A program made the translations under genes and the position numbers. Below the pieces are notes generated by a model that was not told the origin of the DNA, made no database searches, and saw only the letters and a list, made by a program, of their open reading frames with translations. From Anaerolineae bacterium (GTDB lineage Bacteria > Chloroflexota > Anaerolineae > VGOG01): a stretch of DNA of 64,000 bases. Of this stretch, positions 1 through 64,000 are shown piece after piece. Numbering within the stretch: position 1 is the first letter of the stretch; every line of letters begins with the position of its first letter. The stretch is from contig JBAWAP010000384.1 of the NCBI GenBank assembly GCA_049589355.1, positions 2,349-66,348 on the forward strand, written 5' to 3'.

Positions 1-1
1 C

Positions 2-532
2 TCATTCACCGAAGGTGACGACATCTTCCAGACTTCGGCGTGAAGTTCGGTGAGGGTGAGCGGTGGGATAGCCAATAGGGACAATAGCCACAGGACGCAG
101 GCTAGCTGGCAGGCCGAGGGCTTTGGAGGCTGCCCTTTCGTCGAATGCACCTACCCAACAAGCGCCCAAACCCAGGGCTGTGGCAGCCAGCAGGATGTGC
201 TCGGTAGCAGCAGCAGTGTCTTGCAGACAATACAACTGCACCCCTCGGCTTCCGTAGCGCGAGGCTGAACGAACGGGGTCAGCGCAAACGACGATGACTA
301 CGGGCGCATCGGCGATAAACCATTGGCCGTAAGCGGCCTCGGCGAGCAGGCCCTTGGTCTGTTCGCTGCGGACGACCACGAAGTGCCAGGGCTGGCAGTT
401 GCCGGCTGAGGGAGCTCGAATAGCTGCCTCCAGGATTCTCCGCACCATTTCGGGCGGGACCTCGCGCCCGGCATCGAAATCCCGCACGCTATGCCTTTCC
501 TCGATCACTTGCCAAAAATCCATAGGGCTCAA
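2..532 (-). CDS. NAD(P)H nitroreductase family protein
   Basis: 176-aa ORF; nitroreductase-fold hallmarks read from the translation (RHSVRDF near N-terminus, SAGNCQPW, C-terminal IVPIGYP). Confidence 0.8.
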   Translation of the reverse strand: MSPMDFWQVIEERHSVRDFDAGREVPPEMVRRILEAAIRAPSAGNCQPWHFVVVRSEQTKGLLAEAAYGQWFIADAPVVIVVCADPVRSASRYGSRGVQLYCLQDTAAATEHILLAATALGLGACWVGAFDERAASKALGLPASLRPVAIVPIGYPTAHPHRTSRRSLEDVVTFGE

Positions 533-551
533 ACTCCTTGATCCAGGTATA

Positions 552-1310
552 TCACGCTTCCAATCCCCATTGCCTCAGTTCCTCCATCATCTGGTATTGA
601 GTCATATCGAGATGGAGGGGAGTAATGGAGACATAGTTGTTAGCCAGAGCCCAGATGTCCGTGCCCTCCTCATCCACGCCGCGCGGCGGTTGGCCCCCGA
701 TCCAATAGTAGCTGCGGCCCCTGGGGTCCCGGCGCTCCACCAGGGCATCTCTGTAAACGCGCCTGCCCAAACAGGTAATTCTGATGCCTGCTATCTCATC
801 TTGAGGCACAGCAGGCACGTTGACATTGAGGAAGGCAGTAGGGGGTAAGCCGCGCTCCAGGACGAGTGTAACCAGCCGGGCGGCAAATCGGGCAGCGTAG
901 GCGAAATCCTCACTCTCGTACGAATCCAAGGAGACGGCGATGGCAGGCATGCCAAAGATGACTGCCTCCATGGCTGCGGCTACAGTACCCGAGTAGGTAA
1001 TGTCCTGGCCCAGGTTGGCCCCCTGGTTGATCCCGGAGACCACCAGGTCCGGCTTTCGGGGTAGGATGCCGAGCACGGCCAGGGCCACGCAATCTGACGG
1101 AGCCCCGTTGGAGGTATAGGCCATCGTCCCATCGGGCAGGGTCGTTTGGTTCACCCGTAGAGGCTTGTGCATGGTTTTTGTGTGGCCAGCAGCCGACCAA
1201 TTGTGATCGGGGGTGAAAACCGTGACCTCGCCGACCTCTTGGAGGGCCTTCTGAAGGATAAACAGCCCCGACGCATCAACGCCATCGTCGTTGGTGATTA
1301 AGATGTGCAA
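552..1310 (-). CDS. surE: 5'/3'-nucleotidase SurE
   Basis: 252 aa beginning MHILITNDDG, the SurE N-terminal signature; conserved GxNxG region. Confidence 0.9.
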   Translation of the reverse strand: MHILITNDDGVDASGLFILQKALQEVGEVTVFTPDHNWSAAGHTKTMHKPLRVNQTTLPDGTMAYTSNGAPSDCVALAVLGILPRKPDLVVSGINQGANLGQDITYSGTVAAAMEAVIFGMPAIAVSLDSYESEDFAYAARFAARLVTLVLERGLPPTAFLNVNVPAVPQDEIAGIRITCLGRRVYRDALVERRDPRGRSYYWIGGQPPRGVDEEGTDIWALANNYVSITPLHLDMTQYQMMEELRQWGLEA

Positions 1311-1496
1311 ACTGCAATTACCTCACTTTTGTAGGGATGCCCCAAAAGATCCATTAAGCGATTATACCCCACTAGCTTGTAAAAGGCAAAAACCTATAGC
1401 TTGTGCGGCGATTCGACCTTGGTGGAGGTCCTACCTTTTTTCTGTTCGCGAAGGCGTCACTAGCGAACCCTTGAGGGACCAAACTTAGATCGGCAC

Positions 1497-1536
1497 TTCA
1501 CGGAGAATTCACGGAAGTTTCACGCCGTTTTCACCC
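1497..1536. promoter_or_regulatory. Four direct repeats of TTCACGG/TTCACSC with exact 11-bp periodicity upstream of the response-regulator gene
   Basis: TTCACGG at 1497, 1508, 1519(TTCACGC), 1530(TTCACCC). 11-bp spacing is typical of helically phased transcription-factor sites. Confidence 0.35.
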
Positions 1537-1629
1537 ACTGTTGGGTTTAGAGGTGTTATACTATTGGTGGTAGTGATTCTCTATTATCCCTGTAAATAGG
1601 GGACCGGTCTAGGGCTAGCAGTAAGTGAA

Positions 1630-2418
1630 ATGCTCATCGAGGAACAAGAGGAGGAGATGAGAAACATGAGTGGCAAAGCTAGCATATTGATCGTGGACGA
1701 CGACAAAGGCATGGGCGAGACCTTGCTTGATATCATGGAGGAGATAGGGTACGATGCCGATGTCGCCAGGGATGGATTCGAAGCTATTGAGAAAGCCAAG
1801 AATGGCACCTTCGATGTAGTCCTTATGGACATCAAGATGCCGGGGATGAACGGGGTGCAGACGTTCAAGGAGATAAGGAAGATCCTGCCAGAGGTAAACG
1901 TCGTCATGATGACAGCCTATGCTATGGAAGACTTGATCACCGAGGCCCTGCAAGAGGGAGCCTATGGTGTGCTCTACAAGCCGCTGGAAGTCGAGAAGGT
2001 ACTGAACCTCGTTGAAAGTTTAAGCAGTCTAGGTCCTATCTTGGTGATAGATGACGACCCTGGTGTCTGTGAACAACTTAGGGACGTGTTGCAGCGCAAA
2101 GGTTATAATGTGCGCCTAGCCAGGAGCGGTGCCGAGGCCATAGATATTGTAAGGCAAATAGACACACAGATCGTATTTGTGGATGTCAAATTGCCGACTG
2201 CTACTGGTTTTGAGGTCTACAAAGCCATTAAAGAGATTAATCCCCAAGCGATGGCCATCATGATGACCGGCTATCATTACGAAGTTGTAGAGATGGCTGA
2301 CGAAGCCCCAAGGGGTGGTGCCATTGCTTGTTTATACAAACCCTTTGATGTCACCGAGATAGTGAGACTCGTCGAGGGAATTTCCCAGGAAAAGCGTCAG
2401 GTAGTGCCAAATACCTGA
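1630..2418 (+). CDS. Response regulator with two tandem CheY-like receiver domains, no output domain
   Basis: Two REC domains in the translation (ILIVDDD...DVVLMDIKMPGMNG...; ILVIDDDPG...VFVDVKLP); true start probably MSGKA at ~1666. Confidence 0.85.
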   Translation: MLIEEQEEEMRNMSGKASILIVDDDKGMGETLLDIMEEIGYDADVARDGFEAIEKAKNGTFDVVLMDIKMPGMNGVQTFKEIRKILPEVNVVMMTAYAMEDLITEALQEGAYGVLYKPLEVEKVLNLVESLSSLGPILVIDDDPGVCEQLRDVLQRKGYNVRLARSGAEAIDIVRQIDTQIVFVDVKLPTATGFEVYKAIKEINPQAMAIMMTGYHYEVVEMADEAPRGGAIACLYKPFDVTEIVRLVEGISQEKRQVVPNT

Positions 2419-2520
2419 CAACTGAATTGCTTAGCGGTTCCGAACTAGCGTGGGCAAGAAATATGCAGGACAATCAGGCGCGCTTTTGGGGATATCACTA
2501 CAAATGCCCGTCAAGGTCCA

Positions 2521-2549
2521 ACTTGACAACATGGGCATCCTAACCTATA
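2521..2549 (+). promoter_or_regulatory. Consensus sigma-70 promoter (TTGACA-17 nt-TATAAT)
   Basis: ttgacaacatgggcatcctaacctataat. Both hexamers perfect with a 17-nt spacer. Confidence 0.55.
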
Positions 2550-2556
2550 ATTCCCC

Positions 2557-2710
2557 TTGGGAAACAAGCAATGTACCTGATGGGGAAGAGGTTAGCTGCT
2601 AAACACGATTCGTGGGCTTTGGACCCGTCGCTTTCGGTGGACCGGGTAAGTGTGCGGGCGTTGATTACGCTTAGAGCCTAATGCCTTCGGGCATTGGGCT
2701 CTTTTTGTTC
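2557..2710 (+). ncRNA. Candidate ~150-nt small RNA or riboswitch-like leader of the downstream zinc-ribbon gene
   Basis: Bounded by a perfect promoter (2521-2549) and an intrinsic terminator (2673-2710); no plausible ORF inside. Class not identified. Confidence 0.3.
2673..2710 (+). terminator. Rho-independent terminator hairpin
   Basis: AGAGCCTAATGCC-TTCG-GGCATTGGGCTCT followed by TTTTTGTT. Confidence 0.6.
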
Positions 2711-2743
2711 TAGCTTGTGGCAAATGGCTGACGCTACACTTCT

Positions 2744-3463
2744 ATGGAGGTTGCTATCATGAGTAAGGCTGAGAGACTTTATCGCTTGCAGACCATTGAC
2801 CTGGAGGTCGAGGCGAGGAACTGCCGCCTGAGAGAAGTGAAAGCCACTTTGGAAGGAAATGAGGAATTGCAACGAGTGCGGCAGGCCCTGCAAGACGGAG
2901 AGAAGAAACTGAGCCGGCAGCGAACGAAGCTGCGCGACAGGGAACTGGAGATGCAAAGCCTGACCAACAAGATTGTTTCGGTGGAGGATATTCTCTACGG
3001 CGGCCGTATCAAAACCCCCAAGGAGCTAGCCAATCTTCAGGAAGAGGTTCAGTACCTGAAGCGCAGGAAGGGCGAACTCGAAGATCAGGTGTTGGAATCC
3101 ATGATCGAGGTTGAGGAGAGCGAAGCCAGCGTGACGGAGCAGCGGGAGAGGCTGGCCCGCCTGGATGAGGAGTGGCAAGAGACCCAAGCCCGGCTCTCCG
3201 CCGAACAAAATGAGCTAATAAGCCGACTGAGCCAACTAAAGGCGGAACGGGCTGGACTACAGAGGGCAATTGAGGCAGGCGACCTGGCCTTATACGAGGA
3301 TTTGCGACGCCGCAGGGGTGGGCGAGCGGTGGCTCTCCTGGAAGGCGAACTCTGTCAGGCCTGCAGGGTGACCCTGCCCACCAGCAAGGCGCAACAGGCC
3401 CGTCAAGGAGAGGCATTGACCCTCTGCAGTAGCTGCGAGCGCATCCTCTATGTGGAGCGATAG
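2744..3463 (+). CDS. Coiled-coil zinc-ribbon protein (COG1579/DUF164-like, C4-type)
   Basis: Long coiled-coil region followed by CQACRVTLP...CSSCERILY C4 ribbon. Probable true start MSKAER at 2759. Confidence 0.7.
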   Translation: MEVAIMSKAERLYRLQTIDLEVEARNCRLREVKATLEGNEELQRVRQALQDGEKKLSRQRTKLRDRELEMQSLTNKIVSVEDILYGGRIKTPKELANLQEEVQYLKRRKGELEDQVLESMIEVEESEASVTEQRERLARLDEEWQETQARLSAEQNELISRLSQLKAERAGLQRAIEAGDLALYEDLRRRRGGRAVALLEGELCQACRVTLPTSKAQQARQGEALTLCSSCERILYVER

Positions 3464-3880
3464 AGGCTTAACTATTCTAACAATCTTTCCTCCACTCTCT
3501 GAGCTGACAAACCAGATCAGAATCAGAAGCCCGGCTCTGTCGAAGCCTGGCTTTAACTGTCTTGCGTCTAGGACAGCTCGGTGTCAAGAATGCCTTGCTG
3601 CAGAGCTAGAGCTACCGCTTAGGTGCGGGCAGGCGCGTCAAGTCTCCACCTTGTCTACGAATGACTTTTCGATTACAATATGGGTGATCAAAGTGAGAAA
3701 ATTTCATCTTGGACAAGGACAGGCTGGCGCGCTACGGGGAGAAGTGCTTCGAGATCACCTTGCGGGGCATCGCGCTGGAGACCGTCAGCGAGAAGAGGCT
3801 GTTCACCGCGCTGCGCCTGGCCCGCAAGCGGCGTCGGTAAAAGGATAGACATCACGGAACAGAGGGAAACTATTGAAGGA

Positions 3881-4510
3881 ATGACGAACACGACTCCCAC
3901 CATCGAGCATGTGCGCGCCACGATGCATGGTCCGCTGCCCGGCCTTGAGGCGCAGATCACCATGGCTCCGTGCCCACGCCCGTTCAGTCCACCTCCCGGC
4001 GTCGAGCCCCGCCAGGCCGGGGTCCTGCTGGTCCTGTACCCCATCCACGGCGTGCTCCACCTGATGTTGACTGTGCGCACGCCAGACCTAAATCACCACA
4101 GCGGTCAGGTCTCGCTGCCCGGAGGCGGGTGGGAGGAAGGGGATGCTTCGCTCCAGGAGACCGCGCTGCGTGAGGCTCAGGAGGAAATCGGGATCGTCAG
4201 TGACGAGTTGGAACTTCTTGGTTCCCTCACGCCGATCTATGTCCCGCCCAGCAACAACATCGTTCATCCTTTCGTCGCTTACGTACCCCAACGCCCCTCC
4301 TTTCACCCCGATCCCAAAGAAGTGGCCGAGTTGCTGGATGTCCCCCTGTATCTGCTTCTGGACCCGGCGACGCGGCGCGAGGAGGACTGGACTTGGCGTG
4401 GAGCACCCTTGCACGTTCCCTTCTACGCTGCGGGCGAGCATAAGGTCTGGGGCGCTACCGCTATCATACTGGCTGAGTTCATCGCGCTGCTCACCCAATT
4501 GCCAACCTGA
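3881..4510 (+). CDS. NUDIX hydrolase (CoA pyrophosphatase-like)
   Basis: Nudix box GGGWEEGDASLQETALREAQEEIG. ATG at 3881 chosen over the upstream long ORF start (3680). Confidence 0.8.
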   Translation: MTNTTPTIEHVRATMHGPLPGLEAQITMAPCPRPFSPPPGVEPRQAGVLLVLYPIHGVLHLMLTVRTPDLNHHSGQVSLPGGGWEEGDASLQETALREAQEEIGIVSDELELLGSLTPIYVPPSNNIVHPFVAYVPQRPSFHPDPKEVAELLDVPLYLLLDPATRREEDWTWRGAPLHVPFYAAGEHKVWGATAIILAEFIALLTQLPT

Positions 4511-4814
4511 CTTGTCCCACTTGACCGAGCGACGAGCTCGATATGAGCAGGAACGCGTGGAGGAGCGATGACCAGTGGGCGCTAGGGAGATAAAAAAGCA
4601 GAGCCGGGGCCTGCTGCGCAGTAACGTGTAGCTCCAGCCACGGAGTGGATACCGTGAGGGCACTACACCACCCGGCTTCTGCTAATAGTATACCAGACTC
4701 TTGCCGGATTGTCAAGCTGAAGTTATAGGCGAAGTGCGCGGTACGAAGGAGAACGGGCGAAGGAGCGATGAAACATGAAGCGTAGAAAGTCAAACGTCAA
4801 ACGAGAAACGTTAA

Positions 4815-5366
4815 ATGGGAGAGGGAGCGATGCTATTACTGGAGGAAATCGCCCATCGGTTTGATGGGGCTGGCATTACCTGGGCGGTGTTTGCTGGAGC
4901 GGCTGCGGCCGTCTACGGTGCGACCTGCCCGGTGACCGACGTGGATATTCTGATTCCAGCCTCGGAGGGAGAGGGAGTGGCCGCCCTTTTCCCTGAGGCA
5001 CACGTGACACGGCAGGAGGATGGCTCGGTTCGTGGAATCAAACTACCCGGCTTTGATATCCTGGCGGGGTTAACCAGCATGGATCTGGACGTCCAGATGG
5101 CAGCGCGGCTGACGCATCACGAGATTGCTGGCGTCACCGTGCCTGTGATCCCGCCCGAGGATAACATCCTTCTGAAGGCTATTTGGAGGCGTGGCCCAGA
5201 GGAGGGCAAGCACGATTGGGAGGACGTGCAGGCAATGATGGCCCACCTCCCAGCCCTCGACTGGGACTATCTGCACTGGCGGGCCAATGCATGTGGTCCC
5301 CAGCAACGTGTGCAACAGGCTCTAAACTGCCTGGAGGAGTTGTGGCGACGGCTAAACAAATCATGA
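4815..5366 (+). CDS. Nucleotidyltransferase-fold protein (Pol-beta superfamily, minimal NTase)
   Basis: GAAAAVYGATCPVTDVDILI matches hG[GS]...DhDh NTase motif. Likely start at second ATG (~4830) with GGAGAGGGAGCG RBS. Confidence 0.5.
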   Translation: MGEGAMLLLEEIAHRFDGAGITWAVFAGAAAAVYGATCPVTDVDILIPASEGEGVAALFPEAHVTRQEDGSVRGIKLPGFDILAGLTSMDLDVQMAARLTHHEIAGVTVPVIPPEDNILLKAIWRRGPEEGKHDWEDVQAMMAHLPALDWDYLHWRANACGPQQRVQQALNCLEELWRRLNKS

Positions 5367-5378
5367 GGAGGTTCGCCT

Positions 5379-6146
5379 TTGAAACTGGTTCGATTTCTGA
5401 AGAATGACCAACCATGCTACGGCCTGATCGAGGGGGAAGCCGTCTACGCAGTCGAGGGCTCTATCTTTGGCAAGTTCCGCCAGGGGGAGAAGGTGGCCAC
5501 ATTGACCGAGGTCAGCCTCCTGGCCCCCTGTCAGCCTACCAAAATTCTGGCCGTGGGTCTCAACTATCGCGCCCATGCTGCTGAGTCCGGCCACGACGTG
5601 CCGTCGGAACCTCTCTTTTTCTCTAAGCCTCCTTCCTCCGTCATCGGCCCCTTCGAACCCATCGTTCACCCCGTCCTATCACAACAGGTGGACTACGAGG
5701 GCGAGCTGGCCGTGATCATCGGACAACGGGTCAGAAATGTGCGACCGGAGAAAGCGCATGGCTTCATCCTCGGCTACACTTGCGGCAACGACGTCACGGC
5801 CCGCGACCTGCAGCGGCGGGATGACCAATGGACCCGGGCCAAGGGATTCGACACCTTTTGCCCCCTCGGACCCTACATCGTTACCGACCTGGACCCTGGG
5901 CATCTCACCATTCAGACACGGGTAAACGGCGAAATCCGCCAGAGCACGTCCACCGCCGACATGGTCTTCAGCGTGGCCGAGTTGATCGCCTACATCTCAC
6001 AGGTTATGACCCTGGAGCCCGGCGACGTGATCCTCACCGGCACGCCGTCCGGCGTGGGGCCCTTGCAACCTGGCGATGTGGTGGAAGTGGAAATCGAAGG
6101 CATCGGAACCCTGCGCAACCCGGTGGTGAGCCAGGGCTCAGGATAG
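5379..6146 (+). CDS. Fumarylacetoacetate hydrolase (FAH) family protein
   Basis: 255 aa; [15 protein letters not shown]...[11 protein letters not shown]...[13 protein letters not shown] typical FAH-fold motifs. Confidence 0.9.
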
Positions 6147-6153
6147 GAGCGTT

Positions 6154-7365
6154 TCACTCCCCAGACGGCTCCTTCACCGCCAAGACAACAGCCACCAGCG
6201 CGATAGCAACGCCCACCAGGTTGGCCAGGATGGGGGCCTGGAACCCGAATCGGTCGTAGAGTAGACCGCCAATGTAAGGCGCGGGGAAGCCAATCAGCCC
6301 CCGGAAGGCGGAAAGCCGCCCCATTGCCTCTCCTAATTGCTTCGTGGGTACACTGTTGGCCAGAAGCGCCCGTAGGGCCGGCGCCCAGGTGGCGGCCACC
6401 AGCCCAAAGAGAGCATGCAGAGCGGCGAAGGCCACGAAGCTGGTACTGAAGAGCCATCCGCCGACGACGAGGATGCCTATCACCTCCGATAGGGCCAGGA
6501 AAAGCTTGGAGCCATAACGGTCTATCAGCCTCCCAATGGGCAGTTGGGAGAGCGCCCAGACTAGCGAGAGAAGGCCGGACATCATCCCCAACTGGAAGGT
6601 AGTGAAGCCGTAGGTCTCGCTCAGCATCCCGAAGAGAAGGGTTCCCCCCAGTCCCCAGACGAAGATGTCCACGGCCATGGCCCAGTAGAAACCCCGCAGT
6701 TCCCTGGGAGGCACGACCATCCTGATCAGCACTCCCTTCAGTTCGCCCAGGGGAATGTCCCTGGTCGCCCTGGTCAAGGTTTCCTCCAGGAGCCAGAGGA
6801 TGAGGAGCAGGCGCAGGGCCTCCAGTCCAAAGTGCAACAGAAAGACCGGGGCGAAACCCCAGCGGTCAGCGATGAATCCGCCCAGAGCCGGGGCGAAGAC
6901 ACCGGGCACAATCCAAGAGGTCAACTGGAGGCTGTAGGCCAGGCCACGCTGGCCGGTTTGTGCCGACTCGGCGACCAGCGAAATCTCGGCGGGACTGGAA
7001 GCTAAAGTCGCTCCTAATAAGATTACCCCCGCCAGCAGCCATCGCCAATCGCCGAGGATAGCTGCCAGCAGGTAGAACACCATGACCAGGAGGCCCAAGA
7101 GGCTGCCCAGAGCGAGAAGGGGCTTCCTCCCCAGGCGATCGGAGAGCCAGCCACCGATGGGCTGGATAAGGGCGGTTGTAAGTCCCCTCCTCCCACCCAG
7201 GCTCTCCAGGAGGCCAAGCGTGCTCATCGGCGCGCCCAGGCTGAGCACAAAGGGTTGCCACACGGCCTGCGTCATAGTGGAGAACAGGCCAGTCAGGAAA
7301 GAGGTGATGGCAATAACCCGCAGATTCTGGCTTATCCGGCCCCCTTTTATACTTTTGCCTCTCAT
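6154..7365 (-). CDS. MFS transporter
   Basis: 403 aa, ~12 predicted TM helices, MFS-type G-x-L-x-D-R-x-G-R-K motif (GGWLSDRLGRKP). Confidence 0.85.
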   Translation of the reverse strand: MRGKSIKGGRISQNLRVIAITSFLTGLFSTMTQAVWQPFVLSLGAPMSTLGLLESLGGRRGLTTALIQPIGGWLSDRLGRKPLLALGSLLGLLVMVFYLLAAILGDWRWLLAGVILLGATLASSPAEISLVAESAQTGQRGLAYSLQLTSWIVPGVFAPALGGFIADRWGFAPVFLLHFGLEALRLLLILWLLEETLTRATRDIPLGELKGVLIRMVVPPRELRGFYWAMAVDIFVWGLGGTLLFGMLSETYGFTTFQLGMMSGLLSLVWALSQLPIGRLIDRYGSKLFLALSEVIGILVVGGWLFSTSFVAFAALHALFGLVAATWAPALRALLANSVPTKQLGEAMGRLSAFRGLIGFPAPYIGGLLYDRFGFQAPILANLVGVAIALVAVVLAVKEPSGE

Positions 7366-8651
7366 CTTTTAGCAAGGGTGAAGGGGTTCTTCACGTAGGT
7401 TCCAGGGGGATATGGCTTCACCACGACCTCGACGTCTTCCCCGCTGAGGAAGCGGCCCAGCCGTTGGGCCTCGGTCATTAGGGCCTTGTTCTCGACATCC
7501 TGCCAGAGGAGCAATTCGATGGCAGCCTCTAGCTCCCGCCAGACGCCCACCGCCCTCCCATTGACCCAGACGGTGGCGAAGGCATTGCCTGCCCGGTCGA
7601 AGACCTTCTCGTAGTGCTCCGGCGCGAGAAAGCGGCGGCGATCCCGATACCCCATAAGGTAGGGATCGAGGCTGGGAAGCAAGTTGGCAGTCGGCTCTGG
7701 CCCAAGCTGGGTCTCCTGTAGCTGTTGATGATCCGTCGCCAGCATCAAATAGCCCCCGCCCAGGCCCTCAATCTCGGTCTCCACGATCTCGTCGTCCAAG
7801 GCGGACAGGGCCCTCCTTGTCTCCCCTTTGCTGAAGCCGCTCCACCAGGCGATGTCCTCCAGGGTGGCCGGGCCAAGGGCGGCGAGGTAACTTCGCACCA
7901 AGCGAGCCTGTGCCTCATCTGGTGTGAGGGATTCCAGATCTACATCGGGCAACCAGACAGCCAGGGAAGCGTACTCGTGCAGGGTGCTGCGCCAACTGCC
8001 GCGGGGTTTGGCCCTCACCAGAAGGCCCAGGATGCACATGCCTGGCACGATCCTCGAACCCAGGCTAAATTCACCCGCGTAGGGCTTGTCCACGTTGTAC
8101 TTGACCTTGATATTGAGCTCCGGCACCAGTTCGCTCATCTCCGACACCGTGGATGGCCCTCTGTCTGCCAGAATCTCCGCGATCCGCTGATGCAGGCGGT
8201 CCAGCGCCTCCGCTTCTTCTCCCTCTTTGCACAGCCCGGCTTGCACCAGCAACCCGCGTGCCGCGCTCGGGAACCGCCTTTGCACTTGCTTCTTCGTGGC
8301 CTGGAAGAAGGCCGGTAGCTGGTCTGAGGGGACGATGTGCAGTGTCCTGCGCATGGATATTACCCTAACCAGCCTTCTGTTCTCGTACAGTGCCGCATCG
8401 AGTTGCTGACGACTAAACCCTTTCACTCTGCTCCAGAGGGAGAGATAGGGGGTGAGGGCTGACGTGGCGTGCAGGGCGCAGATGTCCTCGACGACCTGCA
8501 CGACATCGTCCCCCCGCGTCTCCGGAGCAAGGTGCTGCTTGCTCAACAGAAACCAGTTGACTTGATCCGGAGTCACTGGCCTGATGCCCACGGTCACCCT
8601 CTGTAGACCTGTTCGTACTTGGCCCCGCACTCCCTGTGCAATTGCAGCCAC
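7362..8651 (-). CDS. Winged-helix DNA glycosylase, YcaQ/AlkZ (DUF1006) family-like
   Basis: ~400 aa with wHTH region and 'RRTLHIVP' motif characteristic of the YcaQ/AlkZ interstrand-crosslink glycosylase family. 5' end overlaps the next ORF, so the true start is probably an internal GTG/TTG. Confidence 0.55.
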   Translation of the reverse strand: MAAIAQGVRGQVRTGLQRVTVGIRPVTPDQVNWFLLSKQHLAPETRGDDVVQVVEDICALHATSALTPYLSLWSRVKGFSRQQLDAALYENRRLVRVISMRRTLHIVPSDQLPAFFQATKKQVQRRFPSAARGLLVQAGLCKEGEEAEALDRLHQRIAEILADRGPSTVSEMSELVPELNIKVKYNVDKPYAGEFSLGSRIVPGMCILGLLVRAKPRGSWRSTLHEYASLAVWLPDVDLESLTPDEAQARLVRSYLAALGPATLEDIAWWSGFSKGETRRALSALDDEIVETEIEGLGGGYLMLATDHQQLQETQLGPEPTANLLPSLDPYLMGYRDRRRFLAPEHYEKVFDRAGNAFATVWVNGRAVGVWRELEAAIELLLWQDVENKALMTEAQRLGRFLSGEDVEVVVKPYPPGTYVKNPFTLAKR

Positions 8652-9004
8652 CTGTCCCGCTGACGCTGGTCGGCCCAGTATGCCTCCTGCTCGTCCAGCC
8701 AGGCCTCCACGCCGATGCGCCGTATCCGCCTCAGGTTCTCCAGCACGGGCAGGTGGGTTCGCCAGATAGGGTCGTAGGCGAACTGGATGATGCGCGTGCA
8801 GGGGAAATCGTCACACTCAGCGCAGCTTTCGAGTCCCTTCTCGGTGATACAACGATAGATGTAGCAGGCACGGCGATGAGGCCCCGCCGCGCAGTGATCG
8901 CAGTCGCAGGCGCAGCCGTGACAGGTCCTATCCAGCAAAAACTCGCTGCAGTTGCCGCAGTAGAGACCGCATGGAGCAGCGAGCTTCTTTCGATCGCTCA
9001 ACAT
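8594..9004 (-). CDS. DUF3795 cysteine-rich protein
   Basis: CGLYCGNC...C..C.C..C...C.EC..FPC pattern. Confidence 0.7.
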   Translation of the reverse strand: MLSDRKKLAAPCGLYCGNCSEFLLDRTCHGCACDCDHCAAGPHRRACYIYRCITEKGLESCAECDDFPCTRIIQFAYDPIWRTHLPVLENLRRIRRIGVEAWLDEQEAYWADQRQRDRWLQLHRECGAKYEQVYRG

Positions 9005-9016
9005 TTTGCATCCTTT

Positions 9017-9622
9017 TTACTCGGGCCTTTTCCTCAGCTTCAGGTCAACGCCAGCTTGCGAGGCCAATGCTTGGATGGACGATTTCATGGCTTTGGCCTT
9101 GGCTTTCAAGTCCAAACCATCAATCTGCTCGCTGGCCAGCATCCCCTCTATCTTGCCTATCGCCTGGCGGATCAGATCGGGAGGCATCAGGGCGCAGGCC
9201 GCACAGTAGAAGCTCATCGAGCGGCCCTCGTTGTAGTTGGCCAGGAGGTGTTCCACCAAAAGCCGTCGTTTCCGCTGCTCCTCCAGGTAGGTTTCCAGCC
9301 CGACCTCCCTGATCCTGTCCAGATTGGGGATAGCGGGCTTGTGGCTCAAGAAGCTGTCCAGTCCCTCCTCCATGCCCAGCACCCTCAGCAGCCTTTCGCA
9401 AGGATACTCGGCGCAGTCAGCGCAGGTGAAAAGCTTCCGCTTGACGACACAGCAGCGGTAGACGCTACAGTAGGAATGTTGCTCGCCCAATTGGCAGCCG
9501 AGGCACCTGCTCTGGGCCTGGGACTGATAGCGGGGGCACAACCCGCAGTAGAGGCCGCAGACACTGGCCAGGTCTCTCTCTTCCACCAAGTTTACGATCT
9601 CTGCCTCCATATTCGCCAGCAA
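9017..9622 (-). CDS. DUF3795 cysteine-rich protein
   Basis: CGLYCGLCPRY...CLGC...C..YRCC...CADCAEYPCERL. Confidence 0.7.
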   Translation of the reverse strand: MLANMEAEIVNLVEERDLASVCGLYCGLCPRYQSQAQSRCLGCQLGEQHSYCSVYRCCVVKRKLFTCADCAEYPCERLLRVLGMEEGLDSFLSHKPAIPNLDRIREVGLETYLEEQRKRRLLVEHLLANYNEGRSMSFYCAACALMPPDLIRQAIGKIEGMLASEQIDGLDLKAKAKAMKSSIQALASQAGVDLKLRKRPE

Positions 9623-9659
9623 AAAGCGTCAGGGAGCTTTCCACGATGCACCCTTTGCG

Positions 9660-10163
9660 TTATCCCTCTGGTTTCTCGAACGCCCGATTCCGAACTGCCT
9701 CATCTACCTGGTAACGGATGTCGGCGTAGACGACGCCACGCCGTGCCCGTTCCTCCTGCTCGCTCAGCCATTGTTCCAACCCCACAGCCTGCAGGCGCCG
9801 GTTGTCGGCGATGAGCGTGGGGTAAATGGCGTTCAGAGCCTCAATGCGGGAGCATGGGAAATCGGGGCACTGGTTGCACAGTTCCAGGCCCCGTTGCTGG
9901 ACGCAAACGCGGATCTGGCAATAGGGTGGACCGCCACCAGCACGACAGCCGGGACAACCACCATTGGCGTGCAAGCCATCCAAGAAGCGCCAGAACTCGG
10001 CAAAGCCGGAGATGCCGGCTCCCCAGTCAGCCCATCCTTCCTCGGCCATCGCCTTCTGTAACGCTGTAGCCCGTTCGGGGATGCGCGATCGGGCAGCACA
10101 CAACCCACAGTGCAGGCCACAGTAAGTCACGAACTCCAATCTCTTGGTCATCTCAGCCTCCAT
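9660..10163 (-). CDS. DUF3795 cysteine-rich protein
   Basis: YCGLHCGLCA...CPGC...C..C..CPDFPCSRIE. Third of three tandem paralogs. Confidence 0.7.
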   Translation of the reverse strand: MEAEMTKRLEFVTYCGLHCGLCAARSRIPERATALQKAMAEEGWADWGAGISGFAEFWRFLDGLHANGGCPGCRAGGGPPYCQIRVCVQQRGLELCNQCPDFPCSRIEALNAIYPTLIADNRRLQAVGLEQWLSEQEERARRGVVYADIRYQVDEAVRNRAFEKPEG

Positions 10164-10423
10164 AAATTCTTCTGGCCGCTCGCAGGAACATGTCGTAGCC
10201 GAATGCCCTTGGCATGCCTTTAGTCAGGGAGTTGGGAGCACCTCGGCCTGGATCGTGCCTTCTACAAGGGTCAATAATCCCACCGTCGGCGGCCCGGTCA
10301 CCACTGTCGGCGATCGCTTCAGCCTGCCGCCGCGCCGCGTCATCTTTTAGCCTTCGCCCATCGATTTTTCCCCGCGGCGTAGGCGGCAGGCGCGTGTTCT
10401 CTGCTGTGCATCGTCGTTCGGTG

Positions 10424-10966
10424 CTATGTCGTTCGCGCCATCAATAGTTCATCGTAAAAGACACTGTCGTAGTAAAGGGCTTGTGGTTCGATTCCGTAAA
10501 CCTGAAACCCACAGTGAGCATAGCAGCGAATCGCACGAGTATTCGTTGTGACCACCGCTAGTTTGACAATCTTTACATCCTGAGTTCGTGCCCAATCCGC
10601 GCAAGCAGTTACGAGTCCCTCGGCAATACGAAACCCGCGCCAATCGGGTCGGACGTACATTCCCACGATATTTGCGCTGTGCTGTATCTTGGGCGAGTTC
10701 GTGCGAGTAATGCCACACATGCCTATCACCTGTTGGTCGTGAACGGCAAAATAAATCATGACCGCGCTATCCGTGCTGTTAAACCGAAGTCTCTCTGTCC
10801 AGAAGGTCATCGGCTTGGCAAGGTTCGCCGCGTAATCCGAGGAAAATGCCTCAGGATGATTACGCAAAGCCTCTAAGCGCAAGTCGCGATAGGCTGGGGC
10901 ATCCTCCTCTCTTGCTGAACGTATTGTTACTGTTCCACGCGGAGTAGTGATAGGTGTATCCATTGT
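10424..10966 (-). CDS. GNAT family N-acetyltransferase
   Basis: Acetyl-CoA binding motif region (VRPDWRGFRIAEGLV). Start placed at internal MDTPI. Confidence 0.75.
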   Translation of the reverse strand, partial: TMDTPITTPRGTVTIRSAREEDAPAYRDLRLEALRNHPEAFSSDYAANLAKPMTFWTERLRFNSTDSAVMIYFAVHDQQVIGMCGITRTNSPKIQHSANIVGMYVRPDWRGFRIAEGLVTACADWARTQDVKIVKLAVVTTNTRAIRCYAHCGFQVYGIEPQALYYDSVFYDELLMARTT

Positions 10967-10977
10967 CCTTTGCTGAT

Positions 10978-11586
10978 TCAAGTTGGAATTGGACACCGAC
11001 CATAGTGCGAGCGGCATGGCAGAGAACTCGCCGCACGACGCAGAAAGACGCGCCGGGTAAGTGGTGGGCTCTTGGACAACTGAGCTTGAGCGCGCTCTGG
11101 TGTGAGGTGATAGACCGCCCCTGGACTGAAAAGCAACACATCATCATGCCACGATAGGTATGGCCGGTGGAAATGTCCGAAAATGATGGCATCCACCTGG
11201 CTGAAGGCTCGCAACACCTGTCGCTGGAAGCCACCCCACCAGAAGCGGCGGCCAGTGAACAGTTCGTTGGAAAGCATGCTGGGCAACTCTCGCCACACTG
11301 ATCGCCGACCGTGAACTAAACCAATCCGTGCCTTTCCTATCTCAATGACAGTCTTCACGGGCAGGTCGAGGGCGTCGTGATCACCCTTGACCGCCACCAC
11401 CGGAGCAAGTAACCTCAACTCGTCCAACACCTCTGAGTTGGTAATGTCGCCAGCGTGCAAGATCAGATCCACATCCTGAAAGAGATGCACAATCCCCTTG
11501 GGCAGCGCAGGCAAAAACTCGGGTACGTGTGTGTCAGCAATCACTCCTATCCTGTAAGCGGCCATCGGTAACTCTTTATGCGCCAC
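10978..11586 (-). CDS. Metallophosphoesterase (YfcE/MJ0936-like)
   Basis: IGVIADTHVP...HAGDI...GHFHRP metal-binding motifs. Confidence 0.8.
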   Translation of the reverse strand: MAHKELPMAAYRIGVIADTHVPEFLPALPKGIVHLFQDVDLILHAGDITNSEVLDELRLLAPVVAVKGDHDALDLPVKTVIEIGKARIGLVHGRRSVWRELPSMLSNELFTGRRFWWGGFQRQVLRAFSQVDAIIFGHFHRPYLSWHDDVLLFSPGAVYHLTPERAQAQLSKSPPLTRRVFLRRAASSLPCRSHYGRCPIPT

Positions 11587-11595
11587 TGCCTCACG

Positions 11596-12279
11596 TCATC
11601 GTCCCCGCGCCCGGCCCATAAGGGCGATAGTTCCTGGGTAAACGCGCTCCTCGACCACGTCGAACCCCACACTCGCCAGCAACACCATCAACTCATCCCT
11701 GGTGTACTTTCGAGCCCGCTTGCTCCTGCTGGCCAGCACTTTGAGTTTCCAGAAGATGAGCCTGGGCAACGTCGTCTTCAGCTTCTTTTTCAGTGCTGCC
11801 GTCTGTGAACTATCCACGGCCATGACCAGGAATAGGCCATCGGGCTTCAGCACACGCCTGATCTCGCGCAGAAAGCGCGGCGGACTGGCAACACACTGGA
11901 GGGCATGTATGCAGATAACGTGGTCGAATGACTTGGCAGGGAAACGCAGATCGCGGTTAAAATCCGCTTGCTCAAACGTAACGGACGCCTGTGGAAGCCG
12001 CGCCGCTTTTGTGCTGGCTTTCTTCAGCATCCCCAGTGCGAAATCAATGCCCACGACGTCGAATCCGACCTCTGCCAGCGCCAGGGCATAGTTGCCGGTG
12101 CCACATCCAATATCGAGCACCCGTTCGTTGTCGCGCCGACGGTAGCTGGTCAACCAGGCAACCGTCGCTTGGATGTCTTCCCGAGTTTCGGGAAGCTGAA
12201 GATAGTCATCCCAGGTATAGCTGTGCAGACTCCAGAACACACGCTCAAGCCAGTAAAATGGGCGCCTGTTCTTCGGCAT
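11596..12279 (-). CDS. Class I SAM-dependent methyltransferase
   Basis: VLDIGCGTGNYALALAE...FDHVICIHAL...LKPDGLF motifs I-III. ATG at 12279 preferred over the long upstream ORF. Confidence 0.8.
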   Translation of the reverse strand: MPKNRRPFYWLERVFWSLHSYTWDDYLQLPETREDIQATVAWLTSYRRRDNERVLDIGCGTGNYALALAEVGFDVVGIDFALGMLKKASTKAARLPQASVTFEQADFNRDLRFPAKSFDHVICIHALQCVASPPRFLREIRRVLKPDGLFLVMAVDSSQTAALKKKLKTTLPRLIFWKLKVLASRSKRARKYTRDELMVLLASVGFDVVEERVYPGTIALMGRARGR

Positions 12280-12469
12280 AGCTGTACTTGCTTTTGCCTC
12301 TCTCAAAAACTCACAGTTCGATATTTCGCCCGGCAGGGATGGCCTTCGGCGATTTCCAACTTTCGCTGGCCTGGACGTCCAACGACTGACTATAGCGTTC
12401 CGAACTTGCGCTCGGGGAAGTGGGCCCCGTGGGAGCAGACCAACTCCTGCTACTCCTTGTTGCCTGGCA

Positions 12470-13252
12470 TCAATGCTCGGCGTCAACTGGAATGAGCTGC
12501 CGTGGCTTCCCATCGGGCCACAACATCACCCGGCCAGCTAGCGTATTGTCTCGGATGAACATGATGACCACCTCGGCGACCTCATCAGGCTGGATCAGAA
12601 CAGGTGGAGGAGGAAAGTCAAGGGCTACGAGCTTATCTGGCGTCGTCGTAGCTAAGTAACGCTGCACCGCCGGCGTCTCGACCCAACCCGGGCAGATGCA
12701 GTTCACACGGATGCCGGCTTCTTTGAGGTAACCCAACGCGGCGGTGAGGCGCACTACGCTCGCCTTGCTGGCTGCGTACTCCGGGGCATCGTACGGTCGG
12801 TATCCGATCCCCGCCATTGAAGAGATATTGATAATCGCCCCGCCTCCACGCTTGCGCATGGCCTGCATGCCAAACTGGATGCCCAGCATGACGCCGCGCA
12901 AGTTGACGTCGAGCGTGCGGCTCCAGTGACCGGGTTCCGCTTCAGGAAAATATGGCTCAGGAGCGATGCCAGCGTTGTTCACGAGAATGTCCAGGCCCCC
13001 GAAGCGTTGCTCTACAAAGGCGATCATGGCCTGCACGTCTGCCTCGACCGCCACATCGGCCAGAACCAAGGCAGCGCGGCCACCATCTGCCTCAATTTGA
13101 CGCACCGTCTCTGCGCCGCCATCTTGATCTATGTCGGCAACGACAACTGCTACGCCTTCGCGTGCTAGTCGGGTAGCTATCACACGGCCGATACCAGCAG
13201 CAGCTCCGGTAACGAGTGCAACTTTATCTTTCATATCAACTCCTATGGCCAA
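12470..13252 (-). CDS. SDR family oxidoreductase
   Basis: TGAAAGIGR Rossmann motif, NNAG, YxxxK (YAASK). Confidence 0.85.
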   Translation of the reverse strand: MAIGVDMKDKVALVTGAAAGIGRVIATRLAREGVAVVVADIDQDGGAETVRQIEADGGRAALVLADVAVEADVQAMIAFVEQRFGGLDILVNNAGIAPEPYFPEAEPGHWSRTLDVNLRGVMLGIQFGMQAMRKRGGGAIINISSMAGIGYRPYDAPEYAASKASVVRLTAALGYLKEAGIRVNCICPGWVETPAVQRYLATTTPDKLVALDFPPPPVLIQPDEVAEVVIMFIRDNTLAGRVMLWPDGKPRQLIPVDAEH

Positions 13253-13262
13253 AAAACATCTC

Positions 13263-14147
13263 TTACAAAGTCAGGCCATGCTTCTCGGCGAGCATCCGCG
13301 CCCTGGCCATCAGCGCGTCGTGATAGGGCTTGCGGTTGGCGGCGATGTGGCGGTATCCCTCCACCAGGTCGGGGTAATGCCTCTCCAGCACCCTCCTGAC
13401 CTTGCCCCAGATCGCGCCGCTCAGTTTCATGCTGTCCACGAAAATGTAGGAGACACCCGCCCGCGCCAGTTCTCCGAAGAGGGCATCCATTTGCTCCTCT
13501 CCGTCTGAGAGGAAGGGCAGAAGCGGCCCGCAGAAGGCCCAGGTTCTGATCCCCGCACTCGCCAGCTCTGCCAGGGTTACCAGGCGGGCTGGAACAGGCG
13601 AGGAGCGGGGCTCAAACACGCGCCGCACCTCCTCGTCGAGAGTGGCGATGGTGAAGCCTATTTCTATGTCAGGGAGACGGAGAAGGAGGTCGAGGTCGCG
13701 CAGCACCAGGTCGGATTTGGTGAGGATGGAGACGGGAAAATCGCAGGCGGTGAGCACCTCCAGGCAGGCGCAAGTGATTTGATACTTCCTCTCCAGCGGC
13801 TGGTAGGGGTCGGTTACCGTGCCAATGGCGATGTTACCCCTCTTGGCTCGCCTCATCTGTCGGGCCAGCACCTCCGCTGCGTTGATCTTGGCGTCCACAA
13901 AGGTGCCCCAGTCCTCTTTGTGGCCGGTGAAGCGCTTCATGAAGATGGCGTAGCAGTAGACGCAGCCGTGGCTGCAGCCGACGTAGGGGTTGATGGCATA
14001 GTCAACCCCCTCGATGCCCGATTTGGTGAGGATGGACTTGCAGTTTATTTCCTTTACGATCACGTCGTGCTTTCCATGGTCACTGGTAATCCCCAAGCCA
14101 GTGGATTCTGGAGAAGTCGTCCCGGACAGTGTTGTACAGCCTCTCAT
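13263..14147 (-). CDS. Radical SAM protein, spore-photoproduct-lyase-like (SPL family)
   Basis: CSHGCVYCY CxxxCxxC motif; N-terminal KSILTKSG region typical of SPL-like 'DNA repair photolyase' radical SAM proteins. Confidence 0.75.
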   Translation of the reverse strand: MRGCTTLSGTTSPESTGLGITSDHGKHDVIVKEINCKSILTKSGIEGVDYAINPYVGCSHGCVYCYAIFMKRFTGHKEDWGTFVDAKINAAEVLARQMRRAKRGNIAIGTVTDPYQPLERKYQITCACLEVLTACDFPVSILTKSDLVLRDLDLLLRLPDIEIGFTIATLDEEVRRVFEPRSSPVPARLVTLAELASAGIRTWAFCGPLLPFLSDGEEQMDALFGELARAGVSYIFVDSMKLSGAIWGKVRRVLERHYPDLVEGYRHIAANRKPYHDALMARARMLAEKHGLTL

Positions 14148-14517
14148 CGGCTGTCCAGAACTCGCCTTCCATCATCTCGGCCAGGGCCAGGTAGTGAGTA
14201 TCATAGGCAGCGGGGCGGTCGAAGCGAGCGGCCAGGTCGAAGGCTTTCAAAGAGATGTTGGATGGGTGGAGTAGGCGCACTCCAAGCATAAGGGCCCCGC
14301 GGACGGCCTCTTTGGCCTCCTCCACACTCATTAGGCCCCGCTTCGCTTTTCGCCAGATGGCCGAGGTGATCTCGAAGCAGAAGAGGTAGGGAGCGACGAT
14401 TTCTCGATCCTCATTCAGCCATTTTCCCCACAAGGCCAAAGCGAGGGGGCGATCTGGTTCCGGGGCCACAAGTTTGACGACAATATTAGCATCAACGCAG
14501 ACCGGTGATCTCGGCAT
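14080..14517 (-). CDS. vapC: PIN-domain toxin VapC
   Basis: VDANIVV...CFEITSAIW...YDTHYLALAE acidic PIN residues. Start ATG at 14517 overlaps the antitoxin 3' end. Confidence 0.7.
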   Translation of the reverse strand: MPRSPVCVDANIVVKLVAPEPDRPLALALWGKWLNEDREIVAPYLFCFEITSAIWRKAKRGLMSVEEAKEAVRGALMLGVRLLHPSNISLKAFDLAARFDRPAAYDTHYLALAEMMEGEFWTADERLYNTVRDDFSRIHWLGDYQ

Positions 14518-14758
14518 CCCGCTCCTCCCGCATCTGGCGGATATCCTCGACGCAGCTAGGCATCTCGCCGTATTTCCGTTCGAGTTCATCACCCAAGGCT
14601 CGTACCCGCTCCAGTGCCTCCAGACTTTGTCTCCTCCGTATCTCCCGCTCTGTCGCCTCGGCGATCAATCGTGAACGCTCCCCACTGGGGATCAGCCGCT
14701 TGATCTCTTCCCAGAGCCCACGAGGGAAAACCAGGGAAACCCGTACTGTATCGCTCAT
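14492..14758 (-). CDS. Antitoxin (ribbon-helix-helix/VapB-like)
   Basis: 88 aa immediately upstream of and overlapping the PIN gene; basic N-terminus then helical C-terminus. Confidence 0.5.
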   Translation of the reverse strand: MSDTVRVSLVFPRGLWEEIKRLIPSGERSRLIAEATEREIRRRQSLEALERVRALGDELERKYGEMPSCVEDIRQMREERDAEITGLR

Positions 14759-14803
14759 ATATACCTCCTGTCAGCACTGATGTTCTATACCCATTATACA
14801 CCA

Positions 14804-15466
14804 TCATCGTTTCCTTGTCAATTTCTCTGGCCCAATGAAATCAGCCACCGCCTCAGCCACTTCCTTCTCCCGCCCTATGAGAAAGTGGTCGGTTCCCCTT
14901 AGGATGCGCATTTCCTTTGGAGGAGGCAGGCCCTCTACGAAGCGGTGTAGCACGTCGGGTGGACATACGGAATCGTCCTCGCCAGCGATGAAGAGCTTGG
15001 GCCTGGCATAGCTGCTGAGGAAGCCCTCTTCCGACTGCCATACAGGAAGCCCAATGGCGACTACGCCGCAAATGCGTGGATCATGCTCGGCATGGTGTAG
15101 CCCCACCCAGGCCCCGAAAGAATAGCCGACCAGGTAGAGCTTCCCTTGATCCACGCCTTTTGCTCGGAGGAGTAAATCCACCGCCCCGGCCACGTCATCT
15201 AGCTCTGCCACTCCATCGCCAAATGCCCCTTCGCTTCGCCCAACGCCGCGAAAGTTGAAGCGGAAGGCCATGATGTCACACTGCGCCAAGGTTCGAGCGA
15301 TGCTCACCACCACGGAGACGTCCATGCTGCCACCGTAAAGCGAATGAGGATGGCAAACTATTGCCGCCGGAAGATCCTTCCCGCCGGGACGGTGAAGGGC
15401 ACCCTCTAACTGGATGGCTTCCTCCCCTTTGCTGGTGAAGAAAAACCTTGTCTCCTTGATGGTCAT
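14804..15466 (-). CDS. Alpha/beta hydrolase (dienelactone hydrolase-like)
   Basis: GYSFGAW nucleophile elbow (G-x-S-x-G), 220 aa. Confidence 0.75.
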   Translation of the reverse strand: MTIKETRFFFTSKGEEAIQLEGALHRPGGKDLPAAIVCHPHSLYGGSMDVSVVVSIARTLAQCDIMAFRFNFRGVGRSEGAFGDGVAELDDVAGAVDLLLRAKGVDQGKLYLVGYSFGAWVGLHHAEHDPRICGVVAIGLPVWQSEEGFLSSYARPKLFIAGEDDSVCPPDVLHRFVEGLPPPKEMRILRGTDHFLIGREKEVAEAVADFIGPEKLTRKR

Positions 15467-15538
15467 GGCCTGATCTCCGTTGTTGTGTACAAAGATAACC
15501 TCCTGCAGGTTCTAAAACCTACGGGAGGCTACTCCGTC

Positions 15539-15886
15539 TCAGAGGCCCTGCCTGATCGCATCCAGGGTAGCCCTGGCGGCAGGTACGAAGCCGAAGAAGC
15601 GCTCGATCTTCTCGCAGCCGTAGTCGTCGCAGTAAGCGCAGTTGAGGACACCTCGCTCCATGCCGCAGGCGCGGATGTCGCACTCATACCAGTGGCCGCA
15701 CTTGCGTTCTCCTTCGGTCACGCACCCGTCGCAGATGACCGATTCGACGGTGATGTCGGGCGCGTTGAACTCCTCGCGCCATTGCGCGGCCACTCGCTCC
15801 AGTGCGGCGTGGTCGTCTGCCTGGGTGGCGATGTAGGCCGGGCAGTCGCTGCATACCAGTCCACAGTAAGCGATGATCTTGTCCAT
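15539..15886 (-). CDS. DUF3795 cysteine-rich protein
   Basis: YCGLVCSDCPAY...CDGC...C..C.C...CAYCDDYGCEK. Confidence 0.75.
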   Translation of the reverse strand: MDKIIAYCGLVCSDCPAYIATQADDHAALERVAAQWREEFNAPDITVESVICDGCVTEGERKCGHWYECDIRACGMERGVLNCAYCDDYGCEKIERFFGFVPAARATLDAIRQGL

Positions 15887-15913
15887 TAGATTTCCTCCCT
15901 TTTTTAGTTATTT

Positions 15914-16267
15914 TCACGCCGCTAGGCTGGCGCGGATACCATCCAAGGTGGCGCGGGCGTGGGGCGCCATGCCAAAGAAGCCCTCCAGCTTTTCGCAGGC
16001 GTAGTCGTCGCAGTAGGCACAATTGACGACGCCCCGCTCCATGCCACAAGCGCGAACCTGGCACTCAAAGCAATAGCCACACAATCGCTCGCTATCCGAC
16101 AGGCAACCGTCGCACATGGCGGATTCGATGGTGATGTCAGGATTATTGAATTGTTCCCTCGCTCGTGCGGCCATTCGTTCTAGTGCAGCCAGGTCATTCG
16201 TCTGGGTAGCAATGTATGCCTCGCAGTCGGTGCACACCAAACCACAATAGGCGATCATTTTGTCCAA
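15914..16267 (-). CDS. DUF3795 cysteine-rich protein (tandem paralog of 15539-15886)
   Basis: Near-identical architecture and many identical residues to the downstream paralog. Confidence 0.75.
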   Translation of the reverse strand: MDKMIAYCGLVCTDCEAYIATQTNDLAALERMAARAREQFNNPDITIESAMCDGCLSDSERLCGYCFECQVRACGMERGVVNCAYCDDYACEKLEGFFGMAPHARATLDGIRASLAA

Positions 16268-16452
16268 CAGATTTCCTCCTCTCTTTACTCGTTATGCGGT
16301 CATTGGTGGGCTTGCAAGTATTGTTCGAATTCCTTCATACAGACGAGGCAGCGGTCGAGGGCATTTTCGGACCGCCCACCCCTTTTCAGGAACTTGCGAA
16401 ACCCTTGCGCATCCATGTAGTACCTCCTTCCAATGAAACACCCCCGATTGAT

Positions 16453-17496
16453 TCAAGCGTTTCTGGCTCTCATCCACTTGCGGAGCTGGGTCTTGGCCCA
16501 GCGATAGTGGCTGCTGGTGTTGGCGGCGGCCATGGTCCACAATGGGTTGCCGGCCCGCCATTCGAAGCGGTCTGGATCGATCAGGTCTTCTTCCGGCATG
16601 GCCTCTATCGTTTTCAGGACCTGCTGGTACGAGGCATGAAACTCGGCCAGTACATCGTCCAGGGGGCGATGGCGGTGTTTCTCAAAGGTCCGCTGGTTTA
16701 GAATGTCCAGGTCCCGCCAGGTGAGCCCAGGTTCTGGCGTTTCGGGAGTTAGGCCGCGCAGCCCTTCGTCGTACCAGCGCAGGAAGCGTTGCTCCCAGTC
16801 TACGAGATGGGCCAACAGGTCCTTGACCGACCACTCGCTCACGACGCCGGGCTGGATCATCTCATCTTCGTTTAATTCAGCCAAGTTCTTTTCCAACCGT
16901 CGCCGTTCGGCGCGGATTCTCTCCAGGATTATGTCCTTGTTCAACTGTTTGCCAGTGTGCTTTGTCTTCCAGCGGCGGATCTGCCTCTTCGCCCAGTCGT
17001 AGCAGTGGAAAGTATTGGCGGTGATGTAGTCAGCCAACGTCAGGTCTTCCGTCCAGGCAAAGCGACCAGGGGCAAACAGATCGGCTTCAGGGATTGTCTG
17101 TACGGTCGCCAGTACTTGCTGGAATGAAGTCATAAACTCGGCTAAAATGTCCTCCAGAGAGTGGCTACGATACTTCTCGATCTCGAGAACCAGGGCCTCA
17201 AAGCCATCTCGACTGACTTTGACGACAGGTGCTTCAGGGACATCACCCCGTGGACCAGCCCCGTACCAGTTCAGAAAACGTTGCTCCTGCGCTATGAGAT
17301 GAGCCAACAGTTCTTTGACCGACCATTCGCCTACGACACCTGGCTCCAACATCTCTTCTCTACCGAACTTGGGTCTGTTGCTGGCAACAAACGCCCCGTT
17401 GCTTCCTCGTTCGAAGTAGAAGAGGTATCTTTCCAATTGTCTATGCTTGACGCGGATTTGCTCAAGGAGTTCGTCCTTGCTCACCTTTTCTGCCAT
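16453..17496 (-). CDS. Tandem double ClbS/DfsB (DUF1706) four-helix-bundle protein
   Basis: Two repeats each containing WSVKELLAHL/WSVKDLLAHL and the C-terminal WAK/RQ motif. ClbS family = colibactin self-protection cyclopropane hydrolase fold. Confidence 0.65.
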   Translation of the reverse strand: MAEKVSKDELLEQIRVKHRQLERYLFYFERGSNGAFVASNRPKFGREEMLEPGVVGEWSVKELLAHLIAQEQRFLNWYGAGPRGDVPEAPVVKVSRDGFEALVLEIEKYRSHSLEDILAEFMTSFQQVLATVQTIPEADLFAPGRFAWTEDLTLADYITANTFHCYDWAKRQIRRWKTKHTGKQLNKDIILERIRAERRRLEKNLAELNEDEMIQPGVVSEWSVKDLLAHLVDWEQRFLRWYDEGLRGLTPETPEPGLTWRDLDILNQRTFEKHRHRPLDDVLAEFHASYQQVLKTIEAMPEEDLIDPDRFEWRAGNPLWTMAAANTSSHYRWAKTQLRKWMRARNA

Positions 17497-17511
17497 CTGA
17501 ATTTCCCCACG

Positions 17512-18312
17512 TCAAAACTCATGTGCATCAGATACGAATCTACCACCATCAACAGTGATACACTGGCCGTTGATGTACGACGAGTCGTCGCTGGCCAGGA
17601 ACAGCGCCACGCTGGCGATCTCTTCGACGGTGCAAACCCGTTTCAGGGGATAACCCTTTGCGATCCGGCCCAGCCACGCCTCGACTTCCTCCGGGCTGCG
17701 ATCACCCTCTGAGTTGGCGATCCGCACAAAGCCGGGGCAGATGGCGTTGGCGCGGATGTGGGGCGCAAAATCTATGGCCAGGGTCCTCGTCAGGGCGTTG
17801 ATGGCCGCCTTGGTCACGGGATAGACGCTGAAGTTCTTCATCACCTTAAACGCCGCGCCCGACGAGATGTTAACGATGGTCCCTCCGCCGCTCTCCAGGA
17901 TCAGGGGGATGGCGTATTTCGCAAACCTGAAGTAGCCATTCAGATTCACGTCAATAATGTGATTCCAGTTTTCTTCCAAGATCTCCACAACGTTTCTGAA
18001 AATGTCGCCTTCATAGGATGCGGCGCAGTTTACGAGGCAGTGCAACGCCCCGAACTCCTGCCGCGTGATTTCGACGGCTCGCTTGACCTCATCCGTTTTC
18101 GAGACATTGGCTCTGACGAACAGGGCCGTGCCTCCGTCCTCCCGGATCCGGTCGGCTGTTCTCTGGCCCATTTCCTCCAGGATGTCCACGACGACGACCT
18201 TGGCACCTTCGGAGGCAAGCTTGAAAGCGATGGCGCTGCCGATGGAGGGGCCGCCATATTTGTAGCCCAGGGCGGCCCCAGTAACCAGGGCCAATTTGTC
18301 TTGCATCTTCAC
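17512..18312 (-). CDS. SDR family oxidoreductase
   Basis: TGAALGYKYGGPSIG...NCAA...YPVTK motifs. Confidence 0.85.
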   Translation of the reverse strand: MKMQDKLALVTGAALGYKYGGPSIGSAIAFKLASEGAKVVVVDILEEMGQRTADRIREDGGTALFVRANVSKTDEVKRAVEITRQEFGALHCLVNCAASYEGDIFRNVVEILEENWNHIIDVNLNGYFRFAKYAIPLILESGGGTIVNISSGAAFKVMKNFSVYPVTKAAINALTRTLAIDFAPHIRANAICPGFVRIANSEGDRSPEEVEAWLGRIAKGYPLKRVCTVEEIASVALFLASDDSSYINGQCITVDGGRFVSDAHEF

Positions 18313-18339
18313 CGTTGATCTCCTCCTCTGTCCTGTGCC

Positions 18340-19317
18340 TCACAGACGAATCAGCTCTTCCAACCAGGGAACCGGCTCGTGCTTGCGTCGCCAAAACAGG
18401 TCCTCGAAGAGGTAGTGGGCGGCGAGCATCTTCCACTGGCCCCAGCGCCGGTCCACTTTGGCCAGGATCTGCTCGGCAGGTACAAGCTCTTGGTCAAACA
18501 GCAGCCGGGAGTAGATCTTTTGCTCCCACGGAGAGACGTGGTCAAACGCATCGTAACGATGGAAATTCCCGGACATCAGATACCACACTGTCGCCGGTCC
18601 GACGCCATAGAGCTTGAGCAGCGCTCGCTTCAACTCCTCGTTGGGTAGCTGGCGCAGAGCGTGGGCATCTATCTCGCCGTGAGCAAACTGGCTCGACATC
18701 CGCTTGAGCGATTTGGCCCGGTAGCCCACCTTGAGGGCGCGCAGGTCTTCCTCCGGCGCCGCATCCAGCACCTGCGGCGGCCAGAAGCCGTAGAGGACCT
18801 GGCCGTCGAAATGTAACCGGGTGCCATAGGCCCGAAAGAGGTTGTCCAGCATCTGCACCGAGCGGCGGACAGTGGCGTTCTGCAGCACGATGTAAACGAT
18901 CATGCTCTCGTAGAGGGGGCCAGTCACGTCGCGCATCCCCCGCCAGCGATGCAGGACCGGTTTCATCAATTCGTCGCGCTCAAGGGTGGCATTGAAGAGG
19001 GCAAGGTCAAGGTACAGATCAAAATTGTAGGCCACCTCGTCGCAGACAGCCTCGACATCCCCGGACGTCAGGGGGCGGTCGGCAAAGATCGTCAAACGCA
19101 ATAGCGGCTCGTCAACTGTGCCAACATTCTGAAGCTTGAGGCCGAAGAGATCGCTTCCCATGCGTTGAGTGACCCACAAGGTGCCCGGTTCCCAGAGTAC
19201 GTCGCCACTTGGAAAGTGACTGGGCTTGTGCACCGTGCCGTCAAAGTGGAATGGTGGCGTTGGCCGTATCTCTGTTTCGTGTGACACAGCCAGAGTCATT
19301 TGGGGTGCAGTGTCCAT
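18340..19317 (-). CDS. DNA-3-methyladenine glycosylase II-like (AlkA/HhH-GPD family)
   Basis: AlkA-like N-terminal domain plus HhH motif LYGVGPATVWYLM and catalytic Asp region. Confidence 0.7.
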   Translation of the reverse strand: MDTAPQMTLAVSHETEIRPTPPFHFDGTVHKPSHFPSGDVLWEPGTLWVTQRMGSDLFGLKLQNVGTVDEPLLRLTIFADRPLTSGDVEAVCDEVAYNFDLYLDLALFNATLERDELMKPVLHRWRGMRDVTGPLYESMIVYIVLQNATVRRSVQMLDNLFRAYGTRLHFDGQVLYGFWPPQVLDAAPEEDLRALKVGYRAKSLKRMSSQFAHGEIDAHALRQLPNEELKRALLKLYGVGPATVWYLMSGNFHRYDAFDHVSPWEQKIYSRLLFDQELVPAEQILAKVDRRWGQWKMLAAHYLFEDLFWRRKHEPVPWLEELIRL

Positions 19318-19346
19318 TCAACGATCCTCCGAGAGGGTAGTGGCGG

Positions 19347-19844
19347 CTAGTTGTCTCTACTTCGGAACTCTTCAATCTGCCTGTGGTGGGTTTTCTCATC
19401 CTTGATCTCCGCTTGCAGGAGGCGCGCGATGGTGACTTTGTAGCCCTTGTAGCGGATTCCTCGGTCTTTGCCGAACTCTTCGGCCGGAATCGTCTCCAGA
19501 CAGCCTATGAGCTTTCGGAGGGAGTCCTCCACAGACGAAAGAAGGTCCGCAAAGTCATCCCTCTTGTACTCTGCGACCAGGCGCGCGTTGTAGGTCTTCC
19601 AATCACGGTCCTCGTAGGAGTAAAAGGCGGGCAGTTCGCCAGCGAGGATTGCTCTCGCAGCTTCCATGTTGGTGAAATCCCATCCTACCAGGTGGGCCAG
19701 CAGATCTTTGACGGACCAAACGCCAAGAAAGGCCTCATCTTGTTGGACCGGGGGCAGGGCAGACGCGGCGTCGAGGATCTTCCGCCGTGTTTCTGTCAGT
19801 TCCGAGATAATCTCGTCCTTCTTTGCTTGGGCTTTGGCACTCAC
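19347..19844 (-). CDS. ClbS/DfsB (DUF1706) family protein
   Basis: WSVKDLLAHLVGW motif shared with the tandem-domain paralog at 16453-17496. Confidence 0.65.
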   Translation of the reverse strand: MSAKAQAKKDEIISELTETRRKILDAASALPPVQQDEAFLGVWSVKDLLAHLVGWDFTNMEAARAILAGELPAFYSYEDRDWKTYNARLVAEYKRDDFADLLSSVEDSLRKLIGCLETIPAEEFGKDRGIRYKGYKVTIARLLQAEIKDEKTHHRQIEEFRSRDN

Positions 19845-19926
19845 TGTCCATCTCCTAGATTCATTTCACAGTATCGTTGGGTCACGGCTTTTTCGTGAGC
19901 GCTCTCGAACTATCGAGGACTGCCAA

Positions 19927-20535
19927 TCACTTTACGAGGCTCAACGCCGCAGCGATGTCTTCCGCGATCATCCTTCTCTTGCTCTTCTCGATAAAGAAGC
20001 TGGGACCTGCCTGCAGGTAGGATGGGAACGCCCTCTTCTCTTGGAAGAAATATTCCTGCCCTCGGATCTTGTACGTGGACCCGGCGGGAATCACCCTCTC
20101 CTCACCGGCCCTCTTCGCGATGTAGTTAATGGCCTTGATGGCAACGTCGCCCATGAGCATCAGCACCTGCACATCTGGAAACAGGGCCAGTTCTTTCTCC
20201 AGCAGGAATGAACATTCCCTGATGGTGCTCGCCTCGATTCCGTATCCGGTCTTCCCGCATTTTACGGCAGTGGTGAGGTACACACCGAGATCGAGGATAT
20301 CCTGTATAGACGAGACATCCACACCAGCATCGTTGAATGCTTGAACGGTCGTCTGCTGAAACAAGGCCTCCCCTTCCGCATAGTAGTAGTCGCCAGAGTT
20401 CGCGGGTGCAGCTTCCGAGATCATCACGATGGAAATGTCCTCTGGCTTCACATTCACGTCCGGAATGATGTAGCACTCGTGCCTCACATCAGCACACGGA
20501 AAGTCTTTACATTCCACACACTTGCTCACTTGCAT
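19927..20535 (-). CDS. Uracil-DNA glycosylase superfamily protein (divergent, Cys-rich N-terminus)
   Basis: ~200 aa; CVECKDFPC N-terminal Cys cluster and UDG-like core. ATG at 20535 with GGAGG RBS. Confidence 0.45.
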   Translation of the reverse strand: MQVSKCVECKDFPCADVRHECYIIPDVNVKPEDISIVMISEAAPANSGDYYYAEGEALFQQTTVQAFNDAGVDVSSIQDILDLGVYLTTAVKCGKTGYGIEASTIRECSFLLEKELALFPDVQVLMLMGDVAIKAINYIAKRAGEERVIPAGSTYKIRGQEYFFQEKRAFPSYLQAGPSFFIEKSKRRMIAEDIAAALSLVK

Positions 20536-20587
20536 TTTGCCACCTCCTGCCAAATCTAACCCAGGACCTTCCCCTGGACTCTGGCGT

Positions 20588-21220
20588 CTAGGCCCCTTTC
20601 TCAACCGGATGTCTCAAGATCGTCCTTAGCCTCTCCGGCTTGGCCCGCCGAGGATCGCCCAAATAGATCTCATGATGTTTGCCACGAAGCCGATAGCCAT
20701 TCTCCCGAGCAAAGGTCATCATTTTCTCAATGGCTCGTGGCTCTTCAGCGTACGGTCCAAGGTGCATGATTTGCATACAAAGCCCTTCGTGGAAACCCTC
20801 AAATCGGATCTTAGATAAGGCTGGGTTTTCTCTCTTCTCTTTGACTTGTTGCAGGGCTTCCTGGTACATCTCCTCAGTGATGTGCTCTGGCTGCAGAATC
20901 ATCATCGTCCATTTCCAATCTTCTTTCTTGTTGAAATCGAACTCACCCGACTCCGTCCACCACAGCCCTTCCAGTGCCATCACTGTGTAATCAATAGGAT
21001 TCGTTTCTCGCAGTTTCGACATGAACTTCAACGTGTACGACACGCCGTACAGCGCACCCATTGCGCCCTGAAACTCCTGAGACGCTTCCGGTGTCTCACC
21101 GAGTTGGATCCCGCCGTCAACCATGACGAATTTGAACTTCGGCACGTCCACAATCTCCACCTTCTTTGCGGAGGGTGCGTAGAGGTACTTCAATTCCTTC
21201 TTTAGATCGATCTTGTTCAT
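20588..21220 (-). CDS. GyrI-like small-molecule-binding domain protein
   Basis: 210 aa, beta-alpha-beta-beta duplicated pattern. Family resemblance to YtkR7/C10R6-type cyclopropane hydrolases. Confidence 0.4.
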   Translation of the reverse strand: MNKIDLKKELKYLYAPSAKKVEIVDVPKFKFVMVDGGIQLGETPEASQEFQGAMGALYGVSYTLKFMSKLRETNPIDYTVMALEGLWWTESGEFDFNKKEDWKWTMMILQPEHITEEMYQEALQQVKEKRENPALSKIRFEGFHEGLCMQIMHLGPYAEEPRAIEKMMTFARENGYRLRGKHHEIYLGDPRRAKPERLRTILRHPVEKGA

Positions 21221-21288
21221 CGTACAACTCCTTTCACTTTGATGGGTCGTTCTTTGTCAAGCTTCAGGTCTGAGCGCGAGGCAAGCCG

Positions 21289-22404
21289 CTATCCGAACAG
21301 ATCAACCGCCTGCTTCATTTTCAAGATCACATCCACACCAAAGGGACAGCGCTCCACACAGGCCCCACATTCGGTGCAGGCAGAAGCCCTCACCGGAAGT
21401 GCGTCATAAGCCATCTGCAGACTCTTGGTAACGCCCCATTGTGCGGCGTCAACCAGGCGATGGATCTGGGCAATGTCAATGACAGCCAGACAAGGCAGGC
21501 AATGGTTGCAGTACACACATTCCCCTTCTTCGTATCTTCCAAAGCTCGTAACGAGACTGCTGAAATCTCGCTCCGCTTCGGTCGCCTCCAGCGTGTGAAG
21601 CGCTGTGGCCAGTTCGGCATTGCTCTTGACGCCGGGGACCGTCGTGCAGACCCCCACCTGTGCCAGCACATAGCTGAGGCATTGCACCGGGGAGATCTCG
21701 GAGGTGATCCTGGCCTGGTAGCTTTCGCCGCCCGTCTGATACTTCGGCACTCGGAATATGCCCCTCTGCGCTAACAGCTTCCCGCCGCCGAACGGTTTCA
21801 TCGCGACCAAGCCTACCCCATGCGTTGCACAGAGATTCTGCAGTTCCTTTCTGCCGGGCATCGCGTTCCCGAGCAGGTTGATCGGAAACATCACCACGTC
21901 TATTTGCCCGCTCTCTACTGCCTTCCTTGCCACTTCGACGTAGTGCGCGCTGATCCCGAGGAACCGGGCCTTGCCCTCCTCTCGGAGACGGCAGGTCAGG
22001 TCCATCACCCCGCCGAGCTTGGTCACGGCATCAAAGTCCTTGACGGAATTGAAGTTGTGCAGGAACAGGATGTCTACATACTCCGTGCCGAGGCTTGAGA
22101 GAAGGTCGAGGAAAAACCTTTCACACGTTTTTGCGCTTCGTGTTTTGCAGTACTGCCCATTCTTTTCCGTGGAGCCCAGATGTCCGGTCAGGATGACACG
22201 GTTCCTGTGCCCCTCGAACGCCACACGCAGGTTATCCAGGTATTCGTGGAAGGAAAAAACGAGGTCAAAGTAATTGACCCCGCGCTCGATGGCCTCGTGG
22301 ATGACCGAGACCACCGTCTCGCGGGGCTGGCCATTCAGGTGTTCGGTTCCCAGCCCGATGACGCCGACATCGAGACCTGTTTTGCCTAGTTTGCGAAATT
22401 CCAC
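21289..22404 (-). CDS. Aldo/keto reductase with C-terminal 4Fe-4S ferredoxin-type domain
   Basis: AKR N-terminal barrel followed by CVYCNHCLPC...CTECGACVERCP clusters. Confidence 0.85.
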   Translation of the reverse strand: MEFRKLGKTGLDVGVIGLGTEHLNGQPRETVVSVIHEAIERGVNYFDLVFSFHEYLDNLRVAFEGHRNRVILTGHLGSTEKNGQYCKTRSAKTCERFFLDLLSSLGTEYVDILFLHNFNSVKDFDAVTKLGGVMDLTCRLREEGKARFLGISAHYVEVARKAVESGQIDVVMFPINLLGNAMPGRKELQNLCATHGVGLVAMKPFGGGKLLAQRGIFRVPKYQTGGESYQARITSEISPVQCLSYVLAQVGVCTTVPGVKSNAELATALHTLEATEAERDFSSLVTSFGRYEEGECVYCNHCLPCLAVIDIAQIHRLVDAAQWGVTKSLQMAYDALPVRASACTECGACVERCPFGVDVILKMKQAVDLFG

Positions 22405-22644
22405 GTCTATTGCTCCTTAACGTAGCACGTGCGCATGTACGCAGCGAATCGTCCAAAAGCTTCAAAATTTAACACTTGGTTATCATCAACTGGAGCGTTA
22501 CTCATGCTAACCTGACCGTTCCTTCAGCCCAGAATTGATGCACGGAAGCTTACAGGGGATCATAGGTTGACCATAACGTCCCAATGACCAGCGTTACCGG
22601 TGCATTTGAGCAAGGTTTCATCCAGATGTAGGCCGCGAAAAATG

Positions 22645-23667
22645 TCAAAAATTCAAGGTGTAAGACGATTCCCGCGCTGCGTGCGCAACGGCTAGGTTAA
22701 TCCGTTTTTGCACGCGCAGCACCAGGAAGGTGACCCAGGGCGAGGGGTTCTTCTTGTCGGCGAAGGACCAGCCCTTCCAGGCGCGGTACATCGAGCCCGC
22801 GGTGTAGTGGCCCTCCCCGTCCGCCTGAGCGGTGATCGTCTCCACCATCTCCCGGAAGCGAGGGTCAGTGTGAACGAACAGGAAACGGCTGAGCATGTCC
22901 ACCACGTGCAAGATGTCGTACCAGACGAACGGGTACTTGAGCTTGCGAAAGTCGGTACCGATGCCGAACATGTAGATCTTGCGCTCGATCCGGTGTTCCC
23001 AGTGCCAGAGGAGCATCTCGGCGCCAGTGCGTGTGGCCGGGCCGTCGAGCAATTCTGGAACCTGGGCCAGCGCCTTGAGCGCATAGACGTTGACGATGGG
23101 GCAGGGATCTTCTCTGCGCCCCGGCCCCTTGAACTTGCCCAGCTCCGGCGCGCCGACGCATCGCCAGCCGTTGCCGTCTACCAGGCCAATCAGGTGATCC
23201 ACCGCTCGCTGCACGCGCGGGTCGTTGCCCAGCCCCATCGCCAGCAAGGCGTAGAGCAACGTCGGTGCGTCGCACAGCATCCACGTCCATAAGTCCTCGC
23301 CTGTCCCACCAAAGGCCTCGGGGATGTTCACCAGGCTCTGGAAAGCCCCCTCCGGCGACTGGTGGGTCATCACAGCCTTGATGCCGGCGGACATACCCGG
23401 ATCATCCGCCCGTACGCCGAAGTCGGCCAGGGTGCTGAACTTGTAGAGGGGGTGGTTGGCGTCGTTGTGCCGCTGGAGGGCATAGCCGGGCCAGGTGGCG
23501 GCCTCGGCGATGAGCCCCTGCACTGGTGGATGGGCCAGCATCTCGGCGTGGGCAGTTTGCACTTCGGGGTCGTCTTCAGGCCGGTCGAGCAGATCCACCA
23601 GCGTGCGATACCGAGTCCAGGGCTCATCCGATTCCAGCAGCCATTGAATCAGATCAGTTTTTATCAT
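22645..23667 (-). CDS. Prenyltransferase/squalene-oxidase (QW) repeat alpha-toroid protein, paralog 1
   Basis: N-terminal DLIQWLLESDEPWTRYRTL motif; QxxxGxW-like repeats (QSPEGAF, VDGNGWRC, ADGEGHYT). Confidence 0.5.
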   Translation of the reverse strand: MIKTDLIQWLLESDEPWTRYRTLVDLLDRPEDDPEVQTAHAEMLAHPPVQGLIAEAATWPGYALQRHNDANHPLYKFSTLADFGVRADDPGMSAGIKAVMTHQSPEGAFQSLVNIPEAFGGTGEDLWTWMLCDAPTLLYALLAMGLGNDPRVQRAVDHLIGLVDGNGWRCVGAPELGKFKGPGRREDPCPIVNVYALKALAQVPELLDGPATRTGAEMLLWHWEHRIERKIYMFGIGTDFRKLKYPFVWYDILHVVDMLSRFLFVHTDPRFREMVETITAQADGEGHYTAGSMYRAWKGWSFADKKNPSPWVTFLVLRVQKRINLAVAHAARESSYTLNF

Positions 23668-23712
23668 TTCACTGCTCGAATATCCTGTGAGCTTGCTTCA
23701 ACAATGTCTTTG

Positions 23713-24702
23713 TCATTCTTTGCTTAAAACCCGCATGTCCGCCTTGGAAAAATATCTAAATGCCCTTTCGCCGTACTCTTCGTCAAGCCTAGCCACATAG
23801 CTCCGAAGCGCTTCTAGTGCGAATACGCCGCCAGCATCATCACCAAAGGACATCTCTATGAACCACGCCCCTTTCCTCAACGCTCCCGTTGGAGTCAACC
23901 ATCCCTCTTCCGCTAGCGGGATGTGTTCACAGCGCACGCCGTATTCCTCCAGAGCCTTACAGTAGTCCTTCACCCTTGAATAGCTCGAGTGTATCTTCTG
24001 CGCCAAATAAGTCTCGCCGTCAATTACAAGGTCTGAACCACCTTCCTCCTTGGGTTGGCCGAAGCGTCCGAACGCCCACAATAGCTTAAGTAAGTGCCGT
24101 CTCCTTTTCTCGAGCACTGCCTGCCGGGCGTATGAGACATCGTTGACGACTTCTATCGCTGCTATGAGCCGATGGAGGGCTTCAAGCGCCGAGGTCTCTT
24201 CCTTGGAGAAGGGCAGGTCGTCGGGGAAGTCTACGAGTTCAGGCCTGGCGGAAACCTTGGTCATCTCTACGATGTCTTTCGGGCCAAGGGAAGCGCGTAT
24301 TTTATGCAGATGCTTAATGCCTTCGTAGGGCTCTATGAAAGTGAGGTAGTCTTCTTCTGGTATCGGGGTTCCTAGTCGGGCGGCGGTTCTCTCCCTCGCA
24401 TCCGCCGAGAGAGAAACCCTTGGCACATCTTCACAGGGGTAGCCAGAGCAATGGACGCAGGTCTTGACGCCGTTTCTTACCGCGCATCTTCGCACGTAGC
24501 AGTTCTGATAGCGCACCGGATTTTCATCGTCCGGCGCCTGGCAGCCATCGCAGAGGCGAAGCTTGGAAGGACTTAGTCGGAAGCCCAGGTATTTCGCCCA
24601 TCCGTCGCTGCATCGCTGTCTGTCCCCGTCGGTCTGAAGGGTTTCTTTGTAAGATGGGCAGCGGCCGCAGTTGCAACCGCATTTGGAAAACAAGTCTTTC
24701 AT
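23713..24702 (-). CDS. DUF3795 N-terminal Cys-rich domain fused to an uncharacterised ~200-aa C-terminal domain
   Basis: CGCNCGRCPSY...CDGC...C..C.C...CVHCSGYPCED, then a non-Cys domain. Confidence 0.55.
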   Translation of the reverse strand: MKDLFSKCGCNCGRCPSYKETLQTDGDRQRCSDGWAKYLGFRLSPSKLRLCDGCQAPDDENPVRYQNCYVRRCAVRNGVKTCVHCSGYPCEDVPRVSLSADARERTAARLGTPIPEEDYLTFIEPYEGIKHLHKIRASLGPKDIVEMTKVSARPELVDFPDDLPFSKEETSALEALHRLIAAIEVVNDVSYARQAVLEKRRRHLLKLLWAFGRFGQPKEEGGSDLVIDGETYLAQKIHSSYSRVKDYCKALEEYGVRCEHIPLAEEGWLTPTGALRKGAWFIEMSFGDDAGGVFALEALRSYVARLDEEYGERAFRYFSKADMRVLSKE

Positions 24703-24763
24703 TAGGATTCTCCTTGAGATCAGGATTGATATTGAACAGCCCGGGATGCAGAGATTCCTCTCA

Positions 24764-25771
24764 TCAGAAATTCACCGTTCGATACTCCGCCTGGCAGGGA
24801 TAACCGGCTGCGATGTCCAGTTGCCGTTCACCCGGCCGCCCCACCACCGACCACAGTGTCCCGAACTTGCGGTCGGGAAAGTGCGCCCCGTGGGAGCATA
24901 CCAAACCCTCGTGGTCGCGTAGGGCCTGTTTCACAGCATCCTTATCCACCAACCCATTGCCCCCAAGCAACTCACGGAGACGGTTGTAGCGGGGATGAGA
25001 GTCCATGGGCACGAAGGTTTCTTTACCAGCCCATTCCGGACAGACGGCGTGGTTGGTCATAATCAGTAGTCCGTCTTCTGGGTAACGCACTGCGATTCCC
25101 TCCACGGTCGGCTCCACAACCGCGGCTTTGCCGGACTGATCTGCCAGGAGGTAGGTCCAACTGCCCGCATGAGGCACCTTTTGGATCAGCTCCAGCCCCT
25201 CGTCCACCGTCGCACAGCGGTCGAGGACCAGGCGGGCGATAAGCCAGAAGGTCAGACCTGGCTGCAGGCCCGGAAGGAAAAGAGCAGCAATCGCCACAAA
25301 GAGGCCGGCTTCGTTGAGTCCATCGTCGCGCCCCACCCAGATATCGCAATCGCCCAGGCTAGCGTAGCGCCCGTCGGGATAGGTGCGATAGGTTGTTGCC
25401 GGCTCCTCCGAGATGTCGTGGAAATAGTCGTAGTTCCGGCCGACGATGGGCCAACCATCGGCCGTCCGCTCCGGCGTTACCGCAAGCACGCTGCAACCAG
25501 ATACCTCTGCAGAATCGAAGGGGGCGGTCAGAGTCAGGGTCATCAAGGCACTGTAGTCCACCTCAGCCGCCTCCGCCAGTCCCCGCATCTCGTCCAACAA
25601 CTCTGGTGCATACTGCCCCACAATTTGCTCACACTGCTTGGCAAAATGGAGCATTTTGGGGTCTGGCGGGGGTAGGGTCATGCCCTTCAAGGGATAACCA
25701 TGCTGTCGTCCTATCTGTTCATAACTACCACGGAGTTCAACCTGATGCATCGGATAAGCCTCCTTTCTCAA
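24764..25771 (-). CDS. C45 family Ntn-hydrolase (acyl-CoA:6-aminopenicillanic acid acyltransferase-like)
   Basis: MHQVELRGSYEQIGRQHG N-terminus and putative autoprocessing Gly-Cys (SGCSVLAV). Confidence 0.65.
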   Translation of the reverse strand: MRKEAYPMHQVELRGSYEQIGRQHGYPLKGMTLPPPDPKMLHFAKQCEQIVGQYAPELLDEMRGLAEAAEVDYSALMTLTLTAPFDSAEVSGCSVLAVTPERTADGWPIVGRNYDYFHDISEEPATTYRTYPDGRYASLGDCDIWVGRDDGLNEAGLFVAIAALFLPGLQPGLTFWLIARLVLDRCATVDEGLELIQKVPHAGSWTYLLADQSGKAAVVEPTVEGIAVRYPEDGLLIMTNHAVCPEWAGKETFVPMDSHPRYNRLRELLGGNGLVDKDAVKQALRDHEGLVCSHGAHFPDRKFGTLWSVVGRPGERQLDIAAGYPCQAEYRTVNF

Positions 25772-26724
25772 AGCTCATTGACAATTCTCCGCAGTGCCTC
25801 TAATCCGTCTGCCTCAGCATCTCGGGCTGTTCGCAGGGCGTCTATCGCCGTGCGAATTTGCGCTTGGTCCTTGACGTGCTCAGGCTTCATGCCGTGAAAC
25901 GGAAACGTGTTGGCGACAGTCTGGAGGTTCTCGGACACCACCTGATACTGATCGAGCGCCTCATCAAACAAGGCTGCTGCCTGTCCATCCAGGCGTTCCT
26001 TGGCTTCTTGCAGGAACAAGACGGCATAGCCGCGACATTCCTGCCAGACCGCAGCATTGTAGGCCACGCCAAACCCGTCGGCCGTACCGCTTTCCAGGGC
26101 GCGGATCCAGGTGTCGTACCCGGCCAATCCAGCTTTGTACTTGGGGAATATCCACTTTGCCGGACTGGTAGCGTGCTCCAGGGCAAATGTCAACGCTTCT
26201 TTGACGGTCTGAACGTCATCGGCCGCTTGCCCCGGCTTTAGGCTGTACATCTCCAGCACGCCGATTTCGGTGTCCCCCAACTCTTGCCACGGTTTGGGGC
26301 CTTTCCCCTCATCGCAACCTGGCCCGGAAAAGTAGTATCCGTTGTCATCGTAGCCGTATACGACGTAGTATTCGGCAATGTCCAACTCCCAGCCATAGCA
26401 GGGAAGACCTTGGTCAATCGCCGCTTTGACATGCTCCCAGACCAGTTTCTGCTTTTCGGCAAAACCATCGGCTGACTTCATGCCGAACACACTATCAATC
26501 TCATAGCCAATGTTCTTGCCGAGCTTGAACAGCATCTCCATGTTCCACGCCGTTGGCCCGCTGGGGCAAACCACCTCGTGCACGTTGATGACAAACGCAT
26601 GGCCCGTCGAACCGAACAACCAGGCGTCGGAACCGTCCAGATTCAGATAGTCCAGACACCCTTTGATACAGCCAAGGTGCGACACCCAGCGCGGCACCCA
26701 TCTCAGATTCTCTAGCTTTTTCAT
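25768..26724 (-). CDS. Hypothetical protein (possible BtrH_N/DUF4872-like papain-fold domain)
   Basis: 318 aa; 4-nt overlap with the C45 gene suggests co-translation. Family call tentative. Confidence 0.3.
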   Translation of the reverse strand: MKKLENLRWVPRWVSHLGCIKGCLDYLNLDGSDAWLFGSTGHAFVINVHEVVCPSGPTAWNMEMLFKLGKNIGYEIDSVFGMKSADGFAEKQKLVWEHVKAAIDQGLPCYGWELDIAEYYVVYGYDDNGYYFSGPGCDEGKGPKPWQELGDTEIGVLEMYSLKPGQAADDVQTVKEALTFALEHATSPAKWIFPKYKAGLAGYDTWIRALESGTADGFGVAYNAAVWQECRGYAVLFLQEAKERLDGQAAALFDEALDQYQVVSENLQTVANTFPFHGMKPEHVKDQAQIRTAIDALRTARDAEADGLEALRRIVNEL

Positions 26725-26742
26725 TTGGTCACTCCTTTCTCG

Positions 26743-27252
26743 TTATAGGTACAAGATGATCCTGCGACATTCTGTTTTTCTATGGCCGTGCCACTCCCCT
26801 GGCAGGCAACCTCTTCTCAAAGAGAATCTGACCACGGGGGTCTGACCCCACCTCGACAAAACCCACCTTCTTGTAGAAATGGCGCGTGCGACGGTTCCAG
26901 GCTGGCGTATCGAGGGCCATCTCTTGGCCAGGGGATACTCTTCCCACAGGAACTCCATGGCCTGGGTGCCGGCCCCTTGATTCTGATAGTCGGGATCAAC
27001 GAAGATACGCCCCAGCTCGTATTCGCGAGGTCCCTTGCGAAGGACAATGAACCCACCAACGATCTGATCGCCGACCAAGATCTTGTAATAGTCGCCGATG
27101 TGCATCATTTTTCTTTGCCACTGCTCCGATTCGTAGCCAGGAGGGCCACCCAATCCTGGGGCGCCACAGTGGATGTCGCTGTGGAACGCACGCTCGGAGA
27201 TACGAGCCAACGTGGCGGCATCCGTGGGCCTGGCCTTCTCGAAGCGAATCAT
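26743..27252 (-). CDS. GNAT family N-acetyltransferase
   Basis: RIFVDPDYQNQGAGTQAMEF acetyl-CoA motif. Confidence 0.75.
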   Translation of the reverse strand: MIRFEKARPTDAATLARISERAFHSDIHCGAPGLGGPPGYESEQWQRKMMHIGDYYKILVGDQIVGGFIVLRKGPREYELGRIFVDPDYQNQGAGTQAMEFLWEEYPLAKRWPSIRQPGTVARAISTRRWVLSRWGQTPVVRFSLRRGCLPGEWHGHRKTECRRIILYL

Positions 27253-27626
27253 CCGTTTTTCTCCTCCCAGAGTCCGAACATATTGCCGCTGGGATCGGTG
27301 AAACAGGCCCTATAAGCAGGGCCTTGTGGAGTCTTAGGGGTGACGACCTTTCCCCCGAGTTCTGTCACTCTCTTCAGAATAGTCTCGATGTCCTCCACTA
27401 CAATGTAGACGACTACACCAAGGGGTTCACCCTTGGGCCTTAACCATATCCCACCTCGTCGAAGGTTCTGTAGCCGTGGTTCACCAGCCGTATCAAAAAT
27501 CCAGACACCGAACCCTTCTGCAGTCTCCTTTTCGATTATCTTCCAGCCAAACAGGTTTTGATAGAAGCTTGCGGTTTTCTCTATATCTCTTGTCCTTATC
27601 TCAATCCAATCAAACGCATTAGACAT
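27249..27626 (-). CDS. VOC/glyoxalase-fold protein
   Basis: ~125 aa beta-alpha-beta-beta-beta modules (FDWIEIRTRD..., VVYIVVEDIE). Confidence 0.75.
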   Translation of the reverse strand: MSNAFDWIEIRTRDIEKTASFYQNLFGWKIIEKETAEGFGVWIFDTAGEPRLQNLRRGGIWLRPKGEPLGVVVYIVVEDIETILKRVTELGGKVVTPKTPQGPAYRACFTDPSGNMFGLWEEKNG

Positions 27627-27659
27627 CGCAAAACCTCCTGTTCGTTTCTGTTGTTTCAC

Positions 27660-30659
<3,000 letters not shown>

Positions 30660-31425
30660 GTCCCTCAGCCTGAACTTGGGCGGAAATCAGTTTTAGCCGC
30701 GTTGGCCACTCGTCAGGCTGTAACGCTGGCGCGTCAAACAGGGCTGGCGTCTCGACCCCGCCGATTACAGCGGGAAAGAACTCGATGCTGATTTCGTCTA
30801 CAAGCCCAGCACGCAAGAGCGCGCCGTTCAACTTGCCCCCAGCCGTTGACACCACACATGTAACACCCAACTGGTACCCCAGCTTCTCCAGGGCAGCGTG
30901 AAGATCAACTCGCTCTTCCCCTGCCACCAGGTAGGGAATCTTTTCGCGCTGGAGGTAGGCCAGATACTCGGGTGGAGTATGGTGGGCTACCAGGACCAGC
31001 AGGTGCCACCCTTCCCATCCCTCAAATTCTTTGTAAAACCATCGTACGCGTCCTCGACTATCCACAGCCGTGAACCACCCCTGATGTCCCGGACGATGGA
31101 CGACATCGTGTGGCAAAAAGTCCTGATACAGTGACTGAGGATCATCGTCAACGGGCGGGAGAGGCTCGGGCTCCGCGTCATTCAAAACAAAAGAGCCGCT
31201 GCCTTCAAGAAAGACTTGTGGTTTGTAGGTAAGCTTGAGCCGTTCGTATACATCGTCGCTTGATCCCGCGACAGCCTGCCATCTCTCGTCCCCGTATAGC
31301 AGAAGGACATCGGGTGCAAGCGTTATCCTCCCATCTACTGAAGCAACTGCATGGACTACCACTCGTGGTCTGTCCATAGACACTTTCCTCCTCTGTTCAA
31401 AATTGTGCCAGGTATCTTGAATTTA

Positions 31426-32388
31426 TCATCCAACGGATGCGTACTGCGCTGCGATGGCGCGGGCCCGTTCGCTCACCAGGCAACGTAATTCCTCCGGCTC
31501 CAGCACCACGGCGTGGGGGCCATAACTGAACGCCAGCCGGGCCGGCCACTCCAGGTCTAACGCGGCGAAGGTGACGATCACCGAGCCGTCGGGCTGCTCG
31601 TCCACCGTGTCCCAGAAGGCACGGTCATCGAGCGCCAGGAGCGCCGCCTCTGGGGCGAAGCACATGCGGACTTGCACCTGTGGCTGTGCCTCTGGCTCCG
31701 CAGCCAGGTACTCCTGGATGTCGAAATCGCCTGGCACCTGGAAGATCTGGTTGAGCAGTGTCAGTTCGATGATGCGATCCACGCGGAAGGTACGCACGGC
31801 CTCGCGCAGGTGGCAGTGGCCGATGACGTACCACCAGCCCCAGCGGTGGATCAGCGCATAGGGATCGAAATCTCGCTGCAGGGGTTCTGACTGCCCACGG
31901 CTCCGGTAGGCCACCGTGACTCGTCGCCGCTCACGGGTCGCGCGCCGCAGTTTCTCCAGCAGCGGTACCAGCGGCGTGAAGTCGGCGCGGTGCATACCGG
32001 TCGCCCACAGTGTCCGACGCGCCCAGGCCACTTCGTGCCGCTGTTCGTCGGGGAGCACGTTAACCAGCTTGGCCAGCGCGCCTTGCGCCGCCTCACGGTA
32101 CATCTGGCCCCAAATCTCTTCCACCAGGCTGGTGCCCAGATAGACGGCGACGGCCTCCTCGGGGGTGAAAACAAGCGGGGGCATCTTGTAGCCACGCACT
32201 AACGAGAAGCCGCCGTAGGGGCCGCGCTCGGAGTAAACCGGGATGCCCATCTCGTCCAGCATCATGATGTAGCGGTGCAAGGTGCGCACCGAGATACCCA
32301 ATTCCTCCGCCAGTGCAGCCGCTTTCTGGCTGGGTCGCCGCTGCAATAGCATGATCAGTGAGATCAGTCTGGTAGCAGTGTTCAACAT
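31426..32388 (-). CDS. WYL-domain transcriptional regulator (HTH-WYL-WCX, YafY/PafBC/DriD-like)
   Basis: N-terminal HTH (SVRTLHRYI), central WYL (HRWGWWYVIGHCHLREAVRTFRVDRI), C-terminal WCX-like region. Confidence 0.8.
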   Translation of the reverse strand: MLNTATRLISLIMLLQRRPSQKAAALAEELGISVRTLHRYIMMLDEMGIPVYSERGPYGGFSLVRGYKMPPLVFTPEEAVAVYLGTSLVEEIWGQMYREAAQGALAKLVNVLPDEQRHEVAWARRTLWATGMHRADFTPLVPLLEKLRRATRERRRVTVAYRSRGQSEPLQRDFDPYALIHRWGWWYVIGHCHLREAVRTFRVDRIIELTLLNQIFQVPGDFDIQEYLAAEPEAQPQVQVRMCFAPEAALLALDDRAFWDTVDEQPDGSVIVTFAALDLEWPARLAFSYGPHAVVLEPEELRCLVSERARAIAAQYASVG

Positions 32389-32497
32389 GATGCTCTCCCT
32401 CGATCGTCCGATGGACGGGGTACGACAATATTCTACACCAGGTTTATGACAAAAGCTGGCATAATTGTAGTGGAGTTTGAGGAAAAATCAAATGGAT

Positions 32498-32941
32498 TTA
32501 GCCAGGAAGAGGGACTCCACAGGCGCGGCAGGTCTCGCTATAGATGTCCACCGGTTTGCGGCAAGCAGGGCAGCGCCAGCGAGCCTCCTGCTCAACCAGC
32601 CAGGCATCGAGGCCGACCTCGGCCAGGCGGCGCAGGTTGGAGAGAGGGATGTCGCGGCGGTCGGCGCTGAAGGCGGCCAGTTCCTTGCAGGGAAAGTCCA
32701 TGCACTCATAGCAGAAGGTGATGCCCTGGTCCTGCGTGCAGGTCTTGAATCGGCAGTCCGGAGTCCAGAGGCAGTCAAAGGGGCCACGACAGCCCTCGCA
32801 GCGGATGTCCTCCGGCTGGCAGTGGAAGGCCTGGCGGGCGGCCCGTTCCAGCCGTTCGGTGTCCCTGTCTTTGTACATCCGGTAGATGCCGCAGGCCCCG
32901 CAGTAGAGACCGCAGGCGCTGGCTAATGTAGTGTCAGTCAT
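32498..32941 (-). CDS. DUF3795 cysteine-rich protein
   Basis: CGLYCGACGIY...CEGC...C..C..C...CYECMDFPCKEL. ATG at 32941 forms ATGA overlap with the stop of the upstream toroid gene. Confidence 0.75.
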   Translation of the reverse strand: MTDTTLASACGLYCGACGIYRMYKDRDTERLERAARQAFHCQPEDIRCEGCRGPFDCLWTPDCRFKTCTQDQGITFCYECMDFPCKELAAFSADRRDIPLSNLRRLAEVGLDAWLVEQEARWRCPACRKPVDIYSETCRACGVPLPG

Positions 32942-33837
32942 TTCACCTCTTCCCCGAATTGTTTGAGCACGTGCAAGGCTTTGAGTGTGATCCACTTGCT
33001 CGGTTGCCCATTGCGCTCGATGCGCACGGCGGTGGAGCCGCCCTCCTTGAACCAGCGACCATCGTCCTGCTGTTTCTTCACGACGTGCTGCACCAGTGTC
33101 CAAAACCGTGGGTCGGCGGCGTAGCCGCAGGCGGCCAGCGCCTCCAGCGCGTCCAGCAGGTCGGACTGAAAGTACCACGGGAAGCCGAATCGCAGCCAGC
33201 AGGCTTCCTCACCCTCGAAATCGAAGTCGTGGGAGAGGAGTGCTTCGGCTGTACGGGCTATCGCGCCGCGGACGTCCCAACCTTTAGGGGCGGCGGCAAA
33301 GGCCCACAGCGCTTTGACTGCCAGCCAGTGGCAGGGGTGCTGCTTCTGGTACCAACAGATGAGGCCATCGTCCTGCTCCAGCCGCTCAATCATCGCTCTC
33401 CAGCCTTCATCCACACGGGGATCGTCCCCGTAGCCGAAATGGGCGAGGAAGCGCAGGCAGTTGGCAGTGTAGCAGGGCACAATGCACACCGGCCGGCGCA
33501 TCGGGAGCCAGGGCTTGCTCAGCACGAACTCGCAGCCTCGGTGAGTGCGCTCGTCGGGCGGGACGCCTAAACGGGAAAGGATGAGGAGTTGTCCTGATGC
33601 GCGTTTGATCCCGGTTGCCCTTTCCGGCGTATCCCACCAGCCAGTGGGATCCTGGCGGGCGAAGATGGCCTGCACGTCCTTCGAGCCGGGGATAGCCGCG
33701 CGTGCCTCGCTCACTTCGGGGCTGCCGGTGGGCCGTTCAAGGATGTCGGTGAGCGTGAAGTAGCGCACCGAGGAATTATCTAGTTCGAGAAGCCAATCGG
33801 TTGGATCTGCCTTTAAGAGGTCTTTCCAATTCGCCAT
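32938..33837 (-). CDS. Prenyltransferase/QW-repeat alpha-toroid protein, paralog 2
   Basis: DLLKADPTDWLLELDNSSVRYFTL N-terminus; QDPTGWWD, QDDGLICWY, QQDDGRWFKEG repeats. Confidence 0.5.
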   Translation of the reverse strand: MANWKDLLKADPTDWLLELDNSSVRYFTLTDILERPTGSPEVSEARAAIPGSKDVQAIFARQDPTGWWDTPERATGIKRASGQLLILSRLGVPPDERTHRGCEFVLSKPWLPMRRPVCIVPCYTANCLRFLAHFGYGDDPRVDEGWRAMIERLEQDDGLICWYQKQHPCHWLAVKALWAFAAAPKGWDVRGAIARTAEALLSHDFDFEGEEACWLRFGFPWYFQSDLLDALEALAACGYAADPRFWTLVQHVVKKQQDDGRWFKEGGSTAVRIERNGQPSKWITLKALHVLKQFGEEVK

Positions 33838-33871
33838 GTTTCTCCTCTCGATTTGGGAGGTCAGGCCAACA

Positions 33872-34882
33872 TCATCCCGATTCCGCCGGCAACCAGTGCA
33901 GTCCCTCGCCCTGGGCGGCGAGCGCCAAGCCCCACCCGAACGGCTCGCTCACCCGCAGCACGGCGGTAAGACAGTGCGTGCCAGACGCTAACACCTGCCG
34001 GAGGGCTTGCATCCCCAACTCTACGTACCCGCGTGCCGCGCGGTCCGCAAAGCCTTGGAAAGTGTTCTCCCCACTGAAGATAACCTGCCCGTCCAACTCC
34101 AGGGTAAGAGCATCACTGAAGCCAAACTCGAATGTCATTGCCCCTCCCTCAGGCGTCTCGAAACGTCGGGTCAGACGCACTTCGCTCAACGAGATTGGCA
34201 GGTAGCGGTTCAGGTTGATCACACCATTCGGTTCGCAGGTCACTACGCCGTAACCCTCCACGAACCAGGCTCTGACAGTGCCTTCGCCAGCGCTGGGCAT
34301 CTCTCCGCGTGGGATATCCAGCCTATCACAGGTTGAGACTCGCAGGTCGCAAAAGTAGGCCGGGCGATAGGTCCACAGCCCAAAAAGCCCAGCCGCGATT
34401 GGATGAGCCAGCTTCTCCATGATCAACGGCGGCTGCCCATCTACCGAAACAGCGGCTCGGCCGCCACAAAAATCCACCTTCAGTCGGAACCAGTGCCCGG
34501 TCGGCACCTGCGTGGCGCGTTGGTAGCTCGGGCCATGATACACCTGCCAGGTGTTCGATCCATGGAAGACCGGGTCATACTGCAGCGCATCCCACTGGCC
34601 ACTGACGTGAGGTACGGCGTAAGCCAGCTCAAAGTTGAGTACATCGGCGACACGGAAAGCGACACCCGGATACGCCGGCCCATCAGCGCCAATCAGCATC
34701 TCTATGCTGGCGTCCGTCATCCGGTGGCCGGGGATCAGGGCCAAACCGTCCTCCAACCGCAGCGCCTCGCGCCCCTGCCAGGTGACGACCTCAGCCCGCG
34801 CCGCGTGGATTTCCAGGTCGGGAATGTTGGTAAGGCTGTGTTCCAGGAGAGTGTCCATCTCGAATGACTCCTTGCGTTTCAC
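33872..34882 (-). CDS. Hypothetical protein (possible tandem concanavalin/LamG-like jelly-roll domains)
   Basis: 336 aa, beta-rich, no recognised catalytic motif. Confidence 0.3.
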   Translation of the reverse strand: MKRKESFEMDTLLEHSLTNIPDLEIHAARAEVVTWQGREALRLEDGLALIPGHRMTDASIEMLIGADGPAYPGVAFRVADVLNFELAYAVPHVSGQWDALQYDPVFHGSNTWQVYHGPSYQRATQVPTGHWFRLKVDFCGGRAAVSVDGQPPLIMEKLAHPIAAGLFGLWTYRPAYFCDLRVSTCDRLDIPRGEMPSAGEGTVRAWFVEGYGVVTCEPNGVINLNRYLPISLSEVRLTRRFETPEGGAMTFEFGFSDALTLELDGQVIFSGENTFQGFADRAARGYVELGMQALRQVLASGTHCLTAVLRVSEPFGWGLALAAQGEGLHWLPAESG

Positions 34883-34918
34883 TCTTTATCTTACAACACC
34901 GCTTGAGCCTTCCGTGGC

Positions 34919-35848
34919 TCAGGCATCCGCGGCCTTGATCGCGTACAGCGCCTGCCACGTGACCCATTTACTGGGTCGGCGACGCGGTTCCAGTGGGGTC
35001 CACATACGGCTACCGTAGGGATTAGCACCGTTCCAGCGACCGTCGTCACGGCGTCGGGTCTCCAGCCACTCTAGCGCCTTGCGAAAAGCGGGTTTTTCGT
35101 TCACGCGCCCCAGGTCGGTCAGGGCGCGCAGGGCGAAGAGCACGTCAGCCTGGTAAAAGAGCGGAAAGTTGAGCCGGTCCCACAACTTGTGGCGTGGGCC
35201 GCTGCTGGGATAGTTCCCCTCGCAGAGTTCAAAACGGCCCAGGAAGCAGACACCGCTCGCAACCGCCTCTTGGACAGCACCACTGCGCTCGCCGCTGGGG
35301 ATATGCCCGAAACCCCATAATGCCCGCACCACGCCCCAGGCGCAGGGCAGGTCTCCGTTGATGTTGCAACGCCACTCCCCCGGCGTGCCTGCGCGGGCCA
35401 GTTCTGCCTCGAACTCCCCCACCCGTTCATCCTGTCCGTGACCGAGGGCGTGCAGGTAACCGATAAGGTTGCCGTGGAAGCAGGGCCAGACAGTGGAGCG
35501 GTCCTCACCGTACACCCTGTCAATCATCCGATGGCAGGCAGCGGCGATACGTTCGTCCTGCCCATCGGCGGCGAGTTCGGCCAGCAGGAGCAATTGCCAA
35601 TGAGTCGAGGTATACTTGTAAGTGTAATAACCCCGCTCACCTTCCCAGCGTCCATCGCCGGCATAGTGGGAGAGAATCTCGACCGCCGGCCCTCGTTCCA
35701 GGATCGCCCGACGCATCTCGATCACTTCCGCATCTCCCTCGGTTCGGTCGAGCAACTTGACCAACGTCCAGTAGCGAACCGAGGGGTTCTCTGGCTCCAG
35801 CAGCCATTCCGTCGGGTCGGCTTTGAGTCTACTTTTCCAGTTTCTCAT
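34919..35848 (-). CDS. Prenyltransferase/QW-repeat alpha-toroid protein, paralog 3
   Basis: RLKADPTEWLLEPENPSVRYWTL N-terminus; AGDGRWEGE, RRDDGRWNGANP repeats. Confidence 0.5.
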   Translation of the reverse strand: MRNWKSRLKADPTEWLLEPENPSVRYWTLVKLLDRTEGDAEVIEMRRAILERGPAVEILSHYAGDGRWEGERGYYTYKYTSTHWQLLLLAELAADGQDERIAAACHRMIDRVYGEDRSTVWPCFHGNLIGYLHALGHGQDERVGEFEAELARAGTPGEWRCNINGDLPCAWGVVRALWGFGHIPSGERSGAVQEAVASGVCFLGRFELCEGNYPSSGPRHKLWDRLNFPLFYQADVLFALRALTDLGRVNEKPAFRKALEWLETRRRDDGRWNGANPYGSRMWTPLEPRRRPSKWVTWQALYAIKAADA

Positions 35849-35868
35849 GTATTTCCTGACTCTTCATG

Positions 35869-36489
35869 CTATCGCACTCCAAGAATTTCTCTCGCCACCT
35901 CCAACGTTCGATCTGCCAGAAACAGCAGTCTCCTTTGGATCTCCTCCTCGTTAATCAGGCCGCCAAAGAGGTTCTCTGTCGTGAAGCCAGCGTTATTGAT
36001 GACCTCGAAACCGGCCAGCTTTCTCCCCATACACTTCGCATCGTCGGACACTAAGCCTGGCGTCCATTGTGCACCATCTGACCAGTGAGGGGCGGCCAGG
36101 ACCACGGCGCTGACGACAGAGCGTTTTAGTTTCTCCACCGGCGCCTGATGGGAGAAAGCTTGCGCTCTCTGAGAAAAGGCTATCCACAGAGCGGGTGGCA
36201 GGCCGCCATAATTCGGTATGAAGAGTAGCAAGATATCCGCCTGCTAGCACTTCTCCCAGATCATTCGTACATCGTCTTCAATCGGGCAGGCTTCATCTGC
36301 TCTGCGCTGTGGATCGAAGCGAGCCACACACTCATACGAGCAGCGCTGGCAGGGGGTGATTTGGCAGTCATAGAAGTTGATCAACTCCCCCTCTACGCGC
36401 TGCTGTTTGAGCCGCTCCAGCATAAACTCGGCGAAGTCATAGCAATTGCCTCGCTCTCTGGCGCTGACTACCAAGGCCAGGGCTTTCAT
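35869..36489 (-). pseudogene. Flavodoxin-like/NADPH-dependent FMN reductase-like gene interrupted by an in-frame TAG
   Basis: ORFs 36244-36489 and 35869-36231 are in the same frame, separated only by TAG (WEKC*QADILLLFIPNYGG). Confidence 0.45.
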
Positions 36490-37445
36490 CGCCTCCTCCC
36501 TCTCCCCGGGTTTGGAATGTAACGCAGGGCCACTTCGGCGGCTTGTGCTCGCTGCTCATCCTGTAGCCAGCCCTCCAGAACCGGCCGCACGGCCTCAGGC
36601 TGGCGCTGGCCCAGATAGTGGAGTGCAGAAGCGGCGGCTCGCCAGACAAAGCGCCGCTCGTCAGCCGCCAACTGGCCGAGGATTTCGAGTGCCTCCTGCA
36701 AATGTCGAGTTCCCCCGAAGCTACGAAAGGCCATGGCCACATTCCACCGCACCTCTTCTCTGGGGTCATCGGCCCAGCGACGAAGGCGGGCCAGAGTGGG
36801 CCGCGGATGGCACCTCAAGAGCCCATCGCCGATGGCATAGGGACCCAGATTCTTGCGTACGTACTCCTCGCGGTCGGCGAGTAGCGACTCCACCAGGTTG
36901 AGGAGGGCCTCGGCCCACTCTTCTCTCCGCTCGTTGCCCGCCTTCCGCACGGCGATGGTCACACCTCGCCGCACGTTGGCAGAAGGATGCCGCGTCCAGG
37001 ACCAGAGAACGCGGTAGAAGACGTCGAAGTGGGCTACGAGGAGGCTGCCCAGCGTACTATGGGCAGCCTCGCGGACCCACCAGTCCTCGTCGTCGGCGAG
37101 ACGCAGAAGCCATGCCTGAACCTCGGCAGCCCGCAAGGGCCAGTAGTGACGAAGCAAAGGGGCTGCGACGGCTCTCGCCGCTGGCTCCGGCCGCTCGGCC
37201 AGACGGCAGGTCCAATCGTAGAGCTCTTCCGTCCCAGGACCGAGGGCCTCCTCGATAGTCACCATGGCCTGGTAGCCAGTCTTGCCCCACTTGGTGGTCA
37301 TCAGGGTAGCAACCAGGCCCTCCTCGTCATCGGCTTCGAGAGCGCGTTGCGCAGCCTGAGCGTCGAACTGGCCCTTGGACGAACTTGCAAGCCCAGGTGT
37401 GCGGGTTGTTTCCTGGTGTTGCGGCAACCGGTTGGCCAACGACAT
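36486..37445 (-). CDS. DNA alkylation repair protein (AlkD/AlkC-like HEAT-like-repeat glycosylase family)
   Basis: WWVREAAHSTLG, NVRRGVTIAV, EVRWNVAMAF motifs typical of the DNA_alkylation HLR family. Confidence 0.65.
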   Translation of the reverse strand: MSLANRLPQHQETTRTPGLASSSKGQFDAQAAQRALEADDEEGLVATLMTTKWGKTGYQAMVTIEEALGPGTEELYDWTCRLAERPEPAARAVAAPLLRHYWPLRAAEVQAWLLRLADDEDWWVREAAHSTLGSLLVAHFDVFYRVLWSWTRHPSANVRRGVTIAVRKAGNERREEWAEALLNLVESLLADREEYVRKNLGPYAIGDGLLRCHPRPTLARLRRWADDPREEVRWNVAMAFRSFGGTRHLQEALEILGQLAADERRFVWRAAASALHYLGQRQPEAVRPVLEGWLQDEQRAQAAEVALRYIPNPGRGRRR

Positions 37446-37465
37446 GGCTACATCCCCTTTATATA

Positions 37466-37507
37466 GAACGAATGTTCGACATCCACATTATACCAGAACA
37501 TCTGTTC
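37466..37507. promoter_or_regulatory. Two Cheo-type LexA (SOS) boxes GAAC-N4-GTTC
   Basis: AGAACGAATGTTCG (37465-37478) and AGAACATCTGTTCG (37495-37508), positioned over the spacer and +1 of the promoter below. Confidence 0.6.
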
Positions 37508-37515
37508 GTTGTCAA
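37487..37515 (-). promoter_or_regulatory. Consensus sigma-70 promoter (TTGACA-17-TATAAT) driving the AlkD-like gene and downstream minus-strand genes
   Basis: Minus-strand reading cTTGACAacgaacagatgttctggTATAATg, ~45 nt upstream of the ATG at 37445. Confidence 0.6.
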
Positions 37516-37737
37516 GTTCGTGTAAGCAGGAATGTGCATTTCAGTTCTGGGGCAAATGCCATGGCGAGCGAAGCGAAGCAATCTCCTTTCCTGCATTTGG
37601 GGATTGCTTCGTCGCTGCGCTCCTCGCAATGACAGACTGCGCCAACCCTCAGTCTCGCCCCCAAATTGAAATACACCTTAAGCAGGGCGGCATTTGACTT
37701 TTTGTGGCCTGATCAGTATAATACTAATAGCTTGAGC

Positions 37738-37812
37738 GCGGGTGTGACGCAGGGGTAGCGTATCTGCTTCCCAAGCAGAGTGTCGAGGGTTCGAATCCCT
37801 TCACCCGCTCCA
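37738..37812 (+). tRNA. tRNA-Gly (anticodon CCC)
   Basis: GCGGGTG acceptor stem, anticodon stem TCTGC/GCAGA with loop TTCCCAA, T-loop GGTTCGAATCC, 3' CACCCGC-T-CCA. Confidence 0.9.
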
Positions 37813-37945
37813 GAAAAACGGCCTCTCGGATACGAATTCCGGGAGGCTGTGTTTTCTAGAGCAGCACGCCTAGCGCTGAAGCACTGGGCTGAAAGAGCAA
37901 AGCCCTGCGGGCTGAAATTCAGCCCTCGAAGAGGGCCTTGCCCTT

Positions 37946-38752
37946 TTAGCGTCGAGCTTCAACTTGGCGCTGGCTTTGCAACGTCACATCCCCGGCCAAT
38001 ATCCGCTTGCGTTGGCCATCGGAGGTGCGCAGGATGAGGGCTCCATCGGCATCTACTCCCTCGGCTAAGCCTGCCAGCACTCCATGAGGCGTGGTCACCT
38101 GCATCTGACGGGCCAGGTTAATGAGGCGAGCCGCCCATTCTTCATGGGGTGATTCTCCCCTCCTCAGGGACTTGTACCTTATCTCGATTCCCTCCAATAT
38201 TTTCCACAACAACTCCAGCCGTGAGACTTCCCAGGCTAGCTCCTGTGAAAGGCTGGTCGCCATACCTCTCAGCTCTGGCAGGGTAGAGATGGCCAAGTTG
38301 ACGTTCAGCCCCATACCCACGACGACGTAGTCGAGATGCCTGCCTGTCGTCCCCAATTCTGTCAAGATACCGCCAGCCTTCTTGCCCCGGATGAGGATGT
38401 CGTTGGGCCACTTCAGACCCACTGGCAAGCCCGTGAGTCCTTCGACGGCGTCGGCCATGGCCAGCGAGCAGATCATGGTCAGTCGCTGGGCTTGTTTGAG
38501 AACAAGCTCGGGGCGGAAGAGGAGAGACATGAGAAGGCTGGTGCCTGGTGGAGCCAACCACCTCCTGCCTAGCCGTCCCTTCCCTGTCGTTTGCTCGTCG
38601 GCGATGACCAGCGTACCTTCTGGCGCGCCTTGGACAGCTAACTCCTTGAGCAAGTCATTGGTCGAGCTGAGGGAGGAATAGTATACTATGCTCAGGCCGA
38701 TGAGGTCTGTCTTTAATCCTCTTCTAATGTTTTCAGCCGATAACTTGCTCAA
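37946..38752 (-). CDS. birA: Biotin--[acetyl-CoA-carboxylase] ligase
   Basis: GKGRLGRRW biotin-binding motif; 268 aa without N-terminal HTH. Confidence 0.9.
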   Translation of the reverse strand: MSKLSAENIRRGLKTDLIGLSIVYYSSLSSTNDLLKELAVQGAPEGTLVIADEQTTGKGRLGRRWLAPPGTSLLMSLLFRPELVLKQAQRLTMICSLAMADAVEGLTGLPVGLKWPNDILIRGKKAGGILTELGTTGRHLDYVVVGMGLNVNLAISTLPELRGMATSLSQELAWEVSRLELLWKILEGIEIRYKSLRRGESPHEEWAARLINLARQMQVTTPHGVLAGLAEGVDADGALILRTSDGQRKRILAGDVTLQSQRQVEARR

Positions 38753-38861
38753 GTCCAGCCTTGTCCCTTCCTATGCCAAAGTTACCACAAAAGTAGAACA
38801 AAGTCAAGATGCAAAGTCAAGCCCTGTTGACTAAAGAGGCAATTTCTGGTAAACTATTGAT

Positions 38862-39632
38862 GTGCAGGCCGCTACAGAAAGTACAGGAGGCCAACAAATG
38901 GATAACCGTTCTCAAACGATAATAGGCTGTTTTTCGATCATAGGCGTGATCTTCACGATCGTGGGCGTGATCATAGCTATCTTAGCCCTCGTTTCGCCTC
39001 AAAGGATCGTTGTAGTCTTACAGCACATTCTTCCTGAAGCGACCCCCGTTGTAATAACCGTGATGTCCACACCTGCACCAACGCTAGGCGCGAAGCCAGG
39101 CCCAACCTTGACTGTTCTACAGCTTGCATCAACGCCTTCACCCACATCATTTCCGAGTACATCGACGCCAACCTCCATGCCGCGTCCCACAGATACCCCT
39201 CCACCGACGGCAACTCCTCGGTCAAACACGCCACTTGGTTCGGTACTGAAACCTGGGGAACCATGGACACAAGATGGATTTTCATTAACCCTACACCTTA
39301 ACGAGATTGAGCCGGACTTTTTATCTTTCAATGTTTTTGGTGAAAACCAAACTGGCCAAGAGATCCTTGTTAAGATACAGCCACAGAATTTCATTGCGAT
39401 CAACAGTTTGGGACAGCACGGAGGTCTTGATTGGATGGAAACCGAGCGGCGTGGAGGAATTGCGAATTTTGGAACGAAAAAACTGGCTGCAGGTGAATCA
39501 ATAGTCATTTTGAGTCCTGGTCTTTTCCATGGGCTTGACTTAGGAAACCCAAAAGTCGAGTATGTAACTATTAGCATACACGATCTTTCACGAGTCAGCA
39601 AGGCCAGTTGGCGTATAGAAATCCCGCACTAG
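38862..39632 (+). CDS. Membrane-anchored hypothetical protein with Pro/Thr/Ser-rich linker
   Basis: One N-terminal TM helix, PT-rich low-complexity linker, ~120-aa C-terminal domain. Lower GC than surroundings. Confidence 0.4.
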   Translation: MQAATESTGGQQMDNRSQTIIGCFSIIGVIFTIVGVIIAILALVSPQRIVVVLQHILPEATPVVITVMSTPAPTLGAKPGPTLTVLQLASTPSPTSFPSTSTPTSMPRPTDTPPPTATPRSNTPLGSVLKPGEPWTQDGFSLTLHLNEIEPDFLSFNVFGENQTGQEILVKIQPQNFIAINSLGQHGGLDWMETERRGGIANFGTKKLAAGESIVILSPGLFHGLDLGNPKVEYVTISIHDLSRVSKASWRIEIPH

Positions 39633-39890
39633 AATGTGTCTTTACCCCCCCGGCTACCGTGGGGGTCTCAGAGACATCTACGCCGAGTCGGGCAAGCCAG
39701 ATAAACTATTCAAGAAGTACAGGCTTACCACCACTGATATAGTGGAAACTGTGAAGCAGGTATTAGCGAAGTAGGAGAAATAGTGCTCAAAGACAGTGTA
39801 CTTGAGAAATGATGGAGAAAAAGCAAAGGGCAGGAGGATAAGTCCTGCCTTATTCTTTGCCACTATTGACCTCGACAATTCTATGTTCAA

Positions 39891-39966
39891 GGGTAGAAGC
39901 CCAACCGTGTTGGGCGTTGACGGAGCAACAAGGCTTATGACGGCCAATACGATTGGCCTTCTACCC
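39891..39966 (+). other. 76-nt nested-hairpin element (8-bp closing helix enclosing two 6-7 bp hairpins) upstream of the HIT gene
   Basis: GGGTAGAA...TTCTACCC; CCCAAC-cgt-GTTGGG; GGCCAAT-acg-ATTGGCC. Confidence 0.3.
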
Positions 39967-40010
39967 CCCAACTTGAGGCGATTATGCCACCTGAGAAGGG
40001 GGGAGAAGCT

Positions 40011-40517
40011 ATGAAAAGGCTGTGGTCGCCTTGGCGCCTGGAATACATACTGAGCGAGAAGGGCGGGGGGTGCATTTTTTGCGAAAAAATCACCGATAAC
40101 GATGACCAGGCCAATTACATTCTCCACCGGGGCAAGAAGTGCTATGTGATGCTTAATCGCTATCCCTATAACAATGGCCACTTGATGGTCATCCCTTATC
40201 AGCACGTGCCGAGCCCAGAGCAGTTGGAAGAGGATGTGCTAGCTGAGATGATGCTCATGGTCAACAGGAGCCTCGAGGCGCTGCGCCGAGCCATGCACCC
40301 GGATGGCTTCAACATAGGGATCAATATCGGCAAGGCAGCAGGGGCAGGAATCGAGGAGCACGTCCACATCCACGTTGTCCCCCGCTGGAAGGCGGACACC
40401 AACTTCATGCCTGTTTTTTCACACACCCGCGTTATCCCAGAGCTTCTTGACGACACTTATCAAAAGCTTAAGGCTGCTTGGGAAGAGTCTGAAATGAGTA
40501 ATGAGTCAACGAGTTGA
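40011..40517 (+). CDS. HIT family hydrolase
   Basis: HVHIHVVPR histidine triad; C-terminal ESEMSNESTS tail encoded by a palindromic repeat copy. Confidence 0.85.
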   Translation: MKRLWSPWRLEYILSEKGGGCIFCEKITDNDDQANYILHRGKKCYVMLNRYPYNNGHLMVIPYQHVPSPEQLEEDVLAEMMLMVNRSLEALRRAMHPDGFNIGINIGKAAGAGIEEHVHIHVVPRWKADTNFMPVFSHTRVIPELLDDTYQKLKAAWEESEMSNESTS

Positions 40518-40584
40518 TGAGTCACCGAGTTAACGAGGGCCTCTTGACTCGTTACCTCAGTAACTCATTGACTCGGTAACTCAT
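40494..40584. repeat. Palindromic GTAACGAGTCAA-family element, copy B (overlaps HIT stop codon)
   Basis: ATGAGTAATGAGTCAACGAGTTGATGAGTCACCGAGTTAACGAG-GGCCTC-TTGACTCGTTACCTCAGTAACTCATTGACTCGGTAACTCAT. Confidence 0.55.
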
Positions 40585-40608
40585 GACTACGACACCGGTG
40601 GTGGTAGC

Positions 40609-42000
40609 TTGCGATTAAAGTTAGGCTTAGCTTATTTCCGTCTCAAACATCGCCTGATCTGGGCCATAATATACCCTGTCAGAGTGAGGGGGATAAGAAG
40701 CATCCCCTCGATTCTTCTAGGTAGCGCTCGTCGCCTTTGGCGTCAGGTGTTTCGGCGGCGAAAGACGGTCGAAGAACAAAACACCTGGAATCTCTATCTG
40801 GACATCACCTGGTTCGGCGTCCTGAGTGGCATCACGGCTACCTTCGTCAGCGTGTTTGCCATTCGCCTGGGGGCCTCCAATACCCTGGTAGGACTGTTGG
40901 TCTCCCTGCCGGCCCTGATCAGCATCTTCTGGCTGATACCTTCGGCGCGGGTCATCGAGCGCCAACGCCGCCGCCTGCCTATCATCGTGCTAACGGGTTT
41001 CCTGCACCGCCTGGGCTACCTCCTCATCGCTCTGGTGCCTTTCGTGCTTCGCACTCAGCGGCCAGAGGCACTGGTGGCCCTGGTGGCCTTACTCACCATC
41101 CCTGCCGCCATGGCCAGCGTGGCCTTCACGTCCATGATTGCAGATGTGGTGCCAATTGATAAGCGCGCCCACGTGATCAGCATCCGCAACGTGCTTATCT
41201 CCGCTGTCAGCACCGTAACCGTGCTCATCAGCGGGAAGCTCCTTGACCTTCTGCCCTTCCCCTTGAACTACCAGCTTCTCTTTGGCGCTGGCTTCGTCAC
41301 CTCTCTGGTCAGCCTATACTACGTGAGCCGCATTCAGGTGGCTGATGTTAGCATGGCCCAATATCAGGCTCAGCGTAAGGCACCGCTCACTGTTGGCTTT
41401 CGCCGCCTCGTGAAGCAGATAATGAACCAGCGCGATTTCGTGCGCTTTTCCGCCAGTGCTTTCATCTTCCATTGGGGGCTCTATCTGCCCGCGGCCCTCT
41501 ACGCCATCTATCGAGTAAGGAGGCTGGGCGCTTCCGATACCTGGATTGGCCTACTTTCTATGGTAGAGAATGCGGTTACTATTTGGGCTTATTTCTATTG
41601 GGGAGGGGTGGCCAGCCGAAAGGGCAACCGGCTGGTGCTGCTTATATCCAGCCTGGGCATAGTGCTCTTTCCCGTCCTAACTGGCCTCTCAACGAGGATC
41701 GAGCCCCTGCTCCTCGTGTCCGTCATTGGCGGCATCTTTGGAGCGGGGCTTAACCTGTCCTTCTTTAACACTTTGCTGGAGGTCTGTCCGCAGGAGCGAT
41801 TCCCCAGCTACGTGGCCATCAACACCACCTTGATCAATGTGGCCGCCTTCCTGGCCCCCCTGTTGGGCACTTCCCTGGCCAACCTCCTGGACATCAGGAT
41901 CGCCTTCTTCATCGCCGGGGCCATGCGCTTGTTGGGGGCGGGCATCTTCTACGAATTGGTTGTCAGACTTCCGAAGTCTGCCAGACTTCGGAAGTCTTGA
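40609..42000 (+). CDS. MFS transporter
   Basis: 463 aa, 12 TM segments. C-terminal 11 aa (RLPKSARLRKS) encoded by a 33-bp perfect inverted repeat. Confidence 0.8.
   Translation: MRLKLGLAYFRLKHRLIWAIIYPVRVRGIRSIPSILLGSARRLWRQVFRRRKTVEEQNTWNLYLDITWFGVLSGITATFVSVFAIRLGASNTLVGLLVSLPALISIFWLIPSARVIERQRRRLPIIVLTGFLHRLGYLLIALVPFVLRTQRPEALVALVALLTIPAAMASVAFTSMIADVVPIDKRAHVISIRNVLISAVSTVTVLISGKLLDLLPFPLNYQLLFGAGFVTSLVSLYYVSRIQVADVSMAQYQAQRKAPLTVGFRRLVKQIMNQRDFVRFSASAFIFHWGLYLPAALYAIYRVRRLGASDTWIGLLSMVENAVTIWAYFYWGGVASRKGNRLVLLISSLGIVLFPVLTGLSTRIEPLLLVSVIGGIFGAGLNLSFFNTLLEVCPQERFPSYVAINTTLINVAAFLAPLLGTSLANLLDIRIAFFIAGAMRLLGAGIFYELVVRLPKSARLRKS
41965..41997. repeat. 33-bp perfect inverted repeat AGACTTCCGAAGTCT-GCC-AGACTTCGGAAGTCT at gene 3' end (terminator-like hairpin)
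   Basis: Read directly from sequence. Confidence 0.5.
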
Positions 42001-42045
42001 GTGTGAGCGCAAGCCAAACATAACAAACTTCGAGGAGGAAGTTGA

Positions 42046-43236
42046 ATGAAGAACGAACACGAGGTCGTTATCGTCAGTGCGGCGCGCACTCCCATTGGCC
42101 GTTTCCAGGGTACAATATCCAACATCCCTGCCTCAGAGCTGGGGGCGGTGGCCATCAAGGCCGCAGTGGAGCGGGCGGGCATCAACCCGGGCTCCATCGC
42201 TGAGGTGCTGATGGGCAACGTCGTGCAAGCTGGACAAGGCCAGGCCCCCGCTCGCCAGGCTGCCATCAAAGCAGGCATCCCTCCCTTCGTCGGGGCCACG
42301 ACGGTGAACAAGATCTGCGGTTCGGGCCTGAAGACGGTAATGCTGGCTGCGGCGATGATCCAGGTTGGCGATGGCGAGATATTCGTCGCCGGGGGAATGG
42401 AGAGCATGAACATGGGGCCTTACGTCCTGCCCGAGGCCCGCTTTGGCTACCGCTTGGGCGATGGCCAACTGGTGGACGCTATGGTTCACGACGGGCTGTG
42501 GTGCTCTTTCACCAACCAGCACATGGGCAACTCGGCCGAGTGGATCGCTAGAGAATACGGCCTCACTCGTCAGGAGTTGGACGAGTACGCTTACCACAGC
42601 CATAAAAAGGCCATCGCTGCCATTGATGCGGGCAAGTTCAAGGAGGAGATCGTGCCGGTGGAGGTTCCGCAGCGCAAGGGGCCGCCTATCCTCTTCGATA
42701 CCGACGAGTGCCCCCGTCGTGATACCTCACTGGAAGCTCTGACCAGGCTCAAGCCCGCTTTCCAAAAGGACGGCTTGGTTACTGCTGGTAACTCGCCGGG
42801 CATCACTGATGGGGCAGCCGCGGTGGTGGTAATGAGCCGGGGGAAGGCTGATGAGCTGGGGATAGAGCCGCTGGCGCGGATCGTCGGCTATGATCAGGCG
42901 GCCGTAGAACCGCTGAAGGTGTTCACCGCTCCCATCTTTGCCGTGCGGAAGCTGCTGGAGAAGACTGGCTACAGCCTGGACGATTTGGACCTCATTGAGG
43001 CAAATGAGGCCTTCGCGGCCCAGGTTGTGGCCGACGGCAAGGCGCTGGGGTGGGATTGGGACAGGGTGAACGTCAACGGCGGGGCCATCGCCCTGGGCCA
43101 TCCCATTGGCTGCAGCGGGGCGCGTATCCTGACGACCCTCATCTACGCCCTGAAGGATCGCGGCCTGAAGACCGGCCTGGCTACCCTCTGCCTCGGGGGA
43201 GGGGAAGCAGTGGCGATGATTGTCGAACTGATCTAG
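42046..43236 (+). CDS. Acetyl-CoA C-acetyltransferase (thiolase II)
   Basis: [22 protein letters not shown] (active Cys), [17 protein letters not shown]-terminal signature. Confidence 0.9.
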
Positions 43237-44693
43237 AGCAACTCCAGCAGTCTCCTGACCCCTATCGGGATCAGGTCACCGGCCGCGCCGCTTCCAATGG
43301 CATCCATCCCCACAAGATAGAGACCCTCGATGGGCGTGCGAGGATCCAAACGCATATCCCCTACCTGTCCGAAGGTCTGGGCGCATCCGGCCCCGGTCCA
43401 ACCTCCCAGGAAAAACATGGGCACCATCATCTCGGCGATTTCGTCCAGGTGGGGAAAGAAGGCCCTCAGGTCGGCCATGGCCAACTCGAGCTCCGCCCGC
43501 CAGTCTTTGGAGAGCAAGGGGAGGAAGACGTCCACCGTATGTCTTCCCGGCGGGGCGACACCTGGGTCGAAGAAGGTTGGGGCAAACAGGCCCACCACCC
43601 GGTCGGTGCCTGTCGTCATGAGCATCGGCACGCCCTCCCAGAGGGGCTCGGTGGTGCCCAGAATGATGGCCACGCACTCCAAGGGGATGAACCCTTCGAT
43701 GCGCTCCACGTAATCGGGGGGCAAGTTCTCCCTCCCAACGAGGTTTATCAGCCCCCTGACTCCGCCGTTGTGGATGACCACATCGGCCGCCACCTCATCG
43801 CCATTGGCCAAGATCACCCCCCTGGCTCGCCCATCCTCAAGCAGGAGGCTAGCTACCTCCGTACGAGTGAAGATCTCACCATCGTGGGCCTCGATCACTT
43901 TGGCCAGGGCCTCGATGATCGCCCTCACCCCTCCCACGGGAAAGGCGAATTCCAGCCCAGCGGCCCGCGTATCCATAGTGATTTGAACATACTCGCTGGC
44001 AGGGAAGTCCTCGGCCCTCACTCCTGAGGCCGTGCCCACGATGGTGTCGAGTACTGCCATCAGGTCATCGTTCTGGACGTATCTCCCCACGTAATCCGTG
44101 GTGCTCATATCGTGGGGTGCGCCCTTCTTCCCTTCGATGAGGGCACGCAGGAAGCCTCGCATGTCCTCACGGGAGAGCATCTGGTCCAGCGAGGAATAAC
44201 GCCGTCCGTCCTTGAACCATATCCCGGACTGCTGGGCCGCACCTTTCTCCCTGAGGGTGATATACCGGACATCGGCGCCCACGTCTTTCAGGAAGCGGCC
44301 GATGTTGCACTGCTCGCCCAGGGAGGTCCAGGCGGCGGTGGTGACGGCGTAGCCGTGGTAATCGAGCTCGGTATAGCGCCCGCCGATGAAGGAGAGCCTC
44401 TCGAAGACACCCACCTTTCGGCCCTCTTTGGCCAGCCAGCCGGCAGCCATCAGCCCCCCTATGCCCGCGCCGACGACCACGACATCGTAGCGGTCTTGAT
44501 ACTTGGCCTTGGACAGTTCGATAGGAGACGCGGGGACGAGGCAGCGGTTCGGGCAGGCGAAGAAGCAGATATTGCAATCGTTGCAGCGCTCCTCATCCAC
44601 CCTGGCCCAACCATCGGAGGAGATAGCATCCTGGGGACAACTCAGCAGGCAATAGCCGCAGCCGGTGCAATTCTCCATCTCAACTTTCATCAC
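43233..44693 (-). CDS. FAD-dependent oxidoreductase with N-terminal 4Fe-4S ferredoxin domain
   Basis: CTGCGYCLLSCP...CNDCNICFFACP then VVVGAGIGGLMAAG dinucleotide fold. Confidence 0.75.
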   Translation of the reverse strand: MMKVEMENCTGCGYCLLSCPQDAISSDGWARVDEERCNDCNICFFACPNRCLVPASPIELSKAKYQDRYDVVVVGAGIGGLMAAGWLAKEGRKVGVFERLSFIGGRYTELDYHGYAVTTAAWTSLGEQCNIGRFLKDVGADVRYITLREKGAAQQSGIWFKDGRRYSSLDQMLSREDMRGFLRALIEGKKGAPHDMSTTDYVGRYVQNDDLMAVLDTIVGTASGVRAEDFPASEYVQITMDTRAAGLEFAFPVGGVRAIIEALAKVIEAHDGEIFTRTEVASLLLEDGRARGVILANGDEVAADVVIHNGGVRGLINLVGRENLPPDYVERIEGFIPLECVAIILGTTEPLWEGVPMLMTTGTDRVVGLFAPTFFDPGVAPPGRHTVDVFLPLLSKDWRAELELAMADLRAFFPHLDEIAEMMVPMFFLGGWTGAGCAQTFGQVGDMRLDPRTPIEGLYLVGMDAIGSGAAGDLIPIGVRRLLELL

Positions 44694-44791
44694 TATCCCC
44701 CTCCCACAAGTCCTCAGCCACCCATGCCAATCCCAACTCCTCCAGCTTCTTCCGGCTTGGCTTGCCAGTGGACAACTTGCCTGCCTTCTCT

Positions 44792-45451
44792 CTATTCACA
44801 TTGGGCTTCCACTTCCAGGGCAAACCGCTCAGCCTCGCCGCAAATACCCCGTACCCGATCAAAGCGGGCCACCACTTGAGGAGCCAGATGAATATCGTAC
44901 TGGCGGGTGGTAGGTTTTTTGATCTTACCGTCAGACGTTCGCTTCAACTGAAAGCCCAAGTCGCTGAAATTTGCCAGCCGTTCTAGTGGTTCCAGATCAC
45001 ATTCGAGCAAGCTGTCTCCACCAGCAATCGCTGCGCAGACCCAGGCGTCACTGGTTTTGGATGGCACGGCTATAATGGCATTAGGAGGAAGTTGACCACC
45101 AGCCCATTGGATGACGAGACCACGCAAAGCATTGGTAGTGTCGGAAGCGGGAGGACACGGTCGTTCCAGATTGATCGCGGGGTTGTGGGCAATGCTCGCG
45201 TCTATGTGAATCACCAACAGATCAATAGGATCACCGTATTCTTGCATAAACTGGATCAAACGGGGACCATAGCGTTGACACCAGCGCTTTACACCTGCCC
45301 ATCCCGTCACAGCGTCTCCTGCACTGGCGGACAGTTCATCAATAGGGGGATGAATGCGTCGAACCCCCTCAACAGCCGGGCAGAGCTTTTTGATAACAGC
45401 CTCGAAAACGGGGAAATCCCGCGTCCCTTCTACGACGATGCCAGCGATCAT
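44792..45451 (-). CDS. DUF4276-like small protein (partner of upstream AAA/ABC ATPase)
   Basis: ~220 aa beginning MIAGIVVEGTRDFPVFEAV (VEGxxE/D N-terminal acidic motif typical of DUF4276). 12-nt overlap with the ATPase gene. Confidence 0.4.
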   Translation of the reverse strand: MIAGIVVEGTRDFPVFEAVIKKLCPAVEGVRRIHPPIDELSASAGDAVTGWAGVKRWCQRYGPRLIQFMQEYGDPIDLLVIHIDASIAHNPAINLERPCPPASDTTNALRGLVIQWAGGQLPPNAIIAVPSKTSDAWVCAAIAGGDSLLECDLEPLERLANFSDLGFQLKRTSDGKIKKPTTRQYDIHLAPQVVARFDRVRGICGEAERFALEVEAQCE

Positions 45452-45461
45452 GGTCTTTATC

Positions 45462-46691
45462 CTATAGCAGCCTGGGCACGCCACCCAGTCGCCCCATCAC
45501 CCATAGCTCGGAAAGCGTAACGTGCTTCTGCTCCAGCTCTTGCAGCAGAGCCTCTGTCACCCGTAGGGGCTTAATTTGAGTCATACCTTCGTGGCGGTCT
45601 ACAGTGAACAACCGGATGCGTTCATCGCGCAGGTTGAGACCATCCAGCACCATTGGGTTATGAGTAGTGAGGAGCACCTGCCGTTGATTTTCCGATGCCA
45701 ATACCTGCTCGCAGAACAGTTTCGTCAAGGCGCGTGCCAGCAGAGGGTGCATCGCTTGATCAAAGTTGTCAATCGCCAGCAAACGAGGCGCTCCGGGGTG
45801 TAGTGCCAACACCAACGTGAATAGCACGTACATCGCACCTTCGCTGGCGTCATAGCCCGATAAAACGTTTCGTCCTTCCCGCATCCAGGTATCTTGGAAA
45901 CGAACAATCAAGCGGGTAGCGGGAACACTAGGAGAGAGAATCTGTCGCGAGGGAGGACCGACAGAAATGCTTGCTACCCAGTCCAGTAGCTCCTGTAACT
46001 CATCCAATTCGAGGCTGCCGAACGTTCTTGCACGCGGATCGAGCAGGGTTTCAATAGCTTCAGCGAGTTGGCCACCAAAGAGTCCAACCGGAACGCGAGG
46101 GGCCGGGTCGGGGGCAATGCCGCGTAGGATCGGCGTTGTCGGTGCAAAGATAGCAAAATCTTCCAGCACCGACAACAAGGCAGCCGGTGCTCCCTCACAT
46201 GCCTCATGTCCCCGAACAAGGGCGGCGAAACCTGTATCAGGACGCATTGGGTACTCAGTACGCCGAGCACGTTGGCCCAACGAGGCCCCTCGTGGCGAAC
46301 GCCCCATGACTTTGCGATTGCCACGGAGTATACTTTCTGTCATGTATTCCCAGGCCGGTTTGGGTTCTTCAATAATGTTATCTAAACCCACTTTGTAGGT
46401 GGCGCTCTCTTCGGCTGTTCTCCATGTAGCCGAGAGGGTGATGAAACGGCGATATTTTTTCTCCCTTTGAGAGAATTTGTATAACGCAGGCACACCAGGC
46501 CGCACACCACGCCGCAGTAGCGCCAGATCATCCACCCGACCAGCGGCAGCAGCACCCAGCACACCCAAAGCTTCCAGGAAATTACTTTTACCGCTGCCGT
46601 TGGCGCCGACGAATACATTGACTTGACCCAACTCCAGATTCTCAAGTTCCCAGATTGACTTGAATCCTTCTACGTTAATGGTGTGTAACAT
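45462..46691 (-). CDS. AAA_21/ABC-type ATPase (OLD/AriA/AbiLi-like architecture)
   Basis: MLHTINVEGFKSIWELE...GANGSGKSNFLEALGV Walker A; C-terminal LLAIDNFDQAMHP (Walker B/D-loop) and LLTTHNP H-loop. ATG at 46691 with GGAGGTGGAG RBS. Confidence 0.7.
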   Translation of the reverse strand: MLHTINVEGFKSIWELENLELGQVNVFVGANGSGKSNFLEALGVLGAAAAGRVDDLALLRRGVRPGVPALYKFSQREKKYRRFITLSATWRTAEESATYKVGLDNIIEEPKPAWEYMTESILRGNRKVMGRSPRGASLGQRARRTEYPMRPDTGFAALVRGHEACEGAPAALLSVLEDFAIFAPTTPILRGIAPDPAPRVPVGLFGGQLAEAIETLLDPRARTFGSLELDELQELLDWVASISVGPPSRQILSPSVPATRLIVRFQDTWMREGRNVLSGYDASEGAMYVLFTLVLALHPGAPRLLAIDNFDQAMHPLLARALTKLFCEQVLASENQRQVLLTTHNPMVLDGLNLRDERIRLFTVDRHEGMTQIKPLRVTEALLQELEQKHVTLSELWVMGRLGGVPRLL

Positions 46692-46716
46692 ACTCCACCT
46701 CCTGTGGGAGAATAGT

Positions 46717-48564
46717 TCAAGCTGCGTTCCACAACTCGTCAGCAGCGAAGCCCAAGCCCAGCCTCTCCAGCACCTCTCGCGTGGGCTTGCCCGTTGCCGG
46801 ATCCCAGTCCCTGGCCTCGTAGTACTCACCGAGCATCAGTTCCAGGTCAGGCACGTGGCCCTGGGTCCCACCCTCGGAGAGGGGCTGCAAGACCAGTTTG
46901 GGCAGCCTGTCGTCGGCACGGGTCAGCCCCAGGCGATGGTTGAAAGCCCGTTTCAGGTTCCAGATGCGCTCGCCCGCGAGCAGCATGTCGTCAGTGGTCA
47001 CCTCCCAGCCAGTGGCTGTTGCCAGCAGGTCAATATAGCTCTGGGCGGGGGCATTGGAGAAGTAGCACACGACGAGGGAGTTGCAGAAGCTACGCCAGTC
47101 CTGATGGCGAGCCACAATCTGGGCCTTGCCCTCCATCTGAAAACGGTCGGTCATAGGGATTCCCAGCTCTTCCAGCGATCGTCCGCTCTCCACCCAATAC
47201 ATGTCGCTCTGATTGTGGCTTCCCCCAAGAGGTGAGGTGGCGTAGACCAGGGCCATGGCCGAAAAAGCGCGGGGATCGTGCATGCCCAACTCCAGGCCAT
47301 TGACCTGGACGGCCAGTTCCTCCGCTCCATACTGCTGACCCAGCCATCGTGAGCCCTCGGCCAAGGCGTCACCCAAGCTCTCCCTTCGTGCGATCATCCC
47401 GATCAGTTCGGCGACTGTGTCCGGATCGCCCCATCGCAGAGCCAAGCCGCTCGTCTCGGCAGGGCCGATGATGCCACACTCGAAGAGGTGATGGGCGAAG
47501 GCGATGGTGGAGCCAGTGCTGATGGTGTCCAGGCCGTAGGTGTCGCAGAGGTGGCCCAGATAGGTGACGGCAGGGAGGTTGTCAATGAGCAATATGGTGC
47601 CCAAAGCAGCCACGGTCTCGTACTCTGGCCCCTTGGTCTCCGCTAGCTTATACTTTCCCTCTTTAACCTCCACCTTGCGTCCGCAGGCGACGGGGCAGCC
47701 GTAGCAGGTGGAGTAGCCGGTGAGGATCGTCTCGCCCATTGTCGAGCCACTGAGAGCTTCCGCCTCGGGAAATTCCCCTTCGGTAAAATACCGGTTGGGA
47801 GGGCTCCCCAAGAGCATGAGGTAATCGAGAGTTCCGGCTGTTCCCGTGACCCGAAGCGCCTCGGTGAGGGAATCGTCCTTGAGGACACTCAGCATCTCCC
47901 GGACGAAGGTCTTAAAATGCTCCTCCTCAGCCAAAGGCACCTGTCCATTGCCACGCACGGCCACGGCTTTGAGGTTCTTGGAGCCCATGACCGTACCCAT
48001 GCCGGTCCGGGCTGCTGCTCGCCCCTTGTCGCTGATGATGGCCGCGTACTTGACCAGGTTCTCACCAGCCGGGCCGATGCAGGCCACTCTGGTCTTAGCG
48101 TCGCCCATTTCCTCCCTGATAGCTTCCTGGGTCTCGAAAGTACCCTTGCCCCAGAGGTGCTTGGCGTCCCGAAGGGTGGCCTTGCCATCGGCGATGTGAA
48201 GGTACACAGGCTCCGGCGCTTTGCCCTTGATGATGATGCCATCATAGCCAGCGAACCTCAACTCGGGGCCGAAAAAGCCACCAGCATTGGCCTCGCCCCA
48301 GAGGCCGGTGAGGGGCGAACGGGCGCAGACCACAAAGCGACCGCAGGAGGGGGCGCGGGTGCCCGTGAGTGGGCCGGTCATGAAGAACAGCGGATTCACG
48401 GAATCTAACGGATGAACGGAAGCATCGAGCATGTCGTAAATGTAGCGGCAGGCCAGCCCGCTGCCGCCGATGAATTGGTTGGCGTAGTTTTCGTTCAAGG
48501 GTTCGTCCTCGATCTTGCCACTGGTCAGATCAACGACCAGTAGTTTGCCCATGTAGCCGTTCAA
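46717..48564 (-). CDS. Aldehyde:ferredoxin oxidoreductase (tungsten-containing AOR family)
   Basis: 615 aa, N-terminal MGKLLVVDLTSGKI and conserved AOR domains. Confidence 0.9.
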   Translation of the reverse strand: MNGYMGKLLVVDLTSGKIEDEPLNENYANQFIGGSGLACRYIYDMLDASVHPLDSVNPLFFMTGPLTGTRAPSCGRFVVCARSPLTGLWGEANAGGFFGPELRFAGYDGIIIKGKAPEPVYLHIADGKATLRDAKHLWGKGTFETQEAIREEMGDAKTRVACIGPAGENLVKYAAIISDKGRAAARTGMGTVMGSKNLKAVAVRGNGQVPLAEEEHFKTFVREMLSVLKDDSLTEALRVTGTAGTLDYLMLLGSPPNRYFTEGEFPEAEALSGSTMGETILTGYSTCYGCPVACGRKVEVKEGKYKLAETKGPEYETVAALGTILLIDNLPAVTYLGHLCDTYGLDTISTGSTIAFAHHLFECGIIGPAETSGLALRWGDPDTVAELIGMIARRESLGDALAEGSRWLGQQYGAEELAVQVNGLELGMHDPRAFSAMALVYATSPLGGSHNQSDMYWVESGRSLEELGIPMTDRFQMEGKAQIVARHQDWRSFCNSLVVCYFSNAPAQSYIDLLATATGWEVTTDDMLLAGERIWNLKRAFNHRLGLTRADDRLPKLVLQPLSEGGTQGHVPDLELMLGEYYEARDWDPATGKPTREVLERLGLGFAADELWNAA

Positions 48565-48580
48565 GTCGTCCTCCTTGATT

Positions 48581-48650
48581 GGTTAACGAGTAACAAGGTA
48601 ACGAGTCAATGAGGCCCTTGTCAACTCATACCTCGTTGACTCATCAACTC
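48581..48650. repeat. Palindromic GTAACGAGTCAA-family element, copy C (fills AOR-ADH intergenic gap)
   Basis: GGTTAACGAGTAACAAGGTAACGAGTCAATGAG-GCCC-TTGTCAACTCATACCTCGTTGACTCATCAAC. Confidence 0.55.
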
Positions 48651-48651
48651 C

Positions 48652-49794
48652 CTAGAAGTCAATGGCCCTGCCCTCGAAGGCATATCGGTAGAGCCTCTCG
48701 AACTCCTCCGCGCTGGGGATGCGGGGGTTGCTGAAAGTGGCGTTGTCGCCCTCGGCGTTCTCGATCAGCTTGGGTAGGGCGGCCTCGAAGTCCTCCTGGC
48801 TGATTCTCAGCTCGCGGATGGACGTGGGCTGTTCGATGCGCCGGGCCAGCTCCCGGATGGTCCTCACCAACGCCTCCGGAGAGGGCTCCAGGCCCAGGAA
48901 ATGGGCGATCTCGATGTAGCGGCTTCCCTCCTGGTTAGCTGTGAACTCGGTGGTGTAGGGCAGGAACAAGCCGACGGCCCGGCCGTGGGGCACGTGAAAG
49001 ACAGCTCCCAGGGAATGGCCCATCCCATGGGCCAAAGTGGCCCAGGAGTTACCGAAGCCCAACCCGGCGATGGTGGCCGCGATGTGCATCTTCCCCCTTG
49101 CCTCCTCGTCGCCCTCGTAGGCTCGGGGAAGGTGATCGAAGATCAGTTGAATGGCCTTGAGGCACAATCCGTCACAGAAGTCGTTGTGGTAGATGCAGGT
49201 GTAACCCTCCACGGCGTGAGTGAGGCCGTCCATGCCGGTGTCAGCCGCCAAGCGAGGGGGGAGCTCGGCCACCAGGCTGGGGTCAACGATGGCCATGTCA
49301 GCCATGACCTCGCGCGAGCCCAGGGCCAGCTTCCTCCCCTCCTTCACATCGGTCAAGACCACGGCCCATGTGACTTCGGCCCCGGTGCCAGAGGTGGTGG
49401 GGATGGTGATGAGGCGGGCCTTTTTGCGCAGGCCCAAGGTCTCCATGGGATTTATCTCATCGGGCTCCATGTCCGGCCGCTCGTAGAGCACCCACATAGC
49501 CTTCGCCGCATCCATCGGTGAGCCGCCACCCAGTCCGACGATCCAATCCGGCTGGTAGGCAAGCGCGGCCTGCGCTCCCCGCTTTACCATCTCCAGGGAG
49601 GGGTCAGGCTCCACCTCGGCGAAGACTCGCGTCTCGATCCCCGCCTCCTTGAGGTGGCCAATGACCCTGTCCACGAAGCCTAGCTTCACCATGTTCTGAT
49701 CGGTAACGATGAGAGCCCGCTTCCCCTCGATCTCACTCAGGTAGCTCAGGGCATCCTCGCCGAAGACGATCTCTGGACTGTTAAAGAACCACAT
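48652..49794 (-). CDS. Iron-containing alcohol dehydrogenase
   Basis: GGGSPMDAAK motif and conserved His metal ligands. Confidence 0.9.
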   Translation of the reverse strand: MWFFNSPEIVFGEDALSYLSEIEGKRALIVTDQNMVKLGFVDRVIGHLKEAGIETRVFAEVEPDPSLEMVKRGAQAALAYQPDWIVGLGGGSPMDAAKAMWVLYERPDMEPDEINPMETLGLRKKARLITIPTTSGTGAEVTWAVVLTDVKEGRKLALGSREVMADMAIVDPSLVAELPPRLAADTGMDGLTHAVEGYTCIYHNDFCDGLCLKAIQLIFDHLPRAYEGDEEARGKMHIAATIAGLGFGNSWATLAHGMGHSLGAVFHVPHGRAVGLFLPYTTEFTANQEGSRYIEIAHFLGLEPSPEALVRTIRELARRIEQPTSIRELRISQEDFEAALPKLIENAEGDNATFSNPRIPSAEEFERLYRYAFEGRAIDF

Positions 49795-49803
49795 GCTTCT
49801 CTC

Positions 49804-50082
49804 CTAAGACTGATCCCGATACCAGGCCGGGTTGACGTAGATCACTGAATGGATAGCCTCAATGGGATACACCTTGAGTGCCTTGCCAAGGGCAGTCCGG
49901 ATGGCCTCCTGATCGGGGGCTTCCCAATCACAGAACAGCTTGTTCGCCTCTGACGTGTACCAACTGCTGATCCACTCCACCCCTGGCTTAAGGCGGGCCA
50001 CTACCTGCTTCGCCAGGTCAACGAGTTGGTCCTGCGAGATCTCCTCCGCGGCCACATTGTGAATTACGATAAACCTTGCCAT
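49804..50082 (-). CDS. DUF4242 domain protein
   Basis: 92 aa; KLFCDWEAPDQEAIRTA core resembles DUF4242. Confidence 0.5.
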   Translation of the reverse strand: MARFIVIHNVAAEEISQDQLVDLAKQVVARLKPGVEWISSWYTSEANKLFCDWEAPDQEAIRTALGKALKVYPIEAIHSVIYVNPAWYRDQS

Positions 50083-50131
50083 TGCTCCCTCCTTCTTGGG
50101 TAGATCGCTTGACCTTTCCGACAGGCCAGCT

Positions 50132-50539
50132 CTAGGACGGAAACTCGGTCTCGATGTGGGTACAGCACTCCACCAGCTCCTGGGCGGCCTTGACGTTGCG
50201 CATGATCATGGCCATGTTGCCCTTGAGCTTTATCTGACGGGTCAGCAATCCCTGGATCACGTCCAGCTTCTTGGTAACCACCTTTTCCCAGACACTCAAG
50301 GGTGCTGCCATCCTGAACACCGGTTCCTTCTCACTCTCATCGGTGACCAGGTAGGCATCGCGACACTTGCCATGCCAGAGGTCCATGTAGTAGATGACAG
50401 GCCCCGTCATGCTGCCCTCGGGGGTGATAATGAAATAGAAATCCCCCTCCCATTGCTCAGCCGCCTTGGCATACGGCTCGCTTTGATTGATATCAACCTG
50501 GAGCGCCTTGATCCATTCGTCCAAAAGAAACTTTGGCAT
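50132..50539 (-). CDS. SCP2 sterol-binding domain protein
   Basis: C-terminal KLDVIQGLLTRQIKLKGNMAMIMRN matches SCP2 fold signature. Confidence 0.65.
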   Translation of the reverse strand: MPKFLLDEWIKALQVDINQSEPYAKAAEQWEGDFYFIITPEGSMTGPVIYYMDLWHGKCRDAYLVTDESEKEPVFRMAAPLSVWEKVVTKKLDVIQGLLTRQIKLKGNMAMIMRNVKAAQELVECCTHIETEFPS

Positions 50540-50696
50540 TATCTTCCTCCTTGAAGTATTGTTATCATTCAGTACCACATCGAATTGAGAAAGGAACTAA
50601 TTTCTTTGAAGTAGGGATTCCGCAACGTGGGAAATTATACAACTGATGCGAGCAATGGTCAAGGAAGAAGCAAGCGGACTGCTTGAACGTAACTGC

Positions 50697-51056
50697 TCAG
50701 CCTTGCGAAGGTTTGAAGGCGAATTCACCTGGAAACGTGCCTGGTGAGCAAAACTGCGTACACCTGCAAGCATGTTTGCAACCTTCGCAAGGCTTGGCTG
50801 AGCAGTCACGCTTGAACAGCAACAAAAAAGGGCCAGCACAACTGAAGTGCTGGTTCTTTTGCACCTTCCACCTTGAGAGACTGGCGGTCAATGGCTGAAG
50901 CTGGCGCCTGATTCTTTTCAACTCACCAGCATCAAGCCAAATGCCAGCACACGCAGCACACTCGCCAGATTCCTCCGCAACCACCCTGGCATACATCAAC
51001 AACCACATCGTCTACCACCATCTCCGTCAGTCGAGTATCACAGGCCGGGCATTTCA
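50697..51056 (-). pseudogene. Frameshifted TFIIB-type zinc-ribbon protein gene
   Basis: MKCPACDTRLTEMVVDDVVVDVCQGGCGGIW in one frame and ...CAGIWLDAGELKRIRRQ in the next; a ~28-nt near-duplication separates them. Confidence 0.35.
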
Positions 51057-51213
51057 TTCATCTACCTCCTTCTGTGGAATACGGCCGTAGCAAGTCCACC
51101 TAGCGAAAAAGCTCAGGCGCGCCGTGCCCATCAATTCAACGTGCCCCACAAAGCCAAATCGTGGCGCGATACAAGGCCGCGAAGCGGCGTCGCCTGCAGC
51201 GAGAGCTAGCGCG

Positions 51214-51762
51214 CTAACGCTGCTTGATGGGGCCTGGGCGGTGCTCCTCACGCCCATCCACGTACACCGCCACCCACTGTGCCAGCCGCTTCCCCAACCG
51301 CCGGCAGGCGGCGATCTCTTCCTCGCGCTTCGGCTCACGGGCCACGACGGCCCCGTGGTGTAGCGTGAACGCCTCGCCGACGTAATCGGGGACGCCGAAC
51401 ACGAGAAAGCCAAAGTTCATCAGCATGATGTACAGCGAAAGGCAGGTCAGCTCCGCGCCGCCGCCCCACCCGCCCGAGGAGGAAAAGGCACACGCGATCT
51501 TGCCATCTACCTTGCCCCACGCTTTCGGCACGACCTCATCCCAGAAGCGCTTCATGCGCCACGACACGATGCCCACGTAAGTGGGGCTGCCCACCGCCAG
51601 CCCGTCACACCAGAAGACATCATCTGCAGATGCCTCGTCCACCGAAAGAAGCCGCACCTCGGTGCCCTCCACCTCCTCCGCTCCCTGGGCGACATAGTCG
51701 GCCATTTTGGCAGTGTTGCCGGTCTTGCTATCGTACAACACCAACACGTTTCCCACGTTCAC
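51214..51762 (-). CDS. Flavodoxin-fold NAD(P)H-dependent FMN reductase (WrbA-like)
   Basis: VLVLYDSKTGNTAKMA flavodoxin signature. Confidence 0.8.
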   Translation of the reverse strand: MNVGNVLVLYDSKTGNTAKMADYVAQGAEEVEGTEVRLLSVDEASADDVFWCDGLAVGSPTYVGIVSWRMKRFWDEVVPKAWGKVDGKIACAFSSSGGWGGGAELTCLSLYIMLMNFGFLVFGVPDYVGEAFTLHHGAVVAREPKREEEIAACRRLGKRLAQWVAVYVDGREEHRPGPIKQR

Positions 51763-51938
51763 CTCCCCACCTTCCCGAAAGCTAAAAATCGTAAAAGTGG
51801 AAGAAACCTGATGATGGGCCTATCGTTCTCCTCGGCCCACGCCGCGACCCCATCGAGATCCGCGGAGTGCCGTCCAGATTGGGAACCCCCAAAGAGCCTT
51901 TCTGTCCTACGCGCTACCACCTGACGCCTGGATGTCTC

Positions 51939-52223
51939 CTATCCCCCTTCGATCAGCTTGTCGAACTCCTCCACGGTCACGGCTGGCGCTGTCGTGAATG
52001 AGATCCCCAGCAGCTTGGTCAGCTCAACAGAGGCCTTCATCGCCTCCTTCACGCCCGGGAAGTCCACAATGAGAACCAGGTCTGTTTCCCCGAGCAGAGC
52101 GTACCCAGCTTTGATCTCTCCGCCACAGTCCCCAACGATAGCGGTGGCGTTCTTTGTCCGTTCGGCGCTGATCTCCTTCAACGCGTCGATCGAATACTTG
52201 CCAAACATGAAAAACGTAGGCAT
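51939..52223 (-). CDS. GYD domain protein
   Basis: 94 aa, MPTFFMFGKYS...GYALLGETDLVLIVDFP pattern. Confidence 0.8.
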   Translation of the reverse strand: MPTFFMFGKYSIDALKEISAERTKNATAIVGDCGGEIKAGYALLGETDLVLIVDFPGVKEAMKASVELTKLLGISFTTAPAVTVEEFDKLIEGG

Positions 52224-52559
52224 GTCACTCCCTCCTTTCCGTATGTGCGCTGTTTGTCGCCCTACATGACAGCTCTTTGGGATTTCCCGTGGTGAGACCT
52301 AATTTGAAGAACGATCAAGCCTCCTAAACCTAGCGCCGCCCAACGCCCGGCATCACCCGCTCGGCGCGACAGTCGAGAAAAGACACACCGGAGACCGATA
52401 GCCTGCTGGCTTTGGGCGCCCGTTGGTAAGGCGCGGAGCGCCGAGTCGGGTGCAAGTCGTGGTTGGGCGGCCTTTTGGGTCTTGTGTGGGAATTACACGG
52501 TTTCCTTCCTGCTGTTCATCACCACCCAGCCGAGCACGGCGAGGCGAAGCAAGGGTTCT

Positions 52560-53501
52560 TTATCTGTGTTGTTCAAGCCATTCCAGAATGGCGCGAACAC
52601 TGCCGCTGGCCAGGGCAATGCTCGTATCCGCCGCGCCATAATACAGGTGGATCGTGTCGCCATCAGGAGCAATTGTGTAGCCGCAAGGAAAGACGACGTT
52701 GTCCACATCCCCGAGCCGCTCATAGGGTTCTTCCGGGCCAAAGATCCACTCGTTGCTGCGTTTTAGGCAACGCTCCGGTGTGTGCAAATCAAACAGCGCT
52801 AGTCCCTGCCGGTAAATGGAGCCGGCTGCGTTTTGTCGCACTCCGTGGTAGATCACCAGCCAACCTTGCGGAGTTTCGATGGGCGGGGGCGAGAGTCCAA
52901 TTTTGTTCGCGTCCCACCACCCACCCAGTCGGGCTTCCAGCATCAACTTGGGACTGCCCCAGTGGCGCAAGTTGGAGGAGTAAGAGATCCACATATGCGC
53001 GCCGCGCGAACTGACCGGGCGGTGGATCAAAGCCCAATTTCCGTCAATCCGATGAGGCAGGAGAGCTGCGTCTTTATCTTCCGGCTGCATGATCAAACCA
53101 TAGCGCTCGAACTGGTGGAAATCTTCCGTGAGCGCCAGGGCCACGCCTGGGCCGTCGCGCGTGTAGGCGGTGTAAACGACGGCATACTGGCTTAATTCGG
53201 GGACGTAGGTGATACGTGGGTCTTCAATGCCCCACAATTCTTCCGGGAAGCGCTCAGGATCTGCCGGTAAGGTGGGCCGGGAATCGATCTTCCAGTCGTC
53301 CACACCATTGGCAGAGCGGGCAGCGCATAGGTGGGAATGCCCGCGTCGGTCTTCCACACGGCACAAGAGCAGGGTGGTTCCATCGGCCAATAATGTCGCG
53401 CCAGGGTTGAACACGCTACTCACCGGATAAGGCCAACCAGCGGCGGTCAGGATAGGGTTGAGTTTGTGGCGAAGAAAGAGTTCGCGACGTTGATCGCTCA
53501 T
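52560..53501 (-). CDS. Glycoside hydrolase family 130 (beta-mannoside phosphorylase-like)
   Basis: LNPILT...FNPGA...IEDPRITYV...HWG motifs of GH130 beta-propeller. Confidence 0.85.
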   Translation of the reverse strand: MSDQRRELFLRHKLNPILTAAGWPYPVSSVFNPGATLLADGTTLLLCRVEDRRGHSHLCAARSANGVDDWKIDSRPTLPADPERFPEELWGIEDPRITYVPELSQYAVVYTAYTRDGPGVALALTEDFHQFERYGLIMQPEDKDAALLPHRIDGNWALIHRPVSSRGAHMWISYSSNLRHWGSPKLMLEARLGGWWDANKIGLSPPPIETPQGWLVIYHGVRQNAAGSIYRQGLALFDLHTPERCLKRSNEWIFGPEEPYERLGDVDNVVFPCGYTIAPDGDTIHLYYGAADTSIALASGSVRAILEWLEQHR

Positions 53502-55807
53502 CGTGATCCTACCTCAGCAGATAGAAGGGGATTTTCAGCCAGCCGCAGTTCCAGCAAGGCTTGGAGAAAGGCCAGCGTCGACTCCGCGCCCTGATTCTCG
53601 TTAGGGCGGTCAGGATGCAAACCGTCCCGGCAGCCCCCCGTAGTCGGGTCGTAAACCGGGAGGTTCAGGTCGTTGCGCCCGAGGAACCACTCGAAGGCGC
53701 GGCGGGCTTCCTTACGCCAGCGCTTATCGCCCGTGATCCGGTAGGCTTCGAGACAGGCAGAGACCATCGCTTGCGCCTCCACCGGCTGTTGATCGAACCG
53801 GGCCCGCTCACCATTTCGTTGATAAAAGCCGTTGGATCCGATAGGCACAAAATGCCCCGCGTCCGCGCGCTGCAGGTCGGCCAGCCAACAGAGCGCCTCT
53901 AGTCCGGCTTCGGTCATGGTGGCATTCGGTATCGATTGGCCACACGTGAGCAACGCATGCGGTAGCGCGGCGTTGCAATAGGTCAGCCGGTCTTCATACC
54001 AGCGCCATTCATCCGAGCGGTGGCTTTGATACAACGTCAGCAGCCGCCCGGACAATTCCTCCCGGACTTGGCTAGCCCTGCGGTCACCGGCAAAGCGTTG
54101 CAGGTATTCGTGGATGCCGATCAGCGCGAAAGCCCAGGCGCGTGGGCTGGTCGTGTTGACAATAGCGGGCAAGGCCTGCTCGAAAACCCGGCCAGCCATA
54201 CTTTGCAGGGCCGGCGTGTTCGAGCGGCCCAACACGGTGCCCAACGCCCACAACGTGCGGCCATGGCTGTCGTCGGAACCGCCAACTTCCAGCCAGTGGC
54301 GCTGGTAATCCATAGAGTTACGGAAGCGTCCGGTTTCAGTATTGAAGGCATACCAGATAAAAGCAAGATAGCGGGATGCCAGATCGAGAGCCTCTTTGTT
54401 GCCGAGCGACTCGAGGAGCGCGCTCACCATGAGCGCGCGGGCATTGTCGTCGGTGGTGTAACCTTCGCGATAGTTGGGGATCGCGAAAATGGCGTGTTGC
54501 AGTATGCCGGTCTCGTCTGTCATATGGTGCAAGTGGTCCAGTTTGAGAGGCGGCAATTCGCCCGGACGTTTGTCTAATGGTTTAACTGCGAAGTCCGGAT
54601 GAGCAAAATGACGGCGCTCCGCTCGAGCGCGTTTGAAACTCTCCATATAGCGGCTCGCTACCTGCGGCCAGATCATCTCTCGCCCAAACACATAGGCCCG
54701 CTTGCGCATGGCGTGGCGCTGGGCATCGTTGTCTAAAAGGTTAATCACCTGATCGGCCAGCGCCACCGGATCCCGGAACGGCACCAGCGCTCCCCGTCCT
54801 TCGGCTAGCATCTCTTCCGCATACCAATATGGTGTTGAAATGACCGCCTTGCCTGCCCCTACAGTGTAAGCGAGCGTACCCGAGACGATCTGCGCCGCGT
54901 TGAGATACGGTGTGATGTAAATGTCCGCCGCGCTGATGAACTGAACGAGCTCTTCCAAACTAACAAAGCGGTTATAGAAAATCACCTGACCTTCTACGCC
55001 TTTCTCCTGAGCCAGCCATTGCAGGGACAGCCGGTACGTTTCGCCTTCATTCCGGACTACGTGGGGGTGGGTCGCGCCGAGGATGATGTACACCACGTTT
55101 GGGTGTCGGGCTAAAATAGCGGGCAGGGCGGCGATGACATTTTCGATCCCTTTGTTCGCCGAGAGCAAGCCGAAGCTAAGTAAGACGATTTTGCCCTCGA
55201 CTCCAAACAGGTCTTTGTGAAAACTCGGGTCTACAAAGGGCACATCAGGGATGCCGTGGGGGATCAGATCAATCTTCTCCGGCAGCACACCATAGACCTC
55301 GTGCAAGAATTTCGCGCCGCGCTCACTCATGACGACCAACCGATCGGATAGGGCCGCCACCTCTTCCAGCACCCGGCGCTGGTCGGGGTCGGGGTCGCGC
55401 AGAATGGTGTGCAGGGTGGTGACGATGGGCATGCGCAATTCACGTAAGAGGGCCAGGATGTGACTGCCCGCCCGCCCGCCGAAGATGCCATACTCGTGTT
55501 GCAGGCACACCAGGTCAACGTTGTTGATATTCAAAAAGTCGGCGGCGCGGCGATAAGAATCAATATCCTTCTCGGTGAGTTCAAACCGAACGCGGGGCGG
55601 ATAGGCGTAGCCGGCCTCGGTGTCATTGACGGGCAGGGCGAGGCAGGTTGTGTCGCCGTATTCGGCGGCGACGGCCTCACACAGGTCGGTAGTGAACGTG
55701 GCGATGCCGCACTGGCGCGGCGAGTAGTTGCCGATGAAGCCAATGCGGTTGATGGTTGAAGCGCTTGAGCTATGCTCCATGACGAACATCTCTTTTCTAG
55801 CAACCAC
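53498..55807 (-). CDS. GT4-family glycosyltransferase fused to a C-terminal alpha/alpha-barrel (six-hairpin glycosidase-like) domain
   Basis: N-terminal GT-B fold (~400 aa) and ~350-aa helical C-terminus. 4-nt overlap with the GH130 gene. Confidence 0.75.
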   Translation of the reverse strand: MVARKEMFVMEHSSSASTINRIGFIGNYSPRQCGIATFTTDLCEAVAAEYGDTTCLALPVNDTEAGYAYPPRVRFELTEKDIDSYRRAADFLNINNVDLVCLQHEYGIFGGRAGSHILALLRELRMPIVTTLHTILRDPDPDQRRVLEEVAALSDRLVVMSERGAKFLHEVYGVLPEKIDLIPHGIPDVPFVDPSFHKDLFGVEGKIVLLSFGLLSANKGIENVIAALPAILARHPNVVYIILGATHPHVVRNEGETYRLSLQWLAQEKGVEGQVIFYNRFVSLEELVQFISAADIYITPYLNAAQIVSGTLAYTVGAGKAVISTPYWYAEEMLAEGRGALVPFRDPVALADQVINLLDNDAQRHAMRKRAYVFGREMIWPQVASRYMESFKRARAERRHFAHPDFAVKPLDKRPGELPPLKLDHLHHMTDETGILQHAIFAIPNYREGYTTDDNARALMVSALLESLGNKEALDLASRYLAFIWYAFNTETGRFRNSMDYQRHWLEVGGSDDSHGRTLWALGTVLGRSNTPALQSMAGRVFEQALPAIVNTTSPRAWAFALIGIHEYLQRFAGDRRASQVREELSGRLLTLYQSHRSDEWRWYEDRLTYCNAALPHALLTCGQSIPNATMTEAGLEALCWLADLQRADAGHFVPIGSNGFYQRNGERARFDQQPVEAQAMVSACLEAYRITGDKRWRKEARRAFEWFLGRNDLNLPVYDPTTGGCRDGLHPDRPNENQGAESTLAFLQALLELRLAENPLLSAEVGSR

Positions 55808-56057
55808 CCTCTTTTTTCGTTGCCTCTTGGCTCATTAACGCAAAGAGGCGGTTGCCCTAGTGACAGCCTCTGCCATACCCAGAAAAGATTGGGGCCGAGT
55901 GTTTTCTGTGTGGAAGGTGAGCCGGCAATGATTACATCGTCAATCATTATACCAGACGGTTAGGGTTAATCTTAATCTGCTCTCCTTGCTCAAGTTGCTG
56001 AGATAGATTCAATCAGTAAACGACATTGTCTGAGATGTTGCCATTGTGCGAAGTGCC

Positions 56058-56165
56058 CGCCCAACGATCAAGCTGAGCCACGCCGGGCCGAGGACTCGGG
56101 ACAACCCGCGACTTCTCGGCAAACTGAAGACGCCAACCGGCGTTGGCTCCAGCGATTTTGTTAGG
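56058..56165 (-). repeat. attC site (cassette 4, distal end of array)
   Basis: Minus-strand GCCTAAC overlapping the ORF stop ... GTTGGGC; internal complementary arms. Confidence 0.6.
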
Positions 56166-56631
56166 CGTCATGTGTCGGAACAAGCTCATGGACGAACTCC
56201 TCTGGTGAAGATGGTGACACGACCACGGTGCGTCCTGTGTATCGCAAAACCACAGTTCGGCGCAGGTCAGTAACAAAGGCTCGGTAAACGCCCAAAAGCT
56301 TGCTCCAGTAAAACCCTGTAATAGAAAAGAATCCGCCGTTGCCACAACGGATGCTCCAACGCATCACTCGCGGCTGAAACTGCGCAGACTGCAAGCCGGC
56401 AAGTGGCAGCCGCGTTGCCCAGAACAAACGATGAATCAAGATGGCATCGGGAGTGACCGTGTATCCACGAATGGTGAAGAGCGCGCAACCGAGAATCAAT
56501 GCCAGCAACAGCAGTCCGAACAACGTGTGGCTCTGCATAAATGCTTCATATGCGATGCCCAGGCACAAGACCGTGAGCAGTGATGATACAACGATGAGCG
56601 GAATACCCCAGTGTGCTTTGTAGTGTTTCAT
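56161..56631 (-). CDS. PH-domain (bPH_2/YdbS-like) membrane protein, integron cassette 4
   Basis: Two N-terminal TM helices then bacterial PH domain. Confidence 0.55.
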   Translation of the reverse strand: MKHYKAHWGIPLIVVSSLLTVLCLGIAYEAFMQSHTLFGLLLLALILGCALFTIRGYTVTPDAILIHRLFWATRLPLAGLQSAQFQPRVMRWSIRCGNGGFFSITGFYWSKLLGVYRAFVTDLRRTVVLRYTGRTVVVSPSSPEEFVHELVPTHDA

Positions 56632-56653
56632 AATTGTGTGGTGTGTTGAATGA

Positions 56654-56752
56654 CGCCTAACGGCCTCGAGCTGAGCCGCCCGGCCAGCCAAGGCTAGTAT
56701 CGCGCGAGAGCCAAGACCTGGCTGGCCGGGTCGGCTCCAGCGAGTTGTTAGG
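56654..56752 (-). repeat. attC site (cassette 3)
   Basis: GCCTAAC-...CTCGAGCTGAGCC/GGCTCCAGCGAG, GCCGCCCGGCCAGCC/GGCTGGCCGGGTCGGC paired arms...-GTTAGGC; 99 bp. Confidence 0.7.
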
Positions 56753-56800
56753 CAGACTTCTGCCCATGATCATGGTCCCCGACTTAAAATAATCCCCGCC

Positions 56801-57982
56801 CTAATCGGGAGAGTCAATTTGATTTCGAATTGCTTCAGCAGTTAAGAAAGCGGCGTTCCATCCACCGAGGCTGGTTTCGCGCAACTCTGACGCGATGCTT
56901 GTCTTATCCAATCCATGGGTCATGAGATTCTTTGTCAGACCAAATCCAATCCTACGACCGGGGTCTGCGAATCCCAATGATCCTCCTGCGCCTGTATGAC
57001 CAAATTCATTACCCGATGTACCCATAGGTATGATCCCACCCCGGCTGACGTCACCTCCAAGAAAATAGCCAAGTGCCTTACGAACCCTATAACCAAGCAC
57101 CTCATCGCGAGCATCGGTCTGTAGGGTTCGAATTACATCGACCTGCTCGGATGAGAGGATTCGAACTCCGTCAAGCTCTCCGTGGGACGCCAACATCGCG
57201 AAGTGACGGGCAATAGCGCGCGCATTCATAATGCCCCCCGCTGCGGGAATTGAGGCTCGGCGCACGTCGGGCCGATTGAGGACCTCAACGTTGGACACAT
57301 GGGCTGGTATCGCCCTTGAAAGGAGTTCGGTCGGCTCAGATGTCACCCCCTCGGGTAGCGGTTCTCGAGAAAGCGGTGCAATGCGGGTTTCAACATCATC
57401 AGGAATGCCTAGGTAGAAGTCTTCAATACCCAAAGGATGACAGAGTTCTTCTTGAGCAAACTGCGCAATAGATCGGCCATCGATCCGGCGAATTAGCTCA
57501 CCCACAATCCAACCGAAAGTGAAAGCGTGATATCCCGTCTTAGTACCAGGTGCCCATAATGGCTCAAGCTTAGCTATGGCTGTACACATGGCCCCCCAGT
57601 CGGTCATCATCTCAGGTGTCACACCTTTCGGCATTTGTGGTATGCCTGCCGTATGAGTCAGTACATGGCGAACTGTGATCGCATCTTTTCCATTCGCGGA
57701 GAATCCAGGCCAATAGATCGCAATTGGCTGGTCGTAGTCGATAGATCCACGATCAGCCAAAATATGAAGACAGGTTGAGGCAAAACCTTTGGTAACTGAC
57801 CAGGAGGTGAAGAGTGTATTCCCGTCAATAGGCTGTCCGGTAGTTACGTCAGCAATCCCAGACCAAGCATCTACAACGAGTTCACCGTTTATGTACGCTG
57901 CTACTTGCAAACCAAGCTCTTTACCTGTGGTGACCAAATCAATAAGAATACCCTGCACTTGTTCATTCAAATCGTTCTGCAT
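56801..57982 (-). CDS. Beta-lactamase-fold serine hydrolase (class C/EstB-like), integron cassette 3
   Basis: SWSVTKGF S-x-x-K motif. Confidence 0.8.
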   Translation of the reverse strand: MQNDLNEQVQGILIDLVTTGKELGLQVAAYINGELVVDAWSGIADVTTGQPIDGNTLFTSWSVTKGFASTCLHILADRGSIDYDQPIAIYWPGFSANGKDAITVRHVLTHTAGIPQMPKGVTPEMMTDWGAMCTAIAKLEPLWAPGTKTGYHAFTFGWIVGELIRRIDGRSIAQFAQEELCHPLGIEDFYLGIPDDVETRIAPLSREPLPEGVTSEPTELLSRAIPAHVSNVEVLNRPDVRRASIPAAGGIMNARAIARHFAMLASHGELDGVRILSSEQVDVIRTLQTDARDEVLGYRVRKALGYFLGGDVSRGGIIPMGTSGNEFGHTGAGGSLGFADPGRRIGFGLTKNLMTHGLDKTSIASELRETSLGGWNAAFLTAEAIRNQIDSPD

Positions 57983-58010
57983 AGCTGGACTGCTTCTTTC
58001 GTTTCAGTCT

Positions 58011-58165
58011 GCCTAACGGCGCGGACGCGCAGCGTCCGCGCTAACGGAATGGCTCAGCGGCAGCGGCGGGACAGGCAAGACGCCTTCTCGATTATCGCGT
58101 ATTTCTGGCAAAACGCGCCTGCACGCGAGCGGCGCAGCCGCTGTCCGCTGGAGCCGGTGTTGGGT
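58011..58165 (-). repeat. attC site (cassette 2), ~155 bp
   Basis: Minus-strand ACCCAAC ... GTTAGGC located 29 nt upstream of the serine-hydrolase ATG; internal perfect 10-bp inverted repeat GCGCGGACGC/GCGTCCGCGC. Confidence 0.55.
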
Positions 58166-58190
58166 GCGCATTTGGTTATTGAATACTGAC

Positions 58191-59192
58191 CTATGAGTTG
58201 GTTTCAGCATCTTCATCTTCCTTGTCCACAATTCCCATACGCTCAGTTCGAGCCAAAGCTTTTCGGATTTCAACGTATTTCTGTGTGTCACCTTTTGCGC
58301 TTGCCAAAAGCAGAGTCATCATGGGGTTGCCCGACTTCTCTATTTCCTCAGCGTGCTTTAGAACAAATTTGTCAAGTTCTTTATGCCAGCCTAGTTCTTG
58401 GAGTGCGCGAATCTGCCACCATAAATCGCCTTCATCAGCAGATTGTCTAAGGGCAAGAATAAACAGCTCATCCAAGAGACCTTCTTCTACAAACTCTTTC
58501 AAGTAGAAAGCGGCTGAAAAATACCGGTTATCTTGAAGCGACTTGTTAATGCCGAGAATATAATCCGATATAGCTTCGCGAGTCTTGCCTAGACCCTTAT
58601 AGAACCGCGCTCGTTGAAGCCAGTCCTTGTCTTGGGTGTATCTCATTACTTCACGTTCAATAACTTCGGCTGGTATAAGGTCGGGCTTGCCTTGCATACT
58701 TCTCAGGAAGCAGATTGTTTGGTCGTGGGGGTCTTGTTTAATTGCTAATTCAATATATTTATCCCGCAACTCGATATTGCCAATAGAATGATAGTGCATT
58801 GCCAATAATTCGTATTCTTGATTCTCTCGATAGATTTCTGCGACTGTAGTTACCAATTCGACATTATAACTATCGTCGCCTTCAAGGACCTCATATTTTT
58901 TATAGTTTGCACGTTGTTGTGCTACAAGTCGAAGCCAATCATCGCGATAGAGGATGACTTGGTCTGCGTCAAGCTTCCTATCAAAGCCGCCACTAATTTG
59001 TGTTTCACGATGACAGTCAAAGCATAGGACAGCAAGATTTTTTAGGTCGTAGTTGCTTGGTTCTTCGTCGATGTGATGTATCTGAACGGGCTTGCCACGA
59101 ACACGGCAGACACAGCATACGCGGTCCGAGAGAAACAAGACACGCGCCGCAATATCATCGGGTATTGGTTCTTTTATCTTCTTCTTCGCCAT
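58191..59192 (-). CDS. HNH-nuclease-motif protein fused to alpha-helical repeat domain, integron cassette 2
   Basis: CCVCRVRGKPVQIHHIDEEPSNYDLKNLAVLCFDCH (C-x2-C...HH...N...C-x2-C-H). Confidence 0.5.
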   Translation of the reverse strand: MAKKKIKEPIPDDIAARVLFLSDRVCCVCRVRGKPVQIHHIDEEPSNYDLKNLAVLCFDCHRETQISGGFDRKLDADQVILYRDDWLRLVAQQRANYKKYEVLEGDDSYNVELVTTVAEIYRENQEYELLAMHYHSIGNIELRDKYIELAIKQDPHDQTICFLRSMQGKPDLIPAEVIEREVMRYTQDKDWLQRARFYKGLGKTREAISDYILGINKSLQDNRYFSAAFYLKEFVEEGLLDELFILALRQSADEGDLWWQIRALQELGWHKELDKFVLKHAEEIEKSGNPMMTLLLASAKGDTQKYVEIRKALARTERMGIVDKEDEDAETNS

Positions 59193-59248
59193 ATGCAAAA
59201 GCTCAAATCGTTACAAATGGAAGCGCCCGACTGCGGCGAGGAACGCCT

Positions 59249-59323
59249 GCCTACCAAAACGTAACACAGACGAAGAACGTTTGAAAAAAGCCGCGTGAGG
59301 GCGTCGGCTGCACGCAATGTTAG
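59249..59323 (-). repeat. attC site (cassette 1)
   Basis: GCCTAACATTGCGTGCAGCCGACGCC... closely resembles class-1 style attC left end; right boundary degenerate (GGTAGGC) and may extend to ~59215. Confidence 0.5.
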
Positions 59324-59354
59324 GCGCGGCACTGATGCGTAAAGATTTCCCGAT

Positions 59355-60938
59355 CTAGTAAAAGATATCTTCAAACAACGGCGCAAAAACGTCCTCGTCC
59401 ACCTCAATACCAGCAGGGACCGCTAATGGCAGTTTGTCAGAATCATAGAACCCAACCCTCTCTTTCTTCAAGAGTCGAAAATTGGGGTCACTTAAGACGT
59501 GATCAGTGTGAGTGCATGAGGGTAACCAACCTTTCACATTTGCTTCGTATGAGAGCAACCACTGTGAATCATACAGGTTGGCTTCATCCATATAAGTTTC
59601 CCAGAGGGTTGTGTCTAGACCGGATGGTATCAGCCCTCGCTCATTAGCGTCTAACGTGAGCAGCGCCACTATAGAATCATGCATCCTTGACAACGCGGCG
59701 GCAGCGGCGGGATCAATTGTAATCCCGAAGAAGATTGCGGCCCAAACAGACCAGGCAGCTTCGCCCCCATAATTCGAGGCGCACTGATGTACGATTTCAC
59801 TATTTAGTACCTCGCCAACTGAAGCAACATCAATATCGAAGCCTAATTGATGATATTGAATCAACAACTCCAGGACTTGGAAAAATGTTCCAGTCTCAAC
59901 CATTAGGCATTGAAACAGGAAATGTTGAAGCAACGGCCAGTTGGCGCGGTCAATTGCCTCACTCTTATCTTCTCTAGGAGAAAGCCGTGCGACAGCGTAC
60001 TCGAGGACGTGGTCCTTGGAATGTTCGCGTGCGAGTTCAAAAGCCAGATCGAAATAGGTCATCAGGTCAGTGGCTTGTGCTTTAGGGGTGCTTCGGAATC
60101 GGAATGTTCGCAACTGGGGAACCCATCTGGCCACAATGCGAATCGGCAACTCGATTATCTCTGTCTTATCCGAGTTTAGTTCGAGCTCATATTCCCGCAG
60201 TACTGCGCGAAGCGTAGATAGGGCAGACTCGGCTTCTGATCGCGATCGAAACCCAAACTCAAATTCGTCCACAAATCGAAAGCCCCTGATCTTTCCGAGT
60301 TGTTTTTCCAGTTCCTCGTCGGTTGCATTAAGGATTATCTCGGCTATCAAAAACGATGTATCGGGGCCAATCGGTATGCCTATGGTCTGATCATCCTGCC
60401 CGCGCCTGATCCACCGATCTAGCGAGTTGCCGATATGCTGATTACCACGATTGACCTTTGCAAAGTCTTTACCGTGAATTGCCCACGGAATGCTATGTGT
60501 ATAAACCGACGGGTAGAATTTTGAGATATCGGCCTTGAGGATGAACTTTGAGGTAGATCTAGCCTGCAATCGCATCGCAGGTAAATCATCGTAAGTCACT
60601 ATTGGTACAATAGCACGACTTGTAGGTTGCCCAATGGTGGGCTTGCTACAAGAGATTCTTGAACGGTTCGCAGCGCTGCTTAACTGAGGCCAGTTATTTA
60701 CCACATCACAGCAAAGGTTGTGTTGAACTATTGGGTTGGGGATCGATAAAAACCTGCGATTAATGCCTACGCGCGCGAAACTATGGCGCACAGGCTTTGC
60801 CCGTTTGGGGTCGTTGAAGGTGTTTGGAAGATGTCCAGCATTTGCGGCCATTACTTGTGCGAATCGCTCAGTCGAGAACGGCGCTGGGAGTTTAGCAGGG
60901 AAGAAACCGCGAGATAATAGCAATGATAAGTCGGTCAT
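59355..60938 (-). CDS. Reverse transcriptase, Abi/DRT (unknown-group) type, integron cassette 1
   Basis: RT motifs ILKADISKFYPSV (motif 2), IGIPIGPDTSFLIAEIIL (motif 4), FRFVDEFEF at the YxDD position; 130-aa N-terminal and ~230-aa C-terminal extensions. Confidence 0.65.
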   Translation of the reverse strand: MTDLSLLLSRGFFPAKLPAPFSTERFAQVMAANAGHLPNTFNDPKRAKPVRHSFARVGINRRFLSIPNPIVQHNLCCDVVNNWPQLSSAANRSRISCSKPTIGQPTSRAIVPIVTYDDLPAMRLQARSTSKFILKADISKFYPSVYTHSIPWAIHGKDFAKVNRGNQHIGNSLDRWIRRGQDDQTIGIPIGPDTSFLIAEIILNATDEELEKQLGKIRGFRFVDEFEFGFRSRSEAESALSTLRAVLREYELELNSDKTEIIELPIRIVARWVPQLRTFRFRSTPKAQATDLMTYFDLAFELAREHSKDHVLEYAVARLSPREDKSEAIDRANWPLLQHFLFQCLMVETGTFFQVLELLIQYHQLGFDIDVASVGEVLNSEIVHQCASNYGGEAAWSVWAAIFFGITIDPAAAAALSRMHDSIVALLTLDANERGLIPSGLDTTLWETYMDEANLYDSQWLLSYEANVKGWLPSCTHTDHVLSDPNFRLLKKERVGFYDSDKLPLAVPAGIEVDEDVFAPLFEDIFY

Positions 60939-60992
60939 GTCATTTGATAGGTGAATCTACCTCCAAGTCTAATGCTCAATCAATCTTCAGTT

Positions 60993-61085
60993 TCGATTTG
61001 AAGCGCCTAACTATTGAGTATACGGAATCCATCTTTCCTTGCCATTTAAGCGTCTTAGACGGAATCAACCTAATCTGCTAGCAAG
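60993..61085. other. attI region with GTTAGGC crossover core (minus-strand reading) at 60993-60999
   Basis: GTTAGGC 55 nt upstream of the RT start, between the first cassette and intI. Confidence 0.5.
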
Positions 61086-61114
61086 GTTGCATTTGCGGGA
61101 ATTGTGTGTATAAT
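61086..61114 (+). promoter_or_regulatory. Candidate P_intI promoter (TTGCAT-16-TATAAT)
   Basis: ttgcatttgcgggaattgtgtgtataat ~100 nt upstream of intI ATG. Confidence 0.45.
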
Positions 61115-61216
61115 AACCCTGTTCCCAGCCCTTCTGCGGAATGTGCCAGATGGCCGGGTAGATGCATTATAAAGCGCAATCCAGAAAAAGTCAACCTGTA
61201 CCGGAGGAAAACCGCG

Positions 61217-62176
61217 ATGGAACCCGCTTCTAGAAAACTGCTCGATCGAGTCCGAGATGCCCTGCGCCTCAAACACTACTCCATCCGTACCGCAGTTTCC
61301 TACGTGAATTGGATCCGACGCTATGTCCTATTCCACAATAAGCGACATCCCAACGAAATGGGCAGCGTCGAGGTCGAAGCCTTTCTCACCCATCTGGCGG
61401 TGAAGGAAAACGTCGCCGCATCCACACAAAACCAGGCCCTCAGCGCTCTGCTGTTTCTGTACCGCGAGGTGTTGAAAAAAGACCTGGGGCCTATAGACGC
61501 CCTGCGCGCGAAAAAGCCCAAACGCCTGCCCACCGTCCTGACTCGGGAGGAGGTGCGCCGCGTCCTCGGCCACCTGTCGGGCACGCACCAACTAATGGCC
61601 AAACTGCTCTATGGTAGTGGCCTGAGGTTGATGGAGTGTGTACGCCTGCGCGTCAAAGACCTGGATTTTGCCCAGCGGGCGATTGTCATCCGCGACGCCA
61701 AGGGCGACCAGGACCGGGTGACGATGCTGCCCGAAAGCCTCATCGCACCGCTACAGGAACATCTGCTGCGTGTAAAACGCCTGCACGAAGAAGACCTGGC
61801 CAAAGGCTATGGCGCCGTCTACCTGCCCTACGCCCTGGAACGCAAATACCCCAGTGCCGACCGGGAATGGACCTGGCAATATGTCTTCCCTGCGCAGCGG
61901 CTTTCCGTGGACCCTCGCAGCGGCGTCGTGCGCCGCCACCACGTAGACGAGAGCGGTCTGCAAAAGGCGGTTCGAGAGGCGGCCCGCCTGGCCGGCATCC
62001 CCAAACCGGTCAGCCCCCATACCTTCCGCCACAGCTTTGCCACCCATTTGCTGGAAAATGGCTATGACATCCGCACCGTGCAGAAGCTCCTCGGCCATAA
62101 GGATGTGAAAACAACCATGATTTACACCCACGTCCTCCAGCGCGGCGGCCTGGCAGTACGCAGCCCACTGGACTAG
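61217..62176 (+). CDS. intI: Integron integrase IntI (tyrosine recombinase)
   Basis: Integron-specific insertion [23 protein letters not shown]...[26 protein letters not shown]; catalytic R..HxxR..Y ([12 protein letters not shown]...IYTHV). Close resemblance to IntI1 across the whole length. Confidence 0.9.
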
Positions 62177-62370
62177 ACTTGAGCAACGCTGATTGACCTA
62201 TGCACCAAGAACATATCTACATTGAGAAACTGACCACCATCCAGCAATTCCATCGTGGAGCCTCCCTTTGAGCTGAACCCTGACGGGCCGGGCATCGGCG
62301 TGACGGTGGACGAGCGCCCTTCGCTGGAATGTACTATCAGGAGGCAGGTCTTCCAGGAGGGAATTCAGGT

Positions 62371-63108
62371 TCAATTAACGCGAACGTACATCCCCCGCCA
62401 GTCGTTGAGCCGCACTTTGAGCAGTTCTCCTAACATACCCAGGGTATCTTTGATAGGGCGGACCCTGCTGTTGGCCATGTAGTACCAGTTGATGGGCACC
62501 TCAACGATATGGTAACCCCGCTTCCGGGCGATGAATAGCACCTCCACGTCGAAGCCCCAGCCCTCCATGGTCTGATAAGGGAAGATGTCGCGGGCCACCG
62601 CTTGCCGAAAGCACTTGAAGCCGCACTGGGTGTCCTGGAAGCCCGGCACAGCCAACAGGCGGACGAGGAAGTTAAACACTCGTCCCATGAGATGGCGATA
62701 GGCGGGCTCGCCGTAGCGTCGGGCCCCCTCTACCTCCCGCGAAGCGATGGCCACATCGTAATTCTCAAGCTGGGGAGGGAGGAACTTGGCCACCTCCTCA
62801 ATGGGCATGGAGAGATCGGTGTCGCAGAAGAAGAGATACTCCCCCCGCGCGGCCATCATGCCTAGCTTGACGGCCAGCCCCTTGCCCCGCCGCTCGTCCC
62901 TGATCAGCGAGATGAAGGGGCAGCGAGCCATAAACTCTTCGACCACGGCGGCGGTGTTATCCTGGCTGCCGTTGTCAACCACGATCACCTCGGCCTCGTA
63001 GTCCTGCTCCTGAAGGAAAGCGACGATCTTTTCCAGGCTTCCAGGCAGCCGCTGCTCCTCATTATGAGCAGGGATAATTATCGAAAGAAGCGGCTCAGAG
63101 TTTAGCAC
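62371..63108 (-). CDS. GT2-family glycosyltransferase (polyprenol-phosphate mannosyl/glucosyltransferase-like)
   Basis: LSIIIPAHNEE...VVDNGSQDNT...DTD DxD motif. Confidence 0.85.
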   Translation of the reverse strand: MLNSEPLLSIIIPAHNEEQRLPGSLEKIVAFLQEQDYEAEVIVVDNGSQDNTAAVVEEFMARCPFISLIRDERRGKGLAVKLGMMAARGEYLFFCDTDLSMPIEEVAKFLPPQLENYDVAIASREVEGARRYGEPAYRHLMGRVFNFLVRLLAVPGFQDTQCGFKCFRQAVARDIFPYQTMEGWGFDVEVLFIARKRGYHIVEVPINWYYMANSRVRPIKDTLGMLGELLKVRLNDWRGMYVRVN

Positions 63109-63124
63109 TGGTTCTTCTCTCCTT

Positions 63125-63185
63125 AATCAATTTGCGATTTTCGGTTTCCGATTTCCGAATCGAAAATCGGCAATCGGCAATCGAA
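63125..63185. repeat. Low-complexity palindromic intergenic tract built from CGATTTTCG / CGAAAATCG units
   Basis: gcgattttcggtttccgatttccgaatcgaaaatcggcaatcggcaatcgaaaatcgc. Confidence 0.45.
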
Positions 63186-63193
63186 AATCGCTG

Positions 63194-64000
63194 TTAATGA
63201 GTCAAGATGGACTCTAAATACTCATCGGTGACCCATTTGCTGGCCTGCACGGCGCGGCGCTTGGCCAGCATCCGGGGCAGGCCCCACAGCCCGGCCAGTT
63301 GTCCCCGCAGCCGGGCCCTGGCCGCCTCCCCTCGCCAGGCTTTTAAAGCCTTCCAGGCGATGTCAATCTGGGCACGGACAATCCGCCGCCAGTGTTTTTT
63401 CAGCAAGGTCGTCGGGTAGTTCTTGGACAGGACGTAGATGAAGTTGCGACCGCAATAATAGCTGGCAATCTTTCCACCGCCGGTGGCGCTCAGCTTATGG
63501 TAGACTACTGCCCTGGGGACGTAGACGCACTTCCAGCCCGCCAGTTGAGCCCGCCAGGCCAGATCCACGTCCTCGCAGAAGGAGACGAGGCCCTCGTCGA
63601 AAAGGCCCACCTCATCCAGCATGGCCCGACGATAGGCCGCCGCCACGCCCGCAGCCCCGAAGACGTATTCCTCACGGTCGAACTGCCCCTCGTCCCGCTG
63701 CCAGACGCCGCGATTACCGGGGACCCCGTCCACCCCGTAGAAGTCTCCGGCCGAGTTGATGACGTCGCGCCGGTCGAAGAGGAGCACCTTGGGAGTGGCC
63801 ATCCCTGCTTCGGGATGCCGGGCCAGGGCCTTTGCCAGTTCCTCCAGCCAGTGGGGGTCTGCCTCGGCATCGTTGTTGAAGACGGCGACGGTCTCCCCTC
63901 GGGCCTCGCGGATGCCAGCGTTCACTCCTCCAGCGAAGCCACGATTTTGCGGCAGGGCCACCACCTTCACCTCCGGGTAATCCCTCTCCAGAAGCTGCAG
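63194..64000 (-). CDS. GT2-family glycosyltransferase (C-terminal part; gene continues past window end)
   Basis: ALPQNRGFAGGVNAGI motif is mid-protein in GT2 enzymes; ORF open to the window edge. Confidence 0.75.
   Translation of the reverse strand: MQLLERDYPEVKVVALPQNRGFAGGVNAGIREARGETVAVFNNDAEADPHWLEELAKALARHPEAGMATPKVLLFDRRDVINSAGDFYGVDGVPGNRGVWQRDEGQFDREEYVFGAAGVAAAYRRAMLDEVGLFDEGLVSFCEDVDLAWRAQLAGWKCVYVPRAVVYHKLSATGGGKIASYYCGRNFIYVLSKNYPTTLLKKHWRRIVRAQIDIAWKALKAWRGEAARARLRGQLAGLWGLPRMLAKRRAVQASKWVTDEYLESILTH

Follow-up and report, generated by a model that had tools for sequence, protein, structure and literature searches.

A reverse transcriptase gene in a chromosomal integron of an Anaerolineae bacterium

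The DNA analysed here, called the window, is a stretch of 64,000 nucleotides from an Anaerolineae bacterium (Chloroflexota). It contains a gene for a reverse transcriptase (RT)-like DNA polymerase, which lies between the integrase gene and the other cassettes of an integron (Table 1). The ORF and the motifs quoted in an earlier sequence-only reading of this DNA are indeed present, and only one of the motif labels given there has to be changed. In the usual numbering of RT motifs, the D-containing box is motif 3 (A), the catalytic box is motif 5 (C), and motif 4 (B) stands between them; IGIPIGPDTS was rightly called motif 4, whereas ADISKFYPSV, given as motif 2, is motif 3/A. Several residues of motifs A and B are highly conserved: D137 was invariant in the family (259/259 sequences), Y142, which lies five residues past the catalytic Asp and is for that reason taken here as the sugar steric gate, was found in 255 of 260, and G187, D193 and S195 were invariant in an alignment of 112 sequences. 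In motif C, the codons are GAC for D224 and GAA for E225 (60264-60266). At its C-terminus, the RT protein carries a conserved tip, ...APLFEDIFY. The only Pfam match of the protein was the generic RVT_1 (E 3.7e-11). As had also been noted earlier, the cassette is poorer in GC than its surroundings, with a GC content of 0.47-0.50 versus 0.55-0.66 in the flanking chromosomal genes.

Table 1 Features of the integron and of the RT gene (positions in the window; a slash marks the start of a cassette).
Feature	Position	Strand	Basis and remarks
intI, integron integrase, 319 aa	61217..62176	+	TIGR02249, 495 bits (cut-off 265)
Pc-like sigma-70 promoter, TTGACT-17-TATAAT, 11/12	61166..61194	-	Consensus scan; points into the array
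attI crossover box, GTTAGGC	61005..61011	-	Cassette starts at G/TTAGGC; comparison with sister strains and L096
RT cassette	59231..61010	-	72-nt leader, ORF and attC remnant; limits of homology with L096 and L097-L099
RT gene, DRT6/UG12-family RT-like DNA polymerase	59355..60938	-	ORF of 527 aa; profile, PDB and fold matches
Motif A, ADISKFYPSV	60504..60533	-	aa 136-145; D137 is the catalytic Asp
Motif B, IGIPIGPDTSF	60351..60383	-	aa 186-196
Motif C, FRFVDEFEF	60255..60281	-	aa 220-228; E225 in place of the usual D
Truncated attC of the RT cassette	59231..59325	-	R'' GCCTAAC (59319-59325) and L'' kept; end of L' and R' missing
Second cassette, HNH-TPR protein	58177..59230	-	ORF 58191-59198; NCBI start at 59192
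attC region of the HNH-TPR cassette	58011..58168	-	R'' ACCCAAC; R' GTTAGCG; extra hairpin; second GTTAGGC
Canonical attC behind the beta-lactamase-family gene (56801-57982) of the third cassette	56655..56753	-	GCCTAAC...GTTAGGC, z -5.2
Canonical attC behind the bPH_5 membrane protein gene of the fourth cassette	56059..56166	-	GCCTAAC...GTTGGGC, z -3.3

The integrase gene is oriented divergently from the array, the integrase lying on the plus strand and the cassettes on the minus strand. Its mechanically called ORF begins at 61106, and both homology and annotation place the start at 61217. An NCBI entry from an 81.7-kb contig, named "MAG: integron integrase [Anaerolineae bacterium]", has the same protein sequence (100% identity), and hundreds of relatives with 80-97% identity are annotated as integron integrases. 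Over intI and two glycosyltransferase genes, the window matches two sister strains (L089 and L090) with 96.5% identity, and this similarity ends exactly at 61005, i.e. at the G/TT of the GTTAGGC box, where the sister strains have a different first cassette. This conserved chromosomal synteny indicates that the element is a sedentary chromosomal integron. Six of the eight copies of GCCTAAC/GTTAGGC in the whole window fall within 56160-61011, in alternating orientation. Further down the array, the start of the third cassette, GTTAGGCAGACT, is complementary to the flank of its own R'' box, AGTCTGCCTAAC, and the 5' end of the fourth cassette is likewise complementary to its own R'' flank; the attC of this fourth cassette is the probable end of the array.

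Boundaries and mobility of the RT cassette

The limits of the RT cassette were defined by comparison with other arrays. A metagenomic contig, L096, was 99.05% identical to the window over exactly 61011..59223 and shared nothing with it outside this interval. In L096, the RT cassette is placed after the attC of another cassette, which ends in ...cgcaattcGTTAGGC, so the same unit is present in a different array with unrelated flanks. At the 5' boundary, the homology with L096 begins at 61011 and that with L089 and L090 stops at 61005. At the other end, the attC of the L096 copy is complete, with a length of 124 nt (L096:2198-2321) and the form GCCTAAC...GTTAGCC, and the fold of its bottom strand shows an R box and a long bulged L stem (-32.4 kcal/mol, z -2.3).

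In the window, the RT cassette has only a remnant of this site. The stretch GCGCCTAAC (59319-59327) is the exact reverse complement (9/9) of the cassette start, GTTAGGCGC; no canonical R' box was found for this attC in the window, and its fold was no better than those of shuffled sequences (z -0.2 to +0.3). GTTCTTC, GGTAGGC and GTCGGGC were each tried as the R' box and rejected, because their folds were also no better than shuffles. It was thus the comparison with L096 and with the sequences L097-L099, not the folding of the window, that settled the 3' end. Together with the complete attC in L096, these findings indicate that the RT unit is a cassette, of which the copy in the window has lost part of its attC and is joined to the following cassette. 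Because of this truncation, the window copy is probably frozen in the first position and no longer independently mobile in the Anaerolineae genome.

The adjoining cassette encodes a protein with weak matches to HNH and TPR profiles. The sequences L097-L099 show 88% identity to 59231..58177, and there the HNH-TPR cassette follows another attC and starts at G/TTGGGCGC, whereas the junction in the window reads G/TCGGGCGC. This comparison indicates that the RT and HNH-TPR cassettes were joined inside a shared T(C/T)GGGCGC, and the final ~30 nt of the RT attC seem to have been lost in this fusion, through either a deletion or recombination at a secondary site. The attC region of the HNH-TPR cassette itself has the L arms GGCTCCAGCGG and CCGCTGAGCC, and its fold was weakly better than those of shuffled sequences, with z values from -1.1 to -3.0 according to the limits chosen. 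We also considered whether the HNH-TPR protein acts together with the RT, as its partner or its effector, and rejected this: the HNH-TPR gene is beside the RT gene in no relative, is absent next to the RT cassette in L096, and moves as a cassette of its own in L097-L099.

Based on these comparisons, the RT gene is a genuine integron cassette, which has recently moved and stands first in the array. The proposal of an integron cassette in the sequence-only reading is thus upheld by the integrase match (495 bits), the attI junction, the L096 copy with its intact attC, and the attC sites downstream.

Outside this integron, several close relatives of the RT gene are not cassettes: L002, L003/L004 and L085/L086 share a conserved upstream hairpin with a TGTATAAT promoter module and have terminators of their own. 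A more distant relative, L088 (57% identical, with DD in the catalytic box), adjoins an MNT/HepT pair and has an attC-like site, with its start complementary to its own R'' box; the fold of this site was not significant. Among 80 genomic loci with RT relatives, IntI-like genes within 10 kb were limited to one weak match (30% identity), indicating that integron carriage is an exception in this family. Synteny of the window with L088 or with L002/L003 (glycosyltransferases, DEAD helicase) was considered as well and rejected, since tblastx found only the RT to be shared.

Assignment of the RT protein to DRT6 (UG12)

The RT protein is a clear member of DRT6 (UG12), one of the class-1 UG/Abi families. 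Over aa 3-503, it matched the PADLOC Drt6 (UG12) profile PDLC03748 with 561 bits (E 6e-169). Two PADLOC models labelled Drt4 were near behind (541 and 516 bits), and the UG30, UG14, AbiK and Abi-P2 models scored far below these; the curated NCBIfam model of Drt4, with a cut-off of 450 bits, was failed at 238 bits. In a sequence search of the PDB, the top match was 9wy8 (E 6e-82, aa 3-501), followed by DRT4/UG15 (8e-27) and AbiK (6e-18). The family to which this protein belongs is large, comprising 1128 clusters at 50% identity (E up to 1e-30), and ranges over many bacterial phyla and some archaea.

The predicted structure gave the same result. An AlphaFold (AF2) model of the RT protein, computed with 112 homologues as input, had a pLDDT of 93.7 and a pTM of 0.92, and its best Foldseek match was again 9wy8, entitled "Cryo-EM structure of the hexameric DRT6" (TM 0.88/0.94, rmsd 2.2 A, 505 columns), with DRT4, AbiK and Abi-P2 ranking next. 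According to the model and these matches, the RT palm and fingers lead into a helical C-terminal domain, and the fold is that of DRT6. This structure prediction, which had been suggested for the C-terminal domain, bears out the likeness to AbiK and Abi-P2 seen earlier, in that the helical domain resembles those of AbiK, Abi-P2 and DRT4; the earlier assignment to Abi/DRT-type defence RTs is likewise correct, and the profiles, the PDB search and Foldseek narrow it to DRT6/UG12.

The catalytic box F-V-D-E

The catalytic box had been called non-canonical, as it reads F-V-D-E, and we compared it with those of 263 DRT6-family sequences. Position 222 is naturally variable, being Y in 130 sequences (49%), F in 50 (19%), H in 33 (13%) and other residues in the rest, and the F found here is therefore unremarkable. 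D224 was invariant (262/262). Position 225 was D in 249, E in 10 and N in three of 262 sequences, i.e. E or N in ~5% of the 263 family members; a further genomic relative has the box HVDN. Thus the description as non-canonical stands for the E, which departs from a near-invariant D, but not for the F, which is ordinary in this family. A literature search for Y-x-D-E in RTs found no paper.

The distribution of the variant was then read from the relatives of the protein. V-D-E is common to all relatives with at least 69% identity (P0001-P0004 and P0007), and the next relatives, with 57-61% identity, carry DD. Between members of this V-D-E clade, pN was 0.08-0.20 versus a pS of 0.63-0.90 (synonymous sites saturated), and dN/dS, where computable, was 0.04-0.06. 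The codon of the Glu varies between GAA and GAG by member. Of the columns that are fully (100%) conserved among the other 115 sequences, 225 is the only one with a change specific to this clade (D225E). In L002, which belongs to the clade, codon 416 is an in-frame stop. Outside the clade, E is also found at position 225 of four distant representatives with ~40% identity (P0293, P0322, P0348 and P0349), indicating that the change from D to E is recurrent. Position 12 was also looked at as the site of a second inactivating change (Y12F), and this was rejected: although the Tyr at this position is 94% conserved, Phe is likewise found in the validated Sphingopyxis DRT6.

As far as these alignments tell, the F-V-D-E box gives no sign of a broken or exotic enzyme and is a selected, recurrent variant. 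Since the change to Glu is a conservative one, maintained by selection in this small clade and acquired repeatedly in the family, the predicted polymerase with E225 is most likely active, perhaps with an altered use of metal or an altered rate.

Alternative explanations

One alternative is that the RT is the enzyme of a retron, a group II intron or a DGR, and works on an RNA template. The generic RT palm by itself does match such families, as seen from 49.7 bits for the group II RT/maturase profile and 27.4 bits for retron St85, but these scores are far below the respective cut-offs of 300 and 235 bits, and in Foldseek the structures of group II, DGR and retron RTs matched no more than the palm (TM ~0.35). 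Moreover, an Rfam search of 40000-64000 with E up to 1 found no intron, msr/msd, DGR or other relevant RNA, and the DNA common to the window and the relatives is the ORF alone, with no flanking RNA-coding DNA shared. We consider this explanation exceedingly improbable and already refuted at the level that profile, Rfam and fold tools reach. The best match being DRT6, and the Rfam search of 40000-64000 being empty, the sequence-only reading was right in denying a retron or group II RT and in seeing no ncRNA. With relatives sharing just the ORF and the HNH-TPR gene being a separate unit, the locus has the form of a single-gene DRT6 system, free of ncRNA and effector. A second alternative takes the RT for an ordinary gene of the chromosome or of a defence island that happens to lie beside an integrase. 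It would account for the lack of a canonical R' box and a significant hairpin after the RT gene in the window, and it agrees with the free-standing state of the other V-D-E members L002, L003/L004 and L085/L086, with their own terminators and TGTATAAT module, and with the near absence of IntI-like matches around the 80 genomic relatives. Nevertheless, the 5' boundary falls exactly at the attI G/TT in two independent comparisons, an identical unit with its own complete attC lies between two attC sites in the L096 array, the R'' flank is the 9/9 complement of the cassette's own 5' end, and the 3' junction lies where a further cassette begins, which is mobile as well. As the comparisons with L089/L090, L096 and L097-L099 contradict it, this second alternative is very improbable.

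A stronger rival concerns the activity of the enzyme: the D225E clade could consist of catalytically dead or strongly attenuated DRT6 proteins that serve as a scaffold, a decoy or a low-cost "stored" cassette. The retention of the second Asp in most of the family (249/262) and the in-frame stop in L002 speak for it, and so does the fact that defence by DRT4 and DRT6 needs the catalytic motif (PMC12783706, PMC9226505). The catalytic mutants published for DRT4 and DRT6 are DD-to-AA changes only (PMC12783706, PMC9226505). Against loss of activity stands strong purifying selection, which in this clade with saturated synonymous sites covers the full length of the protein, with D137, D224, motif B and the aromatic residue of motif A included; in addition, Glu retains a carboxylate. 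That E or N arose repeatedly at position 225 in distant lineages is also easier to reconcile with tolerated catalysis than with a recurrent loss of it. A further point against a dead enzyme is that viral RNA polymerases in which GDD is replaced by GDN are active. On balance, we regard catalytic loss as unlikely and favour a most likely active DRT6 polymerase.

Proposed mode of action

Overall, we are fairly confident that the gene encodes a most likely active protein of DRT6, a family of single-gene anti-phage systems, and that it forms the first cassette, next to attI, in a sedentary Anaerolineae integron. Its function may be approached through characterized relatives. UG12 was named "DRT6" by Mestre et al. 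2022 (PMC9226505), and E. coli cells with DRT6 showed moderate protection against T5 and ZL-19, which was lost in an RT catalytic mutant (PMC9226505). For DRT4, which is hexameric, Wang et al. 2025 (PMC12783706) showed a constitutive, template-free synthesis of random ssDNA, with Tyr125 of the enzyme itself as the primer; this ssDNA is removed by a host exonuclease, and the T5 DNA-binding protein ORF55 protects it, leading to toxicity and abortive infection (PMC12783706). The toxicity of DRT6 is also triggered by T5 ORF55, and DRT6 is toxic in sbcB-knockout cells (PMC12783706). Finally, the Sphingopyxis DRT6 is a hexamer with protein-linked, template-independent DNA synthesis and confers phage protection (PMC12783706, PMC9226505), and the structure of the DRT6 hexamer has been published, as deposited under PDB 9wy8.

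By analogy with these systems, the likely function of the Anaerolineae protein would be protein-primed, template-independent ssDNA synthesis that causes abortive infection. In this model, the promoterless RT cassette would have been captured at the attI site of the sedentary chromosomal integron of this Anaerolineae (Chloroflexota) host, and, as the first cassette, would most likely be transcribed from the Pc-like promoter beside intI. The RT protein would assemble as a hexamer and make ssDNA without a template, using one of its own residues as the primer. In the uninfected cell, a host 3'-5' exonuclease would clear this ssDNA; upon infection, a phage ssDNA-binding protein would shield it, and its build-up would lead to the death or arrest of the cell, i.e. 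abortive infection. As for the priming residue, Y116, which is aligned to DRT4 Tyr125, was examined and rejected, since the validated DRT6 has F at this position and most family members have F, L or Q.

A more speculative idea, which we hold to be rather doubtful, is that the replacement of the motif C Asp by Glu or Asn is a functional tuning of class-1 UG/Abi polymerases. Such tuning could slow the constitutive synthesis of ssDNA or change the metal preference. If true, it would mean a lower self-toxicity, so that the gene could be tolerated as the first cassette of an integron, where expression is constitutive. In a related and equally doubtful idea, the conserved acidic and aromatic C-terminal tip (...PLFEDIFY-COOH) might behave like the C-terminal tail of SSB and attract the host exonuclease that curbs the product, or it might provide the priming tyrosine, for which the C-terminal Tyr527 would be a candidate. 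In any case, the ~5% of DRT6 proteins with Glu or Asn in place of the second Asp, under purifying selection, are natural variants with which the role of this residue can be probed.

Comparison with known systems

The RT gene extends a known kind of system and leaves the current picture of DRT6 or of integrons unchanged. Its closest characterized counterpart is the DRT6 of Sphingopyxis sp. (9wy8), with which it shares the domain order over aa 3-501 at 33% identity (TM 0.88/0.94), the organization as a single gene without ncRNA, and the conserved motif A, motif B and first Asp of motif C. Both proteins also have Phe at position 12 of the Anaerolineae protein and no Tyr at the position of DRT4 Tyr125. 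They differ in the catalytic box, which is FRYVDDFYF in Sphingopyxis and FRFVDEFEF here, and in that the Anaerolineae gene is an integron cassette whose product has the conserved tip ...APLFEDIFY.

DRT4 (UG15; 9vdo/9vdv/21ou), another class-1 UG/Abi enzyme composed of an RT and a helical C-terminal domain, serves as the mechanistic model; it is less similar (21% identity, TM ~0.76), and its priming Tyr125 is not conserved in the DRT6 family. AbiK and Abi-P2 (7r06-7r08) are protein-primed, template-independent DNA polymerases with the fold of the same superfamily (TM 0.55-0.73), but they are much more distant (14-19% identity). AbiK is mainly plasmid-borne, and Abi-P2 members are often found on plasmids or predicted to stem from viruses (Mestre et al. 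2022, PMC9226505).

That integrons are stores of anti-phage systems, as the sequence-only reading stated, is established in the integron-defence literature. The accessible parts of this literature contained no mention of an RT or DRT cassette, and cassette lists beyond these parts may hold some. Kieffer et al. described how defence genes of islands are recruited into integrons, and the promoter-bearing homologues outside integrons fit this picture. One defence gene is seen in three states: free-standing with a promoter, as an intact mobile cassette, and as a cassette probably frozen by truncation of its attC. Like the defence cassettes of Darracq et al. 2025 and Kieffer et al. 2025, the RT cassette is promoterless and would depend on its position for expression. 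Those studies put the emphasis on small systems, mostly of Vibrio and clinical plasmids, whereas the cassette found here measures 1.78 kb and resides in a member of the Chloroflexota, extending integron-borne phage defence to a large RT-type system and to this phylum, beyond the Vibrio and clinical-plasmid models.

Junction of the RT and HNH-TPR cassettes

In the window, the reverse transcriptase (RT) cassette and the second cassette, whose gene encodes an HNH-TPR protein, are joined inside T(C/T)GGGCGC (59223-59231), which is common to both cassettes, as compared with L096:2292-2321 (another array with a 99% identical RT cassette and a complete attC) and L099:70-90 (the HNH-TPR cassette behind another attC). 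The RT attC of the window has neither part of its L' arm nor the R' box. Either a microhomology deletion or secondary-site action of the integrase seems to lie behind this join, which makes one unit, either immobile or jointly mobile, out of the two cassettes.

The HNH-TPR protein has 668 homologues, and homologues with 52-60% identity are found in distant hosts (Cohnella, Paenibacillus, Bacillus, and Pseudomonas syringae). Because of this wide horizontal spread and the carriage on a cassette, the gene is a candidate for an uncharacterised defence gene; its protein gave nothing past weak HNH matches against defence-system profiles and no match to solved structures. Between the two R'-like boxes of its attC lies a perfect GC-rich hairpin, GCGCGGACGC TGC GCGTCCGCGC.

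Features of the window and of the related loci (window positions unless a locus is named)
Feature	Position	Strand	Description
HNH-TPR gene, second cassette	58191-59198	-	333-335 aa; HNH-like zinc-finger motif at N-terminus, then TPR-like repeats
End of HNH-TPR attC	58011-58046	-	two R'-like boxes, GTTAGCG and GTTAGGC
Third cassette gene	56801-57982	-	protein of the beta-lactamase family (serine hydrolase); Pfam match at E 2.6e-68
Fourth cassette gene	56161-56631	-	small membrane protein with bacterial PH domain (bPH_5)
Long imperfect palindrome	one of the pair at 52338-52468 and 50679-50819		GCCCAAC...GTTGGGC, fold z -2.4 against shuffles; after glycosyltransferase and GH130 genes
Second long imperfect palindrome	of the same pair		140-nt inverted repeat; Thr_leader match at chance level
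Upstream module of non-cassette V-D-E members	L002:9870-10000; L003:4060-4186; L085:220-347

Origin and mobility of the RT genes

The attC sites of the third and fourth cassettes have the arms TCGCTGGAGCC...GGCTCAGCT in common, whereas the attC of the RT cassette differs, which suggests that this cassette was derived from another integron. The paired palindromes both lie outside the apparent array end; they may represent stray sites of attC type, or else terminators unrelated to the array.

A DD-type DRT6 relative, 57% identical to the RT (L088:3060-4800), also appears to be a cassette. The start of this unit, GTTGGGTTGC, and the unit's own R'' flank, GCAACCCAAC, are complementary; the attC fold is not significant. 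A MNT/HepT toxin-antitoxin pair comes after the DRT6 gene, and glycosyltransferase genes adjoin the unit with no integrase between.

Among the non-cassette members of the V-D-E clade, an upstream module is conserved, consisting of a hairpin (ACCCGTCTCG..GAGGCGGGTTT) followed by GGTGTATAAT. Since this module is retained although the neighbouring genes differ among the three loci, the RT gene seems, when outside integrons, to carry along an insulator terminator and a promoter of its own. In one clade member, P0007 (L002:10001-11587), codon 416 is an in-frame stop beyond which homology continues; this is probably a pseudogene or a sequencing error.

Catalytic residue and C-terminal tail

In distant DRT6-family members, the second catalytic Asp is replaced by Asn (x-x-D-N; P0246, P0259, P0267, and L084) or by Glu (x-x-D-E; P0293, P0322, P0348, and P0349), and these replacements are independent.

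The RT closes with a flexible C-terminal tail (aa 500-527; window 59355-59440) with the conserved ending ...APLFEDxFY-COOH; the homologues considered with it were P0005, P0006, P0008, P0021, P0062, and P0092. Other subfamilies end in PLFSF, SFSLPY, AGWAETY or GGGGGIY. An aromatic residue occurs within the last three positions in 129 of the 238 full-length relatives, and Tyr in 93. As pure speculation, the C-terminal tip might serve as a priming residue, or as a docking peptide like the acidic C-terminal tail of SSB.
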